Positions 1-64,000 of a stretch of DNA of 64,000 nt are shown here, piece after piece. A model generated the notes under the pieces. It ran no database searches, had not been told where the DNA came from, and was given only the letters and a program-made list of their open reading frames with translations. How positions within the stretch are numbered: position 1 is the first letter of the stretch; the number at the start of each line of letters is the position of its first letter. The stretch is from a candidate division Kazan bacterium (GTDB lineage Bacteria > Patescibacteriota > Kazan-3B-28): contig QMNG01000001.1 of the NCBI GenBank assembly GCA_003647645.1, positions 7,938-71,937 on the forward strand, written 5' to 3'. The translations under genes were made by a program, and so were the position numbers.

Positions 1-217
1 CGGAAAATTGTTTGAACATTATAAATCACATAATTCGATGATTGAGCCCGGGAGTTTTGTAATATCGCCAGACAAAGTGATTAGTTTTTTTACCGAGGAT
101 GAAATAAAAGCCGCACTTAAAGGTATGAAAATAGACTATTTAGGAGTTGAACAATTTACTGACCAATCTAAAAATCAGAATGTCATCTATCTCCTCGCGC
201 GTAAAATAGGCAACTAA
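1..217 (+). CDS. 3' fragment of a gene cut by the window edge; function unknown
   Basis: Frame of track ORF 8..217 stays open back to position 2; TAA at 215-217; no diagnostic motif in the visible ~70 residues. Confidence 0.4.
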   Translation, partial: GKLFEHYKSHNSMIEPGSFVISPDKVISFFTEDEIKAALKGMKIDYLGVEQFTDQSKNQNVIYLLARKIGN

Positions 218-334
218 TTTAGTATTTTTTCTCCTTTCGAGGTGGGTCATCGGTAGTTTTGCTTGTTCTGGAACGGGTTTTTTGATAGGCTTTAAGAGAT
301 ATGTTAATCTATCCTCTATATAAGCTGCTAAAAT

Positions 335-359
335 AAATGGCCCAGAATCTGGGCCATTT
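335..359 (+). terminator. Intergenic hairpin, probable terminator
   Basis: Perfect 10-bp stem aaatggccca/tgggccattt with 5-nt loop between two plus-strand genes. Confidence 0.4.
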
Positions 360-364
360 AGAGT

Positions 365-1003
365 TTGGGGTATAATTCAGATGTGAAACTCATTATTGTT
401 CGACATGGAGAATCAGATATGAATGTGGCTGGCCTTAGCCAAGGGCCGGTGACTAAGAGCCACCTGACAGAGCGAGGGAGAGAGCAATCGGCCAAACTGG
501 CTGAAAAATTGCGCGATACTAAGATAGATTTAGCATTTATTAGTTCGGCAGATAGAACCCGGCAAACTGCTGAAATCATTTTGACATATCATCCGGATGC
601 AAAGATTAACTTTTCAAGCCAACTTTTAGAGAAAAACCCCGGCAAGTTTGCCGGTCGGCCAACTCATGAATTAAGAGAAGCCTGGCGGGCTTCCGATTTA
701 CCGTTCGGTGAATTTCAACCGGAGGGTGGGGAGAGTTGGTATCAAGCAGGGAGGCGGGTAGTTGATTTTATTGAGAAGTTGATTAAAAAGTACAAGGGTA
801 GCGATTCTACAATCTTGATCGTTGGCCACGGTGGTGTTCTTACCTATCTCTTTATGTGGTCTGACAAGTTTGATCCCAGAACTGACAGCAAAGAGAAGTA
901 TGATCATTACCATGTGGACAACACTGCTGTGAGCGTGATAGAGGTTGACCATAACGGTCAGCCGATACTGGCTTCCATCAACGATACTAGCCATCTTGAC
1001 TAA
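365..1003 (+). CDS. Histidine phosphatase superfamily (phosphoglycerate mutase-like) protein
   Basis: N-terminal LIIVRHGES (RHG catalytic motif) and distal LIVGHGGV histidine motif; start ambiguous (TTG 365 or GTG 383, the latter 6 nt after TATAAT at 371-376). Confidence 0.8.
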   Translation: MGYNSDVKLIIVRHGESDMNVAGLSQGPVTKSHLTERGREQSAKLAEKLRDTKIDLAFISSADRTRQTAEIILTYHPDAKINFSSQLLEKNPGKFAGRPTHELREAWRASDLPFGEFQPEGGESWYQAGRRVVDFIEKLIKKYKGSDSTILIVGHGGVLTYLFMWSDKFDPRTDSKEKYDHYHVDNTAVSVIEVDHNGQPILASINDTSHLD

Positions 1004-1128
1004 CCCGCTCAGCCTCTAACCAGCTAACCTGCTTACCCACTAATTCCCTTGCCCCAAAGCCATTTTTCCTATATAAAGGAACTGCCTATCCAATGGGGTA
1101 GAGTACTTTGAGATTAGGGGATGACGCA

Positions 1129-1527
1129 ATGAATCTTTGGATTATTGGCGTAGCCATCTTGTTGCTGGTGGGAGTACAGTGGCTGGTGTTGGTTTTTGAC
1201 CGAGATCTCCGCAACGCAGGCGTTGTACGCCAGCATCCCGCCGCCGTGGGTATTACACAGTTTACACACATGTTCTTACCGTCGGCGCTGGCCGGTATGG
1301 CCTACTGTCTATTCTGGTTTGGGATTAACTGGAACCTAATGGCAGCTCAGAACTTTGGCTGTGCGGATGTGGTGGGAGCCTCGTCATGGCAGGCTGTCAT
1401 CATGGCGCTGGTCCTGGCATCTATGGGAGGTCTAATGCTCTCCACCCTGGCTTTGTTCATTCCCATCGGCAATGTCCTGCTCTTCCCATTTGTGCCTTAC
1501 TTGCTCTTTAAGAATAGGGGTCAGTAA
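1129..1527 (+). CDS. Small integral membrane protein, unknown function
   Basis: Track ORF 1108..1527; ATG at 1129 gives MNLWIIGVAILLLVG; about 4 hydrophobic helices; tagagt -10-like box at 1098-1103. Confidence 0.55.
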   Translation: MNLWIIGVAILLLVGVQWLVLVFDRDLRNAGVVRQHPAAVGITQFTHMFLPSALAGMAYCLFWFGINWNLMAAQNFGCADVVGASSWQAVIMALVLASMGGLMLSTLALFIPIGNVLLFPFVPYLLFKNRGQ

Positions 1528-1640
1528 TCCTCGCAGTTAAGCCTCTGCGTATCAAAAGGCTTTTTTGTTTTTATTTAAGGGGTAGGGAATAGTATATACT
1601 ATTTATATTTACTTTTAGCAAAGGATTCTTTGCGTCACCA

Positions 1641-1867
1641 TTTTGCTTGCCCAAACGGCTAGTTTCCCAAGCGCTTGACGGCGCTTGACCCGTCGGGACT
1701 TTTCTAGAAAAGTCCCCCCAAAAGTCCTCCGCAGTCGTTTTCGCTATTCATAAAAGAAAACTACCTTTCCAGCTCTCGCTGAACTCGGTTGCCGCGGCGA
1801 CCTCAAACATGCAGCCCCGCCAGCGGCAGTTTTCTTAATGAATTACGCTCAAACTCCAATGCTCGAT
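1641..1867. repeat. Copy A of a ~225-nt structured intergenic element (possible ncRNA), second copy at 28451-28670
   Basis: Shared blocks TTTGCTTGCCC, CAAAAGTCCTCCGC, CTGAACTCG, GCTCAAAC, AATGCTCGAT; hairpin 1695-1716 and helix 1747-1762:1828-1842 retained in copy B through compensatory substitutions. Confidence 0.6.
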
Positions 1868-2083
1868 AGGGAATAAAAAGCTTCCCGCTCTAGGAGCGGG
1901 TAACTTATTGAGATTTATATTTAAGTAGGTTGTTATATGCTGTCAATGTGAAGTGCCAGTCTAACCCTCAGGGAAGCTAATATCATTGACCATCCAATAT
2001 CGTCTGGCGGAATGGGTTGACAGAGCATTTAAGTATGGTATGCTTAGACTGATATCCATTTATCAGGGTGAAAGGAATAAAAT

Positions 2084-2437
2084 ATGAAAGCGGATAAGGA
2101 GATTCTAGGTTTGGTCGCTCAAATGCGCAATATGCTCGACTCACTGGAGTTAAAGTTGGGTGTCAGCCAGGGCAACGACAGGCCGTCAAAGCAAGTGCAG
2201 AAGCCACGAGCCGATTATTCGGGGCCAAGTGGCGGTGTGAGGCTGCTGTTAGATGAAGACTTCTTTAAAACTCCTAAAGCTGTGTCGGCGGTAGAGAGTC
2301 GTCTGCGTCAAGAGGGACGTCACTATCGGCAATCTGTGGTTGCAATGGCCTTATTGCGTGCTGTGCGCAAGCGTCTGTTGACTAGGTTACCATCTGGCGG
2401 CAAGAAAGGACAGTGGAGTTATGTTGAAAGAAAGTAG
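2084..2437 (+). CDS. Small coiled-coil plus winged-helix-like protein, paralog 1 of a tandem family
   Basis: 117 aa; N-terminal amphipathic helix, Gly-rich linker SGPSGGVRLLL, C-terminal module ending KKGQWSYVERK; paralogous to 2421..2768 and 3056..3370; TTGACA at 2018-2023 upstream. Confidence 0.6.
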   Translation: MKADKEILGLVAQMRNMLDSLELKLGVSQGNDRPSKQVQKPRADYSGPSGGVRLLLDEDFFKTPKAVSAVESRLRQEGRHYRQSVVAMALLRAVRKRLLTRLPSGGKKGQWSYVERK

Positions 2438-2768
2438 TATTGTAAAAAAACTGCATGAATTATCTAAGCGGGTAGCCCGGCTGGAGCGATTGCTGATACT
2501 AGGCCGCCCGTCTGAGTCGGCTAGCGATCCAGTAGGGAGAGCTCCAAGTGGTTTTCGCGGCTCAACGGGAGGTGTCCGGCTGCTTATTAAAGATGGAGTC
2601 TTTAGGCAGAAGTGTCAGCTATCTGATGTAGTGGCTGCACTGACCAAAAGGGGTTATCACTACAGCCGTCAGGCAGTGCATGAGTCTCTGAGAAGACTCT
2701 CTTCGACTCATGGTCCGCTTGTGTCGTTAAAAGAAAAGGGCCGTAAAGTTTATGTTGAGAGGAGATAA
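2421..2768 (+). CDS. Small coiled-coil plus winged-helix-like protein, paralog 2
   Basis: 115 aa; GSTGGVRLLIKDGVF...KRGYHYSRQAVHESLRRL...KGRKVYVERR aligns with paralog 1; 17-nt overlap with the upstream gene suggests coupling. Confidence 0.6.
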   Translation: MLKESSIVKKLHELSKRVARLERLLILGRPSESASDPVGRAPSGFRGSTGGVRLLIKDGVFRQKCQLSDVVAALTKRGYHYSRQAVHESLRRLSSTHGPLVSLKEKGRKVYVERR

Positions 2769-2770
2769 TT

Positions 2771-2986
2771 GTGAAAAGAAAAAGGTCGAAAACGAGTCTC
2801 GCTGAAAAACTTATCAAAGTTATTAATAAGGAGCCGAGGTCTGCGGAGGAGCTTCGGCGAGATTTGAAAGACAGGTTTGGGTACAATGAGAAACCAGAGG
2901 ATATTAGAGTAAATCTACTTTACCTGTTGCGGCGGGAGAGGATTAAGCGGAAGAAGAGTGAGAAAATATACAAGTACCATATTTAA
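2771..2986 (+). CDS. Minimal basic winged-helix-like protein, paralog 3 (lacks N-terminal helix)
   Basis: 71 aa, GTG start 2771 preceded by gagaggag; EELRRDLKDRFGY...RVNLLYLLRRERIKRKKSEKIYKYHI follows the C-terminal module pattern of its neighbours. Confidence 0.5.
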   Translation: MKRKRSKTSLAEKLIKVINKEPRSAEELRRDLKDRFGYNEKPEDIRVNLLYLLRRERIKRKKSEKIYKYHI

Positions 2987-3003
2987 TTTGAGAATGGCAA
3001 GGT

Positions 3004-3048
3004 CCGAACAATCCAAACAATCCCAACAATCCGAACAATCTGAACATA
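3004..3048. repeat. Five tandem 9-mers CCNAACAAT directly upstream of paralog 4
   Basis: ccgaacaat ccaaacaat cccaacaat ccgaacaat ctgaacata, ending 7 nt before ATG 3056; position fits an operator or iteron-like array over the promoter. Confidence 0.7.
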
Positions 3049-3055
3049 TAAGACT

Positions 3056-3370
3056 ATGAACAAGAAGATCATTCAATCACTTATCAAACGGATAAAACGA
3101 CTCGAGAATCACGTCTTCGGCAGCAAAAAATCACAGCGCCCGCAGAAAAGAAAAAGTAAAAGCTTGCCGGATATTATTCTTGGGCTGAGGGATTCAGGAT
3201 TCTTTAAGCAACCCCGGACAGTAAAATCAGTTTATGATAAGTTACTGCTGATGTATCATACTGATCTTAAAAAGGTAGATACAGCTCTTCATAGGCTCCG
3301 GGTTCGAAAAAAACTTCGGATAACTCATTTGTCAGATGGAAAGAAGGAGGTGAAAGCGTATGTCTGGTAA
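3056..3370 (+). CDS. Small coiled-coil plus winged-helix-like protein, paralog 4
   Basis: 104 aa; IKRIKRLENHVFG helix, LPDIILGLRDSGFFKQPRTVKSVYDKLL...GKKEVKAYVW matches paralogs 1 and 2. Confidence 0.6.
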   Translation: MNKKIIQSLIKRIKRLENHVFGSKKSQRPQKRKSKSLPDIILGLRDSGFFKQPRTVKSVYDKLLLMYHTDLKKVDTALHRLRVRKKLRITHLSDGKKEVKAYVW

Positions 3371-4145
3371 AGTGACCGATACCGAGGCGAAGATAAAGAG
3401 TATTCTTCAGCAAGAGTTTGAGAAGGGCCGCATAGATGCAATCTTAAAGCATTTCACTACTGCGAAGGAAAAATATAGAGAGGGAGATTGGGATGGTTCT
3501 ATATCTAAGTCCAGCAAGTTTGTCGAAGCGGTAACAAAGATGCTATTGCGGTTTTGTGGTAAGACCCTACCAAGAACAAGGCAATTTCGTGCTGGGCAAT
3601 CTTTGCGCAATCTTGAAAATGAACCTATTTCAATTGATGACGCAGTACGTATTGTAATACCGAAATGCTGTTTGTTTATTTACGAAATAGCCAGTAACCG
3701 AGGAGCTCGTCATGATACTGATGAAGTAGATGCGAATGAGATTGACGCCGGTGTAATCGACATATCAATATCTTGGGTTTTAGGCGAACTGATTCGTTTC
3801 GCTAGCAAGAGAAGTAAAGACCCCGAAGAAGCACAGGAACTAGTAGAAGCGCTCGCTGGCAAAACATATCCATTTTTCGAAGAAATCGAGGATAGATTCT
3901 ACGTCAATATTGAAGGATTAAGTGCCAAAAAAACTGCTTTACTTATTCTTTATGGTCGCTATTCTCGTAGGACTAAACCAGATATCTTGCTAAAGTTAGT
4001 GGAACGACATGGGTTTTCGTCCAAAAATGCTGACATGGCTGTCAGGCGTGTAAAGAAGATTTGTGATATTAACGAGCGCGGTATGAGGTTGAGAAGCATT
4101 GGTATAAAGAAGGCTGAAATGCTCTTAACCCAATTTGGTAAATAA
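3360..4145 (+). CDS. Helical N-terminal domain (weak HEPN-like NRGARHD signature) fused to the same winged-helix-like C-terminal module
   Basis: 261 aa; aaggagg 3344-3350 before ATG 3360, 11-nt overlap with paralog 4; C-terminus LLILYGRYSRRTKPDILLKLVERHGFSSKNADMAVRRVKK follows the module pattern; ccctcc...ggaggg hairpin plus T-run at ~4173-4210. Confidence 0.5.
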   Translation: MSGKVTDTEAKIKSILQQEFEKGRIDAILKHFTTAKEKYREGDWDGSISKSSKFVEAVTKMLLRFCGKTLPRTRQFRAGQSLRNLENEPISIDDAVRIVIPKCCLFIYEIASNRGARHDTDEVDANEIDAGVIDISISWVLGELIRFASKRSKDPEEAQELVEALAGKTYPFFEEIEDRFYVNIEGLSAKKTALLILYGRYSRRTKPDILLKLVERHGFSSKNADMAVRRVKKICDINERGMRLRSIGIKKAEMLLTQFGK

Positions 4146-4232
4146 TACTAGAGATTGGCTTCGGGGGTGCATAGCCCTCCCTAGCTCATAGAGCGACGGA
4201 GGGGTTTTTGATTTGGGCCTACCTACTGGAGG

Positions 4233-4252
4233 TAGGGTATAATTCAGTTATG
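4233..4252 (+). promoter_or_regulatory. Leaderless-type promoter of the SIR2-like gene
   Basis: tagggTATAAT (4238-4243) then 6 nt then ATG 4250. Confidence 0.5.
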
Positions 4253-5473
4253 AAGGAGAAAGTTAAAACAGTTCTAATTTTTGGAGCGGGGGCATCTTAT
4301 GATTGTGGAAACCCGACAAAAATTCGGATACCTATGTCTAGAGATATCTACAACATGGGTGCCATCGACAAAATTGATCAGTTACGATCAGCCCCTACAA
4401 CTTGGTCGTATATCCGGTCTAGGGCATCATCTGTGCAGATTACTATACAAACAGAGTTCGAGGGTAATACCGAAAAGTATTTGGATAGTGTTTGGGATAA
4501 TCCAAGAGAACAACAGTTTATGATTGATTCTCTATACTATTTGCGCCATCTGACATCGGTAGGAGAAGTTATATCTGGTAATACTAATAATTATCAAAAG
4601 TTATTTGACTGGGTTATTAAGAAAGAAGAAATCCGACTTTCTGACGTAATAAGCTTCAATTATGATACTATCTTAGATAGCACTTTTTGCCCAAGATTCG
4701 GGATTGAAGATAATCCCAAAAGCTATCTTGGTTTGAATCGTTCTGGGCCACGATTGATTAAGCCACATGGCTCTGCCAACTGGTATGTAAAAATCCCAGT
4801 ACCAGATCATGGCAAGTTGGCGCAGTATAGCGATTCCCACAGAAGATCAATGGAAAAAGTTCGTTTATGTAGAGACTTTATTCTGCAGCCAGATATAGAT
4901 ATAGATCAAATCAATGTGGGTGATGCTGGCAGGATTTCCGGACTCATAAGTGACCCAGGGAATATCTTGCCCAGACCCTGCATCATACTACCGTTATTAT
5001 CTAAAGCGGTTGTTACGAACGTATTCCCCGAGATTATGCAAGCGACTGAGGATGCTATTAGTAAAGCTGACCACCTGATCCTAATTGGTTACAGGGGGGC
5101 GGATGACGATTTCACTAACATTTTGTCTAACAGATTATCAGTCGGCAGTAAAAAACTTGTGGTATCTACGGTTGGTATGGGTAGTGCAGTTGAGATACGA
5201 GATACATTAGTAAAGCTTGGTGCCACCGGTTTGGCAGGGTTTGCTTTCACAGGTGGTTTTACTAGATTCATAGATGTTCTAAACAGTCAGTATTCTCAAT
5301 CCGTTGTGGATTTTGTTGGTGATGGTTATCTTTGTGTAAGAGACTTCAGGATAAAAAAAGACTTTATGGAGCAGTGGGTAGCTAGACCTATTAGCGATTC
5401 AGGTGTTTTATTGAGTAACGATTTTGAGAGACTAGTCAAAGGTCAGGAAATAGCTCCCGGGGCTGGTTTTTGA
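4250..5473 (+). CDS. SIR2_2-like (SIR2-family, non-sirtuin) protein, candidate NADase effector
   Basis: LIFGAGASYDCG, SFNYDTILDS, IKPHGSANWY and LILIGYRGADDDF in the order typical of the SIR2-like defence domain; no sirtuin CxxC zinc ribbon; in-frame ATG 4250 preferred over TTG 4208. Confidence 0.65.
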   Translation: MKEKVKTVLIFGAGASYDCGNPTKIRIPMSRDIYNMGAIDKIDQLRSAPTTWSYIRSRASSVQITIQTEFEGNTEKYLDSVWDNPREQQFMIDSLYYLRHLTSVGEVISGNTNNYQKLFDWVIKKEEIRLSDVISFNYDTILDSTFCPRFGIEDNPKSYLGLNRSGPRLIKPHGSANWYVKIPVPDHGKLAQYSDSHRRSMEKVRLCRDFILQPDIDIDQINVGDAGRISGLISDPGNILPRPCIILPLLSKAVVTNVFPEIMQATEDAISKADHLILIGYRGADDDFTNILSNRLSVGSKKLVVSTVGMGSAVEIRDTLVKLGATGLAGFAFTGGFTRFIDVLNSQYSQSVVDFVGDGYLCVRDFRIKKDFMEQWVARPISDSGVLLSNDFERLVKGQEIAPGAGF

Positions 5474-5475
5474 TT

Positions 5476-5495
5476 TGGGGTATAATTGGAATATG
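5476..5495 (+). promoter_or_regulatory. Leaderless-type promoter of the methyltransferase gene
   Basis: tggggTATAAT (5481-5486) then 6 nt then ATG 5493; SIR2-like gene stop TGA at 5471-5473. Confidence 0.5.
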
Positions 5496-6635
5496 GGGAC
5501 AACAAAGAGGCAATTGGGCCAATTTTTTACAACCAATGCAGACTATATTTTGCAGGGTTTTGAGCGATATGTAGCAGGTAAAGATGTAACGGATCCTTTT
5601 GCTGGTGGAAGTGATCTTCTGTTATGGTCTCAAAATCACGGTGCTAAAACGGTGCGGGGGTTTGATTGCGATAAAAGATATGTAGATGATCGGATTATTT
5701 TTAAAAACGATTCAATCAATTCTCCTGGCAGTTATAAGTTTGTATGTACTAATCCTCCCTACCTACACAAAAACAAAGCCGACAAATTAACCAAAAAGTT
5801 ATTTTTTAATGGGGATCATTCGGTCTTTGAGGACCTGTACCAGGTATCGATATTTTCTATGCTGGGAGCAGAGGAAGGTATTGTTATAATACCACTCAAC
5901 TTCCTCTGTGCTGATAATTCTCGTAAGATACGGAATTTATTCTTTGAAAAGTTTAAGATTGTTAAGCTTAATATTTTTACTGAGCAAGTTTTTCACGACA
6001 CGACTTACAATGTAATCTCTTTCTATTTTAGGAGGTGTAAGAAAACAGCTGATGTATATACAATCCCCGCATTGGTTTTACCAGAGCATAGAGAAATATC
6101 ATTGACTATCGAAAAACGGCTAGGCTGGAAATTAGGTGGTGAGTTCTTAGCACGGGTGAATGGTACCAACAGTAAAGGAGTCATGCGACTCACTCAAGAT
6201 ATGATTCATGAGGGTCCCCATCAAGTTCTGCTATCCGTACAGGATTTGAAACAGGCAGCAATGTGTTGGGTAGACAGCTCCACGAAGAAGATGCTTAAGC
6301 AGAATATTCTACTTTTAAGAGCGATAGATAGTAAGAATAGTCATAAAATTAGGTTAGAAGACATTAGACAGTATGGTGTAGATGGATTAGTGGGTAAATC
6401 AACTTCACGCAATATGGCTCACATTATATTCAAGGAACCGTTGTCAATTAATGAACAGTTAGAGCTGATAGATAAATTCAATAGCATGTTAAATAAACAT
6501 CGCGAAAGATATTTTTCATTCTTTCTGACCAATTATCGTGATAACAACCGGAAAAGAATTTCTTTTGATTTCACATATAAATTCATAAATTATTTAATCT
6601 CCTCACAGCGGACGTTGGAAGGAGTAATGAGATAA
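5493..6635 (+). CDS. N6-adenine DNA methyltransferase (gamma-class, NPPY)
   Basis: LGQFFT, DPFAGGSDLL (motif I FxGxG) followed by CTNPPYLHKNKA (motif IV). Confidence 0.8.
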   Translation: MGTTKRQLGQFFTTNADYILQGFERYVAGKDVTDPFAGGSDLLLWSQNHGAKTVRGFDCDKRYVDDRIIFKNDSINSPGSYKFVCTNPPYLHKNKADKLTKKLFFNGDHSVFEDLYQVSIFSMLGAEEGIVIIPLNFLCADNSRKIRNLFFEKFKIVKLNIFTEQVFHDTTYNVISFYFRRCKKTADVYTIPALVLPEHREISLTIEKRLGWKLGGEFLARVNGTNSKGVMRLTQDMIHEGPHQVLLSVQDLKQAAMCWVDSSTKKMLKQNILLLRAIDSKNSHKIRLEDIRQYGVDGLVGKSTSRNMAHIIFKEPLSINEQLELIDKFNSMLNKHRERYFSFFLTNYRDNNRKRISFDFTYKFINYLISSQRTLEGVMR

Positions 6636-6636
6636 G

Positions 6637-7455
6637 TTGCAAATAATTGTTATGAATAAATGGGTTAAAAAGAGTCTGGATTTAGCAGCTTCCCCCGGTT
6701 ATCTGGATAAGTTACATGACATCTACCCTGTAGACATCAGTGTGGTGCGACAGATAGGTTCCCAAGTAGAGCAGTCTATCAAAGCGGCTTTTAAAAGTAG
6801 GAATAAAGAGAGATTGATAACGACTTTGCTTGATTTAGAGCGTTTTCCAATTGATGAACCATATGTAGGATTTATTCGTAAGAACAGAGCTGCACTGGGC
6901 AGGAATCCCAAGACAGTACGACGTATCTACAGAAGGCTCGAAGAACTAGGTTTGCCAGGTATTCTCGAAGGCGTGAGTAAACCACCGTCACCATCGCGTA
7001 AAATGGGCCCCGCATTTAAAAAATGGCTACACAGTCTCGGATATCCTGTTCTAAGTGCTAGGGAGATTTTAGAGACCAGAGAAAAAATTGCTGTTTTGTC
7101 AGGCAGTGATGCTGCTCTCAAGAAATTTGCCAAACATGAATTAGGATACCGAGGAGGTAAAGGATTAGACTTGGTTATGAAGGTGGGAGAAACATTCTTG
7201 ATCGGAGAAGCAAAATTTATGTCAACTGGCGGCGGAACTCAGGATAAAAGTTTTCGAGAGAGTTTACGTTTTGTCAAGAGTTCTAGTGGTAATGCGATAC
7301 GAATTGCGGTTATGGATGGCATTGCCTGGGCACGACCCTTTCAACAGAGGTCATCCAAATCACTGACTTTATATAAAAGCGTGGAGAAATTGGGTGAAAA
7401 GCAGGTAGTGCTGAGTGCCTTATTGCTCAAACAATTTATTAATTCATTGGCATAG
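6637..7455 (+). CDS. Putative type II restriction endonuclease (PD-(D/E)xK)
   Basis: Immediately follows the MTase; GLDLVMKVGETFLIGEAKF gives D...(E)xK spacing; start TTG 6637 or ATG 6652. Confidence 0.5.
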   Translation: MQIIVMNKWVKKSLDLAASPGYLDKLHDIYPVDISVVRQIGSQVEQSIKAAFKSRNKERLITTLLDLERFPIDEPYVGFIRKNRAALGRNPKTVRRIYRRLEELGLPGILEGVSKPPSPSRKMGPAFKKWLHSLGYPVLSAREILETREKIAVLSGSDAALKKFAKHELGYRGGKGLDLVMKVGETFLIGEAKFMSTGGGTQDKSFRESLRFVKSSSGNAIRIAVMDGIAWARPFQQRSSKSLTLYKSVEKLGEKQVVLSALLLKQFINSLA

Positions 7456-7471
7456 AAATTGCTCGGATTGT

Positions 7472-7499
7472 CCAACGGCTCAACGTGTTGAGCCGTTGG
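7472..7499 (+). terminator. Palindromic hairpin closing the accessory block
   Basis: ccaacggctcaac gt gttgagccgttgg followed by ggttttgg; near-identical palindrome again at 7862-7885. Confidence 0.55.
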
Positions 7500-7504
7500 G
7501 GTTT

Positions 7505-7524
7505 TGGGGTAGAATAAAACCATG
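7505..7524 (+). promoter_or_regulatory. Leaderless-type promoter
   Basis: tggggTAGAAT (7510-7515) then 6 nt then ATG 7522. Confidence 0.5.
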
Positions 7525-7863
7525 CATTGGTGGGTTTGGTTTATTTTAGGTTTTGTGGTGGCGTTGGGTGTTGTGGCCTGGGCTTTACTTAGCGTACGGG
7601 GCAAGAATGACCCGTCTACGCCGAAGGCTTCGCCGGGCCTGCCTGATGACTTGATAAGCCATCAGGCGCGGGAAAAGGCAGAGAACCTAGGGAAGATCAA
7701 GGGTTTGTTTGCAAGGCAAACAAAAGTGGCGAATGATGATGTGCAGACACTCTTGGGCATCTCCGATGCCACTGTGACGAGGTATTTGGATGAGTTAGAA
7801 AAACAGGGAATTATCCGGCAGGTCGGGCAGACTGGCAAGCATGTTTATTACGAAAAAATCTAA
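7522..7863 (+). CDS. Membrane-anchored winged-helix (DeoR/MarR-like HTH) protein
   Basis: 113 aa; N-terminal TM WWVWFILGFVVALGVVAWALL; C-terminal LLGISDATVTRYLDELEKQGIIRQVGQTGKHVYY. Confidence 0.55.
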   Translation: MHWWVWFILGFVVALGVVAWALLSVRGKNDPSTPKASPGLPDDLISHQAREKAENLGKIKGLFARQTKVANDDVQTLLGISDATVTRYLDELEKQGIIRQVGQTGKHVYYEKI

Positions 7864-7924
7864 CGGCTCAACGCGTTGAGCCGTTGAGCTTATCCACCCA
7901 AGCGCGAGGCTTTTGACGGGGTTT

Positions 7925-7944
7925 TGGAGTAAAATAAAACTATG
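7925..7944 (+). promoter_or_regulatory. Leaderless-type promoter
   Basis: tggagTAAAAT (7930-7935) then 6 nt then ATG 7942. Confidence 0.5.
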
Positions 7945-8328
7945 GAAAATAAAATCAAGAAAATTAGGAAACTAGCGCAGGATGTTTATAAATCCTTGGG
8001 TTCAGGATTTCCGGAGGTGGTTTATGATCGGGCGATGCAGGTAGGGTTGAGATTGCAGAAGATAAAATATGATAGCCAGAAAGTTGTTGAGCTGAAGTAT
8101 AAAGATCACTATGTCGGAGAAGGTTTCCCGGACATTATTGTGAACTTCGGCAAAGATAAGATGGTGGTGGAGCTGAAAGCTGTCGGCGGGACTTTGGGCG
8201 GTGCCGAAGAGCAGCAGATAAAATCCTACATGAAGTTGCTGAAAATTAAGAATGGCCTGCTTATTAACTTTCAACAACCCAGAAAAGACGGTAAGACCAG
8301 TCTGGAGATTAAGGAGATAGAGGGTTAA
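7942..8328 (+). CDS. GxxExxY-family PD-(D/E)xK nuclease-like protein
   Basis: 128 aa; LGSGFPEVVYDRAM (GxxExxY), EGFPDIIVNFGKDKMVVELKAV (D...ExK). Confidence 0.75.
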   Translation: MENKIKKIRKLAQDVYKSLGSGFPEVVYDRAMQVGLRLQKIKYDSQKVVELKYKDHYVGEGFPDIIVNFGKDKMVVELKAVGGTLGGAEEQQIKSYMKLLKIKNGLLINFQQPRKDGKTSLEIKEIEG

Positions 8329-8332
8329 TGGA

Positions 8333-8367
8333 GAATGAAGAATTAAGAATTAAGAATTAAGAATTAA
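8333..8367. repeat. Tandem heptamer repeat GAATKAA x5
   Basis: gaatgaa gaattaa gaattaa gaattaa gaattaa just after the GxxExxY stop; related run at 32629-32649. Confidence 0.8.
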
Positions 8368-8395
8368 GACATTGGTATATTTTCTAAAATTAATT

Positions 8396-9034
8396 ATGAA
8401 TAAAACATTACTTTGGATTATTGGAGCTGTCGTTATAGTTGGAGTCGGCGTAGGTAGTTACTATTGGGGTGCTTGGGGAACTTCCCCGGCGGAAGTTGAA
8501 ATGAATGGTTCCGATGAATCAGTTCAACCGATCGGAGATATCGCTGATCAAACTGCTGGTCAAAACACTTCTCAAAATACTTCCCCAATCATTGAGGATG
8601 AGGAAAGTCCTGTCGGGGAATCAACCACACCTACGATTACTCCTGCCAAATCAAATTGGAAGACCTATTATTCCGAAAAGTTAAAGATTGGTTTTAGCTA
8701 TCCGCCAGAAGTGGAGGATCGGCCCTATGATGGTGCACATTTTGCCGATGTGTTGGTTAAAGAGAGTGGTAATAAAATAACATTTGTAGTAGGTGGTTAT
8801 GATGATGAGATAATTGAACGGCGAGATGATAAGCTCCCTAGTGAAACGGCTCGAGAAGCTTTTGATCGTTTAGTAGTTGGCGCCTGGGAAGCTGAGGTTG
8901 GCATGCCAATAGTAGAACCTTGGTATGATCCTAATTATCCGACTACTCTCCTTGTGCTTTGGGTAGGACATGATAGCTTGATTGGGGTTGATAATCACGA
9001 AATTATTAGAAATTCGATAAAAGTTTTTGGTTAA
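8396..9034 (+). CDS. Membrane-anchored or secreted hypothetical protein
   Basis: Track ORF 8372..9034; ATG 8396 gives MNKTLLWIIGAVVIVGVGV signal-anchor; taaaat 8385-8390 lies 5 nt upstream. Confidence 0.5.
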   Translation: MNKTLLWIIGAVVIVGVGVGSYYWGAWGTSPAEVEMNGSDESVQPIGDIADQTAGQNTSQNTSPIIEDEESPVGESTTPTITPAKSNWKTYYSEKLKIGFSYPPEVEDRPYDGAHFADVLVKESGNKITFVVGGYDDEIIERRDDKLPSETAREAFDRLVVGAWEAEVGMPIVEPWYDPNYPTTLLVLWVGHDSLIGVDNHEIIRNSIKVFG

Positions 9035-9103
9035 AACAGGGTGGGAGTATCAAAAAAGACGGCAAGGCCAACTTGGAGATTAAGGAAATTAAAGTTTAGA
9101 ACA

Positions 9104-9637
9104 ATGAGAATTAATCCATACAAGCCCAAAGATTTTGATGAATTTTGGGAGTCCCGAGTTAATAAGTGGATGGTTGATGGAATCAGGAGTTGTGTTGTTA
9201 GTCAAACAAATATTGGAGCAACAACTTTGATATTTTGCTATATTGATTTTTTTGGCAGTTTGTTAAAGCGAAGGGGAAGCCCCCGAGAACGTTTTTATAT
9301 AATGGTTGATAAATATTTCGCTCCCTATAATAAAAAATATAATACGTATAAATGTACATTATATGAAAATTTTCGTTGTAGTTTAGTACATGAGGGAATT
9401 ATGAAAAAGGGTACTGGTATTTTTAGAAGTGACAATCCTGAAGATCGTGACTACCAGCATTTTGGTAATCATAATGGGGCTTTGTTTTTAGATTTAATTC
9501 AGTTAAGTAACGATTTTTATTCGGCCATTAAGGATTTGAAACGAGACATCGATAGCGATAAAAAACTGAAAAACCGTGTACTCAAAAGGGTTAGAGATGA
9601 TTTGAAATGGTCTTTACCAGAAGAAATTAACTCATGA
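9104..9637 (+). CDS. Hypothetical protein with an R-x4-H (HEPN-like) signature
   Basis: Track ORF 9041..9637; internal ATG 9104 (MRINPYKPKDF) preferred because 9053-9099 is a relic of the GxxExxY gene 3' end; motif ENFRCSLVHEG. Confidence 0.45.
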   Translation: MRINPYKPKDFDEFWESRVNKWMVDGIRSCVVSQTNIGATTLIFCYIDFFGSLLKRRGSPRERFYIMVDKYFAPYNKKYNTYKCTLYENFRCSLVHEGIMKKGTGIFRSDNPEDRDYQHFGNHNGALFLDLIQLSNDFYSAIKDLKRDIDSDKKLKNRVLKRVRDDLKWSLPEEINS

Positions 9638-9647
9638 TTTTTTTAGA

Positions 9648-9673
9648 CTTATACACTTCATGAAGTGTATAAG
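9648..9673 (+). terminator. Perfect 26-nt palindrome, probable terminator
   Basis: cttatacacttca/tgaagtgtataag directly after the 9637 stop. Confidence 0.4.
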
Positions 9674-9677
9674 GTTT

Positions 9678-9698
9678 CGGGAGTATAATTTAAATATG
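9678..9698 (+). promoter_or_regulatory. Leaderless-type promoter
   Basis: cgggagTATAAT (9684-9689) then 6 nt then ATG 9696. Confidence 0.45.
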
Positions 9699-10058
9699 AA
9701 GAAGAAAAAGTCATCCACCACGAAAATAGTATTTCCTCAGTTAGACAAATACTTAATCATCGCAGCTGTGTTAGTCAGTGGCTATTTTGTTATCAGCTTT
9801 GTTATACAGGGGATACAGGATGCTAGTTCTCAATATCATGAACAAAAACAAGCTCGGTTTGAACAATCGTTCATAACCTGTTACGAACAGTATCCACAGG
9901 TGAGGTCACAAAAATTAAATAAAATGTATAGGGACCTTACAACAATTCCTCAAAGTTCGTGGGAGAGAATGACAACAAGAGTAGATTATTCTAGGTATAG
10001 ATTTGATTACAGTTCTGTGCCTGAGGAGTTTGCCAATTGTATGAAAAATTATCGTTAG
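9696..10058 (+). CDS. Membrane-anchored hypothetical protein
   Basis: Track ORF 9660..10058; ATG 9696 gives MKKKKSSTTKIVF followed by TM LIIAAVLVSGYFVISFVI. Confidence 0.45.
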   Translation: MKKKKSSTTKIVFPQLDKYLIIAAVLVSGYFVISFVIQGIQDASSQYHEQKQARFEQSFITCYEQYPQVRSQKLNKMYRDLTTIPQSSWERMTTRVDYSRYRFDYSSVPEEFANCMKNYR

Positions 10059-10128
10059 GGTTTGGGGTGTCTGGGATTGACATTTTTCCAGATCTGTGCC
10101 AGGCTTTAAGTAGTTAAGAATGACAACT

Positions 10129-10315
10129 AGGAATATCAAGAGTGTGGTGAACCTCCAACGCAAAAGCTACGGAGGTCAGGATTTCTAAGATTTAGGAGTT
10201 CTGGGGTACTGGCCCTATGATCCACCGGCAACCTGCTTATCAAGGCAAGGTGCCAAAGCCAGCCCATAAGGGAACGATATATTAGTATGACTTCTCTTGT
10301 GATGGAGAAGTTTTT
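10129..10315 (+). promoter_or_regulatory. SAM-I (S-box) riboswitch, copy 1, with intrinsic terminator
   Basis: aaTATCAAGAG ... GGGGTACTGGCCCTATGATCCACCGGCAACC ... AAGGTGCCAAAGCCAGCCC ... GGGAACGATAT matches S-box core blocks; terminator acttctc-ttgtgatg-gagaagttttt 10290-10315 whose 5' half (ctcttg) can pair with P1 caagag. Confidence 0.85.
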
Positions 10316-10332
10316 AAGTCATGGAGGTTACC

Positions 10333-10923
10333 ATGGTAGAAAAAGAAAAAAGAAGTTCAACTAAGGCTATGAAAAAGAGTATTCAGAGCCTGCCCCGAAA
10401 GGACAGAGAACTTGTCCGGAAAATCCTCAAAATGAAAAAAGAGGAGCTAATCAAAAACATTCTTAAGCTCAAAACTCGCGGTGGGCAAGGAGTTGGTATC
10501 TATGGTCGCGAGGTATGCGAATTGTGTGGGCAAAAGGGTAATTTTAATGGGTGGGCTGATGCAATGAGTTCTCATGGTTCTGGTCGGTTTGTTTGTCCGA
10601 GATGCCGTGGCAAAGTTCAGCATGGCAGTGGAGGAGTAGATTCAGACTTACTGGATTTAGAAATCAAAAAACGCAAAAGTAGATATTGCTCTGCTTGTGG
10701 CACCAAAACGCCCATCGATCCTAAAAATAAAGAGGATGTCAGGAAAAATGATTTTCGTTGTCTTGAGTGCACCATTAATGAATTTCAACCTGATCCCCGA
10801 CTCCGCTATCTCCTCTGGGAAGCTTCTCGTAGCGGCGAGGATGCCTTGCGAGCTACATATTGTTCGATGATTGGCGCGAAGAGAGCTATAGATGAGATGA
10901 TGCAGGGGAAGAAGAAAGAATAG
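10333..10923 (+). CDS. Lys-rich double zinc-ribbon protein, unknown function, under SAM-I riboswitch control
   Basis: CELCG-x-CPRCRG and CSACG-x-CLEC pairs; ATG 10333 sits 5 nt after ggagg (10324-10328), alternative ATG 10321. Confidence 0.55.
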   Translation: MVEKEKRSSTKAMKKSIQSLPRKDRELVRKILKMKKEELIKNILKLKTRGGQGVGIYGREVCELCGQKGNFNGWADAMSSHGSGRFVCPRCRGKVQHGSGGVDSDLLDLEIKKRKSRYCSACGTKTPIDPKNKEDVRKNDFRCLECTINEFQPDPRLRYLLWEASRSGEDALRATYCSMIGAKRAIDEMMQGKKKE

Positions 10924-10972
10924 GCCAACTTGGAGATTAAGGAGATTAAGGTATAATGCGTTTGTGACAATT

Positions 10973-11190
10973 AGGAATATCAAGAGTGTGGTGAACCTCC
11001 AACGCAAAAGCTACGGAGGTCAGGATTTCTAAGATTTAGGAGTTCTGGGGTACTGGCCCTGTGATCCACCGGCAACCTACTTATCAAGGCAAGGTGCCAA
11101 AGCCAGCCCGCCTCGGTGGTATTCTCCACGGGGCACGGCAAGGGAACGATATATATTAGATGAAACTTCTCTTGCAAATGAGGAGTTTTT
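10973..11190 (+). promoter_or_regulatory. SAM-I (S-box) riboswitch, copy 2, upstream of metK
   Basis: ~145 nt with 3 mismatches to copy 1, then a 31-nt expansion of the P4 loop; TTGGAG-16-TATAAT promoter (10930-10957); terminator acttctc-ttgcaaat-gaggagttttt 11165-11190. Confidence 0.85.
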
Positions 11191-11208
11191 AACATTTTGG
11201 GAGGAAAA

Positions 11209-12075
11209 ATGAGAACTGCAGAATATGTGATGCCGGGGCATCCGGATAAGATATGTGATGCAATATCAGACAAAATTTTGGATGCGATTGTGGCTCAGGA
11301 TGAAAATGCTCGTGTAGCGATAGAAACAATGGGTGGGCACGGGAAGATCTGTATCTTTGGCGAAGTGAAAACCTCCGCCGAAGTGGATTATGTGAAGTTG
11401 GCCAAGGAAGTGTTACATGGACTGGGCCTTCCGACGGATTACGAATTTATTATCAATGTAGCTGAGCAATCCCCGGATATCACCCAAGGTGTAGATACCG
11501 GCGGAGTAGGAGACCAAGGAATAATGGTCGGATACTATACTAAAGAAACGCTGGAAGGTTTGCCGTTGCCATTTGCGCTATCGAAAAGGATCTGCGAAAA
11601 GTTGTTTGCGATCGGCCCGAAGTTTGGCCTAGGGCCAGACGGTAAGGCGCAGGTAACAGTAGAGAATGACAAGCCGACTGTTATTGTAGTATCGGTACAG
11701 CATCAAGAAAAGGTATCAGTAGAAGAAGTGCGAAAAATTGTGAAACGTGAAGTGTTGGAACCGATATTTGGTGATTTATCGGATGTAAAATTGTTTATCA
11801 ATCAAACGGGCAGATTTGTAATCGGCGGGTTTGATGCGGACACTGGTTTAACCGGGCGCAAAATAGTTATCGACGCTTACGGGCCGGAAGTGCCAGTCGG
11901 CGGGGGAGCATTCTCTGGCAAGGATAAAACTAAGATGGATAGAACTGGAGCAATTCTGGCAAGAGAGATGGCAAGGAAGATCGTGGAGGAAGAAAAGGTC
12001 GATTGGGCAAAAGTAACACTGGCATATGCGATAGGGGTGAGGGATCCCATTATGGTAAATGTGGAAAAAGGATAG
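11209..12075 (+). CDS. metK: S-adenosylmethionine synthetase, C-terminally short form
   Basis: GHPDKICDAISD, GDQGIMVGY, GRFVIGG, GLTGRKIVIDAYG, GGGAFSGKDKTKMDRTGA; 288 aa, ending right after the AYAIGV block; gggagga before ATG 11209. Confidence 0.8.
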   Translation: MRTAEYVMPGHPDKICDAISDKILDAIVAQDENARVAIETMGGHGKICIFGEVKTSAEVDYVKLAKEVLHGLGLPTDYEFIINVAEQSPDITQGVDTGGVGDQGIMVGYYTKETLEGLPLPFALSKRICEKLFAIGPKFGLGPDGKAQVTVENDKPTVIVVSVQHQEKVSVEEVRKIVKREVLEPIFGDLSDVKLFINQTGRFVIGGFDADTGLTGRKIVIDAYGPEVPVGGGAFSGKDKTKMDRTGAILAREMARKIVEEEKVDWAKVTLAYAIGVRDPIMVNVEKG

Positions 12076-12345
12076 GTTTTTCTTGGCTAGGAGCGGATTT
12101 TCTTGTATTAAATCTCATTTTTATTATACCGGGGGCAACTTTTTGTCCCTTGAAAACAGGGGAAAATTCAACAAAAGGAGTGTAATCTACGATGAAACAG
12201 CTATATACAGTTGTTTTTCTGTTTTTCATTTTTCATTCGACATTCTTTGTTTATCATTAATTATTATTGACTGGGAATGGGCTCTTTTAGTATAAAGTAA
12301 ATGGCTCTTTGACAAAATCTGTGAGCCAAAGGAGGCAAGAGAAAG

Positions 12346-12777
12346 GTGATTATAGAAACCTTTCTTCTGAACTGTGCGTTGGCCACCCTCACTGGTCTCG
12401 TTGTTGGTGGAGCCGTCAAAAGCGTTGTCCGTCACGGCGAAGACGATGACGATTCATCGTACAGTTTAGTGAGGTCACCAGGATCCAGCCCTCTGCCTTA
12501 TCAGCAGTACACTCCTTATACTCCGTCCTCCTATTACGGAGAAAGCACGGTCAAGCTTAACAAGGATGTGGCTGAGATCATGGGGCGGGCGACAACCCTT
12601 ACCAGTCAGCATCGCAAGGAAGAGCACGGATTTAGTATGGTAGCGCAGCTGTTGGCATCGAACCCTTCGTCTGAGGAAGCAAGCGTTAGCATGTTCAAAC
12701 GCCGGGAAAACAGTTTCCTCGGATTCACTTGGGGCGAGATGGTCGAAACCGAGAGGTATGTGGCCAAGAGGTGGTAA
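12346..12777 (+). CDS. Hypothetical protein
   Basis: 143 aa, GTG start 7 nt after aaggagg; N-terminal hydrophobic helix; no recognisable motif. Confidence 0.45.
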   Translation: MIIETFLLNCALATLTGLVVGGAVKSVVRHGEDDDDSSYSLVRSPGSSPLPYQQYTPYTPSSYYGESTVKLNKDVAEIMGRATTLTSQHRKEEHGFSMVAQLLASNPSSEEASVSMFKRRENSFLGFTWGEMVETERYVAKRW

Positions 12778-13281
12778 TCACGCCATTACTACAAAAGGAC
12801 GGGATGCTGGTGTTTGCTTTTTGAGGCATCTGAGGAAGGGTGCCCAATAAGGCAATCACTAAATCACACAAGTTGAATAAGTTCTCGGTAGAAGGGGTAG
12901 GCTTCATGGACTCACATGTGTTTCAAATCTTTGCTGCCGGCGTTAGCCAGCACGCCAGATAGTCGTCTCCACGGAGGGAGACGACTTTTGCTTTTTGTAG
13001 AGAAAAGGGCCTGTATAAGTGGGGCACGGGGGTAGAGGAGCTCGGTGAACGCCAGCCCAAAGACTGGGTCGGCAGGATCTGACGATGATTCCTGTTTCTC
13101 CCCGCAGTTAAGCCACTGCGTTAACAAAAGGCTTTATTGTTTATTTTGATTGGGGGTGGGTTTTATATTTTTAATTTCAAGTCATTAATATTTTCTTTAA
13201 ATAGCGGGAGGGATAAATACCTCAGCCGGGTGAGGTGTTTGGCGCGGCGCGGCGCCCTGAATCCTACATAGTTTGGGGTTT

Positions 13282-13302
13282 TGGGAGTAAAATAAAAATA
13301 TG
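13282..13302 (+). promoter_or_regulatory. Leaderless-type promoter
   Basis: tgggagTAAAAT (13288-13293) then 6 nt then ATG 13300. Confidence 0.5.
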
Positions 13303-13854
13303 AAGAGGCGTCTTCTTCTCACTTTTTCGTTGGTGCTGACAGCAACTTTGCTGGTTGCCTGCGGCAAATCATCAAATTTGGAATCAATTAACACTAATAA
13401 AATTATGGATAACTTAGTTCTTGCAAGCCCTGCTTTCACTGAAGGCGGCTCTATTCCGGCCAAATATACCGGCGAAGGGGAAAATATCAACCCACCGCTT
13501 AAGATTTCAGGAGTGCCTGAGAATGCTCGGAGTCTTGTTTTGATTATGGATGATCCCGATGCCCCAATGGGGGTTTGGGACCACTGGATCGTCTGGAATA
13601 TTCCTCCTCAAACAGCGGAGATTAAGGAGGGTGAATTGCCCGCCGGCGCCGTGGTGGGAACAAATAGTTTTGGCAACCAAAACTATGGCGGGCCTTATCC
13701 GCCTCCCGGTCCGGCCCACCGCTATGTTTTTAAACTCTATGCTCTAAACCAAGGTCTTGACCTTTCTGCTGGAGCTAAGAAGTCGGAAGTGGAAAAAGCC
13801 ATGGAAGGTAAAATCCTCGCTCAAACCACTTTGACGGGCAAATACAATCGCTGA
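13300..13854 (+). CDS. YbhB/YbcL-type PEBP family lipoprotein
   Basis: Lipobox LLVAC; MDDPDAPMGVWDHWIVWNIP and GPAHRYVFKLYAL are PEBP signatures. Confidence 0.8.
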   Translation: MKRRLLLTFSLVLTATLLVACGKSSNLESINTNKIMDNLVLASPAFTEGGSIPAKYTGEGENINPPLKISGVPENARSLVLIMDDPDAPMGVWDHWIVWNIPPQTAEIKEGELPAGAVVGTNSFGNQNYGGPYPPPGPAHRYVFKLYALNQGLDLSAGAKKSEVEKAMEGKILAQTTLTGKYNR

Positions 13855-13958
13855 GTTGTTTAGACCTGCAAGGATTTAGCCCAGCGGATTTTTCTTGACT
13901 GGGAACGGATTCTTTAGTACAATTCTCGTATCTTGCACCATATTAAGGAGGTATGATT

Positions 13959-14390
13959 ATGTCGGCGGAAGAGACAGAACGGCCTAAAATGCAACAGGTC
14001 TCAGAGAATCTTTTTTTGGTGCCGGAGGGTGTTCTAATCTTCTGCCCTGGCCATGATTTCGGCGGCCGATTTGATTCACCCTTTCAATGCCACCAAGAAT
14101 TCTTTGACCAGCTGCTGGCAAAGTTTCCCGATCCGTCAGTTCATCTTTTGATAAGAAGATATGTCCAGCTGGGGTGGATGCGAGAGCTGATGGCAACGCG
14201 CATGAAGCGCCTGGGATACTCTCAGGAAAAAATCAAATCTGTGCAGAAAAAGATTAGCGTCTTTCTTGCCGAAGAAGAGAAAGAATATGTAGCTCTTGGT
14301 TACGCGCCCATCAGTTTTGCTGGATATGATCCCAATGAATTGGAGGAATACGAGGCAAAACTGCTTGAGCGAGCCGGAATTCCAGCCTGA
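13959..14390 (+). CDS. Hypothetical protein
   Basis: aaggagg then ATG 13953 or 13959; no recognisable motif; terminator-like hairpin gcgcccaga...tctgggtgc at ~14418-14447. Confidence 0.45.
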   Translation: MSAEETERPKMQQVSENLFLVPEGVLIFCPGHDFGGRFDSPFQCHQEFFDQLLAKFPDPSVHLLIRRYVQLGWMRELMATRMKRLGYSQEKIKSVQKKISVFLAEEEKEYVALGYAPISFAGYDPNELEEYEAKLLERAGIPA

Positions 14391-14585
14391 GCTTGACTTT
14401 CTCAGTGTACTCAGCAAAGCGCCCAGATACATTCTGGGTGCTTCTTTATTATATATTTGCTAGTTTTTATATAATTTCTGAAATGAATTGAATGCCTGTC
14501 CACTGTAACGAGAGCAATTAAAAGTATTAGCTGAGCAGAAGTTTGTTAGATGGGATATAATCCAAATATAAGGGGGTGAACCTTA

Positions 14586-14969
14586 ATGACAAGGAATGTA
14601 CCTACTTGTTTGGATGTCGATAAAATCATCGCTAACTTAGGCAGACGGCGCTCTGGCAGTATTGTCTATATAGACGTCTGTCCACCAGAGACTGAGGGAT
14701 GGTATCTCATTGCTCGGAGAGGCAAGAGGCAAGAGAAGGTTTTCTATTTCCTTCTTGCTGGGTTGAAGCACAAGCTGAGGAAACTAGGGTACGTAGTAGT
14801 TACTACTCTGGAGGCCAAGCGCAAGATCAGGGAATGGAAGAAAGAAGACGAGGAATGGCATAGGAGAACTGCGGAGGAAGTGAAAAGGATCAACGAGGTC
14901 TTTGATCGAATGCGGCACCCTCCGTTTAATCCGTACAGTCCTATCTATGGCGGACGCGTGGCTGCTTAA
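14586..14969 (+). CDS. Hypothetical basic protein
   Basis: 127 aa; tgggaTATAAT at 14551-14561 and aaggggg RBS; followed by terminator 14998-15032. Confidence 0.45.
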   Translation: MTRNVPTCLDVDKIIANLGRRRSGSIVYIDVCPPETEGWYLIARRGKRQEKVFYFLLAGLKHKLRKLGYVVVTTLEAKRKIREWKKEDEEWHRRTAEEVKRINEVFDRMRHPPFNPYSPIYGGRVAA

Positions 14970-14997
14970 GGCGGCGAGGCCTATCGACTTTCATCAG

Positions 14998-15032
14998 ACC
15001 GCTTTCCTGTTTATAAGGAAAGCGGTTTTTTA
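14998..15032 (+). terminator. Rho-independent terminator
   Basis: accgctttcc-tgtttataa-ggaaagcggt followed by tttttt. Confidence 0.75.
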
Positions 15033-15100
15033 TTGTAATTCTCTTTACCGTTTATGCAATTTGGAGTATTATCATAGTCGTATTAAGAACGCTTTCGTTT

Positions 15101-15535
15101 ATGGCGAAAACAAACCTGAAAATACTGTGGTCCAAATGGCTCTTATATATTTTTTGGGGCGTGCTCAGCGTGTTTGCTTTGAGCTTGGTAGGGATGTTTG
15201 GGGCTGATATGCTAACCCAAACCCAGGCGGATACGGGTACCACAATAAGCAGTGATATGGCTCATGGACGAGATTTTAGTAGCTATATCTGTGGGCCAGT
15301 GATGGGGGCCGCTACTGGCATCATCGGCGTACTGGCGATTTTAATGCTGGTTGTTGCGGGCATAACTTATGCCACATCAATGGGTGGCAGCGGCGCTAGC
15401 AACGCTAAGGAAATGATAATGGCGGCGATTACCGGAGTGGCCTTTTTTCTTATTGCCAGATCACTAATTGTCGGAAATTGTGGCGGAGACGGGGGTTTGC
15501 TGCAGCATATCCTAAATCAAACACTGGGTAGTTAA
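15101..15535 (+). CDS. Small membrane protein, possible VirB2/TrbC-like (T4SS pilin-like)
   Basis: Signal-anchor plus two long hydrophobic helices ([23 protein letters not shown]; [18 protein letters not shown]), a layout typical of T4SS pilin-like proteins; topology-based call only. Confidence 0.35.
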
Positions 15536-15564
15536 AAACAAACAAACTTCGAAGTTTAAGCTTG

Positions 15565-18429
15565 ATGAGAGACACAATAGAGGTTCGGGGGGCGAGAGAA
15601 CATAACCTCAAAAATATTAATGTTGATATCCCCAAGAACAAGGTAGTAGTTATTACCGGTCTTTCAGGTTCTGGAAAAAGTTCTTTAGCTTTTGATACTA
15701 TATATGCCGAAGGACATCGGCGATATGTTGAATCGCTGTCGGCCTATGCCCGGCAGTTTTTGGGGCTGACCAATAAGCCGGATGTGGATAGCATAGAAGG
15801 ATTAAGTCCCGCGATTTCAATTGATCAAAAATCGTCCGGGAGCAATCCCAGATCGACTGTCGGCACCACCACGGAAATATATGATTACCTGCGATTGCTA
15901 TACTCTCGTATCGGAATTCCACATTGCCCAAAGTGTGGCAATAAAGTTGTTCGCCAGAGCATTGACCAGATTATTCAGCAGATTTTGCCGTTAAAGCTGG
16001 ATGAGGCCAAGATTTTGGCGCCGATTGTAGTAGATAGAAAGGGAGAATTTAAACAGGAGCTGGCAGATATTAAAAAGATGGGATATGTGCGGGTGATGAT
16101 AGATGGCATCATGCGTGAGTTGGATGAAAAGATTGTTTTAGATAAGAATAAGAAGCACAGCATTGATGTGGTGGTGGATAGGCTAAGCCTAAAAGTGGCC
16201 AGCCAGGATGAGAGAGTTCGGTTAGCGGACTCGGCAGAAACGGCGCTGAAACTGGGCGGCGGCAAGATGAAAATCACCAATGGTGACAAGATCTCTAACC
16301 CCAAGAGCTCTTCAGATCACCAAGAATGGTTCTTTTCTGAAACTTTGGCCTGTCCCAAGTGCGATATTTCTATTCCTGACCTTGAGCCGAGGCATTTTTC
16401 TTTTAATAGTCCCCACGGTGCCTGCCCTCGCTGTACTGGCTTGGGTGTGACGATGGAACTGGATCCTGATTTGCTAATTCCTAATAAGCGTTTGAGTATA
16501 GCCGAGGGAGCAATCCGTCCTTGGGGAGCCAATATGACAAGCGGCGGAGGCTGGAACCATCGCTTGCTGGAATCGGTGGCGAAAAAGTTTAAATTTGATA
16601 TTAATGTTCCGGTTGAAAAACTGGATAAAAAATCCTTGAAAATAGTTCTGTATGGAACCGGCGATGAGAAAGTGAAAGTATTTTACGACAGCCCGCAAGG
16701 CCGGAAGATGGAGTACAGCACTAAGTTTGAGGGGGTGATTCCCAATTTGATGCGGCGATATAAAGAGACCGACTCAGAATTTATTCGGGCGGAAATTGAG
16801 CGGTATATGGTGAGCAAAGTATGTCCCGAGTGCGGAGGAGCCCGGCTCCGCCCTGAGACGTTGGCAGTGACGGTAGATGGCAAGTCAATTGTTGATATAG
16901 CCCGAATGTCGATTCGAGATGCACTGAAGTTTTTTGCCAAACTAAAATTGAGCGGGCAAGATAAGACAATTGTTAAGCAGGTATTAAAGGAAATTGGCGA
17001 GCGTTTAGGGTTTTTACATAATGTGGGACTGGACTATTTAACACTAGATCGGCCAGCCAGCACCCTAGCCGGCGGTGAAGCTCAACGGATCCGTTTAGCT
17101 ACGCAGATCGGTTCCGGTCTTTCGGGCGTAATTTATATCTTAGACGAACCGTCGATCGGCCTGCACCAGTACGATAACGCTAAGTTGATTAAAACTTTAG
17201 TTAAATTAAAAGACCTGGGCAACACCGTTTTGATCGTGGAACATGATGAGGAAACGATTCGCTCTGCCGACTGGGTGATTGATGTCGGCCCCGGGGCCGG
17301 CAAGCATGGCGGCGAGATTGTGGCCGAGGGAACTGTCGCCAAAATAGAAAGGAGCAAAAAATCACTGACAGGGTTATATCTCTCCGGTAAGAAGAAAATT
17401 GAATTCTCCAGTACGAGGCGCAAACCCAACGGCAAGTCAATCAAGATAATGGGGGCATCAGAATTTAATCTCCGGAACATAAATGTGGATATTCCTCTGC
17501 AAATGTTTGTCTGCGTTACCGGCCTGTCTGGTTCTGGCAAGTCGACTTTAATTAATGAGATTTTGGCCAAAAAATTATCCCGTGTGTTACACGGAGCTCA
17601 TGCCGTGCCGGGAGCACATAAAAAAATTGAGGGCATTGAAAATCTAGACAAAGTGATCAATATTGACCAATCACCCATTGGCCGAAGTCCCAGAAGTAAT
17701 CCCTCGACTTACACTGGACTGTTTACTTATATTCGTGACTTGTTTGCCCAGTTGCCTGAAGCAAAATCCCGCGGCTATAGACAGGGGAGATTCTCTTTTA
17801 ATGTAAAAGGCGGGCGGTGCGAAAACTGCCATGGCGATGGAGTGATAAAAATTGAGATGCACTTTTTGCCGGATGTGTATGTACCATGCAGCGTGTGCGG
17901 GGGGCGTCGGTACAACAAAGAAACCTTGGAAATTCAATACAAAGGCAAAAATATCGCCGATGTTTTAGATCTGACCGTTAACGACGCCGCTGATTTTTTT
18001 GCCAACATTCCTCAGATAAAAGCCAAATTAGAAACCTTGCAGGAGGTAGGTCTGGGATATATAAAGCTCGGCCAGCCAGCGACTCAGCTGTCTGGCGGCG
18101 AGGCCCAGCGAGTGAAATTAGCAACAGAATTATCGCGTCGGGCGACTGGCAAAACCCTATATATTTTAGATGAACCGACAACCGGCCTGCATTTTGAAGA
18201 TGTTAAAAAATTGCTGAAGGTGTTGCACCATTTGGTAGAAAAAGGCAATACAATGCTGGTGATCGAGCACAATTTGGACGTAATTAAAACCGCTGATTGG
18301 ATCATTGATTTGGGCCCTGAAGGCGGGGACTTGGGAGGCAGAATAGTTGCGGAGGGCGCACCGGAACAAGTTGCCAAAGTAAAAGGTTCCTACACCGGTC
18401 GTTATTTGAAGAAAATGTTGAAGCAATAA
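15565..18429 (+). CDS. uvrA: Excinuclease ABC subunit A
   Basis: GARENLKN-type N-terminus ([10 protein letters not shown]), two Walker A sites ([18 protein letters not shown]), zinc fingers CPKCG and CxxCxGxG, two LSGGE ABC signatures. Confidence 0.97.
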
Positions 18430-18431
18430 AT

Positions 18432-18460
18432 TTGACCCGTATAGGCTAGCTTGATATATT
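18432..18460 (+). promoter_or_regulatory. Sigma70-like promoter
   Basis: TTGACC, 17-nt spacer ending in TGA, TATATT. Confidence 0.6.
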
Positions 18461-18466
18461 AGGCGC

Positions 18467-18687
18467 AGTACTCTTCATCAGTGAGTACTGCTCTCCTTAG
18501 AAGTCCGAGCTCATGTCATTCCATATTGTGGTGTGGATGGTGTGTGTGGTCATCAGATGATCTGCTGAGACTCCCAAGGTGGTCAAACCCTCCGGTCTAT
18601 CTACACCAAAGAGATTACTTCCTCCTAGTCCCGTTGGAATAGGCATTGCTTGGACAGGGGCTTCCTCCCCGGAAGCCCCGTTTTTTT
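18467..18687 (+). ncRNA. Candidate ~220-nt structured RNA or terminator-type leader upstream of ORF 18774
   Basis: Starts after promoter 18432-18460; hairpin gcagtactc...gagtactgc (18466-18491); ends in ggggcttcc-tcccc-ggaagcccc + ttttttt (18657-18687); no ORF of 60 aa or more. Confidence 0.35.
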
Positions 18688-18773
18688 ATAAATTTTTTTA
18701 TTGACTAATATCTTTGATACTGGCCTGATGAAAGTAGGACTATGAATCTTTTCTGTGAGAGAGGTGACATCTA

Positions 18774-19415
18774 ATGGGAGAGAGTACCTTGAGAGAAATT
18801 AAACTGTCTCAGTCGAGATGGTTTCAGAGAGAGCTCGCAATGTTTGAGAAGATCAATAAGTTTTGTGGAGGTGCATCCATTGTGCCGGATACGGCAGAGA
18901 CGGTTTGGCGTCCGGGATATGGTAGTCATCACCGTCTTATGCCATCAGGCCTAGGGTGGGAGCTGCTATTGGAGGGTTGTAGACGGGCTGGCATTAAGTA
19001 TAACTACCGGAGTTATTTTTTTCAGTCGTTGCCGACAGAAGCCGGGATAATTCATTGCGATTTCGAAAAAATTCTGCTCACGACAGACAGCGACTCTCGG
19101 CCCTTCATGCTCTATTATTCCGATCAAAAGAGATGGGTACGCGAGCAAGGCGGGGATATTCCAACTTCCGTCGAAGAGACGCTGTATATCCTATTGCGTT
19201 TCTATTTAGAGCAGAACCGGGTGCCGTTTGCCGCTTTCTGCATTCGTTGTCGCAATTCAGCCCAGGAATTTCGGGGCATACCGGCGGTTGAGTGGCAGGC
19301 AGAAAAAGGCCTGGCGGTAGTTTACACTTCAAATCATCCGAGCTGTTGTGCCACTGTTATTCCCCGCAAACTCTTTACCATACCTCAAATTATTGTTCCT
19401 TCCAGCTCTCCCTAA
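18774..19415 (+). CDS. Hypothetical protein inserted between uvrA and uvrC
   Basis: 213 aa; RBS gagagaggtga before ATG; Cys/Trp-rich, no recognisable motif. Confidence 0.45.
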   Translation: MGESTLREIKLSQSRWFQRELAMFEKINKFCGGASIVPDTAETVWRPGYGSHHRLMPSGLGWELLLEGCRRAGIKYNYRSYFFQSLPTEAGIIHCDFEKILLTTDSDSRPFMLYYSDQKRWVREQGGDIPTSVEETLYILLRFYLEQNRVPFAAFCIRCRNSAQEFRGIPAVEWQAEKGLAVVYTSNHPSCCATVIPRKLFTIPQIIVPSSSP

Positions 19416-19540
19416 AAAGAGCCTCGCTATATCTATTGATTGGGGCTCTTTCTTAATATTACAAGGGGACGCAAGACCAGAGATACAAGGCAACTGTAAA
19501 TCAATCCAGCCTCTTCATTTCTAAAGAACAAATGATAATG

Positions 19541-19569
19541 TTGACAGTGAGAGCGGATTTTGATAGCAT
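19541..19569 (+). promoter_or_regulatory. Sigma70-like promoter
   Basis: TTGACA, 17-nt spacer ending in TGA, TAGCAT. Confidence 0.5.
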
Positions 19570-19575
19570 GGCTAT

Positions 19576-19905
19576 TGTTGGCGGGAGTGCTTTATTTCCT
19601 GCCGATCTTACCACCTTGATGTCTATACTGCAGAACGGTGAGATGGATGTGCCTGTATGTCTGTCTGCAACACTCCCAGCTGCCTGCCTAATCTTGAGCA
19701 TTACAGGCGGATTAACCAACGTTGTCCCATAGGTGGACAATCGATGGGTTGGCGGCTAATAAGCTTACGAAGGGCTGAGATAGCTGGGATATTAGTGTTG
19801 CGATACCATCTGCAGTAGAGACCATATGAATTGTCTGGGTTGTTAGTACTCTTAGACATTCCAGGCAAGGGCCGACGGGACTTCTAACCGTCGGTCTCTT
19901 TTTTT
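19576..19905 (+). ncRNA. Candidate ~330-nt structured RNA or leader upstream of uvrC
   Basis: Long-range complementarity gggagtg (19575-19581):cactccc (19671-19677) and tctatactgcaga (19622-19634):tctgcagtagaga (19808-19820); terminator ccgacgg-gacttctaa-ccgtcgg + T-run at 19872-19905. Confidence 0.35.
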
Positions 19906-19950
19906 AAAAGAATGTTTGGCTCTGTTAAAACGAAAGGATAATATAAGGCC

Positions 19951-21765
19951 ATGAGGGAACAAGAATTGAAACGCCTACCTGATCAGCCCGGTGTCTATGT
20001 AATGAAGGATAGCCTCGGGAAGGTTTTATATGTGGGGAAAGCTAAAAACATCAGAAAGCGGGTAGCTTCGTATTTTAATAGACAGCAAAAGCCAGCCAAA
20101 ATAGTAAAATTAGTGGAGAAAATTCATAAGGTTGAGCCGATCGTGGTGAAGACGGAGACAGAGGCGCTGGTTTTAGAAAGTGAGTTAATTAAAAAGTATC
20201 GCCCGCCGTTCAATGTAGTGATGCGGGATGATAAGAATTATTTATACATTAGAATCAATCCCAAAGACAGTTTGCCTCAAATCCAATTGGTCCGCAGGGT
20301 GGCCAAGGACAAGGCAAAATATTTTGGTCCCTATGTTAATAGTAAATCAGTAAAAAGGACCATTCAGTTACTACAAAAGATTTTCCCGCTGTGCACTGCC
20401 AAGCGAGTCGGCCGAGCCTGCTTGAACTATCATTTAGGCATTTGTCCCGGTGTATGCATTGGTTTAGTAAGCAGCAAAGAGTACAAAAAGACAATTGATC
20501 AGGTAATAGATTTTTTGTCCGGGAAGTATGAAGAGGTCTTGAAATCAATGGCTCAAAAAATGAGCCATTTGTCTGAGTCCAAAAAGTTTGAACAGGCAGC
20601 TAGATTGCGCGACGCCATCAGGGCGATAAAAAATATCGGCGAACAGCAGCAGATAGTGACAGTTGATCTGAAAGCAAACCGGGATGTTATAGGGCTGACT
20701 CGCAAATTAAATAAGACGATTATATTGTTGCTGCAGATTCGGCACGGGAAGTTGCTGCATCAACAACAATACGTCATGGATTCTAGATATGAAGCCGGCG
20801 ACCCTGAGGTTATAGCCGGCTTTTTGCGGGATTACTACAGCCGGACGCAGGATTTTCCGAAAGAGGTGCTGTTGCCGGTTGCAATATTTGAAAATAATTT
20901 TTTTGAAGAATGGTTGAGCAATTTGGCCGGGCACAAGGTGGCTGTTACAAAACCGATTCGCGGCCGTAAACGGCGCCTAGTGGATTTAGCTATTCGCAAT
21001 GCCAAAGTGCGTTTTGAGGAAATGGCAAATAAATGGGGATTGGATAATCGGGGTGTAGGGGAAGGCGTTGAAAAGTTAAAGAAACTGCTGAAACTTAAAA
21101 AACTGAGCCGTATTGAGGCATACGACATTTCCAACTTTCAGGGAGCTGATTCGGTTGGTTCGATGGTGGTTTTTGAGCGGGGGAAAATGGATAAGAAGCA
21201 ATACCGGCGGTTTAGAATTAAGGGAGTTGTGGGTCCGAATGATTTTGCCTCGTTGACCGAAATTTTACGGAGGAGGTTTGAGCATAAAACGGGGGATGCT
21301 AAATTTGCCAAATTACCGGATCTGATTTTGATAGACGGTGGCAAGGGGCAGGTGAACGCAGCTAAGAAATCGCTGGGCAGATCTAAAATAAAAATTATCG
21401 GGATGGCAAAAAGGGGCTATAGTTCGCGTAAGGGCAGAGCTGCTTCCCCAACTCGGCGCGGTCCTGTAGATAGTTTGATAATAAATAATAAAATCGTGAC
21501 TTTGCCAAATCATAGTCCAGTGAAATACTTGCTTCAAAATATTCGGGATGAGGCGCACCGGTTTGCACTGAGCTATCATGTTCACATTCGTCGCAAGCGG
21601 ATGAGGGCTTCAGAATTTGAAAATATTCCCGGCGTCGGCCCGGCTACTCGCAGAAAACTGGTTAAAAAATTCGGTTCATTGGCAGCTGTTAAAAAAGCGG
21701 CAGAAAAAGACATCGCCAAAGTAGTCGGAAAAAGAAAAGCTGAGATGGTAAAAAATCAGTTGTAA
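19951..21765 (+). CDS. uvrC: Excinuclease ABC subunit C
   Basis: GIY-YIG N-terminus (GVYVMKD...VLYVGKAKNIRKRV), UVR domain (FEQAARLRD), C-terminal endonuclease and HhH region. Confidence 0.95.
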   Translation: MREQELKRLPDQPGVYVMKDSLGKVLYVGKAKNIRKRVASYFNRQQKPAKIVKLVEKIHKVEPIVVKTETEALVLESELIKKYRPPFNVVMRDDKNYLYIRINPKDSLPQIQLVRRVAKDKAKYFGPYVNSKSVKRTIQLLQKIFPLCTAKRVGRACLNYHLGICPGVCIGLVSSKEYKKTIDQVIDFLSGKYEEVLKSMAQKMSHLSESKKFEQAARLRDAIRAIKNIGEQQQIVTVDLKANRDVIGLTRKLNKTIILLLQIRHGKLLHQQQYVMDSRYEAGDPEVIAGFLRDYYSRTQDFPKEVLLPVAIFENNFFEEWLSNLAGHKVAVTKPIRGRKRRLVDLAIRNAKVRFEEMANKWGLDNRGVGEGVEKLKKLLKLKKLSRIEAYDISNFQGADSVGSMVVFERGKMDKKQYRRFRIKGVVGPNDFASLTEILRRRFEHKTGDAKFAKLPDLILIDGGKGQVNAAKKSLGRSKIKIIGMAKRGYSSRKGRAASPTRRGPVDSLIINNKIVTLPNHSPVKYLLQNIRDEAHRFALSYHVHIRRKRMRASEFENIPGVGPATRRKLVKKFGSLAAVKKAAEKDIAKVVGKRKAEMVKNQL

Positions 21766-21919
21766 TGTAAAATGGGCCTATGGAGTCCCGTTAGGGGTTT
21801 GCCTGAGTAATAAGTTATACTAAGGGTAGTCAACGGGAAGTTCAGCAGCATGTTTTTAATGTTTTGGAAGAGGTAATTTATACTTGTCTAGGTCATTTTC
21901 ACTAAGGATTTCTAACAAG

Positions 21920-22234
21920 ATGGAAGGAAACACTAGTTCAGGATTAAGGACAGTGGGGGTGATTGCCGGCATTATTGTCATACTGGGAGTTTTGGTAGTC
22001 GGCGGGCAATATATGGCTAGGCTGGCTGGCTGGGTGAGCGCGGATGTAGTTGACGATTTTGCTCAATTTAGCGCTGAAAATCCAAAGGTAACCGTAGAAA
22101 CTGAAAAAATCAGAGATATCCTCTATTTCTTGAGGGATTACCCGCTGGCAACAGATAATGCCCAAAAACAGGAGTTATTTCAAGAGTATGCGGCTGAGAT
22201 TGAAAAATGGGCTGCTGATTTGATGAAAAAGTAA
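21920..22234 (+). CDS. Membrane-anchored hypothetical protein
   Basis: Track ORF 21884..22234; ATG 21920 gives MEGNTSSGLRTVGVIAGIIVILGVLVV; hairpin attcgcttcagaagcgaat follows. Confidence 0.45.
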   Translation: MEGNTSSGLRTVGVIAGIIVILGVLVVGGQYMARLAGWVSADVVDDFAQFSAENPKVTVETEKIRDILYFLRDYPLATDNAQKQELFQEYAAEIEKWAADLMKK

Positions 22235-22296
22235 TTATTCGCTTCAGAAGCGAATATATAAATAGTAGTTTGTCCACATTGTGGATGTTTTGCGTA

Positions 22297-22325
22297 TTGA
22301 CAAAGAAAACGAACTATGATATAAT
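22297..22325 (+). promoter_or_regulatory. Near-consensus sigma70 promoter
   Basis: TTGACA, 17-nt spacer ending in TGA, TATAAT. Confidence 0.7.
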
Positions 22326-22393
22326 TTGCGTGAAAGTGGAGGGTTTGCGGGTAGATGAGCAAGCAAATAAACAACCCACCAATCAGGTGAATT

Positions 22394-23518
22394 ATGGTAA
22401 ATTCTGATGACAATCAGGGATCAGGGCATAAATCTGTGATTAAGAAGATTATGGTTGAGCAAGAAGAAAAAGCGCGGACTTCTGCTGATCCTTTGGTCGT
22501 GGTAATGAATGCGCTTAATGTCCTTAAGGAGCGGGAGCGCGAAGTTTTAATAAGCAGGTTTGGCCTGACTGGCGATAAAAAGGCCACTTTGGAGACTATT
22601 GGCAGGAAGTTACGGGTTACCCGTGAGCGAGTTCGTCAGATCGAAACAACTGCAATCAAGCGATTAGCCAACAGCCAGAGCAAAGAGCTGACACAACTGA
22701 TTAAAATAATAAACAGCTATATAACCGGCAATGGCGGTTTAACCGATCTAAAAGGGCTGGCTGAGTATCTTAAGGTTGATAGTGACCAGCGCGCCGAAGC
22801 CACGACCAACGCACTGCGTTTAGCTATGGCTGTAAATGGCGCAGTTTTGCCACTGGAGAAGCGCGCCGGCCTGAAGCCGGGCTGGGCACAAAAGCAGTTT
22901 CCCATCGATTTGTTAGTGCCGATTATTAATGAGGTTGAAAAGATTTTAGATGAAGCCAATCAGGTGATGTCGGACAGCGTGATCTGGGACAAATTTCAGG
23001 AAACTGATCTATATGCCAAAAATTCAGACAGGATCACTTCGTTGACGGTAAACGGAGCCATTCACGTGGCAATAAATATTACCCAGACCCGGGATGGCAA
23101 ATGGGGTCTAAGCTCGTGGCCGACTGTGGTGCCTAAACGGATTCGGGATAAGGTTTATTTAATTTTGAAACGTAAAAACGAGCCAATGCACTTTACTGAT
23201 ATTACTGAGGCAGTTAACCGAGAGTATCCCGATAAACAGGTGCTGAGCCGAACGGTGCACAATGAGCTTATCGGTGACGATCGGTTTGTGCTGGTGGGGC
23301 GGGGTATCTATGCATTGAAATCTTGGGGGTATAAACCGGGTGTGGTGGCCGACGTGATTCAAGATATATTAAAAAAGGCCAAGAGACCAATGACAACAAG
23401 CGAGATTATTGAAGCGGTCTTACAAATTCGCCAAATTAAGAGAAATACCGTTATTGCTAACTTGCAAAATCATAAGCTATTTAAAAAAGTGGGTCGGGGT
23501 ACCTATACGTTGGCTTAA
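22394..23518 (+). CDS. Sigma-70 region-4-like HTH protein with two HARE-HTH-like C-terminal domains
   Basis: REREVLISRFGL...ATLETIGRKLRVTRERVRQIETTAIKRLA is a region 4 signature; two repeats of the pattern ending VGRGIYALKSWGY and VGRGTYTLA. Confidence 0.55.
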   Translation: MVNSDDNQGSGHKSVIKKIMVEQEEKARTSADPLVVVMNALNVLKEREREVLISRFGLTGDKKATLETIGRKLRVTRERVRQIETTAIKRLANSQSKELTQLIKIINSYITGNGGLTDLKGLAEYLKVDSDQRAEATTNALRLAMAVNGAVLPLEKRAGLKPGWAQKQFPIDLLVPIINEVEKILDEANQVMSDSVIWDKFQETDLYAKNSDRITSLTVNGAIHVAINITQTRDGKWGLSSWPTVVPKRIRDKVYLILKRKNEPMHFTDITEAVNREYPDKQVLSRTVHNELIGDDRFVLVGRGIYALKSWGYKPGVVADVIQDILKKAKRPMTTSEIIEAVLQIRQIKRNTVIANLQNHKLFKKVGRGTYTLA

Positions 23519-23545
23519 ATAAAATTCAACACTACAAAATAACGT

Positions 23546-26452
23546 ATGTTTTTTAATGGTTTCAACTTGATAATCGTAGGCGGGTTGGTAGTCGGTTGGC
23601 TGCTTTTATTTTATTTGATATTTATTTGGATTCGCAGGGCTGGGGAAACCAAGTCGCTCGAAGAGCCGGGCGATTCCAAGCAGGGTGAGGCCATTAGTAA
23701 GGTGCTAGACACTAAACCAGCCAAACCAGCTGCCAGAGCGTTCGATGAGGGTGTGTTGCTGGGCTTGGAGGTGCCGAAAGATAGCGAAACAACTCCACTG
23801 GCTGCCGAGCTGTTGTTTTCGAGTTTGCATGGCATCTTTAAGCCGGAGTTAGACAAAAAGCGGAGAGGCGTTCAGGAGCGAATTGGTTTTGAGATCCAAG
23901 CCAAGGAAAAATCAATCCGGTTCTATGCTTGGGTACCGCGCCACTTACAGGGTTATGTTGAGGGTCAGATTTATGCCCAGTATCCGGGCGTGAATATTCT
24001 GGAAGTGAAAAACTACACCAAAAATGCCCAGGAGTTGTTGAAGAATTCTCATGTGGCTTCCGCAGAGTTGATTCTCACCCGCGAAGACCTGTTTCCAATT
24101 AAAAGCTTCGATAGTTTCGATGTTGACCCTTTGGCTGCGATTACAGCAACTCTGAGCAAGTTGCAGGGTGATGAACAGGTGTGGATTCAGATATTAGTAC
24201 GGCCGGAGGATAATCGTTGGCGGGAGCGGGCAATCAGCTATATTTCAGCAGTGCGTTCCGGCAGACAGGCTTTCGGCGCAGCACTAATTAAGGGTTTGGC
24301 TGGGTTGGCTTCGGATGTAGTCAAAACTGCCATGAGCGGCGAAGTGCCGGTAAACGAGGACAAAAAGGCAGAGTTGGCGCCAGGGGTTGAAGATGCCTTA
24401 AAAAAAATCGAAGAAAAAAGCTCTAAACTTGGATTCCAGACCAAAATTCGAATTATAGCCTTTGCTGAGAGCGGCATCGCTGCCCAGCAAAAGGTTGATT
24501 TGGTAGTGGGTTCGTTTAAGCAGTTTAACACCACTAATCTGAACGGATTTAAGGCGGCCATTGCCAAGCCGTCCGCGGTGCCAACACAGATTGTTAATGA
24601 ATATGTAGCGCGCGAGTTTCCTGCTGTCAAAAGCCCGGTATTGAATGTCACCGAACTGGCCAGTATTTACCACTTGCCGAACAAGTCTGTGGTTACTCCC
24701 AATATTGAGTGGGCAGGTTCTAAAAAGGGAGAGCCACCCGCCAATTTACCGTTGGCTGATGAGGTGGACGCCAGCATTCTAACCAATTTGGGCGTGACCG
24801 ATTTTCGCGGCAACAAAGAAAAGTTTGGAATTAAAATGAAAGACAGATACCGACATATCTATATTATCGGCAAGAGCGGTGTTGGAAAATCTGTCTTACT
24901 GGAAAATATGACGCTGGACGATGTCCGGGAGCGCCGCGGCGTGGGAGTGGTGGATCCGCATGGCGAATATGTGGATTATGTTTTGGACAGGATTCCCTCA
25001 TATCGGGTTAACGATGTGATTCTGTTTGACTTGGGAGACAGGGAATATCCGATCGGATTCAATGTTTTAGAAGTAAGCAACGACAACCAAAAGCCGATCG
25101 TAGCTTCGGGTGTAGTAGGAGTGTTCAAGAAAATTTTTGGCGACTCTTGGGGTCCACGATTGGAGTATTGGTTGAGTTCGGCCATCTTAGCACTATTGGA
25201 TTATCCTAATGCTACTTTAATGATGGTTCCGCGGCTTTACACGGACAAAGCCTTTCGCAGTGAGGTATTGGAGTATGTTAAGGATCCGGTGATCAAGGCT
25301 CGATGGATTAACGAATTCAACAGATTAGATCAACGGCAGGTAAATGAAACCATTAGTCCGATTTTAAATAAGGTTGGACAGTTTTTGTCTTCGTCAATTA
25401 TCAGAAATATTGTTGGTCAGCCCAAAAGCGCCATCAACATGCGGGCAGCGATGGATGAGGGCAAGATTCTGCTAATTAAACTGACCAAGGGTGCCATTGG
25501 CGAAGATAATATGGCGTTGATCGGCTCTTTGATCATTACCCAAATCCAGCTGGCGGCAATGTCCAGGTCCGATATAAAGGATCCGGAAAAAAGACGGCCC
25601 TTCTTTTTGTATGTCGATGAGTTCCAAAATTTTGCCACCGATTCGTTCGCTACGATCTTGTCTGAGGCCAGAAAGTATAAGTTGAGCCTAGCGATGGCTA
25701 ATCAGTTTATGGCGCAGTTATCTGATACAGTCAGAGACGCGATTCTGGGAAATGTGGGGACGCTGCTGTCATTCAGGGTTGGCGGAACGGATGCAGCGGT
25801 CTTGGTGAAGGAGTTCGCGCCGGTCTTTGATGAACAGGATTTAGTAAATTTGGATTTGTATAAAATTTATCTGAAGCTCTCAATAGATGGCTTAACTGCC
25901 AACGCCTTTTCGGCTACAACTTTGCCGCCAACTACAGAAACTACCAACAACCGTGAAAAAATTATTCGGCTTTCGCGCGAAAGGTATGCCAAAAAAGCAT
26001 CATTTGTGGAGAGTAAAATATCCAAATTTAATATAGCTTTAGAGGGTGCGCCGCCGTCTGCTGCCCCTTACAGGGATATAAGTCGATCAGGCAGGACCAT
26101 TAGCAGGGCACCAGCAAGAGGCGGGCAGAGAACGCCGACCGGATCGGTACCGGTTGACGCCGAAAGAAGAGATGGTAAACCCAAGCGCAGCGGCGGGGCT
26201 GGCAGCATTTTAAGGAATTTAATTTCTCGGATCGAACGGAAACGTGAAAAGCCCTTTGATGAAGAACAGCGCAGCGATGTAGCTAAAACACTGATAGACG
26301 ACCTAAAAGATGAGGGTGGCAGCATCAAGGAAGCCCTGGAAAAGGCCAAGCAGCGCAAGGCGGAAGAGCAACGCCAATTAAACGAGCTGAAGCCCGACCA
26401 AATTATTGATATTGAACCGCCAGACGATGCAGAGGACGAAGAGGATCGGTAA
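23546..26452 (+). CDS. Membrane-anchored TraD/VirD4-like (coupling-protein-like) P-loop ATPase, paralog 1
   Basis: N-terminal TM; Walker A IIGKSGVGKS; DPHGEY; Walker B-like FFLYVDEFQNF; SEARKYKLSL; paralogous to 36402..38831; Lys/Arg/Glu-rich disordered tail. Confidence 0.6.
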   Translation: MFFNGFNLIIVGGLVVGWLLLFYLIFIWIRRAGETKSLEEPGDSKQGEAISKVLDTKPAKPAARAFDEGVLLGLEVPKDSETTPLAAELLFSSLHGIFKPELDKKRRGVQERIGFEIQAKEKSIRFYAWVPRHLQGYVEGQIYAQYPGVNILEVKNYTKNAQELLKNSHVASAELILTREDLFPIKSFDSFDVDPLAAITATLSKLQGDEQVWIQILVRPEDNRWRERAISYISAVRSGRQAFGAALIKGLAGLASDVVKTAMSGEVPVNEDKKAELAPGVEDALKKIEEKSSKLGFQTKIRIIAFAESGIAAQQKVDLVVGSFKQFNTTNLNGFKAAIAKPSAVPTQIVNEYVAREFPAVKSPVLNVTELASIYHLPNKSVVTPNIEWAGSKKGEPPANLPLADEVDASILTNLGVTDFRGNKEKFGIKMKDRYRHIYIIGKSGVGKSVLLENMTLDDVRERRGVGVVDPHGEYVDYVLDRIPSYRVNDVILFDLGDREYPIGFNVLEVSNDNQKPIVASGVVGVFKKIFGDSWGPRLEYWLSSAILALLDYPNATLMMVPRLYTDKAFRSEVLEYVKDPVIKARWINEFNRLDQRQVNETISPILNKVGQFLSSSIIRNIVGQPKSAINMRAAMDEGKILLIKLTKGAIGEDNMALIGSLIITQIQLAAMSRSDIKDPEKRRPFFLYVDEFQNFATDSFATILSEARKYKLSLAMANQFMAQLSDTVRDAILGNVGTLLSFRVGGTDAAVLVKEFAPVFDEQDLVNLDLYKIYLKLSIDGLTANAFSATTLPPTTETTNNREKIIRLSRERYAKKASFVESKISKFNIALEGAPPSAAPYRDISRSGRTISRAPARGGQRTPTGSVPVDAERRDGKPKRSGGAGSILRNLISRIERKREKPFDEEQRSDVAKTLIDDLKDEGGSIKEALEKAKQRKAEEQRQLNELKPDQIIDIEPPDDAEDEEDR

Positions 26453-28435
<1,983 letters not shown>

Positions 28436-28450
28436 TATATTTTTGGCAGT

Positions 28451-28670
28451 TTTTGCTTGCCCGCCTGTAGCCTTGGTATAGGAGGGTCCAAAACGGTTTT
28501 CCTTCGGCACTTTTTTAAAAAAGTGCCCAAAAATTCTCCGCGTTCACTCTCGCTGTTAGCGTAAAAGAAATTTTTCTTCTTGCTTATCACTGAACTCGCT
28601 ACGCTCAAACAGCAGGCATGCTAGAATAAAAAATTTCTTTAGCTAAAGACGCTCGAGTTCAATGCTCGAT
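28451..28670. repeat. Copy B of the ~225-nt structured intergenic element
   Basis: Same conserved blocks as 1641-1867; hairpin ggcactttttt/aaaaaagtgcc 28506-28527; helix 28557-28573:28631-28645. Confidence 0.6.
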
Positions 28671-28745
28671 TTCAATTGTTGACTCCGCCAAATAGAAGTG
28701 ATTTTGCTATCGGCTTACACAATTGCCTCGATGTGCCCCAAAAAT

Positions 28746-28771
28746 CTATCGGCCCATCTATGGGCCGATAG
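28746..28771 (-). terminator. Strong hairpin with T-run on the minus strand
   Basis: 11-bp stem ctatcggccca/tgggccgatag, loop tcta; minus strand continues atttttgggg. Confidence 0.55.
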
Positions 28772-28798
28772 AATCCGATCCCTATCTGAGCATCAGCG

Positions 28799-28839
28799 GT
28801 CTATTTTGTCTATTCGTCCATAAGTCCATTCGTCTATAT
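28799..28839. repeat. Five tandem GTCYAT units at 8-9 nt spacing (iteron-like)
   Basis: gtctatttt gtctattc gtccataa gtccattc gtctatat between two minus-strand terminator hairpins. Confidence 0.6.
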
Positions 28840-28846
28840 AAGAAAA

Positions 28847-28876
28847 CCGCCCATAGGGAATAGAGCCCTAGGGCGG
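28847..28876 (-). terminator. Terminator of the purC-like gene
   Basis: ccgccc-a-taggg-aatagag-cccta-gggcgg; minus strand continues ttttcttat; ~55 nt after the stop. Confidence 0.6.
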
Positions 28877-28930
28877 CAAAGATGATAGGTTCATCTCGTC
28901 ACCTTGAAGGTGCGAATTAATAATTGGATG

Positions 28931-29815
28931 TTAGACATCCAATTTTCGAGCGAGCTTGGCCACGAGCGCGTATTTGATACGAACTTTGTCTAGCTCATCT
29001 CCATTGCGGAAGGACTGTTTGCTGACATCCTCCCATCCACCGCCCTTGGTTGGAAAGTGAAGCCGCCAACTGTCCGGATCGATGACATCAGCAACCACTA
29101 GTCTGCCGTCCGGCGCGATGCCAAACTCGATCTTAAGATCGATAAGCCGAAGTCTTAATCGGCCCCAGGCATTTTCAAGGGTCAAAAACACCCGCCGGAC
29201 GATGTCGTCCATATTCTGAACGGTTTCAAAGACCATCATGTTGGGTATGACAGCGCTGGCTGCAATATTTCCCAACTCGCGGTTCTCGTCCCAAACTGGG
29301 AGCTTGGGATGAATAAGTTGCCAGTTGGAACCGAATGGATTGGCGATTAGTGGATCATCCTGCTCGGGAGTAAGACCGCCGATCAGAGCTTGGCCTTTCT
29401 CATTTATGAGCCTACCCCTGATGGTCTTTAGAAAAAATTCTACGAGCAGATGAGAACATCTTGTCCCTTCAATGACATCAAGATGTCGTTTGAGATAGCT
29501 GCCAACAAGATACCGACGAGCCACAATTTCCAGTGGGATCATCTGGCATTTTAGTGCTAAAAACTCATTGGCCGACAGCTGTTTGATGAAGGCGGTAGGA
29601 ATGCCTACTCGGTTGAGTAGGTCAAAAACACGGCAGTTAATGGTGTTGGAGTCAGCGCCTTTGCCGATGAATTCGCGGGTAAGCTTCGGATCGTTGTGGG
29701 CAGTGATAGTATCTTTATATACACATATCACTCTATCGTCCTGTCCTTTGACGGCAAACACCCTTTTGGTTTTACCCTCAGCAAGCAATTTTCCAACTTC
29801 GATCTTCACATCCAT
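28931..29815 (-). CDS. purC: SAICAR synthetase family protein
   Basis: EGKTKRVF, KDTITAHND, IPLEIVARRYLVGSYLKR, LIDLKIEFG, DPDSWRL and KQSFR align with PurC blocks; carries an internal insertion. Confidence 0.75.
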   Translation of the reverse strand: MDVKIEVGKLLAEGKTKRVFAVKGQDDRVICVYKDTITAHNDPKLTREFIGKGADSNTINCRVFDLLNRVGIPTAFIKQLSANEFLALKCQMIPLEIVARRYLVGSYLKRHLDVIEGTRCSHLLVEFFLKTIRGRLINEKGQALIGGLTPEQDDPLIANPFGSNWQLIHPKLPVWDENRELGNIAASAVIPNMMVFETVQNMDDIVRRVFLTLENAWGRLRLRLIDLKIEFGIAPDGRLVVADVIDPDSWRLHFPTKGGGWEDVSKQSFRNGDELDKVRIKYALVAKLARKLDV

Positions 29816-29988
29816 GAAATTCCTCCCTATAATATCTGATTGTCAAAAACACAGAGGGGCTGGTTGCCCCCATTGGCTGATAGTCTATTCTTATCAGAAA
29901 ACACGCCCTAAATCAAATAAAAACTTGGCTAGAAGGCAATTTCTTTATTGCCTAACTGTGCAATTATAAGGTAGTATATAGCCGTAAA

Positions 29989-31275
29989 ATGAGTAGTAAA
30001 TTTATTATCGAAGGGGGACAGACCCTGAGAGGTGAGGTTCAGATTAGTGGTTCGAAAAACGCAGCCTTGCCGATTTTAGCATCCACATTATTGACTACTG
30101 AACCAGTGACGATCTCGAATATTCCCGCAATTCAGGATGTCAAAGTATTGGGAGAAATTATTGAAAGTTTGGGGGGCAAGGTAGAGTGGCTCTCAGATAC
30201 TCAAGTTCGGGTGGATAATAGCGGAGTTGATGGACGCGAGCCGGATTACAAAAAAATTAAAAAACTTCGGGCATCAATTTTAATTTTGGGGCCGCTGCTG
30301 GCTCGACTGGGCAGGGTAAGAACCTCCCAACCGGGGGGCTGTTATATTGGTCCCCGGCCAATTGATGTGCACTTAGATGGATTGAAAGCGCTGGGAGCAA
30401 TCATTACCCCGGATGGCGAATTTTATGATATTAGAGCTGATGACGGGTTGGTCGGCACCAAAATTGTGCTTAATGAAATGAGTGTAACGGGCACCAGTAA
30501 TATTTTGATGGCGGCGGTGCTGGCCAAAGGCAAAACTGAAATTAGACTGGCAGCGGCCGAGCCGGAAAATAATAATCTGGCAGAATCTTTGGTGAAGATG
30601 GGGGCCAAAATCAGTGGAATTGGCACTCATACGCTGACGATTGAAGGAGTGGATAATTTACACAGCGCAAAGCTGGAAATAATTCCCGATCGGCTTGAAG
30701 CCGGAACTTTCGCCATTGCGGCGGCTTTAACTCATGGGGAAGTAACAATTAAGGGCTATGTGAGAGACCACTTGGATCTTTTTACCAACAAGTTGCTGGA
30801 AACAGGCGTACGGATGAACTTTATATCCGATGATACGGTTCAGATTCTAAAAACCAGCGGGCTTAGGGCTGTAGATATAAAAACACAGACATATCCGGGT
30901 TTTCCGACAGATCTTCAGGCGCCATTTGGAACTTTACTAACTCAAGCAGTTGGTACCAGCAAGATATATGAAACAATGTACGATGGCAGGTTAAATTATT
31001 TCAAGGAGCTAGCCAAGATGGGCGCAACAGCCAACATTTTAGATCCGCATCGGGCAGTAGTTTCCGGCCCCACGGTTTTGTATGGGAAAGAAATAGAGAG
31101 CTTGGATATTCGGGCAGGAGCGACATTAATTTTGGCGGCGCTGGCAGCTAACGGGAAAAGCATTATTGATAAAGTTGAGTTGATAGACAGAGGATATGTT
31201 CAAATTGAAAAGAAATTGCAGAAACTGGGCGCTAAAATTGAACGAGTAGAGGAGAAGGAGTCGGTTGCCGCATGA
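29989..31275 (+). CDS. murA: UDP-N-acetylglucosamine 1-carboxyvinyltransferase
   Basis: GSKNAALPIL, KLRASILILGPLLAR, GGCYIGPRPID (catalytic Cys loop), YPGFPTDLQA. Confidence 0.95.
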   Translation: MSSKFIIEGGQTLRGEVQISGSKNAALPILASTLLTTEPVTISNIPAIQDVKVLGEIIESLGGKVEWLSDTQVRVDNSGVDGREPDYKKIKKLRASILILGPLLARLGRVRTSQPGGCYIGPRPIDVHLDGLKALGAIITPDGEFYDIRADDGLVGTKIVLNEMSVTGTSNILMAAVLAKGKTEIRLAAAEPENNNLAESLVKMGAKISGIGTHTLTIEGVDNLHSAKLEIIPDRLEAGTFAIAAALTHGEVTIKGYVRDHLDLFTNKLLETGVRMNFISDDTVQILKTSGLRAVDIKTQTYPGFPTDLQAPFGTLLTQAVGTSKIYETMYDGRLNYFKELAKMGATANILDPHRAVVSGPTVLYGKEIESLDIRAGATLILAALAANGKSIIDKVELIDRGYVQIEKKLQKLGAKIERVEEKESVAA

Positions 31276-32171
31276 CAGTCGCTACATTGGGTATCCAAAA
31301 GGAAATTAAACTGGCGGATCGTTGCCGATTTGGTGTTGGCGGCCCGGCTGATTTTTTTGTGGAGGTAACTGCGGCTGAGGATATAAAAGCGGCAATCATG
31401 TACGCTCTGGATCATAATCTAGACTATTTTATCTATGGAGAAGGTAGCAATTTATTTTTTGATGACAAGGGTTTTCGGGGGCTGGTCATTAGAATATCAG
31501 GGGGCAAATTTGAGGTTAGCAGCGGAGGTGTGGTAAGGGTTGATGCAGGGTATTCACTACCGAAATTGGTTCGTGATCTAGCTGAAAAGGGCTGGGGCGG
31601 TCTGGAATTTTTGGGTAATATTCCGGGAAGCATTGGCGGAGCGGTAGTCGGCAATGCCGGATGTTATGGTAAGGCAATTAAGGATGTGCTGATAGACGCA
31701 CAAGTTTATTCAGTGAAACAAAACAAAATTGAAGAATGGAAACCAAAGGATTTTGAATTTGATTACAGGCATTCAAAAATAAAATATGATCCAGATAAAA
31801 TTATATTGAGTGTTAACTTAAAAGCTGTTAAGCGATCGCCGAGTGAAATTGTTCGGGAGATTGAGCAGGAACTAAATGAACGCAAAAGCAAACATCCCCA
31901 CACAGCTAAATGTGCCGGTAGCTTCTTCAAAAATCCAAAGGAGATGGCAGCTTGGAAAGCGATTACCGATGCAGGGATGGCAGACGCTAATGTTGGTGGT
32001 GCTGCAATTTCACCAAAACATGCGAATTTTTTGGTGAATAGTGGCGGGGCTACAAGCGAGGATATTTTGAAATTGGCTCGGATGATTCAGAAAGAGGTTA
32101 GCAGTAAGCTCGGCATTCAATTAGAGCCGGAAGTAAGATACGTGGGCGAATTTAGTGTTAGGGGAATATAG
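31272..32171 (+). CDS. murB: UDP-N-acetylenolpyruvoylglucosamine reductase
   Basis: FGVGGPADFF, GEGSNLFF, IPGSIGGAVVGNAGCYG, GSFFKNP; ATGA overlap with the murA stop. Confidence 0.9.
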   Translation: MTVATLGIQKEIKLADRCRFGVGGPADFFVEVTAAEDIKAAIMYALDHNLDYFIYGEGSNLFFDDKGFRGLVIRISGGKFEVSSGGVVRVDAGYSLPKLVRDLAEKGWGGLEFLGNIPGSIGGAVVGNAGCYGKAIKDVLIDAQVYSVKQNKIEEWKPKDFEFDYRHSKIKYDPDKIILSVNLKAVKRSPSEIVREIEQELNERKSKHPHTAKCAGSFFKNPKEMAAWKAITDAGMADANVGGAAISPKHANFLVNSGGATSEDILKLARMIQKEVSSKLGIQLEPEVRYVGEFSVRGI

Positions 32172-32221
32172 CCACTGCTTTTGCTGGAAATGCTGTACGT
32201 AACGCTGTGGATAGGCAAGTA

Positions 32222-32245
32222 GCCGGTGAAACTCCGGCATTTTTC
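32222..32245 (+). terminator. Rho-independent terminator after murB
   Basis: gccgg-tgaaact-ccggc followed by attttt. Confidence 0.6.
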
Positions 32246-32321
32246 TTATCTGATAACCTGTTTTCCGATATAATGACTCTGTAATCTAAAGGGAAGTTCT
32301 AAATCCTAAATCATAAAAACA

Positions 32322-32624
32322 ATGGCGGTAGATAAATTGCCAAAAGCACAGGTCGAATGGGTGGCCAAGTTAGCCTATATTGAGCTGTCGGAGTCGGAGA
32401 AAATAAAATATGCCGGAGAACTCTCGGCAATTTTGGGATACGTTAGCGAGTTGCAGACAGTAGATACCGGCAAGGTAGGCGAGGTAATGCAGATTACCGG
32501 TCTTAAGAATGTGGTTGAAGCAGATGAAATCGGCAAATGCGGAATTGTTCGCAATGAGTTTTTAAAGCGGGCTCCGCAAAATGAGAAAGGTTATATCAAG
32601 GTAAAAAGTGTGTTTCAAAGATAA
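32322..32624 (+). CDS. gatC: Asp/Glu-tRNA amidotransferase subunit C
   Basis: 100 aa; VAKLAYIELSESE...L..ILGYV..L..VD pattern typical of GatC; precedes gatA. Confidence 0.85.
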   Translation: MAVDKLPKAQVEWVAKLAYIELSESEKIKYAGELSAILGYVSELQTVDTGKVGEVMQITGLKNVVEADEIGKCGIVRNEFLKRAPQNEKGYIKVKSVFQR

Positions 32625-32651
32625 TGAAGAATTAAGAATGAAGAATGCCAA

Positions 32652-34115
32652 ATGAGGATTGAAGAGGCAGAACAATTGGGAATCGAGAAGGCAGTAGCAG
32701 AATCACTTAAGACAATCAAGGAAAAAAGTGATCTTAATACTGTTTTGTCTGTGGTGGACGAACCCGTAATTTTCAAAGATAACTCTTCGACCCGCCTTCG
32801 CCCAAGGCTTCGGAACGGGCAGGCAGGCTCGGGGAATAAATTGAGTGTTCCATATATCTGTAAGGATAACATTGTGACATTGGGCACAAAAACCACAGCG
32901 GCTTCAAAGATCTTGGAAAATTTTGAATCGCCCTACGAAGCCACCGTTATCAAAAAATTGAAAGCAGCCGGGGCAGTGATGATTGCTAAGGCCAATTTAG
33001 ACGAATTTGCGCTCGGTGCCAGCACGGAGAATTCAGCTTTTGGCGCTACTAAAAATCCTTGGGACAAAACTAGGGTACCCGGAGGCAGTTCTGGCGGCAG
33101 TACGGCGGCAGTAGCCGCTGGTATGGCCCCGTTTGCTCTGGGCAGCGACACAGGCGGCTCTATTCGCCAGCCGTCAGCCTTTTGCGGGGTAGTTGGGCTG
33201 ATGCCAACCTATGGGCGGGTCAGCCGATATGGCTTGATCGCGGCAGCCAGCTCGCTGGACAGAATTGGGCCGATTGCCAATTCTGTGAAAGATGTGGCGC
33301 GGGTTTTACAGATAATTGCGGGCAGGGATAAGCATGATTCTACAACTGTGGATAAGCCGGTGCCGAATTATGCGGCTGTCTTGAATAGCGGTATTAAAGG
33401 AATAAAGATCGGTGTCCCCAAAGAGTTTTTTGGCGAGGGTGTAGATAAGCAAGTTGCCGAAAAAGTTAATCAGGCAGTAGCCAAATTAAAGGAACTCGGC
33501 GCCAAAGTAGTGGATATTAGTTTGCCGCATTCAAGGTATGCACTGGCTACCTACTATATCATCCAACCAGCTGAAGTTTCGGCCAATTTGGCCAGATACG
33601 ACGGAGCGCGATATGGTTTCTCGACGACTGAGGACGCGAATGTCGGAGATTTGCGCGAGATGTATAGAACTACAAGAGCCAAGGGTTTTGGCGATGAAGT
33701 TAAACGGCGGATTATGCTGGGCACTTATGCTCTTTCGGCTGGCTTCCGCGATGCTTATTATGAAAAAGCTCAAAGAGTGCGCACATTAATTAAACAAGAT
33801 TTTGATAAAGCGTTTGAAAAGGTAGATGTGATTATTTCACCGACTACGCCTACAATAGCGTTTAAAATCGGCGAACGGGCAGATAATCCGCTAGAGATGT
33901 ATAAAGCTGATCTATTGACCTGCCCGGCGAGCTTAGCAGGGATTCCAGCCATCTCGATACCATGCGGGTTGGTGGATAAGATGCCGGTGGGCTTGCAAAT
34001 TATGGGCAGGCAGTTTGATGAGGAGACCGTTTTAAAAGTGGCACATACATACGAACAAAGTGTGGATTGGTCTCAGACCCATGAGGGTCACCAACCCGGA
34101 GGGAGGAAAGAGTGA
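32652..34115 (+). CDS. gatA: Asp/Glu-tRNA amidotransferase subunit A
   Basis: Amidase signature [14 protein letters not shown]...[31 protein letters not shown]. Confidence 0.93.
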
Positions 34116-34528
34116 TTTATTGGCTGATAGGTATTTTAGTTGTGGCAGCTCTGGCTCTTTGGTTTGTTACCAAAGGAATTGGACGCAAGCATGCGCTGGA
34201 TAAATCTGTCAAACAGAAAGTGGCAGAGGCCTGGGATATTATTGAACAGATTATGCAGGAGGATAATGAATCGGCCCATGCACGGGCCGTTGTGGATGCG
34301 GATAAATTATTAGATTTTGTACTGAAAAAAAAGAATATTCCCGGCGAAACTATGGGTGACAGGTTAAAAAACGGAAGCAATTATTTTAAAGATGTTGATT
34401 CGGTGTGGCGAGCCCACAAGGTTCGCAACCAAATTGCCCATGAAATAAATATGAAAATTACCCGCACACAGGCCAAGCAGACATTAGATTTATTTAAAAA
34501 AAGTTTAAGAGATCTGGGAGCGCTCTAG
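34112..34528 (+). CDS. Membrane-anchored HEPN-like (RNxxxH) protein inserted between gatA and gatB
   Basis: 138 aa; GTGA overlap with the gatA stop; N-terminal [20 protein letters not shown]; [13 protein letters not shown] is an R-x4-H motif ~30 residues from the C-terminus. Confidence 0.5.
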
Positions 34529-34579
34529 GCAACTTCGTTGCAGTTATCAATAATCAATTTTCAATTAGCAATTAAAAGT

Positions 34580-35962
34580 ATGACAACGAAACTTAAGACA
34601 ACTTATGAAACAGTGATCGGCTTGGAAATCCATGTGCAATTGGACACAAAAACCAAGATGTTTTGCCGATGTGATAACGATTCGGATAATGCCGAGCCCA
34701 ATACTAATGTCTGTCCAGTATGTATGGGCTACCCTGGTGTATTGCCGGTGATTAATAATCAGGCCATCGAGTGGGGGATTAAGACGGCTCTAGCACTAGG
34801 TTGCGAAATTAATCCTATGCAGAGGTTTGATAGAAAAAATTATTTCTATCCTGATCTGCCGAAGGGTTATCAAATCTCCCAATTTTTTTATCCGGTAGGG
34901 GAGAATGGTGTTGTGGAAGTGGATTATTTGGCCCAAGACAGGAAAACCAAAAAAGAATTTAAACTGGGTATTACTCGTTTACATTTAGAGGAAGACGCTG
35001 GCAAGTTGGTGCACGCCAAGGGTGCTACATTGGTCGATTTAAATCGCTGTGGTACACCATTGGCAGAGATAGTAACCGAGCCGGATATTAAATCCCCCGA
35101 AGAAGCTAGGGCATTTTTGCAAGAGTTGCAGCGAATCGTGCGAACGATTGGCGTCTCCAAAGCGGATATGGAAAAAGGCCATTTGCGGGTTGACGCTAAT
35201 GTTTCCGTGCGGCCCAAAGGACAAAAAGAATTTGGAACCAAAGTTGAGGTTAAGAACATTAATTCATTTAAGTTTGTAGAAAAAGCTCTTAAGTATGAAG
35301 TTGGGCGGCAGATTGAGGTGCTCGAAAACGGGGGTACAATAGATCAAGAAACCCGGGGTTGGGATGAAAAAAATAACCAGACAATCCCCCAGCGGGGCAA
35401 AGAGGGTGACATCGATTATCGCTATTTTCCTGAGCCAGATTTGCCGCCGATCTATGTGAGCGAAGAGCAAATTAAAAATATTCAGAAAAATATGGAGGAT
35501 ATGCCCTCACTTCTGCGCAGGAAAGCCGAGGAATTTGGTTTGCCCTATGATAGGATTTCGGAATTGCAGGACATAGCAACATTGGAATATAACCCTTTGG
35601 TTGGATATGTAAAATTAATGGGGAGCAATCCCGGTTTAGACCCAGTCAAGGTTGTAAATATGTTAATTAAAATTCTGGCATTGGGGCGGAAAGAGGACGC
35701 CGGAATAAAAATAACCGATGACATGTGGCAAAAAGCCCTGGAAATTGTCGTGTCAAAAAAAGATTCGTTTACAGCTAAGGATAGTGATATTGAAGTCGTT
35801 GCCAAGAGTATATTAGAGTTGGAGAAGGAAGTTGTTGAGCGGTATAAGAAGGGGGAAGAAAAGCTATTCGGCTACCTAGTGGGGCAGGTGATGGCAAAAA
35901 TGAAAGGAACTGCAGAACCAGCTCTGGTACAGCAAATTTTAAAGAAATTATTGACAAAATAA
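34580..35962 (+). CDS. gatB: Asp/Glu-tRNA amidotransferase subunit B
   Basis: YETVIGLEIHVQL, KMFCRC, NTNVCPVCMGYPGVLP, TRLHLEEDAGK; ATG 34580 preferred over track start 34538. Confidence 0.93.
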   Translation: MTTKLKTTYETVIGLEIHVQLDTKTKMFCRCDNDSDNAEPNTNVCPVCMGYPGVLPVINNQAIEWGIKTALALGCEINPMQRFDRKNYFYPDLPKGYQISQFFYPVGENGVVEVDYLAQDRKTKKEFKLGITRLHLEEDAGKLVHAKGATLVDLNRCGTPLAEIVTEPDIKSPEEARAFLQELQRIVRTIGVSKADMEKGHLRVDANVSVRPKGQKEFGTKVEVKNINSFKFVEKALKYEVGRQIEVLENGGTIDQETRGWDEKNNQTIPQRGKEGDIDYRYFPEPDLPPIYVSEEQIKNIQKNMEDMPSLLRRKAEEFGLPYDRISELQDIATLEYNPLVGYVKLMGSNPGLDPVKVVNMLIKILALGRKEDAGIKITDDMWQKALEIVVSKKDSFTAKDSDIEVVAKSILELEKEVVERYKKGEEKLFGYLVGQVMAKMKGTAEPALVQQILKKLLTK

Positions 35963-35999
35963 ATTAGGTGTGGTATAATCAAAATAATAATAAATTTTT

Positions 36000-36362
36000 G
36001 TGATGTCAGAGCTGGAGAATCAATTTAATGAGAGACAAAGGGAACGGGAGCGAGATTCCGAGCAGGAGCAGATCTGTTCTCTTGAGGAAAGTTCAGCAGA
36101 TGCTGAAGAGGCTGAGGAGTACGGTTATCCTCTGCCTCAGACTGAATTGTTAGAAGAGTCTGAAGCAGATTTTGGGTCTCGGCGAGAGGTGTCGGATCTG
36201 GATCTTATCGGTGGCCAGCCGTTTGTGGTTTCTGGTTATGCCGATGATGGACATCCTCCTAAGGGGTTGGTGAGTATCGAAGAACTAGACGAAGCGATGG
36301 ATCAGTTGCCGGAAGATGATTCGGGAAGTTTGCGAAAAATTATTGATATTATCAATCATTAG
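36000..36362 (+). CDS. Highly acidic hypothetical protein
   Basis: 120 aa, Asp/Glu-rich; tgtggTATAAT at 35968-35980 upstream; directly precedes T4CP-like paralog 2. Confidence 0.45.
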   Translation: MMSELENQFNERQRERERDSEQEQICSLEESSADAEEAEEYGYPLPQTELLEESEADFGSRREVSDLDLIGGQPFVVSGYADDGHPPKGLVSIEELDEAMDQLPEDDSGSLRKIIDIINH

Positions 36363-36401
36363 ATTGGATAAAAGTCAGAAAACAAAATAAAATTAAATTA
36401 G

Positions 36402-38831
36402 ATGTTCTGGATTTATCTTACAGTCGCAATAGCCATAATCGCCGGCGGTAGCTGGCTGGTTTTTAATATAAAAAGGAGAAGGGGAGCGCCGGCGGGTGAT
36501 GACATTAACAGTCGGGTAAATCTAATGATTACTGTCCCGCGCGGCGAGGAGGAGGAAAAAGACGTCAAGGAGAAAATTTCTCCAATGGCGACGGTTATGA
36601 GCAATCTTGCTAACATTGACGAAGTGATTGAGAAGCGTCATCTGACTTTTGAGCTGGCCACTGAGGGTGAATCGATTGTTTTTTATTTAACGGTGCCCGG
36701 GCCGCTGGTAGAGTTTGTAGAAAAACAGATAACTTCGCAGTATCCGGAGGCGGTGGTGGAGTCATCACCGTATCCAAATATTTTTCCCAAAGATGGAAAG
36801 GTAACTGCGGCTCAATTGGCGCTGAAAAAGCCTGCCTATTTTCCGATACAGACATTCGAGGAATTGTCCACAGACGGTTTAAACGCCTTAACTAACGCGT
36901 TAAGCAAGTTGGCCCAAGTCCGGTCTGGGGCGGCGATCCAGATATGCTTCCGCCCAACCACGGATAAGAAATGGCAAAATAAAGCCAATGATGTGGCCAG
37001 CAGGATGCAGCAGGGTAATTTTGGAGACGACAATTTAGGCAAAGAAATGTTCAAAGAATTCGCCAGCATTATAAAAGCCAATGATGACGACAAGAAAGAA
37101 TTTTCAGAAAGTAAACGCTTAACGGGCGTGCAGGAAGAGATAATTGACGCCATTAGCAAAAAAGCGGCCCGGCCGGGCTTTGACGTGGTTATCAGAATGG
37201 TAGCGGCTGCGCCTGATGATAAAACAGCCAAACTGAATTTACACTCTTTGGTAGACAGCTTTCTGCAATTTGGTTCGCACCAAATAAATCAATTCGAGGT
37301 CAATAACAGAATTAGTAAACGAGAAATAATTAAAAACTATGTATTGCGCCAATTTGGAAATCCAAAAGATAGCTTTATTTTAAATACAGACGAGTTAGCA
37401 ACCATCTTTCACCTGCCTTATACCGGTATCGAAACCCCGAATATCCGCTGGGTGAGGGCTAGGCGTCTGCCGGCTCCAGATAATTTGCCCAAAGAGGGGA
37501 TTACGATCGGAAAAAACATTTTTCGCGGCATGGAGCGGATGGTAAAAATTAAGCGCGACGACCGACGCAGACATCTATATATGATTGGTAGAACTGGCAC
37601 CGGTAAAACCACCTGGATGCAAAATATGGCCCTTCAGGACATTATTAACGGCGAGGGAGTCTGTGTAGTAGATCCCCATGGTGAAATGATCGAATGGCTT
37701 CTACAGAGAATCCCCAAGGATAGAGTGGAGGATATTATTCACTTCTATCCGCCGGATATCGACCGGCCGCTGGGACTTAATCTGCTGGAAGCCAAAACTC
37801 CGACCGAAAAAGACATGGTGGTGTCGGAGATGATTTCTATTTTTTACAAGCTGTTTGATCCGGAAGGAACAGGTAATTTTATCGGCCCGGTGTTCGAGCA
37901 CTATATGCGAAACATTATGTTGCTGTTGCTGGCGGACGAGGCCAGCGGTGCCACACTGATTGATATCCCGCGGGTGTTGACGGACGACGCCTTTCGTGAG
38001 GCCAAATTAGCCAAAGTAACTGATCCAACAGTAATGCGATTTTGGAAAGAAGAGTTTGAAAAGGCCAAAAAAAGCAATCAGCACGGCGAGATGTTAAGCT
38101 ATATAATCAGTAAGATCGGCCGGTTTATATCCAATCAAACTATGCGCAATATTGTCGGCCAAAATAAAAGCTCCTTCGATATGCGGGATGTAATGGATAA
38201 CCAAAAAATTCTGCTGGTGAACTTGTCCAAGGGCTTAATTGGAGATATTAACAGCAATTTGCTTGGCTTTATCATTGTTTCTAAGCTACAGATGGCGGCG
38301 CTGTCCCGGGCCGATATGCCTGAATCTGAACGCAAGGACTTTTATCTTTATATTGATGAGTTTCAAAATGTTACAACCAATTCAATTACTACGATCTTAT
38401 CCGAAGCGCGCAAATACAAACTCGATTTAATAATTGCCCATCAGTTCATGGCTCAACTGGATGAAAAAATTCGGGATGCAGTATTAGGCAATGTAGGTTC
38501 GATGGTAGCGTTTAGGATAGGTGTCCAAGATAGTGAATGGCTGAGTGAGGAGTTTGCTCCCGATGTCAGCGAAACCGATTTGATTAATATTGAAAATCGC
38601 AACGCATATATCAAATTAATGATTGATGGGGGAGTCAGTCGCCCGTTTACAATGCAGACTCTGCCGCCAATGGGTCGTGAAAATCCGAGAATCAGCCAGG
38701 CTATCAGACAGCTCTCTAGGCTCAAATTTGGCCGGGATAAGCGGCTGGTAGATAGCGAGGTGGGTAAAAGGATTAAATTTGTAAAAAAGATGCCACCAGG
38801 GCCTGATAACTTGCCAAACAAGGGCTTTTAG
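36402..38831 (+). CDS. Membrane-anchored TraD/VirD4-like P-loop ATPase, paralog 2
   Basis: N-terminal TM; MIGRTGTGKT; DPHGEM; FYLYIDEFQNV; SEARKYKLDL; collinear with 23546..26452, including ATIFHLPY..TPNIRW. Confidence 0.6.
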   Translation: MFWIYLTVAIAIIAGGSWLVFNIKRRRGAPAGDDINSRVNLMITVPRGEEEEKDVKEKISPMATVMSNLANIDEVIEKRHLTFELATEGESIVFYLTVPGPLVEFVEKQITSQYPEAVVESSPYPNIFPKDGKVTAAQLALKKPAYFPIQTFEELSTDGLNALTNALSKLAQVRSGAAIQICFRPTTDKKWQNKANDVASRMQQGNFGDDNLGKEMFKEFASIIKANDDDKKEFSESKRLTGVQEEIIDAISKKAARPGFDVVIRMVAAAPDDKTAKLNLHSLVDSFLQFGSHQINQFEVNNRISKREIIKNYVLRQFGNPKDSFILNTDELATIFHLPYTGIETPNIRWVRARRLPAPDNLPKEGITIGKNIFRGMERMVKIKRDDRRRHLYMIGRTGTGKTTWMQNMALQDIINGEGVCVVDPHGEMIEWLLQRIPKDRVEDIIHFYPPDIDRPLGLNLLEAKTPTEKDMVVSEMISIFYKLFDPEGTGNFIGPVFEHYMRNIMLLLLADEASGATLIDIPRVLTDDAFREAKLAKVTDPTVMRFWKEEFEKAKKSNQHGEMLSYIISKIGRFISNQTMRNIVGQNKSSFDMRDVMDNQKILLVNLSKGLIGDINSNLLGFIIVSKLQMAALSRADMPESERKDFYLYIDEFQNVTTNSITTILSEARKYKLDLIIAHQFMAQLDEKIRDAVLGNVGSMVAFRIGVQDSEWLSEEFAPDVSETDLINIENRNAYIKLMIDGGVSRPFTMQTLPPMGRENPRISQAIRQLSRLKFGRDKRLVDSEVGKRIKFVKKMPPGPDNLPNKGF

Positions 38832-38838
38832 ATGTAGA

Positions 38839-39417
38839 ATGACGCGTACTGTTAACAGAAATATAGAAATCAAAAGAAAGGAAAATAAAATGACAGACAA
38901 ATCCAAAATAGAAGTAGTTAAACAAATGCTAGAAAGCGCGAGCGCTAACTTGGCTTCAGCCAAGCAGATCTTGGGTGAACTTTTAGGCACTTCCTTCGAT
39001 GATGGCGTGATAAGTAAAACTACCGGTCTATCGTCCCGAGGGAATATCATTGAAGGCGTGTTTGACGGCCAGCATATGCTCGACGGCGATGGCAAAAAAT
39101 ATCCCGTGCCTGCCAACTATGCCAGCAAGTCTAAATTAGTGGTCGGCGATGTGCTTAAGTTGACCATTCAGGATGACGGCAGCTTTATATTCAAGCAGAT
39201 CGGCCCAGTTGAACGCAAGAAGTTAATTGGCACTCTGGTTCATGAAAATGATGAGTATAAAGTCGTTGCTGGCGGGAAGTCTTATTCCGTGCTGATGGCT
39301 TCTGTGACGTACTTCAAGATCAGCCCCGGCGATCAAGTAACCATTATGGTGCCCAAAGATAATGAAAATGTTGAGTGGGCCGCAGTAGAAAGCGCAATTA
39401 TTCAACCCGAGGGCTAG
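38839..39417 (+). CDS. Hypothetical protein
   Basis: 192 aa (or start ATG 38890, MTDKSKIEVV); predicted helix then beta-rich C-terminal half; no motif recognised. Confidence 0.45.
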   Translation: MTRTVNRNIEIKRKENKMTDKSKIEVVKQMLESASANLASAKQILGELLGTSFDDGVISKTTGLSSRGNIIEGVFDGQHMLDGDGKKYPVPANYASKSKLVVGDVLKLTIQDDGSFIFKQIGPVERKKLIGTLVHENDEYKVVAGGKSYSVLMASVTYFKISPGDQVTIMVPKDNENVEWAAVESAIIQPEG

Positions 39418-39995
39418 TTTATAGGTGTCAGGGTTATATCTGATTTATGTCGTACAAGATACATTGTGCGACTATTCCTGTTTCGATATACAGGCATATA
39501 TTATGTCTATCTTGCACTGGTACATATCCCCTAACATAAATTATGTTGGAAATTTTAAACTTTAATTATTTAGTTGTTAAACTTTCGTCTCTTAAAATGA
39601 CCCCGGCTTACGTGAATTCCCTATTCCAGGTGTAAATGGCTATTTTTATGCTCTGGGAGCTAATAAATTGACCTTTGACAGAGGAAAGGGGCTCAAATCC
39701 CGTAGGATATGAGCCCAAACCACCCAGGATACATGTTCCGCTCCAGGAGGGGGAAGTTGTCGGAGGGAAATCACCACCCATTTATAGGGGGATGATTGTT
39801 AATTACCCTGGGAAGTGTCCTCATACTAATCCAATTATTTCTAATATGTCAAATTTTTGTACAAAAAAGGGGCCAACTATCCGTCAGCCCCAAGGTGCAC
39901 ACCTCGATGGGGTAGGGTGTAGGACACCTTCCCTCCTCTGGCATGCCAGTGGTTCTTCTGAAAGGGGTAATGGTATGTGCAGATGTAGATCCCCG

Positions 39996-40352
39996 CTAGC
40001 CTGTTGCAGTTGGTGATGAAGACGAAGAAGTTGTTGTCAACATGTGGGCGTTAATGAATTCCTTCAGGTCCTTATCGTCTTCCTCACACTTCCCCTCAGT
40101 ACATGGGAAGTAGCCAACTTTTTCACCCACCTCGATACAGAGTTCTTTTCCCCTTAACCAGATGGATACTGGAACATATGCTTCTTCTTCTGTGCTAATT
40201 ACTACGCCTTCAAAGTGTGTTACGACTCCTTTTTGCACCATCATGACGAGATTGTGGGCCTGGACACGGCTGCGAATTACCACAGGACCGTGGCCATGGA
40301 CCATTTTCCCGCCATAAATAGAGCGACTGTGAGTACCCCTTGCGAAAGACAT
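39996..40352 (-). CDS. Hypothetical protein with Ser/Thr-rich tail
   Basis: Track ORF 39996..40442; ATG 40352 sits 7 nt after ggggagga; MSFARGTHSRSIYGG... Confidence 0.45.
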   Translation of the reverse strand: MSFARGTHSRSIYGGKMVHGHGPVVIRSRVQAHNLVMMVQKGVVTHFEGVVISTEEEAYVPVSIWLRGKELCIEVGEKVGYFPCTEGKCEEDDKDLKEFINAHMLTTTSSSSSPTATG

Positions 40353-40565
40353 TGCGGTTTCCTCCCCGTTTATTAAGGTTGTAAGGTTGAGAGAGGCCGT
40401 CCCGTCCTCCTGCGAGTATCCAAAGGAACAATAAACACACACGGCAACATAACCCCATTAGCAAGAACCAGTTGACATTTTTATTATACTGAATTATCGG
40501 TCTCCCAACAAGAAAAAAGGAAGGTTAGCGATTTACCTTCCTTTTTTTGACATGCTGTGCTTCTC

Positions 40566-40880
40566 TTAGAAAAAAGAAGCATCGGGTGCACAGGCCTTAA
40601 ATCGAATCCGTGGTAGTTTGTCTTGGGGGAGATCCAGAGTAACAACATCAGTCAAACAGACGCTCATTTGTTCCGCGGTAGCATCGAGCTTCTGGATAAC
40701 TAGGCTGCTCTTATCCGATTCAATCCCAATCAAGATACCCTCCACCGTCTCATTACGGCCAATTCCAATTTGGAGCTGTTGGTCTCCTGCTAGTCGATCG
40801 ATCAGGACCAAGTATCCGTTGATACAGGCCGAACTGATGTTGATGATGATCTCTTCAGTTTTTCTGGTGGCTGCTGGCAC
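40566..40880 (-). CDS. Hypothetical protein
   Basis: 104 aa; GTG start 9 nt after aaggagg; beta-rich; no motif recognised. Confidence 0.45.
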   Translation of the reverse strand: MPAATRKTEEIIINISSACINGYLVLIDRLAGDQQLQIGIGRNETVEGILIGIESDKSSLVIQKLDATAEQMSVCLTDVVTLDLPQDKLPRIRFKACAPDASFF

Positions 40881-40904
40881 TAGTTTTTGCCTCCTTGGTA
40901 TTTT

Positions 40905-41714
40905 TTACCAGCGAAAGTCCCCCGCTGGATTTTCCCATAGTAAAGGTCCATTGATGTACCGGTTGGTTGATACATCGGGTATAATAGCTGATTTTAGCTC
41001 TGGTAGCAAATATTTTGCAGGATTAATCCCCCACCGCTGTTCGTTTTCATATTTGTCTATCTCAAAATGCAAGTGGGGATTTATCGTTCCAGATGAACCG
41101 CTATAACCAATAATCTGGCCTTGGGTGACTCTCTCCCCTACTTTTACTAGGAATGAATCCAGGTGGCCATAAGTAATTTGGAAGTTATCGATTTGAACAA
41201 CAATGCTATGACCGACTCTCTCGCCAACAAAGGTTACTTCTCCCCCACTGGCGGCTAAAACTGGCGTGCCGGATGCTACAGCGAAATCTATACCGTTATG
41301 TCTGCCGTTCCAGAGCGGGTATTTTACATTCCAATCGTATTTTACTGCTTCGATCGGGCCGAATAGGCCATAGATAAACCAAGTGTCCCCCGGCTGATAG
41401 ATGAATTTGCCGTTTTCTACTCCGTAGGTATGATATTGTCTGCTATTGATGTCTTGCCAGTGGAACACGTCATTTGGGCCAAAATAGTTTGTATGAATGG
41501 ACGGTCCGGCTAGCGGCATAATTAAATCTAACTCCGGGTTGGGAGACGGCTCTGGCTCTGGTGTCACCGGCAAATCGACAACAGCTTCGTTTATCGGAGG
41601 CTTAGCTATTTTTAATAAACCTAGGGTATCTCCCCCTGTTGCCGGTGCGCTGGCGCTGGTGGGATATAGAACCAGACTAACTGAAAAAATTATTGCTAAA
41701 AGGAATTTTGCCAT
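40905..41714 (-). CDS. M23 family (LytM-like) metallopeptidase
   Basis: Signal peptide; HNGIDFAVASGTPVLAASGGEV and GYSGSSGTINPHLHFEI (HxxxD and HxH zinc motifs). Confidence 0.85.
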   Translation of the reverse strand: MAKFLLAIIFSVSLVLYPTSASAPATGGDTLGLLKIAKPPINEAVVDLPVTPEPEPSPNPELDLIMPLAGPSIHTNYFGPNDVFHWQDINSRQYHTYGVENGKFIYQPGDTWFIYGLFGPIEAVKYDWNVKYPLWNGRHNGIDFAVASGTPVLAASGGEVTFVGERVGHSIVVQIDNFQITYGHLDSFLVKVGERVTQGQIIGYSGSSGTINPHLHFEIDKYENEQRWGINPAKYLLPELKSAIIPDVSTNRYINGPLLWENPAGDFRW

Positions 41715-41747
41715 AACGCAGCATTCTCACACAAAATTGGTCTTAGG

Positions 41748-44700
41748 TCAACTCTTCTTAATTTCTTGGACAAATTTAGTGAGATCGGTTAGCCAATCAT
41801 GAGAGAAATCACGCTGACTGACTCGAATTTCTTTTTCTCCTATTTGCAAACTAGGCGCCAGTTTGAGTAAGGGCTCTAAGGTTTTAGGTTTGGGTGTTTT
41901 GGTTAGATGAATAATTATTTGGTACTCCGGGATTTCAGTGGATGATTTTATATTTTTGGCAGTAATTGCAGTGACAACCTGTGTATTCAGAGCTGACAGT
42001 TTCAACATTAGTAGCTTTTTTAGATTGACGACCTCTTCCGGCAGTTTACCGAAATTTTCTTCAATATTTTTAAACTCCTGATTGAGAACCCTGTCGTTCT
42101 CTATTGTACCGAGAGTTTGGTAAATTTTTAGACGCTGGCTTTCGGCATCGACATATTTCGTAGGCAAATAAGCACTGACTGGCAAATCGATAGTAACATC
42201 ACTGACGTCAACTTTCCTTCCTGCACGCATCTCATCAATAGCTTTGTTGAGCAGTTTGGTATACAAACTTAGACCGATAGCTGTGATGTGGCCATGTTGT
42301 TGCTTGGACAGAACACCCCCTGCTCCCCTGATTTGCATATCCCGCATGGCGATATTGTAACCACTGCCCAGATCGGTATTTTCTTGGATGGTTTTAAGGC
42401 GCTCTAAGGCCTTGAGCGAGAGTTTACCCTTGTTATAAAGGAAATACGCATAAGCCTGAACCTGCCCCCTGCCAATCCGGCCACGCAGCTGGTGCAGTTG
42501 GCTCAAGCCGAAATGTCCGGCATCATCGATGATCAATGTATTGACATTGGGATTATCTAAACCATTTTCAATAATGGTGGAGGCGATCAGCACGTCATAT
42601 TTATTTTGGTTAAACTCCTGCATGATTTTAGCCAGTAGGCGCTCACTCATCTGACCATGGGCGTGAATAAACTTCACCTCAGGCATTAATCTTTTGAGCT
42701 TGTGCTGCATGGTATCAATGGTCTGGACTCGGTTATGAACAAAATAGACTTGTCCGCCGCGTCTGACTTCTTTTTCAATGGCCTGCTTAATTAGATTGTT
42801 ACTGTATGGTGCAACGGTTGTGATGATTGGCAGGCGGTTGGTCGGCGGGGTTTCGATGACACTGATGTCCCGGATACCGGAAAGAGCCAAGTTGAGAGTT
42901 CGGGGAATTGGGGTGGCAGTCAGACTTAAGACGTCAACATCCGAGCGCAGCATTTTCAGTTTTTCTTTGTGGGCTACGCCGAAGCGTTGCTCCTCATCGA
43001 TGATGACCAACCCAAGGTTCTTAAATTTGATATCTTTGGACAAAAGCCGATGGGTACCAATAACAATATCCACTTCACCGACTTTCAGCTGGGCGATAAT
43101 TTTCGCTTGGTCTTTTTTGGACTTGAATCGGCTCAGAGCCGCCACTCTTGTGCCGAATTGTTTGAGTCGTTCGGTAAAAGTTTTATAGTGTTGTTCGACC
43201 AAAATGGTTGTGGGTGCCAGATAGGCCACCTGATAGCCAGAAGTAACTGCTTTAAAAGCTGCCCGAACAGCGACTTCTGTTTTGCCGAAGCCCACATCAG
43301 CTACCAACAGGCGGTCCATGGGTTTATCTCGTTCCATGTCTCTCAGAATTTTGTTAATTACAGTCTCCTGATCTGGCGTTTCAGAATAGATAAAGCTGTC
43401 AGACAAGGCCTTGCTCCAGAATTCCTCGGAATTAAAACTGATGCCTTGTTTAAGTTGGCGTTTGGCGTAGAGATCAAGCAGCTCCTTGGCGAACTTATGG
43501 GATTCTTTACGGATCTTGCCAATTGTCCGCTTCCATGAATGACTGGATAATCGAGTAAGTTGCGGAGTTCTGCCATCGATTGAGATGTATTTACTGATTT
43601 TGTCTATTTGATCAACTGGAGCATATAGCTTATCCCCTTTGGCATACTCCAAAATTAAGTATTCCCGTTCGACGCCATTGAGTTGGATCTTCTGGATATC
43701 AATCAATCTTCCAATACCGTGGTCATTGTGAACAATGTAATCCCCTTTCTCAATGTCAGCCATAAACAGGCGCTGTTCACGATGGGATGTTTTTGCCTCT
43801 GCTTGGGTGTCGGTAGTGGCAAATATCTCCTGATCTGTCAAAACGACAAGTTTTAAGCTGGGGCTGACAACTCCCACTCCGGCGATTGGCGGCAAAAATT
43901 GAGGATTTTTGCCTGGGGCTAAATCGGCTTCCTTTAATATCTGGCCCAGAGACTTTTGCTTGTCGCTACTAATGGCCACTTGCCACTTGTCTTTTATACG
44001 TTTAGATATGTCATTAGTCAGCTTGTCCATTTGTGAGGCGTAAATTGGGGCGTCGGTAAAATCAAAGCTAATTTGGCTAACATCACCAGAGGCTATGGCT
44101 TCAATTTTTATAAGGGGGATGCTATCCAAGGCCTTGTTGACTACTGCCAATTTAGTGTTTTCGCTAGCCACGAACATCTCATATAGGGACTGCATTAATT
44201 CCTCGGTGTGGTCCAGAATTGTAATAAAATTCTGCTTGTTTTGGCTGATGTATTCGACCAAGGTTGGAGCAAAACTTCTGTTTTTGAGCGCGGATATATT
44301 GATGGAAGAATCGTCTTTAATTTTGTTGCCGCTCACCGGATCAAACGAATAAATTCCGTCAATTTTATTGCCGGTGAATTTAATGCGATGCGGGCTGTCA
44401 TTTCCCAATGGAAATATATCGACCACCTCGCCTCGGTGGGCAATCTCGCCAACTTGAAAAGTTTTGGCTTGTCTGTCAAAACCTAAGCTGATAAGTTTGG
44501 CAACCAAGCTTGGTGGAGAAATTTCGTCACCAACTTTTAATTTTATACTGGTGGCTGGAGCACTGAGAGGTTCAATTAGATTATTGCCGACAAAGAAGAA
44601 AATCTTTCCAAGCGAGTTAAGATCTTTGACTATTTTAATCCGTTTATTAAAGTTTTCAATAAATTCTTGCCGGTTTACGTTGCTGGAGCGCAATGGGGGG

Positions 44701-44954
44701 TAAATTACAGGACTGATTCCCCAAAGCTCTCTGAGTAATTTTTGAATTCGAAATTGCTCTTGTTCGCTTCTAGTGACAAAGATGATAGGTTTTGAGGCCC
44801 TGTGAACTAATCCAGCCAACATCAAAGACCGCCCAAAATTATTGAGTCCTGTAAGAGTCAGCTTTTTGCTTCCCGCTGATTTCAAAAGTTGTTTAAAAGC
44901 CGCTGTAGTAGCAAACTTCTCTAAAATCGGTCGGAAAAGCTTTATTGTGTCCAA
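41748..44954 (-). CDS. mfd: Transcription-repair coupling factor
   Basis: CarD-like module (GDYIVHNDHGIGR), helicase motifs DVGFGKTEVA, DEEQRFG, LSLTATPIPRT, QLHQLRGRIGR; TTG start. Confidence 0.95.
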   Translation of the reverse strand: MDTIKLFRPILEKFATTAAFKQLLKSAGSKKLTLTGLNNFGRSLMLAGLVHRASKPIIFVTRSEQEQFRIQKLLRELWGISPVIYPPLRSSNVNRQEFIENFNKRIKIVKDLNSLGKIFFFVGNNLIEPLSAPATSIKLKVGDEISPPSLVAKLISLGFDRQAKTFQVGEIAHRGEVVDIFPLGNDSPHRIKFTGNKIDGIYSFDPVSGNKIKDDSSINISALKNRSFAPTLVEYISQNKQNFITILDHTEELMQSLYEMFVASENTKLAVVNKALDSIPLIKIEAIASGDVSQISFDFTDAPIYASQMDKLTNDISKRIKDKWQVAISSDKQKSLGQILKEADLAPGKNPQFLPPIAGVGVVSPSLKLVVLTDQEIFATTDTQAEAKTSHREQRLFMADIEKGDYIVHNDHGIGRLIDIQKIQLNGVEREYLILEYAKGDKLYAPVDQIDKISKYISIDGRTPQLTRLSSHSWKRTIGKIRKESHKFAKELLDLYAKRQLKQGISFNSEEFWSKALSDSFIYSETPDQETVINKILRDMERDKPMDRLLVADVGFGKTEVAVRAAFKAVTSGYQVAYLAPTTILVEQHYKTFTERLKQFGTRVAALSRFKSKKDQAKIIAQLKVGEVDIVIGTHRLLSKDIKFKNLGLVIIDEEQRFGVAHKEKLKMLRSDVDVLSLTATPIPRTLNLALSGIRDISVIETPPTNRLPIITTVAPYSNNLIKQAIEKEVRRGGQVYFVHNRVQTIDTMQHKLKRLMPEVKFIHAHGQMSERLLAKIMQEFNQNKYDVLIASTIIENGLDNPNVNTLIIDDAGHFGLSQLHQLRGRIGRGQVQAYAYFLYNKGKLSLKALERLKTIQENTDLGSGYNIAMRDMQIRGAGGVLSKQQHGHITAIGLSLYTKLLNKAIDEMRAGRKVDVSDVTIDLPVSAYLPTKYVDAESQRLKIYQTLGTIENDRVLNQEFKNIEENFGKLPEEVVNLKKLLMLKLSALNTQVVTAITAKNIKSSTEIPEYQIIIHLTKTPKPKTLEPLLKLAPSLQIGEKEIRVSQRDFSHDWLTDLTKFVQEIKKS

Positions 44955-44957
44955 TCC

Positions 44958-44986
44958 TTGACTGAATTAATTATATGTGGTATAAT
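44958..44986 (+). promoter_or_regulatory. Near-consensus extended -10 promoter facing away from mfd
   Basis: TTGACT, 17-nt spacer ending in TGG, TATAAT; the best promoter match in the window; no plus-strand CDS follows. Confidence 0.65.
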
Positions 44987-44992
44987 GAAAAG

Positions 44993-45265
44993 ATAGGGAT
45001 ATATTTCCTATTACATGCTCCTCAAGGCATAGGGCATAGGCGGTAGAATCTTGCTCGCATTTGGACTATTCTGCCCTCCTTGAATAGATCAAGAACATGT
45101 GAGCAAGATTCCTCTGCTTATTCCTCTGAAATCCCAATCCTTTCATTCAAGTGTATGGATTTGGTAGGTTTCGGGCTATGGGGAGCTGGGGAAGCTTCGC
45201 TAGATTGGCCTTTGGGCCGTTCTGGCAAGCAACGGCGAAGGCGGGGCTTAGTCCCCGTTTTCGCT
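44993..45265 (+). ncRNA. Candidate ~270-nt ncRNA between mfd and pth (antisense to their spacer)
   Basis: Bounded by promoter 44958-44986 and hairpin cgggg-cttagt-ccccg + ttttcgctt (45242-45265); 11-bp helix gaatcttgctc:gagcaagattc enclosing ctattc-tgccctcctt-gaatag; two attcctct repeats. Confidence 0.4.
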
Positions 45266-45814
45266 TATAAATTTTTCATTAATTATTTGTTCGGTTCTTG
45301 CAATTGCAAAATTCATTTTTTTTATTTCAGAAATGGAGAATCTTCCAAGAACATAATCGCTGGTGCTTTTTATCTCTGAAGGTTTGTTGTGATGGTTGTC
45401 TGAGATGTCCGGCCGGCCCACCCCAATTCGAATCCGTTTAATGTCTGTGGTGTTCAAAGCGTCAATAATGGACTGCATACCTCTATGCCCAGCGCTGCTG
45501 CCTGTTTTTCGATAACGGACTTCACCGGTCGGCAGATCGACGTCATCATAAATAACCAAAACATTGTCGTCGGTCACATTAAAGTAACCAATCAACATCT
45601 TAACCGCTCTACCTGAATTATTCATAAAGGTAGTCGGTTTGGCAAGGATTAAATTATCAATTTCTGCAATTTCAGAATTACTTTTCTTATGAATTCTAAA
45701 ATTTGTCTTTAGTTTTCTGGCTAAATGATCAACCGCCATAAATCCCACGTTATGGCGAGTTTTATTATACTGCTTGCCGGGATTTCCGAGTCCAACAACT
45801 AGCTTACTTTTCAT
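45248..45814 (-). CDS. pth: Peptidyl-tRNA hydrolase
   Basis: LVVGLGNPGKQYNKTRHNVGF, NNSGRAV, DDVDLPTG; internal ATG 45814 preferred over 45841. Confidence 0.9.
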   Translation of the reverse strand: MKSKLVVGLGNPGKQYNKTRHNVGFMAVDHLARKLKTNFRIHKKSNSEIAEIDNLILAKPTTFMNNSGRAVKMLIGYFNVTDDNVLVIYDDVDLPTGEVRYRKTGSSAGHRGMQSIIDALNTTDIKRIRIGVGRPDISDNHHNKPSEIKSTSDYVLGRFSISEIKKMNFAIARTEQIINEKFISENGD

Positions 45815-46049
45815 TTTCGGGGTTTTCTTCTGATTTCTCATGTTTGTCGGCAGTAGTTTGTTCTATTTCCCCGCGTCTGTTGTAAGTTGGAAAAGGTTCT
45901 TTGCCTATTCCCTCTTTGTCATATCTATCCTGACCTTTACGGGTTTTGGGAACCGGCTCAACCTTCCCAACCTTTTTGGGAACATCATCCTCGCCATCCG
46001 GAAAGTAAGCCGGATTTAGACCCTCGCTGCCTCCGATTTTTTTTATCAT
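45804..46049 (-). CDS. Hypothetical charged, low-complexity protein
   Basis: 81 aa, no motif; overlaps the pth start region. Confidence 0.35.
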   Translation of the reverse strand: MIKKIGGSEGLNPAYFPDGEDDVPKKVGKVEPVPKTRKGQDRYDKEGIGKEPFPTYNRRGEIEQTTADKHEKSEENPENEK

Positions 46050-46053
46050 TTAG

Positions 46054-46302
46054 TTAGATAACTACCTCAGTACCCTCTTTGATGGGCTTATCGACTTTCA
46101 GGCCGATAACATCGCCCTTCTTGGCCTTGTCCACACTTTCTTTTTCGATTTGCATAGATTCGACCTTCTGGGAGTGAATTTCTTCACCACCCTTTTTGAA
46201 AGTGACAGAGTCACCTAGCTTCAGCGGGCCGGCAAGCTCAACAATCGCTACGCCAATCTTGTCGTAGTAATGGGTTACCTTACCAACTTTTTTGTCAGCC
46301 AT
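46054..46302 (-). CDS. Small EF-Tu domain-2-like beta-barrel protein
   Basis: 82 aa; KVTHYYDKIGVAIVEL...LKLGDSV.F......Q.V.SMQ......D.A.KGD.IGLKV pattern of translation-factor domain II. Confidence 0.5.
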   Translation of the reverse strand: MADKKVGKVTHYYDKIGVAIVELAGPLKLGDSVTFKKGGEEIHSQKVESMQIEKESVDKAKKGDVIGLKVDKPIKEGTEVVI

Positions 46303-46343
46303 TTTATCCTCCCTTGGGTTAGGACTATGACTCTTGCATTATA

Positions 46344-47669
46344 CTACTTATTGGAACTTTTTTTGAGCACAATTTTTATCGGGGTGCCGGTGAAGTCCCA
46401 AACATTGCGAATCTGTTTTTCCAAGTATCTAAGGTAGGAAAAATGGACCTCTTCGGGACGATTCACTTTTAACTCAAATACTGGCGGATTTACATCTCTC
46501 TGGCTGGAGTAATAGAACTTCGGTGTGGTCCGTCTGCCCTTGGGGGGCTGAGAGCTAACCGCCTTGGCAATTAAGCGGTTGAGATCCTTGGTGGAAATTT
46601 TTAGATTTCTGGCTTGCCAGACAAATGCGATCTGTTCTAACAGCTTGTCTACCCGCTGGCCAGTCAGCGCGGAAATATAAACGCGGGGCATCCAAGTGGC
46701 AAACGCATATTTTGAATCGAGATATTTATCAAACTCAGCTGTAATTTTGTGGGTCTTGTCTATTAAATCCCATTTGTTAATGACTAAAATTGTGCCCTTC
46801 AAACTTTCTAGAATCATCTGCATGATGTGCATATCTTGGGCAACGACGCCTTTATCAGCTTCTGTTACCAGCAAACAGATGTCTGCCTGCTGAATGGAAC
46901 GCAGTACCCGCAAACTACTGAATTTTTCAATCCCCTGCTCTATTTTACCGCGGCGGCGCAGTCCGGCCGTATCAATGAACTCGATGATTTTATCTAGATA
47001 TTCAATTTGCTCGTTGATAGTATCTCTGGTAGTTCCGGGTATTTTACTGACCACGCTTCGCTTTTTGCCAATTAACTTGTTAAACAAAGTAGATTTGCCG
47101 ACATTTGGACGGCCTATAATAGCTACTTTGATAATTTCCTTATCCTTTTTCTTTTCGACTTTGGGCTTTTTAATTTCCCTGAGCTGTTTTACAATGCTAT
47201 CCAGTACATCCCCTACCCCCTTGCCACTAAGCCCGGAAGTTTCGTAAAAATTTTTAAAACCAAGACTATGAAACTCATTAACATTGGCTTGGCCAGACTT
47301 AGTATCGGTTTTGTTAACCAGTAGAACCACTGGTTTGTCGAGTTTGCGGATAATTTTTGCCGCCTTAACATCTTCTGGATTAAGGCCTTCCTTAGCGTCT
47401 ACCATGAACAGGACTAGATCGGCAGAATTAAGGGCCACTTTAGTTTGCAACAGAACGTCTTGGGCAAGTTGGGATTTATCATCCAGCTCAATCCCGGCTG
47501 TGTCAGCTATTGTGAAAGCCAGCCGATTCCAAGTAACTTCGCTGAATAAAACATCCCGGGTAGTTCCCGGTACTTCGGATAAAATCGCCTGTTTAGTGCC
47601 AATCAGGCGATTAAACAGGGTGGATTTGCCAACATTTGGGCGACCAACAATGGCAACTAGGTGACTCAT
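46344..47669 (-). CDS. der: Ribosome-associated GTPase Der/EngA
   Basis: Two GTPase domains (GRPNVGKSTLFN twice, DTAG twice, NKxD twice) plus KH-like C-terminus. Confidence 0.95.
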   Translation of the reverse strand: MSHLVAIVGRPNVGKSTLFNRLIGTKQAILSEVPGTTRDVLFSEVTWNRLAFTIADTAGIELDDKSQLAQDVLLQTKVALNSADLVLFMVDAKEGLNPEDVKAAKIIRKLDKPVVLLVNKTDTKSGQANVNEFHSLGFKNFYETSGLSGKGVGDVLDSIVKQLREIKKPKVEKKKDKEIIKVAIIGRPNVGKSTLFNKLIGKKRSVVSKIPGTTRDTINEQIEYLDKIIEFIDTAGLRRRGKIEQGIEKFSSLRVLRSIQQADICLLVTEADKGVVAQDMHIMQMILESLKGTILVINKWDLIDKTHKITAEFDKYLDSKYAFATWMPRVYISALTGQRVDKLLEQIAFVWQARNLKISTKDLNRLIAKAVSSQPPKGRRTTPKFYYSSQRDVNPPVFELKVNRPEEVHFSYLRYLEKQIRNVWDFTGTPIKIVLKKSSNK

Positions 47670-47742
47670 GGTCTTATATAAAAAAAGGGGGTTAATAAAA
47701 TAAACAGCTTAAGTTTTGGATACTTTGGCAAGATAAAGCGTC

Positions 47743-48672
47743 TTAAACCACCTCTATCCAAGAGTAGGCCCTGAGAGCCCAGTCCAAAGCTTCTTTCCCT
47801 TCTCTGAATCTGTCTGGACTGTTTAACAGCACAGCAATAACTCTTTGTCCGCTGCTGCCGACAGCCGAGGCTACCAGCGACTCTCCGGCTTCGTCAGTCG
47901 TACCGGTTTTTACACCGATTACATTTTTAAATCTGCCAATTAGCTCGTTGGTGTTGTTCAAACTGTGGCTTAAACGGCCGGTAATGTCATAAACCGTGGT
48001 CTTGTCAATGGCTACAATTTCAGCAAATATTTCGTTATTTAAAGCAACTCTGGTCATCTCAGCGATGTCGCGGGCCGTAGAATAGTGATCCGCCTCGTCA
48101 AAACCAATGTCATTGGTAAAATGCGTGTTGATCAAACCCATCTCTTGTGCTTTAGAATTCATGGCCCGGACAAAACTGGAGGGATCATCGGCAATTTCAG
48201 TGGCAAATACCGTGGCAGCATCATTGGCCGATTGAATTAGTAATCCTTTCAACAAATCAAGGGCTGTTAATCTCTCATTTTTATATAAATACATCCGGGA
48301 GCCAGTAGCTTCTGCCGCTATAGACGAAACCTGAATTGGCATGTCCAGATTGTTCTGATACTTATCCAATACTACCAAGGCGGTCATTATCTTGGTAAGG
48401 GACGCTATGGGTAGCCTGGCATCAGGATTTTTGGCGTACAGCACCCGACCGCTGTCTTGGTCCAAAATCATTACTGACTTGGCGGCTAACTCAGGTCCTG
48501 GATAGCCGGGATTTTTAATCGGACCAATCAAAGTATTTAAATTTTGAACAAAGCTTGTCAGGGTGTAATTGGCATCAAATATGTTAAAAGTCTCCAGAAG
48601 TTGTCCCTGTATAGTGTTGAGAGCGCCCGAAAAAAATTGGGCGATTACTAATATTAACGCTAATGATTTCAC
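47743..48672 (-). CDS. D-alanyl-D-alanine carboxypeptidase (S11, PBP5/6-like)
   Basis: Signal peptide; SLTKIMT (SxxK), QSAND (SxN), KTGTT (KTG). Confidence 0.85.
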   Translation of the reverse strand: MKSLALILVIAQFFSGALNTIQGQLLETFNIFDANYTLTSFVQNLNTLIGPIKNPGYPGPELAAKSVMILDQDSGRVLYAKNPDARLPIASLTKIMTALVVLDKYQNNLDMPIQVSSIAAEATGSRMYLYKNERLTALDLLKGLLIQSANDAATVFATEIADDPSSFVRAMNSKAQEMGLINTHFTNDIGFDEADHYSTARDIAEMTRVALNNEIFAEIVAIDKTTVYDITGRLSHSLNNTNELIGRFKNVIGVKTGTTDEAGESLVASAVGSSGQRVIAVLLNSPDRFREGKEALDWALRAYSWIEVV

Positions 48673-48748
48673 GTGATAGAAGATTTTAGAAAATAATAGT
48701 TTTGTTTTTGGTTATATCGCATTATACAACCCAAATTACATTTCAGGG

Positions 48749-50134
48749 TTATTTCTTTTTGTTCTTTATAATTAATCCCAACTCTTTGAGAGCCGTATCG
48801 TCTAGGGGTTTGGGGGAGTTCATCATCGGGTCGCGTGCTTTGTCGGTCTTGGGAAAGGCAATAACCTCGCGGATATTCGGTTCATTCTGAAGAATCATAA
48901 CTAGCCTATCAATGCCGGGAGCAATGCCGCCGTGGGGCGGTGCGCCATATTTGAAGGCATCTAGCATGTGGCCGAATTTGGCCTCGATTGTTTTTTCATC
49001 TATTCCTAAAATATTAAATATCTTTTGCTGAATTTTTGCGTCGTGAATACGCAAAGAGCCGCTGCCGACTTCATAGCCATTGAGAACTAAATCATATGAA
49101 GTGCTAACTATCTTCCCGGGATCTTTATCAAGCAGTTTAATTTGGTCAGTTTTGGGTGCGGTAAAGGGATGGTGTTCAGAGGCTAACTTTCCGTTTTCCT
49201 TGGCAAATAACGGAAAATCTGTGATGAACGCAAAGGCCAGTTCATTATTGTCCTTCTTGTTTCTACGCAGGTCAGGCTTATCTGTCTTATATTTCTTTAT
49301 CGCCTCTTTGTAGGTAATACGCGGCCATGGTTCGGTGGTAATTTTTTTGTCTGGATAGAGGGTTTTAACTAATTCCGTAAACATTTCTTCTGTTAGCTTT
49401 AGGATATCGTCCTCATCAACAAATGACATCTCCAAATCCAGTTGGGTAAATTCAGGCTGACGGTCTCCCCGACTGTCTTCATCCCGCATACAGCGGGCAA
49501 TTTGGTAATATCTTTCAAAACCAGCCACCATTAAAAGTTGCTTGTACTGCTGCGGACTTTGGGGCAGAGCATAGAAACTGCCCGGGTATTTGCGGCTGGG
49601 GATAACGTAATCCCTGGCTCCCTCCGGTGTGGCTGATGTGATAATAGGTGTTTCTATTTCAACAAACTTGCGGTTATCCAGCCAGTTTCTTAAAAAGTTA
49701 ATAACTTTATGGCGCATTAGTAAGTTTCTGTGAATCCGTTCATGCCTGAGGTCCAGATAACGATACTTCAGGCGCAACTCTTCATCTGTGGCTTTCTCTC
49801 TGTCTATTTCAAATGGTGGAGTTTGAGACTCGTTTAAAATCTTGAATTCACTTGCCCGAATCTCGATCGTGCCAGTGGGAATTTTGTCGTTTACATTTTT
49901 ACTGTTCCGTTTAACAACTTTCCCTTTTACATAGACCACCGACTCCGGCTTGGCGTCCTCGGCCATTTGGCGAAACTTATTTTTGTCATCAAAGACCACC
50001 TGAACAAGGCCAAAACCATCGCGCAAATCAATAAATATGATCTGGCCCATATTTCGGATACTTCGAATCCAGCCGTATAAATTAACTTCTTTGCCGATTT
50101 TCTGCGGAGTATCTGATGTAAAAATTCTTTCCAT
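48749..50134 (-). CDS. aspS: Aspartyl-tRNA synthetase, bacterial type lacking the GAD insertion
   Basis: QSPQQYKQLLMVAGFERYYQIARCMRDEDSRGDRQPEFTQLDLEMSF, GGIAPGIDRLVMIL; DKPDLR is followed within ~15 aa by ITDFPLF, so the ~130-aa GAD domain is absent (461 aa). Confidence 0.9.
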   Translation of the reverse strand: MERIFTSDTPQKIGKEVNLYGWIRSIRNMGQIIFIDLRDGFGLVQVVFDDKNKFRQMAEDAKPESVVYVKGKVVKRNSKNVNDKIPTGTIEIRASEFKILNESQTPPFEIDREKATDEELRLKYRYLDLRHERIHRNLLMRHKVINFLRNWLDNRKFVEIETPIITSATPEGARDYVIPSRKYPGSFYALPQSPQQYKQLLMVAGFERYYQIARCMRDEDSRGDRQPEFTQLDLEMSFVDEDDILKLTEEMFTELVKTLYPDKKITTEPWPRITYKEAIKKYKTDKPDLRRNKKDNNELAFAFITDFPLFAKENGKLASEHHPFTAPKTDQIKLLDKDPGKIVSTSYDLVLNGYEVGSGSLRIHDAKIQQKIFNILGIDEKTIEAKFGHMLDAFKYGAPPHGGIAPGIDRLVMILQNEPNIREVIAFPKTDKARDPMMNSPKPLDDTALKELGLIIKNKKK

Positions 50135-50319
50135 AAACTAATATTAGCACAATGAAAACGATAAAACGTCAATCATTGGGCCAGAGTTCTATATTAAAAT
50201 AAAATTTTAATTTTGTGATAAATTTTGCAACTTCCAGAGCTGATTATCTTGACATCTGGGCAAAAAACTATAGGCTTGGAGAGAGTGTATTGTACCCTAT
50301 ATCGGGAGGTGACGTGCGT

Positions 50320-50697
50320 GTGAATACACCAGTCCAACTGCAGATCTTGCCTGTAATTCTGGTGGTGGATGATGACGAGTTCGTCAGAAAGATGCTCGAG
50401 AGCATGTTAACAAAGAGAGGATATTCGGTTTTAACTGCTGCTGACGGCAAAGAGGGTCTGAAGCAATTTGAAGACAATTCCGCGTCTGTTTCGCTGGTAA
50501 TTACAGATGTGGAAATGCCTGAAATGACAGGTCCAGACATGGTTAAACAGCTCCCGTCGAGTGTTCCTATCATCTTTATTTCGGGCAATTACGGCAATTC
50601 TCTAACCATTTCTTGCAGTAATTGGTTTGTATTTGTACCTAAGCCGATCGACAGCCAAAAACTGCTGGAGCTAATAGCCGGAATGGTCATTCACTAG
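50320..50697 (+). CDS. Stand-alone response-regulator receiver domain protein
   Basis: ILVVDDDEFVRKML...VITDVEMPEMTG...PKP pattern; GTG 50314 or 50320 after gggagg; track start 50215 is probably too long. Confidence 0.7.
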   Translation: MNTPVQLQILPVILVVDDDEFVRKMLESMLTKRGYSVLTAADGKEGLKQFEDNSASVSLVITDVEMPEMTGPDMVKQLPSSVPIIFISGNYGNSLTISCSNWFVFVPKPIDSQKLLELIAGMVIH

Positions 50698-50748
50698 CCA
50701 AACTCGGGCGAAAATTATACCCTTCGTCGCAAAGCGAGGGGTTTTTAT

Positions 50749-51069
50749 TTACTCGGTTGGCGACCCGCCCGTAAACATTGCAGTCAGTGATACAACAATA
50801 TTTTTCAGCATTGGCAGAATTCCCGGAAAGATAACCACAGCTAATACAATCCAAAGCCAATGCTTTTTGATCTGGTTGTACAGGAACGCTGCAATAGCCA
50901 GAACCAAAATAACTGAAACCACCCACTGGAACTGCTCCGGAAAAATGCCGATAAAACTGTTGTATGCACCGTAAATCCTATCAACAATAGTCTGGGTGGC
51001 CCCCTCGGCGGCCTCTTGTGCCTTATCGGCGATGGTGTTGGCGATAGAGTTTACTATAGTGTCTTCCAT
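50749..51069 (-). CDS. Small membrane protein, unknown function
   Basis: 106 aa with two hydrophobic helices; hairpin at ~50720-50745 between convergent genes. Confidence 0.4.
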   Translation of the reverse strand: MEDTIVNSIANTIADKAQEAAEGATQTIVDRIYGAYNSFIGIFPEQFQWVVSVILVLAIAAFLYNQIKKHWLWIVLAVVIFPGILPMLKNIVVSLTAMFTGGSPTE

Positions 51070-51076
51070 AGCATTT

Positions 51077-52090
51077 TCATTCTATCATAGCTTTGAAATC
51101 TTCCACTAACTTTACCGGAGTAGGATCGATACCCATTTTAAGCGCCAGATAATATGACGCAAAATCCATAACTATAAGCGTGGAAAACATCTTTTCCAAT
51201 TTAGTTTGGCCGAGCATATCCCAAACAGTCGCCTTCAACCCAATGGGCCGTTTGCGCAACAGATCTCCAGTGACCAACATTCGTTTATTAATCTTTGGAT
51301 CGTCATCAGGATCCCGTAGCATAACTATTCGATAGTTTCCTAACACATTGGAAAATCCCACCATTTCATTGTGATTGAGTTCGGGCAATACATTCCAAAA
51401 AGCTGGAATCTTCGAATTTTCGTTGAATTTAATCTTAGCAATCCGAGCAATCGGCCAATATTTGTCTGAAGCATATATAAGCGGAATTGTGCCAAATAAG
51501 CTCTCTCCGAGTTGCTTACCTTGGATTTCAGTATTAAGGCCCAAAAGGCTGTCGGCCATTTCTCTGACTTGACTTTCTGCTGATAGCGGAAGAAAGCCAA
51601 CTTTTTGAGCCAGCCCTACGAGAATAGCAAAAATATATCCAGATGACATCCGCGGCTGAAAGTTTTCTGATTCTTTTATCAATTTGATAAATTCTACCCT
51701 GTCTCGCATTGCCATATTTAGCAGCTTACCCCCGGAAGCAACGGCGACAATTTGAGCCCCTGTTTTAATAGCTTGCCTGTATGCTGATAAAGTTTCTTCT
51801 GTATTGCCAGAAAATGAAACAGCGATTACTAAAGTCTTTTCATCTAGTGGATGAGAAATATGATAGTTTCTGTTAATTAGCAATGGAGATTTAATGCTCT
51901 TTTCAAAAGCGCAATTTACTAAATCTCCGGCCAAAGCACTTCCGCCCATACCAGTGACAATTATTTTTTCCACGGGAGTTTTGACAGTAGTTTTCGTCAC
52001 CAAGTCAAAACCTTTCCCAAATTGTAAGGGATAGTTAGTAATCATTCTGTACATATTAGATGGGTCTGGATTTTTCATTTTATTTCGCAA
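51077..52090 (-). CDS. Bifunctional phosphoglucose/phosphomannose isomerase-like SIS protein
   Basis: SIS motifs VTGMGGSALAGD and VSFSGNTEET; size and C-terminal half fit the PGI/PMI family. Confidence 0.6.
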   Translation of the reverse strand: MRNKMKNPDPSNMYRMITNYPLQFGKGFDLVTKTTVKTPVEKIIVTGMGGSALAGDLVNCAFEKSIKSPLLINRNYHISHPLDEKTLVIAVSFSGNTEETLSAYRQAIKTGAQIVAVASGGKLLNMAMRDRVEFIKLIKESENFQPRMSSGYIFAILVGLAQKVGFLPLSAESQVREMADSLLGLNTEIQGKQLGESLFGTIPLIYASDKYWPIARIAKIKFNENSKIPAFWNVLPELNHNEMVGFSNVLGNYRIVMLRDPDDDPKINKRMLVTGDLLRKRPIGLKATVWDMLGQTKLEKMFSTLIVMDFASYYLALKMGIDPTPVKLVEDFKAMIE

Positions 52091-52931
52091 GTTTACGGAG
52101 CAGCTTAATATCTTTAATATCCTCCTTAATATTACCAGTGCGGGGAGTTTCCAAAATAAAGGGTAATTTTCTTAGCTTGGCAGTATGTAGCCAGTTTTTG
52201 AACGCTTGAGCTCCAATTTCCCCTTTGCCGATATTGGCATGCCTGTCTTTTTTGGAGCCGAGCCCGCATCCGCGTCTGGCATCATTCATATGAATAAATT
52301 TCAAATGCTTAAGACCTATCAGTCTATCAAATTTTCTTAATAGATCAGAAATATTTTTCTGGGTCCGAAGATCCGTACCAGACACAAACAGGTGGCAAGT
52401 ATCAAGACAAAAACCAAACCGTTTCTTGTTTTTGATACCTTTCCAAATGGCTCCCAACTCTTCAATGGTATCTCCTATCCGGTTGCCAGCACCGGCGTCA
52501 TTTTCAATAATTAATCTCACTGGCCATTTCTCGTCTGTTAATTCGGCTAATCTGTTTAAAGTTTTGATGGCTAGTTTGACCCCCTCTTGATTGCTATTTT
52601 GATTGCTGCCGCAATGAAAGTTGTAGCCGTCTGCTCCGATTCGATAAGCAATCTTAGCTTCCTCTTTAAGTTTTTTTAGGCTGAAATTTCTCAGAGTCAT
52701 CTTATGGCTGGCCGGATTAGGCAAATAGGCAGAATGGACCAGCACCTGTTTAACTCTAGAATTTTTCCAAGCTGTTTTAAATTTTTCTATTTCTTTATCG
52801 CTAACTTGAGGCGTCTGCCAAACTTGGGGAGAGCCAATAAAAATTTGAATTACGTCGCAAGTCAGCTCTTCGGCATCCTTAAAAGCATTATGTAATCCGC
52901 CAGCAGTAGAGACATGATATCCAAATAACAT
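52080..52931 (-). CDS. nfo: Endonuclease IV
   Basis: GYHVS.AGG, LIIENDAG, CLDTCHLF, HMNDA: TIM-barrel AP endonuclease metal-ligand blocks. Confidence 0.88.
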   Translation of the reverse strand: MLFGYHVSTAGGLHNAFKDAEELTCDVIQIFIGSPQVWQTPQVSDKEIEKFKTAWKNSRVKQVLVHSAYLPNPASHKMTLRNFSLKKLKEEAKIAYRIGADGYNFHCGSNQNSNQEGVKLAIKTLNRLAELTDEKWPVRLIIENDAGAGNRIGDTIEELGAIWKGIKNKKRFGFCLDTCHLFVSGTDLRTQKNISDLLRKFDRLIGLKHLKFIHMNDARRGCGLGSKKDRHANIGKGEIGAQAFKNWLHTAKLRKLPFILETPRTGNIKEDIKDIKLLRKLAK

Positions 52932-53068
52932 ATGAACGTATTATATCAACTTAAACTCTTTACATTATAAATTATGTATGGCTATATACTATAATGAGTC
53001 CAGTGGTCACCGACCCAGTTTCAGACTTGGAGAGTCTCAAGACTCGTTGAGAGGGTCTCTGACCCGAA

Positions 53069-53143
53069 GGGCGGGTTCGTCTATCGGCTAGGACGTCAGC
53101 TTCTCAAGCTGGAAAGACGGGTTCGATTCCCGTACCCGCTACC
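53069..53143 (+). tRNA. tRNA-Glu (anticodon CUC), CCA encoded
   Basis: Manual cloverleaf: acceptor GGCGGGT/ACCCGCT (G1-U72), D arm GTCT-ATCGGCTA-GGAC, anticodon arm TCAGC-TTCTCAA-GCTGG, T arm ACGGG-TTCGATT-CCCGT, A-CCA; 75 nt. Confidence 0.85.
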
Positions 53144-53355
53144 ACCCTATTGGCGACGCCAAGTAAAGTAAAGTCGGGGTAACTGGTAAATTTTTGCAGG
53201 CATTGGTTGTGTTGTCTGTTTAATCAATAAGTTTGAACAATAATACATCCAAACCAAGATTTTGCCTGCACCTGGCATATACTTTATACTACTTGTGATT
53301 GTCTCGGATACTTTTGCCAGGGGAATCAGTTCTTTAACAAAAAGGAGAAAAAACT

Positions 53356-54789
53356 ATGGCAACATTGCCAAAAATCATTCAGGGCGGTATGGGTGTGAAT
53401 ATCTCCGGCTGGCCATTGGCTCAAGCAGTCTCGAGACTCGGTCAGCAAGGTACGATTTCTGGTGTTGCATTAGAAAGGATCATGGCACGTATTCTACAGA
53501 GAGGAGATCCCGGTGGCCACATCCGCAGGGCACTTTCCAGTTTTCCTTTCCAAGATATTGCTGACAGAGTAGTTAGTAGATATTTTGTTCAAGGAGGAAT
53601 TTCTAAAACTGTGCCCTTTAAGAAAGTGCCTATATTCACTGTCAATATGCCGCGTCTTTTGATTGAGCTTATAATCTGTGCCAGCTTTGCATTTGTATGG
53701 TTGGCCAAAGAGGGGCATTCAAACGAGATTAGTATCAACTATATGGAAAAGGTGGCAATGCCCCACCTTTATGCCATTACGGGTGCAATGCTCGCCGGCG
53801 TAGATTGCATTACAATGGGAGCCGGAATTCCGCTTCAAATCCCAGCTGTGATTAACGCATTACTAGAGGGAAAATCCGTTGAATATCGGCTGCCAGTTAG
53901 TGGGACAAACATTGCTGGTTACACTATGAAGTTTAACCCTGAAAATTTCTTCGGTCGGCAAATCTCGTTTCCCAAAAGGCCAAAATTCCTTCCCATTGTT
54001 GCCTCGAATCTCCTCGCAAAGTTCTTTAAGAAGAAGTTGCCAGAAGGTAGTATATCGGGATTTGTCATTGAAGAACCAACCGCCGGTGGGCATAACGCAC
54101 CACCGAGGAAGATAATCCGAGATAAATCTGGTATCCCTCTGCCAATCTACGGTGCTAAGGACATTGTAGATTACGAAGAAATCGCAAGACTGGGTTTACC
54201 TTTCTGGATCGGTGGTTCACATGCTTCACCAAAAAAGCTTAGATGGGCACTTGATGCAGGTGCTGCCGGTATTCAAGCCGGCTCGATTTTCGCTTTGAGT
54301 GAGGAATCAGGGATGGATCCAGTGATTCGTAAAAGAATTCGCCAGTTGGGATTTGATGGCAACTTGCATGTCAAGACCGACATGCGAATTTCGCCGACGG
54401 GTTTCCCATTTAAGGTTGTATGTCTTAAAGGAACACTGTCAAATAGCATCATCTATAACGGCCGTGTCCGTATCTGCAATCATGGAGCGCTTACAGAACT
54501 CTATGAAAGACCTGATGGCAATGTGGGTTATAGATGCCCAGCTGAGATAGAGCAGCAATTCGTTATGAAGGGCGGAAAGATTGATGAAACCCTTGGTAGA
54601 GGATGTCTCTGCAGCGGTCTTCTATCAACAGCTGGCTATGGCGATCATGGTGAACCCCCGATTGTCACCCTCGGTGATGATGTTAGTTTTCTTCGAAAGC
54701 TCATGAAAGATCGCAGCTCATCGTACACTGTCGAGGATGCCATCAACTGGCTTCTTGACTGCCATAGGCCGCTAATCCAACATGGTTAG
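53356..54789 (+). CDS. Nitronate monooxygenase / FabK-like FMN oxidoreductase family protein
   Basis: IIQGGMGVNISGWPLAQAVSRLGQQGTISG and TAGGH blocks typical of the NMO family; 477 aa. Confidence 0.6.
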   Translation: MATLPKIIQGGMGVNISGWPLAQAVSRLGQQGTISGVALERIMARILQRGDPGGHIRRALSSFPFQDIADRVVSRYFVQGGISKTVPFKKVPIFTVNMPRLLIELIICASFAFVWLAKEGHSNEISINYMEKVAMPHLYAITGAMLAGVDCITMGAGIPLQIPAVINALLEGKSVEYRLPVSGTNIAGYTMKFNPENFFGRQISFPKRPKFLPIVASNLLAKFFKKKLPEGSISGFVIEEPTAGGHNAPPRKIIRDKSGIPLPIYGAKDIVDYEEIARLGLPFWIGGSHASPKKLRWALDAGAAGIQAGSIFALSEESGMDPVIRKRIRQLGFDGNLHVKTDMRISPTGFPFKVVCLKGTLSNSIIYNGRVRICNHGALTELYERPDGNVGYRCPAEIEQQFVMKGGKIDETLGRGCLCSGLLSTAGYGDHGEPPIVTLGDDVSFLRKLMKDRSSSYTVEDAINWLLDCHRPLIQHG

Positions 54790-54802
54790 CGGCCTCTTTT
54801 TT
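54767..54802 (+). terminator. Rho-independent terminator
   Basis: ggccgctaa-tccaacatgg-ttagcggcc followed by tctttttta; the stop codon lies in the stem. Confidence 0.7.
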
Positions 54803-54971
54803 ATGAACTTATCTTGATAACTGAATTATATCGCTGATACTCAGTGGACACACAACCTAGACAAATCGACAATGGGTTTAACGGCTGTCCATCTGAGTCT
54901 TTGCATTTGTATCCTTTAACCTACAAGCATCCGCCAGTTGACGGATGCTTGTTTCTATAATTTCTAGGAAT

Positions 54972-55169
54972 CTATTTCTTAGCTAAAATTGGCAAACCAG
55001 TGCGAGCGCTTTCCTTGATCTTGTAGCCAGCTGGTAGCTCATTGATCGATTCTGGCTTTACATCTTTGGAGAAATAGTAAATCCTCTGCTTGCGACCGCC
55101 TTTAAGGGTTACTTCCTTAGAGTTAAGGTAATAGGTATTGCCCTTGCTGTTTTTATGACTATAAGCCAT
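54972..55169 (-). CDS. Small basic hypothetical protein
   Basis: 65 aa; aggaggcg RBS before ATG; KGNTYYLNSKEV.LKGG..Q.IYYFSKD pattern. Confidence 0.5.
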   Translation of the reverse strand: MAYSHKNSKGNTYYLNSKEVTLKGGRKQRIYYFSKDVKPESINELPAGYKIKESARTGLPILAKK

Positions 55170-55412
55170 ACGCCTCCTAAATATTTAAGGATATATAATA
55201 TGTATTCATTTTACAGATATGCTTCTCCTTTGTCTAGGTGTAGGACCGAATCTGTCAAGGAGAGCCCCAAACTCAACGGCTTGGGGCTCAATAGTTTAGG
55301 GGATGTAAAAAGGAGTAAAGGTATTTAGCTTATGGGTACCACCTCCCCTATCCTGACGTACAGTCGTACAATCGCCAGCAGACAACAGGCAACCGTACGT
55401 TCTCATTATAAT

Positions 55413-55925
55413 CTAATTCAGGGTTTTTTCACCCGGCTGCCAATCTGCAGGACAGAGTTTGCCGGTTTGCAGTGCTTCCAGTGTCCGGAGTAGATCATTT
55501 ACACTTCTGCCAACACTGTCAGCTGATACAACCAGCCAGCTGATTTCGCCGTCCGGATTAATTACGAACGTGGCCCGCCTAGCAACACCTTTTTCATCAT
55601 CCAAAATTCCGTATTGATGGCTGATCTGCTTATTAAAATCGGAAAGCAGAGGGAAATTGAGCTCTCCCAGCTCCTTAGACCAAGCTTGATGCGAATAAAC
55701 ACTGTCCGTGCTAACCCCGAACACCTCTGCTCCTAATTTTTTAAAATCTTCTCTGGCTTTGCTTAGAGCGATAACTTCTGTGGGACAAACAAATGTAAAA
55801 TCTGTGGGATAGAAAAATAATACCACCCATTTGCCCTTATAGTTTGAAAGTTTAAATGTTTTAATGCTGTCATTGACATAGCCCTCAAGCACAAAGTCCG
55901 GTGCTTTATCTCTTACTGTGAGCAT
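55413..55925 (-). CDS. Peroxiredoxin (AhpC/Prx family)
   Basis: KWVVLFFYPTDFTFVCPTE peroxidatic Cys motif; ATG 55925 after taggagga preferred over 55964. Confidence 0.9.
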   Translation of the reverse strand: MLTVRDKAPDFVLEGYVNDSIKTFKLSNYKGKWVVLFFYPTDFTFVCPTEVIALSKAREDFKKLGAEVFGVSTDSVYSHQAWSKELGELNFPLLSDFNKQISHQYGILDDEKGVARRATFVINPDGEISWLVVSADSVGRSVNDLLRTLEALQTGKLCPADWQPGEKTLN

Positions 55926-56040
55926 ATTTCCTCCTAAATTAAATTCGTTTATAGTACCGACCATTATACACCATCTAAAGAATAAAAAACTGGGCAGCCG
56001 CTACGACTGCCCCAATGGACCAATTTACCGATGATATAGA

Positions 56041-56211
56041 CTAATATCTGCTGCGCGTCCCTCTCTGGTGGTTTTTGTAAAACGAATGGGGTGACACGCG
56101 GCGGGGAGTTTTCCCCGTTTGTCTAGCTCTTCCGCGTTTTCCGCGACGCTCCTTTTCATTTTCTTTTTCTCCGTCATAGTTACGGCTGTCATCGTCAATT
56201 TTGTTTCCCAT
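56041..56211 (-). CDS. Possible 56-aa Arg/Lys-rich protein missed by the 60-aa ORF cutoff
   Basis: aaggag 7 nt upstream of ATG 56211; MGNKIDDDSRNYDGEKENEKERRGKRGRARQTGKTPRRVSPHSFYKNHQRGTRSRY; different frame from track ORF 56025..56234. Confidence 0.3.
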   Translation of the reverse strand: MGNKIDDDSRNYDGEKENEKERRGKRGRARQTGKTPRRVSPHSFYKNHQRGTRSRY

Positions 56212-56542
56212 AAATACGACTCCTTAGGGTGCAATTCCAGAAATCACATAACTTTGTGCTTCTGGTGGCTTCAATATATCAAAAAGAAAATCATCCTGCA
56301 AGTATTTAGCTACCAGAGCCATATATTTGGTTATTTGGCATGCTGGAAATACGCCAAAAGCCTTTCAAACGACGAGGGCTAAATTGTATTTAACTTTGAA
56401 TTGCTTGCCTTGAAAATGGAGTATATTATAATTAAACGTCAAGTAGGGTCGAATCTATCTGCCGATAGGTAGACAAAGGGAAAATTATTGCTATGACATG
56501 TATTAGTTATGGCGGTCGTAATAAAATAATTGTATAAACTAT

Positions 56543-57358
56543 ATGAAATATCTGTATTACGGGAGTGTAATTCTTTTAGCCAGCTTGATGCTGGTTTTGA
56601 TGCCTCACGGCGATGTCGAAACGGCTGAAGCTGCTGCCGGACCCACGGTGTGGCAGTTTTCGCCAAGCACGGTAACCAGCCTGGATTTTTCAGGTGCCTA
56701 TATTGAAATTACTGGTACTAACTGGCCCAAAGAAATGTATGGGCTGAGTGCTCATCTGGTAAATGATGATGAGTGGGTTCAGCTAGAAACTATCAGCTAT
56801 GTTCCAGACGCCGGGCGGATGGTTGTAATGGTTCCTCCTTATAATCAAGCATCAGACGGGACCACTTACGATCTTGTAGTAATGAAAATATCTGGGGCCA
56901 GAACAGTGCTACAGGATGTCTTTACTGTAACTGATGATTCTGCCAGCGGAAGCGAAGGAAATGGGAATGAAGAGGAGACCACAAACGGGGAAGATACAAC
57001 ATCCGCAGACAGGCCAACGCCTGAAGTTTTCAAAGCTAACGCCAACGGTCCGGATGTTATCGATTATTATCCCAGCGAATTACTAGGCAATCCATACAGC
57101 GGAACAACTCTGACAATACTGGGACACAATTGGCCAGACGAAATGTATGGCTTGGTTGTTCAGTTAGTGGATCCAATGACTAATAATATATTCAATTGCC
57201 TAACTATCAGTTACGCCCCAATTGCCGGAAGAATTGTCGTGCAAACCCCGGTTATCTCGCTTACTAACGATGCTTTATTAGATATTTATATATCTGATAA
57301 TCAAGGCGGGCGTACTGTTATCAAAGACGGTTTGTGGTTTAGGCCAAATGTAAATTAG
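56543..57358 (+). CDS. Secreted protein with two internal ~100-aa repeats
   Basis: Signal peptide; repeats GTNWPKEMYGLSAHLV...TISYVPDAGRMVVMVPP and GHNWPDEMYGLVVQLV...TISYAPIAGRIVVQTP separated by an acidic linker. Confidence 0.55.
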   Translation: MKYLYYGSVILLASLMLVLMPHGDVETAEAAAGPTVWQFSPSTVTSLDFSGAYIEITGTNWPKEMYGLSAHLVNDDEWVQLETISYVPDAGRMVVMVPPYNQASDGTTYDLVVMKISGARTVLQDVFTVTDDSASGSEGNGNEEETTNGEDTTSADRPTPEVFKANANGPDVIDYYPSELLGNPYSGTTLTILGHNWPDEMYGLVVQLVDPMTNNIFNCLTISYAPIAGRIVVQTPVISLTNDALLDIYISDNQGGRTVIKDGLWFRPNVN

Positions 57359-57377
57359 AAATAGATAAGCTAAACCA

Positions 57378-57416
57378 AATAATCCCGGCATAGAGTGCTG
57401 GGATTATTTGTTTTTC
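57378..57416. terminator. Bidirectional terminator between convergent genes
   Basis: aaataatcccggca-tagag-tgctgggattattt followed by gttttt. Confidence 0.65.
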
Positions 57417-57419
57417 AGT

Positions 57420-58118
57420 TTATACAAACATTAACCAAACACCCAAAACCACCATAACTATTCCAACAACCAAGTGGAGAATTTTGAGGTTTTTGTTCTT
57501 CCACTCCATTGTCTGATCGGCAGTGGTGTAACCAAAACGGATCAGAAGCAAAATTAAGACAAGTGGGAGAACAAAAATTAGGTTGTAATACAATAAAGTA
57601 ACCAAAACCGCCGACCATGAAAATTCTTTACTCAAAAGTCCCAGAACAAAAAGATAGGGACCGCCTGTGCAAGGAAGCTCAAAAAAGGTCACTATCACAC
57701 CAATAACGAAAGCCATAATGGGACTGGCGACCTTTTTAATCAAACCCTTCATGGTGGGACGCCAGGATCTCGGCACCTCTGTGACAAAACCGAGTTTGCC
57801 ATACCAAAAGAAATCCTTAATATTGGCTAAACCTATTAAGATTGCAATTATCCCGACAATTTTATGTAAGATAAAGCCCAGCCCAGCTAGTTGCACCGCA
57901 CCCAATAGGCCTAAGCCAATAGCATAGTAAGTTGTATAGAGGCCGGCGACAAATGCCAAACCTGTCTTCAGGATTATATTTTTATCTTTAATTACGACTA
58001 AACCAGTAATTAGAAGCAACAGCACAGCAATAGCACAAGGATTAACAGAGTCAGCAAAAGCCGCGCCGGTGATAGCCCAAAAAGTTGGTTCAGTAATCTC
58101 AAGGGGTGAACAAACCAT
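57420..58118 (-). CDS. CcdA/DsbD-family thiol-disulfide transporter-like membrane protein
   Basis: ~6 TM helices; first helix carries FADSVNPCAIAVLLLL, a later one FELPCTGGPY: the two-Cys pattern of the DsbD/CcdA transmembrane domain. Confidence 0.5.
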   Translation of the reverse strand: MVCSPLEITEPTFWAITGAAFADSVNPCAIAVLLLLITGLVVIKDKNIILKTGLAFVAGLYTTYYAIGLGLLGAVQLAGLGFILHKIVGIIAILIGLANIKDFFWYGKLGFVTEVPRSWRPTMKGLIKKVASPIMAFVIGVIVTFFELPCTGGPYLFVLGLLSKEFSWSAVLVTLLYYNLIFVLPLVLILLLIRFGYTTADQTMEWKNKNLKILHLVVGIVMVVLGVWLMFV

Positions 58119-58122
58119 ATCC

Positions 58123-58395
58123 CTATTCTATCCTAACTGCCTTGCCAGTAACCATGGCTTCGGCAACTTTGTCATAGGCCTTCTGCAAAATCCTATGAAA
58201 AGTGCTTTGGGAAATTTTCATCTCTTCAGCTGCTTTAGATTGAGATAAATTCTGCAAATGCCTTAATCTTAAGGCCTCGCCCTCATCAAGTTCCAAATGG
58301 ATTACTTCTAAATGTCGCAGGGGGATACCCACGGGCTTGAAATAGTTAGCCCGTGGGCAAAACCGAATTCTGCGTTTAAGTCTTGGTCTGGCCAT
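58123..58395 (-). CDS. DUF134 (UPF0251) HTH protein
   Basis: MARPRLKRRIRFCPRANYFKPVGIP...LELDEGEALRL...QSKAAEEMKISQSTFHRIL matches the DUF134 layout. Confidence 0.75.
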   Translation of the reverse strand: MARPRLKRRIRFCPRANYFKPVGIPLRHLEVIHLELDEGEALRLRHLQNLSQSKAAEEMKISQSTFHRILQKAYDKVAEAMVTGKAVRIE

Positions 58396-58396
58396 C

Positions 58397-58612
58397 CTAG
58401 CAAAATTCCCCTGTCATTAGAGTGCCGCATTTAGGACATTTGATTTGTGTACAAGGCACACCACGCTGATTGTGTGGCTCCTTATGTCCACATTTGGGAC
58501 AAGTGCAGACGTCTGATCCCAATGGCCTACCAGCCATGCCACGGCCCTGGCCGCGGCCCAGACCTCGGCCAAATCCCTGCCCCATATTGCCAGTTCCATC
58601 TCTTCTAGGCAT
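58397..58612 (-). CDS. DUF5320-like protein with C-terminal zinc ribbon
   Basis: MPRRDGTGNMGQGFGRGLGRGQGRG N-terminus; CTCPKCG...CPKCG. Confidence 0.65.
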   Translation of the reverse strand: MPRRDGTGNMGQGFGRGLGRGQGRGMAGRPLGSDVCTCPKCGHKEPHNQRGVPCTQIKCPKCGTLMTGEFC

Positions 58613-58642
58613 ATATTCTCCTTGGTTTAACTTATATATATT

Positions 58643-58658
58643 ATGAATATATATTCAT
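58643..58658. promoter_or_regulatory. Perfect 16-nt palindrome overlapping the promoter of the DUF5320-DUF134-CcdA operon
   Basis: ATGAATATATATTCAT; on the minus strand it directly follows tgaTATAAT and lies ~30 nt upstream of ATG 58612. Confidence 0.5.
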
Positions 58659-58769
58659 TATATCATAAAGTCAACTCAAGGCAACTACTATTTGCTTGAA
58701 CTGACTGGGGCGGTTCTGTTGAACAGCAAAACGATCATGGAACCCCCCGCACTAAATTTTTGTTCTAAA

Positions 58770-58843
58770 TGGCTCCCGGGCAGGGATTCGAACCCCGATT
58801 CCTTGGACCAGAACCAAGTGTCCTGCCGTTAGACGACCCGGGA
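58770..58843 (-). tRNA. tRNA-Gln (anticodon CUG), CCA encoded
   Basis: Manual cloverleaf on the minus strand: acceptor TCCCGGG/CCCGGGA (U1-A72), D arm GTCT-AACGGCA-GGAC, anticodon arm CTTGG-TTCTGGT-CCAAG, T arm CGGGG-TTCGAAT-CCCTG, G-CCA; 74 nt. Confidence 0.85.
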
Positions 58844-58939
58844 ATATTATGCGCGGGACAGGCGCCACCAGTTGCCCCCACCTGCAACGCTTGGCATAGC
58901 AATAACGTTACACTGGCTTTGGCCAAATCTTTAGCTTGT

Positions 58940-59167
58940 TTAGCTTTCCATATCATTTTCGTGGAAGAATTTTTCCTGGACTTCGTCATTTGTACGAATC
59001 CAGCCCATTAATACTGCTACGTGCTCCTTTTCTTCATCACGATTATGAGACAGAACTTTCTTTAATGATTCGTTACTAGTTGCATCAACCCTCTCTTGAT
59101 ACTTGTTAATTGCATCAAGCTCCTCAATGAGTGATTGGCGAGCCATCTGAAGATCTTTCGAATTCAT
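58940..59167 (-). CDS. EncFtn-like (encapsulated-ferritin family) small ferritin-like protein
   Basis: LIEELDAINKYQERVDA...VLSHNRDEEKEHVAVLMGWIR matches the EncFtn helix-turn-helix with ExxH iron ligands. Confidence 0.65.
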   Translation of the reverse strand: MNSKDLQMARQSLIEELDAINKYQERVDATSNESLKKVLSHNRDEEKEHVAVLMGWIRTNDEVQEKFFHENDMES

Positions 59168-59176
59168 CGCTGCTCC

Positions 59177-59491
59177 CTAGAATATATAAACTAATATAAT
59201 CGCTAAAATACCCAGCCAAATTAATGTCAAACTAACTAGCCCGATAGCTCTACCCCATTGGTCCTTGACTGCCAAATAGATTGGATATCCCAGTACTGAA
59301 CCGGCGGCTAGCACTGCTACTATAATAAACATAATTGGTATAAGAATAAACCCAGTGGTATTCATCGCTTCGGATTCATCAACAAACTGGTTTATATTTA
59401 ACATGAACATTGACCACAACCAAACAAACACACTGGCACTCAATGCCTGCGCAAAACTTATTCCAACAAAACGAAGAATGTTTTTACCCAT
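59177..59491 (-). CDS. Small membrane protein
   Basis: 104 aa, three hydrophobic helices. Confidence 0.4.
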   Translation of the reverse strand: MGKNILRFVGISFAQALSASVFVWLWSMFMLNINQFVDESEAMNTTGFILIPIMFIIVAVLAAGSVLGYPIYLAVKDQWGRAIGLVSLTLIWLGILAIILVYIF

Positions 59492-59493
59492 AT

Positions 59494-60618
59494 CTATTTA
59501 AATAAGCTCTTATACACATCCTCTGTTTTTCTAATCATAGTTTCGGCGGAAAATTTCTCAACTGTTTTAGCATGATTGCTGCAGAGCTTACGCATTAATT
59601 TTTTATCATTAATAAGCTTGAGTAAAGTCGCTGACAGTTTTTTAGGGCTCTTGGGTTCCACCAGCAAACCATTGTGATTATGTGTAATAATTTCAGGAAT
59701 GCCGCCGACTCTCGTTGCTACAATTGGCACACCAACTTTCATTGCTTCAAGCAAGGTAATGCCAAACGCCTCCGAAAGAGACGGCAGAACAAAAATTTTA
59801 AATGTGCTAAGCGCAGGCAGAACATTTGCCAGAGAGCCGGTAAACACCACTTTATCTTCTATTTTTTGTTTCTTAGCCAACCGTTCGAGAAAATGTTTCA
59901 GATGTCCCCTACCCACAATAACCAGCTTAGCTCTGGGCACACTTTTGGCTATACGAGCAAACGCCTTGATTAGCGTAGCAGTATCCTTGGCAGGATTAAG
60001 AGAACCAACTGTCCCGATAATAAAATCTTCTGGTTGAATGCCGTTTTTTTTGCGAAATTCTTCAATGTCTTTTTCGCTAATCTTACTCCTGAGAGGAGTA
60101 ATGCCGTTATAAACCACTGTAATTTTATCTGGCTTGGTAATTTTAGATTCTATTAAAAACTTTTTTACAGCATTGCTGACGGCGATAACCTTGTCTGTCC
60201 ATCTGTCCAGCGCCTTCATTACTTGTAAATGTGTAACGTGCAACAGGGGATTACCCAAACGAAAATCATGGGTATATGTGTGCTCGGTGTGGATGCGTTT
60301 GATGTGAAGACTGCGAGACGCTAATCGCCCAACTAGGCCCGCCCTCTGACCATGGGTATGAATAATGTCGGGCTCATATTTTTTTAGCAGTTTAAATATG
60401 GCGTTAATGGCTGCTCTATCGGCTCTGCCTTTCATTGGCACTTGGAAAACGGGAATTTTGCGCTTTTTAAGCTCTGCTACCAGTGGCCCTGCCGGAGTAA
60501 TAACCGTTGGAATAAATTTAACTTTATCAATGCCGGACATCAAAGTCAGCAAGTGCCGCGGCGCACCCGTTAAAGAGCTATCCGCAATAATCTCAAAAAC
60601 GCTTATCCTTTTACTCAT
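59494..60618 (-). CDS. Glycosyltransferase family 4 (GT-B)
   Basis: GAPRHLLTL N-terminal domain; C-terminal VLPSLSEAFGITLLEAMKVGVPIVATRVGGIPEII (EX7E region). Confidence 0.8.
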   Translation of the reverse strand: MSKRISVFEIIADSSLTGAPRHLLTLMSGIDKVKFIPTVITPAGPLVAELKKRKIPVFQVPMKGRADRAAINAIFKLLKKYEPDIIHTHGQRAGLVGRLASRSLHIKRIHTEHTYTHDFRLGNPLLHVTHLQVMKALDRWTDKVIAVSNAVKKFLIESKITKPDKITVVYNGITPLRSKISEKDIEEFRKKNGIQPEDFIIGTVGSLNPAKDTATLIKAFARIAKSVPRAKLVIVGRGHLKHFLERLAKKQKIEDKVVFTGSLANVLPALSTFKIFVLPSLSEAFGITLLEAMKVGVPIVATRVGGIPEIITHNHNGLLVEPKSPKKLSATLLKLINDKKLMRKLCSNHAKTVEKFSAETMIRKTEDVYKSLFK

Positions 60619-60702
60619 AGTTTGAAATATGAAATCTAGAATTTGGAATTATATTTTATTCTCTGAGTTTGTCGAAGAGATACCATAACTTGATACTGAA
60701 TG

Positions 60703-62028
60703 CTAGATACTGGACGCTAATTTGCCAATTGCCGTTTTAATTCGTTTAATAGATTCATCTTTACCTAACGCTGCTAATAATTCTGTCGGGCTGGGACTCC
60801 CCTCTTCCCCGGATAAAGCCACTCTCACGGGCCAGAAAACATCTCCAGGCAAAAGGCCTTCAGCCGCCACCGTATTATCTAACACTTGCTGTAGTTTTGT
60901 CTCTACCCAATCCCTTTCATCAATGGCTTCCAATACTTTCAGCGCCGCATCTAACCCCTTGGCAGTTTGTTCAGGACTGCTTTTTTTGAAGATCAATAGC
61001 TTGCCATCGTATTTTGGTGCTTTCAAAAAATATTCAATCAGATCTGGAATTTCCGATAAGGTTTGAGCTCTATCTTGTACCAGCTTAAGCGCCTTTTCTA
61101 TTAAATCTTTGTCCCCTTTTAAATGTGTAATATACGGCTCGGCCAATTTGATATAGTCATCTAAACTTTTCTCCATTAAATAATGGTGATTTATGTGATT
61201 GAGGTTCTTAATGTCAAAAACCGCACCGGCCTTTTGAACACGATCTAGAGTAAACATTTTTACCAATTCTTCCAGCGTAAAAAAATCATTTTCATCTGGG
61301 GGTGACCAGCCCAATTGGGCCAAAAAGTTTATCATTGCTTCTGGCAGATATCCGGCTTTGATGTAGGCTTCAAAATCTATATCACCGGCCCGTGATGAAC
61401 CCGACGAAACCATGCGCTTGCTCATCTTACTTTTATCAGGGTTTAAAATCAGCGGGATATGAGCAAATTTGGGAACATCTGCCCCCAGTGCCTCATACAG
61501 TAGAATGTGCTTCGGTGTATTGCTCAAGTGATCTTCCCCGCGAATAACATGAGTAATGTTCATATCAATGTCGTCCACCACATTGGCAAAGTGAAAGGTT
61601 GGACTGCCATCTTTCTTAAACAAAACAACATCGTCAAAATCTTGTGAATTAAACTCAACCTTGCCGCGAATTAAATCATCAACAATGATTTTCTTGTTTT
61701 TTTCTGGCAGGCGGAAATAAGTCCCGCCATCATGCTCGTAAATCAAATCTTTGGCTTTAAGTTTATCTAAATATTTTTTGTAGATATCAGCCCGCTTGCT
61801 TTGGTGGTATTCCTCATCCCATTCGATCCCCATCCATTTAAGACCGTCTTTAATGTTGTTCTCGAAAACCGCCTCGCTTCTATCCTTGTCAGTATCCTCA
61901 AACCGTAAAATAAAAGTTCCCCCATTTGCCAAAGCATAAACATAGTTAAACAGTGCGGTACGGACACCACCAATGTGTAGTGGCCCTGTCGGACTAGGCG
62001 CAAAACGGACACAAACTTTCTTCTCCAT
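60703..62028 (-). CDS. gltX: Glutamyl-tRNA synthetase
   Basis: RFAPSPTGPLHIGG (HIGH), KMSKR (KMSKS); ATG 62028 preferred over track start 62085. Confidence 0.93.
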   Translation of the reverse strand: MEKKVCVRFAPSPTGPLHIGGVRTALFNYVYALANGGTFILRFEDTDKDRSEAVFENNIKDGLKWMGIEWDEEYHQSKRADIYKKYLDKLKAKDLIYEHDGGTYFRLPEKNKKIIVDDLIRGKVEFNSQDFDDVVLFKKDGSPTFHFANVVDDIDMNITHVIRGEDHLSNTPKHILLYEALGADVPKFAHIPLILNPDKSKMSKRMVSSGSSRAGDIDFEAYIKAGYLPEAMINFLAQLGWSPPDENDFFTLEELVKMFTLDRVQKAGAVFDIKNLNHINHHYLMEKSLDDYIKLAEPYITHLKGDKDLIEKALKLVQDRAQTLSEIPDLIEYFLKAPKYDGKLLIFKKSSPEQTAKGLDAALKVLEAIDERDWVETKLQQVLDNTVAAEGLLPGDVFWPVRVALSGEEGSPSPTELLAALGKDESIKRIKTAIGKLASSI

Positions 62029-62086
62029 ACCTCTATTGTAGCAGGTAAACAAACAGATTTTGGATAAAAGGAAAATTACCCCCAAA

Positions 62087-62956
62087 CTATAATCGGGCTA
62101 ATTTCTCATGTCGAACTGCCTTCATAAATTCAATTGTGGCAGTCTTTATTCGGTCTTTTCTCCACGGCTGGCTGATGAGGCGCCAGAGCCACTCTAATCC
62201 CCTATCGCGCATCCATTCCGGCGCCCGGCGGGCAGGCGTGGCGTTTGCCCCCGCTTGCATAGCAGCTCCGCCGACGATGAAGTCGAGCGCGCCTCCGATG
62301 CCGATGGCAATGGATTTGTGCAAACGCGGGAGAAAATTCTTTATCCACTTCATTTGCTTGTCGGCCGGGAAAGCTAGAAAGATGATTTGAGGATTGGTCT
62401 GCTGGATACGGCGGATCACTTCCTCCTCATCTTCGTGAGGCGGGCCGACCATCACTTCCACAACATTCAGCCGGGGATATAGTTGCTGCATCACTCGGGC
62501 GGCTTTGAGCGCCACACCCGGGCCGGCTCCCAAGAGAAAGATACGCCACCCCCGCTCGCTGGCGAGCTTGGCCATCTCCCATACCATATCGGCGCCCGTG
62601 AGCCGTTCAGGGATAACATTTAAAAGACGCGGCGCTAATACGACGGCAGCCGAGGTCCAGAGCCACTGCCACCATTCTTGGATCTGCTTCAAGACCGGAA
62701 TATTGGTAATAGGCAGGGATAGGTATTTGGCCGCCCACAAGAGGCCCACGCCGTCGGCCAATGACAAACTAGAGTTGTTTAACACTTCCCTGAACCACGG
62801 ATGTAGGTTGGCATACATCACCATCTCTGGATTGGGTGTGACGATGTAGTGATTTCTGCGAGTATGTATCATAGCTATAATCTCCTGCAGGGCTTGCGGC
62901 AGAGTAATAGTATGGACCTTAACGCCCAAGATTTTGACTGAGGATAGACTAGTCAT
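62087..62956 (-). CDS. WecB/TagA/CpsF family glycosyltransferase (GT26)
   Basis: ILGVKVHTITLPQALQEI N-terminus, PNPEMVM, LADGVGLLWA, FLLGAGPGV, AIGIGGALDF. Confidence 0.75.
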   Translation of the reverse strand: MTSLSSVKILGVKVHTITLPQALQEIIAMIHTRRNHYIVTPNPEMVMYANLHPWFREVLNNSSLSLADGVGLLWAAKYLSLPITNIPVLKQIQEWWQWLWTSAAVVLAPRLLNVIPERLTGADMVWEMAKLASERGWRIFLLGAGPGVALKAARVMQQLYPRLNVVEVMVGPPHEDEEEVIRRIQQTNPQIIFLAFPADKQMKWIKNFLPRLHKSIAIGIGGALDFIVGGAAMQAGANATPARRAPEWMRDRGLEWLWRLISQPWRKDRIKTATIEFMKAVRHEKLARL

Positions 62957-64000
62957 TTGAGAACTTTCTTTTTAACTGACTCAGCAACCAATTCTCTAAT
63001 CTCATCTTGAAATCTTTTTTTGCTAAATTTTTTAGCATGCTTGCGGATGATTTTACAGTCAAACTTATTTTCTTGAGTTATAAATAACCGCAGGGTTCTC
63101 TTTAAACTGACAACGCTTTGCTCATCAAAGAAAATGCCAGTTTTCCCCTCGATTACGGTTTCTAATAGTCCACCTTTTCTAAAGGCTATCACCGGTTTGC
63201 CGGCAGCCATCGCTTCTACTGGCACGATCCCAAAATCCTCCTCGCCGGGGAAAATGAGCGCCCGGCAATTTTGCAAGTACTTGATTTTCTCTGCGTCATT
63301 GACCCAACCCAGAATTTTAGTATTAGGCCCCGCCAATCTTTTGAGCTTTGATTCCTCCTCGCCTGTGCCAATCACAATTAAAGGCACATCTAAATCTCGA
63401 CAAGCCTCAATTGCCAAGTCCAGCCGCTTATAATAACTTAGACGCGAGATGGCCAAAAAATATCCTTTGTTTTCTGGATGCATCGATATTTTATCCACAT
63501 CAACCGGCGGATAAATAATTTGAGCATCACGCCGATAATATTTGCGAATCCGATTGCGGACATTCCTAGAGTTGGCCACAAACATATCTACACGGGAACT
63601 GCCCAGCTTATCCCACATCCGAATTTTGAAAAGCAGACCTCGCATAGTTTTGGTAATTGCTCTACTCAAACTCTGTTCCCCCAAGTATGTATGCCAGGCG
63701 TCCCAGACGTAGCGCATCGGTGAGTGAACATACGAAATATGCGTAGTAGCAGCCGGTGTAATAACATTTTTGGCAAATGAATTACTGCTGGATATGACCA
63801 CATCAAATCCACTAAAATCAAAACCCTCTATGGCTCCAGCGTAAAACGGCAACAAAAATTTTGCCGGCAATAACGAATACTTTTGCAGTTTGGAAACAAT
63901 GATCTTTCTGCCCCGAAAAAATTTGGCCAGCTTGGGGTTATATGTCAATGTGTAGATCGGCGCTTCGGGAAAAATTTTGCTCAACGCCAAAGTCACTCGT
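62953..64000 (-). CDS. Glycosyltransferase family 4, N-terminus beyond the window edge
   Basis: Frame open to the window end; C-terminal FPGEEDFGIVPVEAMAAGKPVIAFRKGGLLETV (EX7E region); 4-nt overlap with the downstream gene. Confidence 0.75.
   Translation of the reverse strand, partial: RVTLALSKIFPEAPIYTLTYNPKLAKFFRGRKIIVSKLQKYSLLPAKFLLPFYAGAIEGFDFSGFDVVISSSNSFAKNVITPAATTHISYVHSPMRYVWDAWHTYLGEQSLSRAITKTMRGLLFKIRMWDKLGSSRVDMFVANSRNVRNRIRKYYRRDAQIIYPPVDVDKISMHPENKGYFLAISRLSYYKRLDLAIEACRDLDVPLIVIGTGEEESKLKRLAGPNTKILGWVNDAEKIKYLQNCRALIFPGEEDFGIVPVEAMAAGKPVIAFRKGGLLETVIEGKTGIFFDEQSVVSLKRTLRLFITQENKFDCKIIRKHAKKFSKKRFQDEIRELVAESVKKKVLK

What the first reader, a model, noticed from the sequence alone, without database searches (positions are those of the whole stretch)
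44958..45265. The best promoter in the window drives a ~270-nt non-coding plus-strand transcript between mfd and pth
A TTGACT-17(TGG)-TATAAT promoter (44958-44986) lies 4 nt from the mfd start codon and points the opposite way. No plus-strand gene follows; track ORF 45080..45379 has no RBS and runs antisense into pth. The unit ends at cgggg-cttagt-ccccg + ttttcgctt (45242-45265), which overlaps the pth stop.

The RNA would contain:
- A long helix, gaatcttgctc (45037-45047) with gagcaagattc (45092-45102).
- That helix is capped by ctattc-TGCCCTCCTT-gaatag.
- Further CCUC-type boxes: gctcctcaagg and two attcctct.

These are anti-Shine-Dalgarno-like sequences, which could sequester ribosome-binding sites or a CsrA-like protein.

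Alternative reading: the same region on the minus strand is a structured pth-mfd spacer with several SD-like boxes and mini-uORFs.
Basis: partly seen in the sequence, partly recalled or inferred. Interest (0 to 1): 0.55.

Follow-up and report, generated by a model that had tools for sequence, protein, structure and literature searches.

The report
New structured small RNA, Kazan bacteria
Between the pth and mfd genes of an uncultured "candidate division Kazan" bacterium lies a real, separately transcribed, highly folded small RNA gene that matches no described RNA family, is conserved in the ten related genomes I could retrieve, and has an unknown job (most likely gene regulation by base pairing).

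Summary
A TTGACT-17-TGg-TATAAT promoter (44958-44986, +) and an intrinsic terminator (45235-45264 plus U tract) bracket a ~272-nt plus-strand transcript in the pth-mfd spacer.

- **Fold:** the plus strand folds far better than chance (z = -9.5). The minus strand gives z = -2.6.
- **Relatives:** ten distinct pth-spacer-mfd loci, all from candidate division Kazan or Patescibacteria metagenomes, keep the promoter hexamers, the TG and the same architecture.
- **Covariation:** 15 of 52 pairs on a sequence-only alignment show compensatory changes, against 8.7±1.8 in shuffles.
- **Strand:** paired cells hold 60 G·U against 5 A·C, which points to the plus strand.
- **Not a known family:** no Rfam match at E≤10 for the window spacer or E≤1 for six relatives, no conserved ORF, no tmRNA.

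So it is a new sRNA family of narrow distribution. One Kazan relative has pth and mfd 12 nt apart and no RNA.

- It is the third-best promoter in the window, not the best.
- The helix coordinates are off by 9.
- Only the apical CCCUCCUU loop is a conserved, unpaired "anti-SD" box, and it is absent in 2 of 10 members.

Function is inferred. The RNA is necessarily antisense to any pth-mfd read-through transcript, and its CU-rich loop could pair with Shine-Dalgarno sites.

The parts
44958..44986 (+). Sigma-70-type promoter: -35 TTGACT (44958-63), 17-nt spacer, extended -10 TGgTATAAT (44978-86)
   Evidence: scores it 11/12 with TG. TTGAC[T/A]-17-TGnTATAAT is found in all 10 distinct family members. 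It is the third-best site in the window.
44992..45012 (+). Inferred transcription start (~44992-44994) and the 5'-terminal hairpin P1 (GAUAGGGA-UAUAU-UUCCUAUU)
   Evidence: The start is inferred from its distance to the -10 box. The hairpin appears in the MFE folds. AAUAGGG is conserved at the 5' end in most members. P1 is absent in L091 and L094. In L097, L098 and L103, 90-125 nt of extra sequence precede P2.
45036..45121 (+). P2 long hairpin. P2a is 45036-43 with 45114-21. P2b is 45046-59 with 45098-45111 (GAAUCUUGCUCGCA / UGUGAGCAAGAUUC, nearly invariant). P2c is 45066-71 with 45082-87.
   Evidence: P2b is 95.6% paired with 3 compensatory pairs.
45072..45081 (+). Apical loop UGCCCUCCUU. It contains CCUCCUU, identical to the core of the 16S rRNA 3' tail (the anti-Shine-Dalgarno sequence; that comparison is from general knowledge).
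   Evidence: CCCUCCUU is invariant in 8 of 10 members and absent in L091 and L094. Predicted P(unpaired) is ≥0.99.
45126..45174 (+). P3 domain. The outer stem is 45126-33 with 45167-74. The inner stem is 45134-40 with 45157-64. Five relatives carry an extra hairpin (P3b) here.
   Evidence: In the outer stem, 7 of 10 positions change on both sides across members while pairing is kept. The inner stem has 3 such positions of 7, and P3b has 2 of 4.
45179..45193 (+). Conserved G-rich motif UGGGGAG (45179-85), repeated as UGGGGAA (45187-93) in this lineage
   Evidence: UGGGGA[AG] is present in all 10 members just upstream of the terminator. No consistent nested partner was found. It could pair with the apical loop at -7.3 to -12.6 kcal/mol.
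45194..45230 (+). Extra hairpin found only in the window lineage, an insertion relative to all other members
   Evidence: It appears as a gap in every other member in alignments A1 and A2. It folds as a hairpin.
45235..45266 (+). Intrinsic terminator: stem 45235-46 with 45253-64, containing the GGGG/CCCC hairpin, followed by a U tract. The expected RNA 3' end is ~45262-45266.
   Evidence: Six of 12 stem positions change on both sides across members and the stem is rich in G·U pairs.
45248..45814 (-). pth (peptidyl-tRNA hydrolase, 188 aa). Its 3' end is convergent with the RNA and overlaps it by about 15-20 nt.
   Evidence: (P0001 is 100% identical, PF01195).
41748..44954 (-). mfd (transcription-repair coupling factor, 1068 aa, TTG start). 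It is divergent from the RNA promoter, and its SD (AAGGA) abuts the -35 box.

Best explanation
**What it is.** This is an independently transcribed, highly structured small non-coding RNA. It is about 272 nt here and about 235-340 nt in relatives. It defines a previously undescribed family found in a subclade of candidate division Kazan (Patescibacteria/CPR).

**How it is expressed.** A near-consensus extended -10 promoter fires away from mfd. Transcription runs across the whole pth-mfd spacer and stops at an intrinsic terminator whose loop holds the pth stop codon.

**Architecture.**
- A 5' hairpin (P1).
- A long hairpin (P2) with an almost invariant 14-bp helix and an exposed CCCUCCUU loop.
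- A second stem domain (P3) that covaries strongly.
- A single-stranded UGGGGAR motif.
- The terminator.

**Most likely mechanism (inferred).** It regulates by base pairing in two ways.
1. pth and mfd behave as an operon: they are 12 nt apart in a relative that lacks the RNA. No mfd promoter, and no good pth terminator, is detectable on the coding strand inside the spacer. The RNA is therefore fully complementary to the intercistronic part of any pth-mfd read-through transcript. That should uncouple or limit mfd expression through duplex formation and cleavage, and through head-on transcription. This resembles GadY acting on gadX-gadW.
2. Its exposed CU-rich apical loop can pair with Shine-Dalgarno regions in trans, as the C-rich loops of RNAIII, RsaE and RoxS do. 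The mfd ribosome-binding site UCAAGGA is one such site.

**Shown versus inferred.** The gene, its strand, its structure and its conservation are shown. Transcription is inferred from the signals. The targets and the mode of action are also inferred.
For: **Transcription signals.** The promoter and terminator are found in the window and the promoter in every relative.

**Fold.** Plus-strand z = -9.5 against -2.6 for the minus strand.

**Family.** There are 10 distinct members, always between pth and mfd.

**Conservation.** The core is 84-91% identical where flanking coding DNA is 73-75% identical.

**Covariation.**
- 15 of 52 pairs change on both sides against 8.7±1.8 in shuffles (0 of 500), and 3-8 when the partners are slid. 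91% of cells are paired against 36-52% when slid.
- On the manual structural alignment, 96% of cells are canonical and 22 of 61 positions are compensatory. For the helices re-checked by sliding, 96% are canonical in register against 38-49% when slid.

**Strand.** 60 G·U against 5 A·C cells. The covariance model gives 180-187 bits against 28-38 bits on the opposite strand.

**Not a known family.**
- No Rfam hit at gathering score across the whole window, or at E≤10 within 44700-45500.
- No Rfam hit at E≤1 in six relatives.
- No tmRNA.

**Loop.** P(unpaired) ≥0.99.

**Operon logic.**
- L099 has pth-12 nt-mfd and no RNA.
- No promoter on the coding strand in the spacer, in the window or in L083, L091 and L097.
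- The mfd RBS UCAAGGA is complementary to the loop's UCCUUGA in the window group.
Against: - There are no expression data, so transcription itself is inferred from signals.
- The CCUCC loop is missing in 2 of 10 members (L091, L094). SD pairing therefore cannot be the universal function.
- Complementarity between a CU-rich loop and SD sites is generic and proves nothing.
- A purely cis-antisense role does not explain the near-invariant sequence of helix P2b or the invariant UGGGGAR motif. These look more like protein-recognition or tertiary-contact elements.
- A weak coding-strand terminator-like hairpin exists in L091. Read-through from pth is therefore not certain everywhere.
- Only 10 sequences in about 4 groups are available, so covariation statistics are limited. 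The manual alignment was fitted to the structure.
Confidence: 0.45

Rival explanations
1. It is a protein-binding or ribonucleoprotein RNA. It would act as a scaffold or decoy that sequesters a protein or the 30S subunit, rather than as a base-pairing regulator. The invariant P2b duplex, the CCCUCCUU loop and the UGGGGAR motif would be recognition or tertiary-contact elements. The loop and the motif might form a pseudoknot.
For: - The P2b sequence is nearly invariant on both strands, while other helices drift and covary.
- UGGGGA[AG] is invariant in 10 of 10 members.
- The loop and GGGGAG can form 6 bp at -7.3 to -12.6 kcal/mol, a perfect CUCCCC·GGGGAG duplex in L097, L098 and L103.
- The multi-domain fold has an extreme z-score.
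Against: - No partner protein can be named.
- L091 and L094 keep UGGGGAA but lack the loop, so there is no covariation for the proposed pseudoknot.
- It shows no resemblance to 6S, CsrB/RsmZ, SRP or Y RNA models.
- It has only one or two GGA-type motifs, unlike CsrA sponges.
Confidence: 0.22
2. It is a riboswitch-like cis element. A ligand-binding three-way junction would control its own terminator and so gate antisense read-through into pth. Riboswitch-controlled antisense RNAs are known in Listeria and Clostridium (from general knowledge).
For: A complex conserved junction sits immediately upstream of an intrinsic terminator. The only sequence downstream on that strand is the antisense of pth.
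Against: - A 37-nt hairpin is inserted between the conserved core and the terminator in the window lineage. In addition, 90-125 nt of extra sequence precede P2 in L097, L098 and L103. Together these argue against a tightly coupled expression platform.
- No conserved antiterminator alternative was found.
- No riboswitch model matches.
Confidence: 0.07
3. It is a very divergent copy of a universal or widespread RNA (6S, SRP RNA, RNase P RNA or tmRNA) that the Rfam models fail to recognise in this CPR lineage.
For: CPR genomes are known for divergent RNAs (general knowledge). The strong promoter and high structure would suit a housekeeping RNA. The rest of the genome could not be searched for the canonical copies.
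Against: - There is no Rfam match even at E≤10 with permissive filters, and ARAGORN finds no tmRNA.
- The defining features are absent: no end-to-end rod with a central bubble (6S), no GNAR-capped helix 8 motif (SRP), no GGAAAGUCC/P4 elements (RNase P), and no tRNA-like end.
- A Kazan relative lacks the RNA at this locus. The model also finds nothing at the pth loci of other Patescibacteria.
Confidence: 0.05
4. The functional molecule is the minus strand: a structured intercistronic pth-mfd spacer with SD-like boxes and mini-uORFs. Or the region encodes a small protein.
For: On the minus strand the apical loop reads AAGGAGGG, a perfect SD. Short ORFs exist on both strands.
Against: - The minus strand folds with z = -2.6 only.
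- 60 G·U cells would become A·C mismatches on that strand.
- The opposite-strand covariance-model score is 28-38 bits against 180-187.
- The conserved promoter points the other way.
- Indels of 1, 2 and 37-41 nt, together with missing or shifted start codons, break every candidate frame.
Confidence: 0.04

Closest known systems
GadY of E. coli, a cis-encoded sRNA antisense to the gadX-gadW intergenic region (from general knowledge; Opdyke et al. 2004 and 2011)
   Same: Both are sRNA genes with their own promoter and terminator. Both lie on the opposite strand of the spacer between two co-oriented genes, so the sRNA is perfectly complementary to the intercistronic part of the dicistronic mRNA.
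   Different: - There is no sequence or structure similarity and the phylum is unrelated.
- This RNA is 2-3 times longer.
- It fills the entire spacer.
- It has covariation-supported domains and invariant motifs that a pure antisense role does not require.
- Processing of pth-mfd mRNA has not been shown.
C-rich-loop, Hfq-independent sRNAs of Gram-positive bacteria: S. aureus RNAIII and RsaE, B. subtilis RoxS, streptococcal csRNAs (from general knowledge)
   Same: All are stand-alone structured sRNAs with an exposed C/U-rich hairpin loop complementary to Shine-Dalgarno sequences. Here the loop is CCCUCCUU with P(unpaired) ≥0.99.
   Different: - No Rfam match to RsaE, RoxS, RNAIII or csRNA models.
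- There is a single such loop instead of several.
- The loop is absent in 2 of 10 members.
- Targets are unknown.
6S RNA (Rfam RF00013)
   Same: Both are potentially abundant, highly structured non-coding RNAs of about 200-300 nt driven by a strong sigma-70 promoter.
   Different: - The 5' and 3' ends do not pair.
- There is no large central bubble.
- The architecture is a series of hairpins and a stem domain.
- No covariance-model hit was found.

Membership tests
Any described RNA family (Rfam 15, 4227 models) | Covariance-model match at or near the family's gathering score | tested here: not met
   In the window, only two tRNAs reach gathering score. Within 44700-45500 at E≤10 there are only two miRNA-model noise hits (15.5 bits, E~4). 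In six relatives nothing in the spacer reaches E≤1.
6S RNA | The 5' and 3' ends pair into a closing stem, giving a rod-like fold with a large central bubble that mimics an open promoter | tested here: not met
   The MFE and consensus folds show a 5' hairpin, a long hairpin, a second domain and a terminator. There is no end-to-end pairing.
tmRNA / SRP RNA / RNase P RNA | A tRNA-like domain with a tag ORF; a helix-8 motif capped by a GNAR loop; or the P4 and CR-I/CR-V motifs | tested here: not met
   ARAGORN finds no tmRNA. No Rfam hit was found. Direct reading of the sequence shows none of these motifs.
Stand-alone bacterial sRNA gene | Its own promoter and Rho-independent terminator in an intergenic region, with no conserved ORF | tested here: met
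   Searches cover the signals. Searches show that no frame is conserved.
Stand-alone bacterial sRNA gene | A detected transcript of defined length | not testable with these tools
   No RNA-seq or Northern data are available.
Structured RNA family (comparative criterion) | Conserved secondary structure supported by compensatory changes above controls | tested here: met
   15 of 52 pairs are compensatory against 8.7±1.8 in shuffles (0 of 500), and 3-8 when slid. On the manual alignment, 22 of 61 positions are compensatory and 96% of cells are canonical; the slid control is. The set holds only 9-10 related sequences.
Anti-SD (C-rich loop) trans-acting sRNAs | An exposed C/U-rich loop complementary to SD, conserved across the family | tested here: inconclusive
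   The loop is present and unpaired in 8 of 10 members. It is replaced by closed hairpins in L091 and L094.
Anti-SD (C-rich loop) trans-acting sRNAs | Demonstrated pairing with the translation-initiation regions of target mRNAs | not testable with these tools
   Only generic complementarity was seen. An example is the mfd RBS UCAAGGA with the loop's UCCUUGA, at -8 to -13 kcal/mol.
Cis-antisense RNA of an operon spacer (GadY-like) | The opposite-strand mRNA spans the region | tested here: inconclusive
   Three results point to read-through.
- pth-12 nt-mfd in L099.
- No coding-strand promoter in the spacer.
- No U tract after the hairpin on the coding strand in the window.

Against that, a weak coding-strand terminator-like site exists in L091, and there are no transcript data.
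Riboswitch / cis-regulatory leader | A co-oriented downstream gene under its control | tested here: not met
   Downstream on the + strand lies only the antisense of pth.

The most novel reading that the evidence does not exclude
The RNA is a lineage-specific ribonucleoprotein or decoy RNA of ultra-small CPR bacteria. Its invariant CCCUCCUU loop copies the 16S anti-Shine-Dalgarno tail. Together with the invariant GGGGAG (SD-like) motif, it would tune translation initiation globally by competing for SD sites or 30S subunits. Alternatively, it would couple that control to Mfd levels through its obligatory antisense relation to pth-mfd. Either way this would be a new functional RNA class rather than one more target-specific sRNA.
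Probability: 0.15. Interest if true: 0.7.

Novelty: new member of a known kind. Interest (0 to 1): 0.5.

Why it matters
- **Little is known about CPR RNA regulators.** CPR/Patescibacteria have tiny genomes and few known regulators, and to my knowledge few if any of their non-coding RNAs have been characterised. Two full-text literature searches returned nothing relevant to Patescibacteria or Kazan among the top-listed papers.
- **Such a gene is unlikely to be idle.** A ~270-nt gene with a near-consensus promoter is kept in a ~0.7-Mb-class genome. It is at least as conserved as the neighbouring essential genes.
- **It offers a concrete candidate.** This is a covariation-supported RNA regulator in this radiation, and a ready-made case of an sRNA inserted antisense into an operon junction next to the transcription-repair coupling factor.
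- **It is not a conceptual surprise.** Orphan structured sRNAs are found regularly.

Tried and rejected
- **Rfam.** Three searches were run: the whole window at gathering score, the region at E≤10, and six relatives at E≤1. None gave a hit.
- **tmRNA.** ARAGORN found none.
- **nhmmer.** The RNA was searched against 80 pth loci from GTDB genomes. These included Uhrbacteria, WWE3, Berkelbacteria and other Patescibacteria. There were no hits.
- **Covariance model R1.** It was run on 37 sources, a selection of those pth loci plus the window. There were no members outside the Kazan set and no paralogue in the window.
- **Metagenome pattern scan.** It found only one extra member, L092.
- **Viral-contig pattern scan.** It gave 10 matches, none of which fits the model, so I treat them as chance matches. 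The element is not phage-borne.
- **Small-protein reading.** Rejected, because frames are broken by indels and start codons are not conserved.
- **Minus-strand reading.** Rejected on fold, G·U/A·C asymmetry and model score.
- **Closing helix UUCCUC/GGGGAG.** I considered a helix between the linker and the GGGGAG motif. It conflicts with the P3 outer stem in L097, L098 and L103 and is weak in L091 and L094, so I dropped it.
- **dif site or DNA-level palindrome near the terminus.** No dif-like match was found. The promoter-spacer palindrome has the wrong geometry.
- **mfd promoter on the minus strand inside the spacer.** The scans found none.
- **Literature.** Two searches gave nothing relevant among the top-listed papers.
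- **Limits.** The complete Kazan genomes (600-700 kb contigs, P0126 and P0127) could not be fetched.

Full report
**What is in the sequence**

On the plus strand, TTGACT (44958-63), a 17-nt spacer ending in TGG, and TATAAT (44981-86) form an 11/12 extended -10 promoter. It lies 3 nt from the TTG start of the 1068-aa mfd ORF (41748-44954, minus strand).

About 272 nt downstream is a terminator: a stem at 45235-46 with 45253-64, containing a GGGG/CCCC hairpin followed by GUUUUCGCUU. The stop codon of pth (45248-45814, minus strand, PF01195) sits in the terminator loop.

The long helix and its cap exist, but at 45046-56 with 45101-11 and at 45066-87.

The promoter is not the best in the window. 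Two perfect 12/12 TG-extended sites lie at 22297 and 35951. Both sit ahead of protein genes.

**Is it more than chance, and which strand**

- The 278-nt plus-strand RNA folds at -129.9 kcal/mol against -86.1±4.6 for shuffles (z = -9.5, 0 of 200 as good).
- The minus strand of the spacer gives z = -2.6.
- No Rfam family matches at gathering score anywhere near, nor at E≤10 within 44700-45500.
- ARAGORN finds only two tRNAs in the window.

**Relatives**

The genome belongs to candidate division Kazan. The Mfd protein is 100% identical to an NCBI entry of that name. Kazan or Patescibacteria entries form the 51-84% identity shell, and identity then drops to about 43%.

The GTDB scan with Pth found nothing closer than 48%. 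I therefore used Pth homologues from the large protein collection and looked up their contigs.

- Ten distinct sequences carry a 260-490-nt pth-mfd spacer: the window (identical to L081 and L082), L083, L090, L091, L092, L093, L094, L097, L098 and L103. L092 came from the metagenome pattern scan.
- Every one has TTGAC[T/A]-17-TGnTATAAT pointing away from mfd.
- One Kazan relative (L099, Pth 55% identical) has pth and mfd 12 nt apart and no RNA.
- In L104, pth is not next to mfd.

**Conservation and structure**

The core is 84-91% identical to L083 and L090, where pth and mfd DNA are 73-75% identical. At greater distance it is about as conserved as the coding DNA.

All members share this order of elements:

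1. A 5' hairpin P1. It is absent in L091 and L094, and 90-125 nt of extra sequence precede P2 in L097, L098 and L103.
2. P2a (AUAGGCGG / CUGCUUAU).
3. P2b (GAAUCUUGCUCGCA / UGUGRGCAAGAUUC), which is almost invariant.
4. P2c capped by YNCCCUCCUU. This is present in 8 of 10 members and replaced by a closed hairpin in L091 and L094.
5. P3, with an outer and an inner stem. Five members have an extra hairpin, P3b.
6. The invariant motif UGGGGA[AG].
7. The terminator.

The window lineage alone has an extra hairpin at 45194-45230.

On the purely sequence-based MAFFT alignment with the RNAalifold structure:

| Measure | Observed | Shuffles | Partners slid by 1-3 columns |
|---|---|---|---|
| Cells paired | 91.2% | 85.3% (0 of 500 reach observed) | 36-52% |
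| Pairs with changes on both sides | 15 of 52 | 8.7±1.8 (0 of 500 reach observed) | 3-8 |

A helix-by-helix manual alignment of all 10 members gives 96% canonical cells. Compensatory changes occur at 22 of 61 positions, including 7 of 10 in the P3 outer stem, 6 of 12 in the terminator and 2 of 4 in P3b. For the helices re-checked by sliding, 96% are canonical in register against 38-49% when slid. The manual alignment was fitted to the structure, and the sequences fall into about four groups, so these numbers are supportive rather than a formal test.

**Strand**

- Paired cells contain 60 G·U against 5 A·C.
- A covariance model of the core scores 180-187 bits on the plus strand in close members, 52-58 bits in L097, L098 and L103, and 19-25 bits in L091 and L094.
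- The reverse strand scores only 28-38 bits.

**Coding potential**

- Indels between members are 1, 2 and 37-41 nt.
- The AUG at 45178 is absent in L092, L094 and L103.
- The candidate minus-strand mini-ORF starting at the P2b complement is read in different frames in different groups.

The track ORF 45080-45379 is therefore spurious.

**Distribution**

- The model finds no copy at the pth loci of other Patescibacteria or other phyla, and no second copy in the window.
- Ten pattern matches in viral contigs do not fit the model, so I treat them as chance matches.
- The family appears confined to a Kazan subclade and to this one locus.

**Mechanism (inference)**

Two things follow from the anatomy.

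First, pth and mfd look like an operon into whose junction the RNA gene is inserted backwards.
- They are 12 nt apart in L099.
- No coding-strand promoter is found in the spacer, in the window or in three relatives.
- The terminator hairpin lacks a U tract on the coding strand in the window.

If mfd is expressed by read-through, its mRNA contains the full complement of an sRNA made from a near-consensus promoter. Duplex formation, cleavage and head-on transcription should then modulate mfd. This is formally like GadY on gadX-gadW (general knowledge).

Second, the apical loop CCCUCCUU is predicted to be ≥99% unpaired. It contains CCUCCUU, the anti-SD core, so it can pair with SD sites. These include the mfd site UCAAGGA in the window group. 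This is the mode used by C-rich-loop sRNAs of Gram-positive bacteria (general knowledge).

Several points weigh against taking either as the whole story:
- The loop is missing in L091 and L094.
- SD complementarity is generic.
- The near-invariant P2b duplex and the UGGGGAR motif suggest a protein or tertiary contact.
- GGGGAG can pair with the loop at -7.3 to -12.6 kcal/mol, but there is no covariation to test this.
- The lineage-specific hairpin between the core and the terminator argues against a riboswitch-type expression platform.

**Verdict**

This is a non-coding plus-strand transcription unit. It is a new family of a known kind: a bacterial structured sRNA. The proposed anti-SD or CsrA-sponge role remains a hypothesis with one point in its favour (the loop) and one clear exception.

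My confidence that this is a genuine RNA gene on the plus strand is about 0.9. My confidence that it acts by base pairing, cis-antisense on pth-mfd and/or loop-SD pairing, is about 0.45.

Noticed in passing
window 39400-40900: Cumulative GC skew peaks here. Gene orientation also flips, with plus-strand genes to the left and minus-strand genes to the right. This looks like the replication terminus. An E. coli/Bacillus-type dif pattern finds nothing within 3 mismatches. The sRNA, about 5 kb away, would be transcribed head-on to the fork.
   Followed up: partly
window 22297-22325 (+) and 35951-35979 (+): Two perfect TTGACA-17-TGnTATAAT promoters. The first precedes a Sigma70_r4 + HARE-HTH protein (22394-23518). 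The second lies in the last codons of gatB. It precedes a very acidic 120-aa ORF (36000-36362), which is followed by a TrwB/TraG-like coupling ATPase (36402-38831).
   Followed up: partly
window 45248-45266: The last six codons of pth (ISENGD*) are encoded by the 3' arm and loop of the sRNA terminator, with the TAA stop in the loop. L083 shows the same arrangement (ISENGA*). In L091-type relatives pth stops just outside the hairpin.
   Followed up: partly
window 45804-46049 (-) and 46054-46302 (-): Two small ORFs (81 and 82 aa) lie directly upstream of pth. One or both have counterparts of 67-89 aa in the same position in most of the Kazan relatives. Neither has a Pfam hit above cut-off. The 82-aa protein gives only weak similarity to Peptidase_U32_C and EF-Tu domain 2.
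   Followed up: partly
L090 4001-4561: In this relative (JGI 3300033153, 455-kb contig) pth is called as two pieces of 139 and 46 aa. This suggests a frameshift or an assembly error.
   Followed up: no
L099 3001-3520: A Kazan-like relative (Pth 55% identical) has pth and mfd only 12 nt apart and no copy of the RNA in 6.5 kb. The RNA gene is therefore either an insertion into an operon junction in one subclade or a loss in another.
   Followed up: partly
L097 4942-5037, L098 4740-4860, L103 1242-1350 (minus strand of the loci): In these three members, 90-125 nt of extra structured sequence lie between the 5' end and P2. The inserts include GGAGG- or GGGAA-rich hairpins and have no Rfam match.
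   Followed up: no
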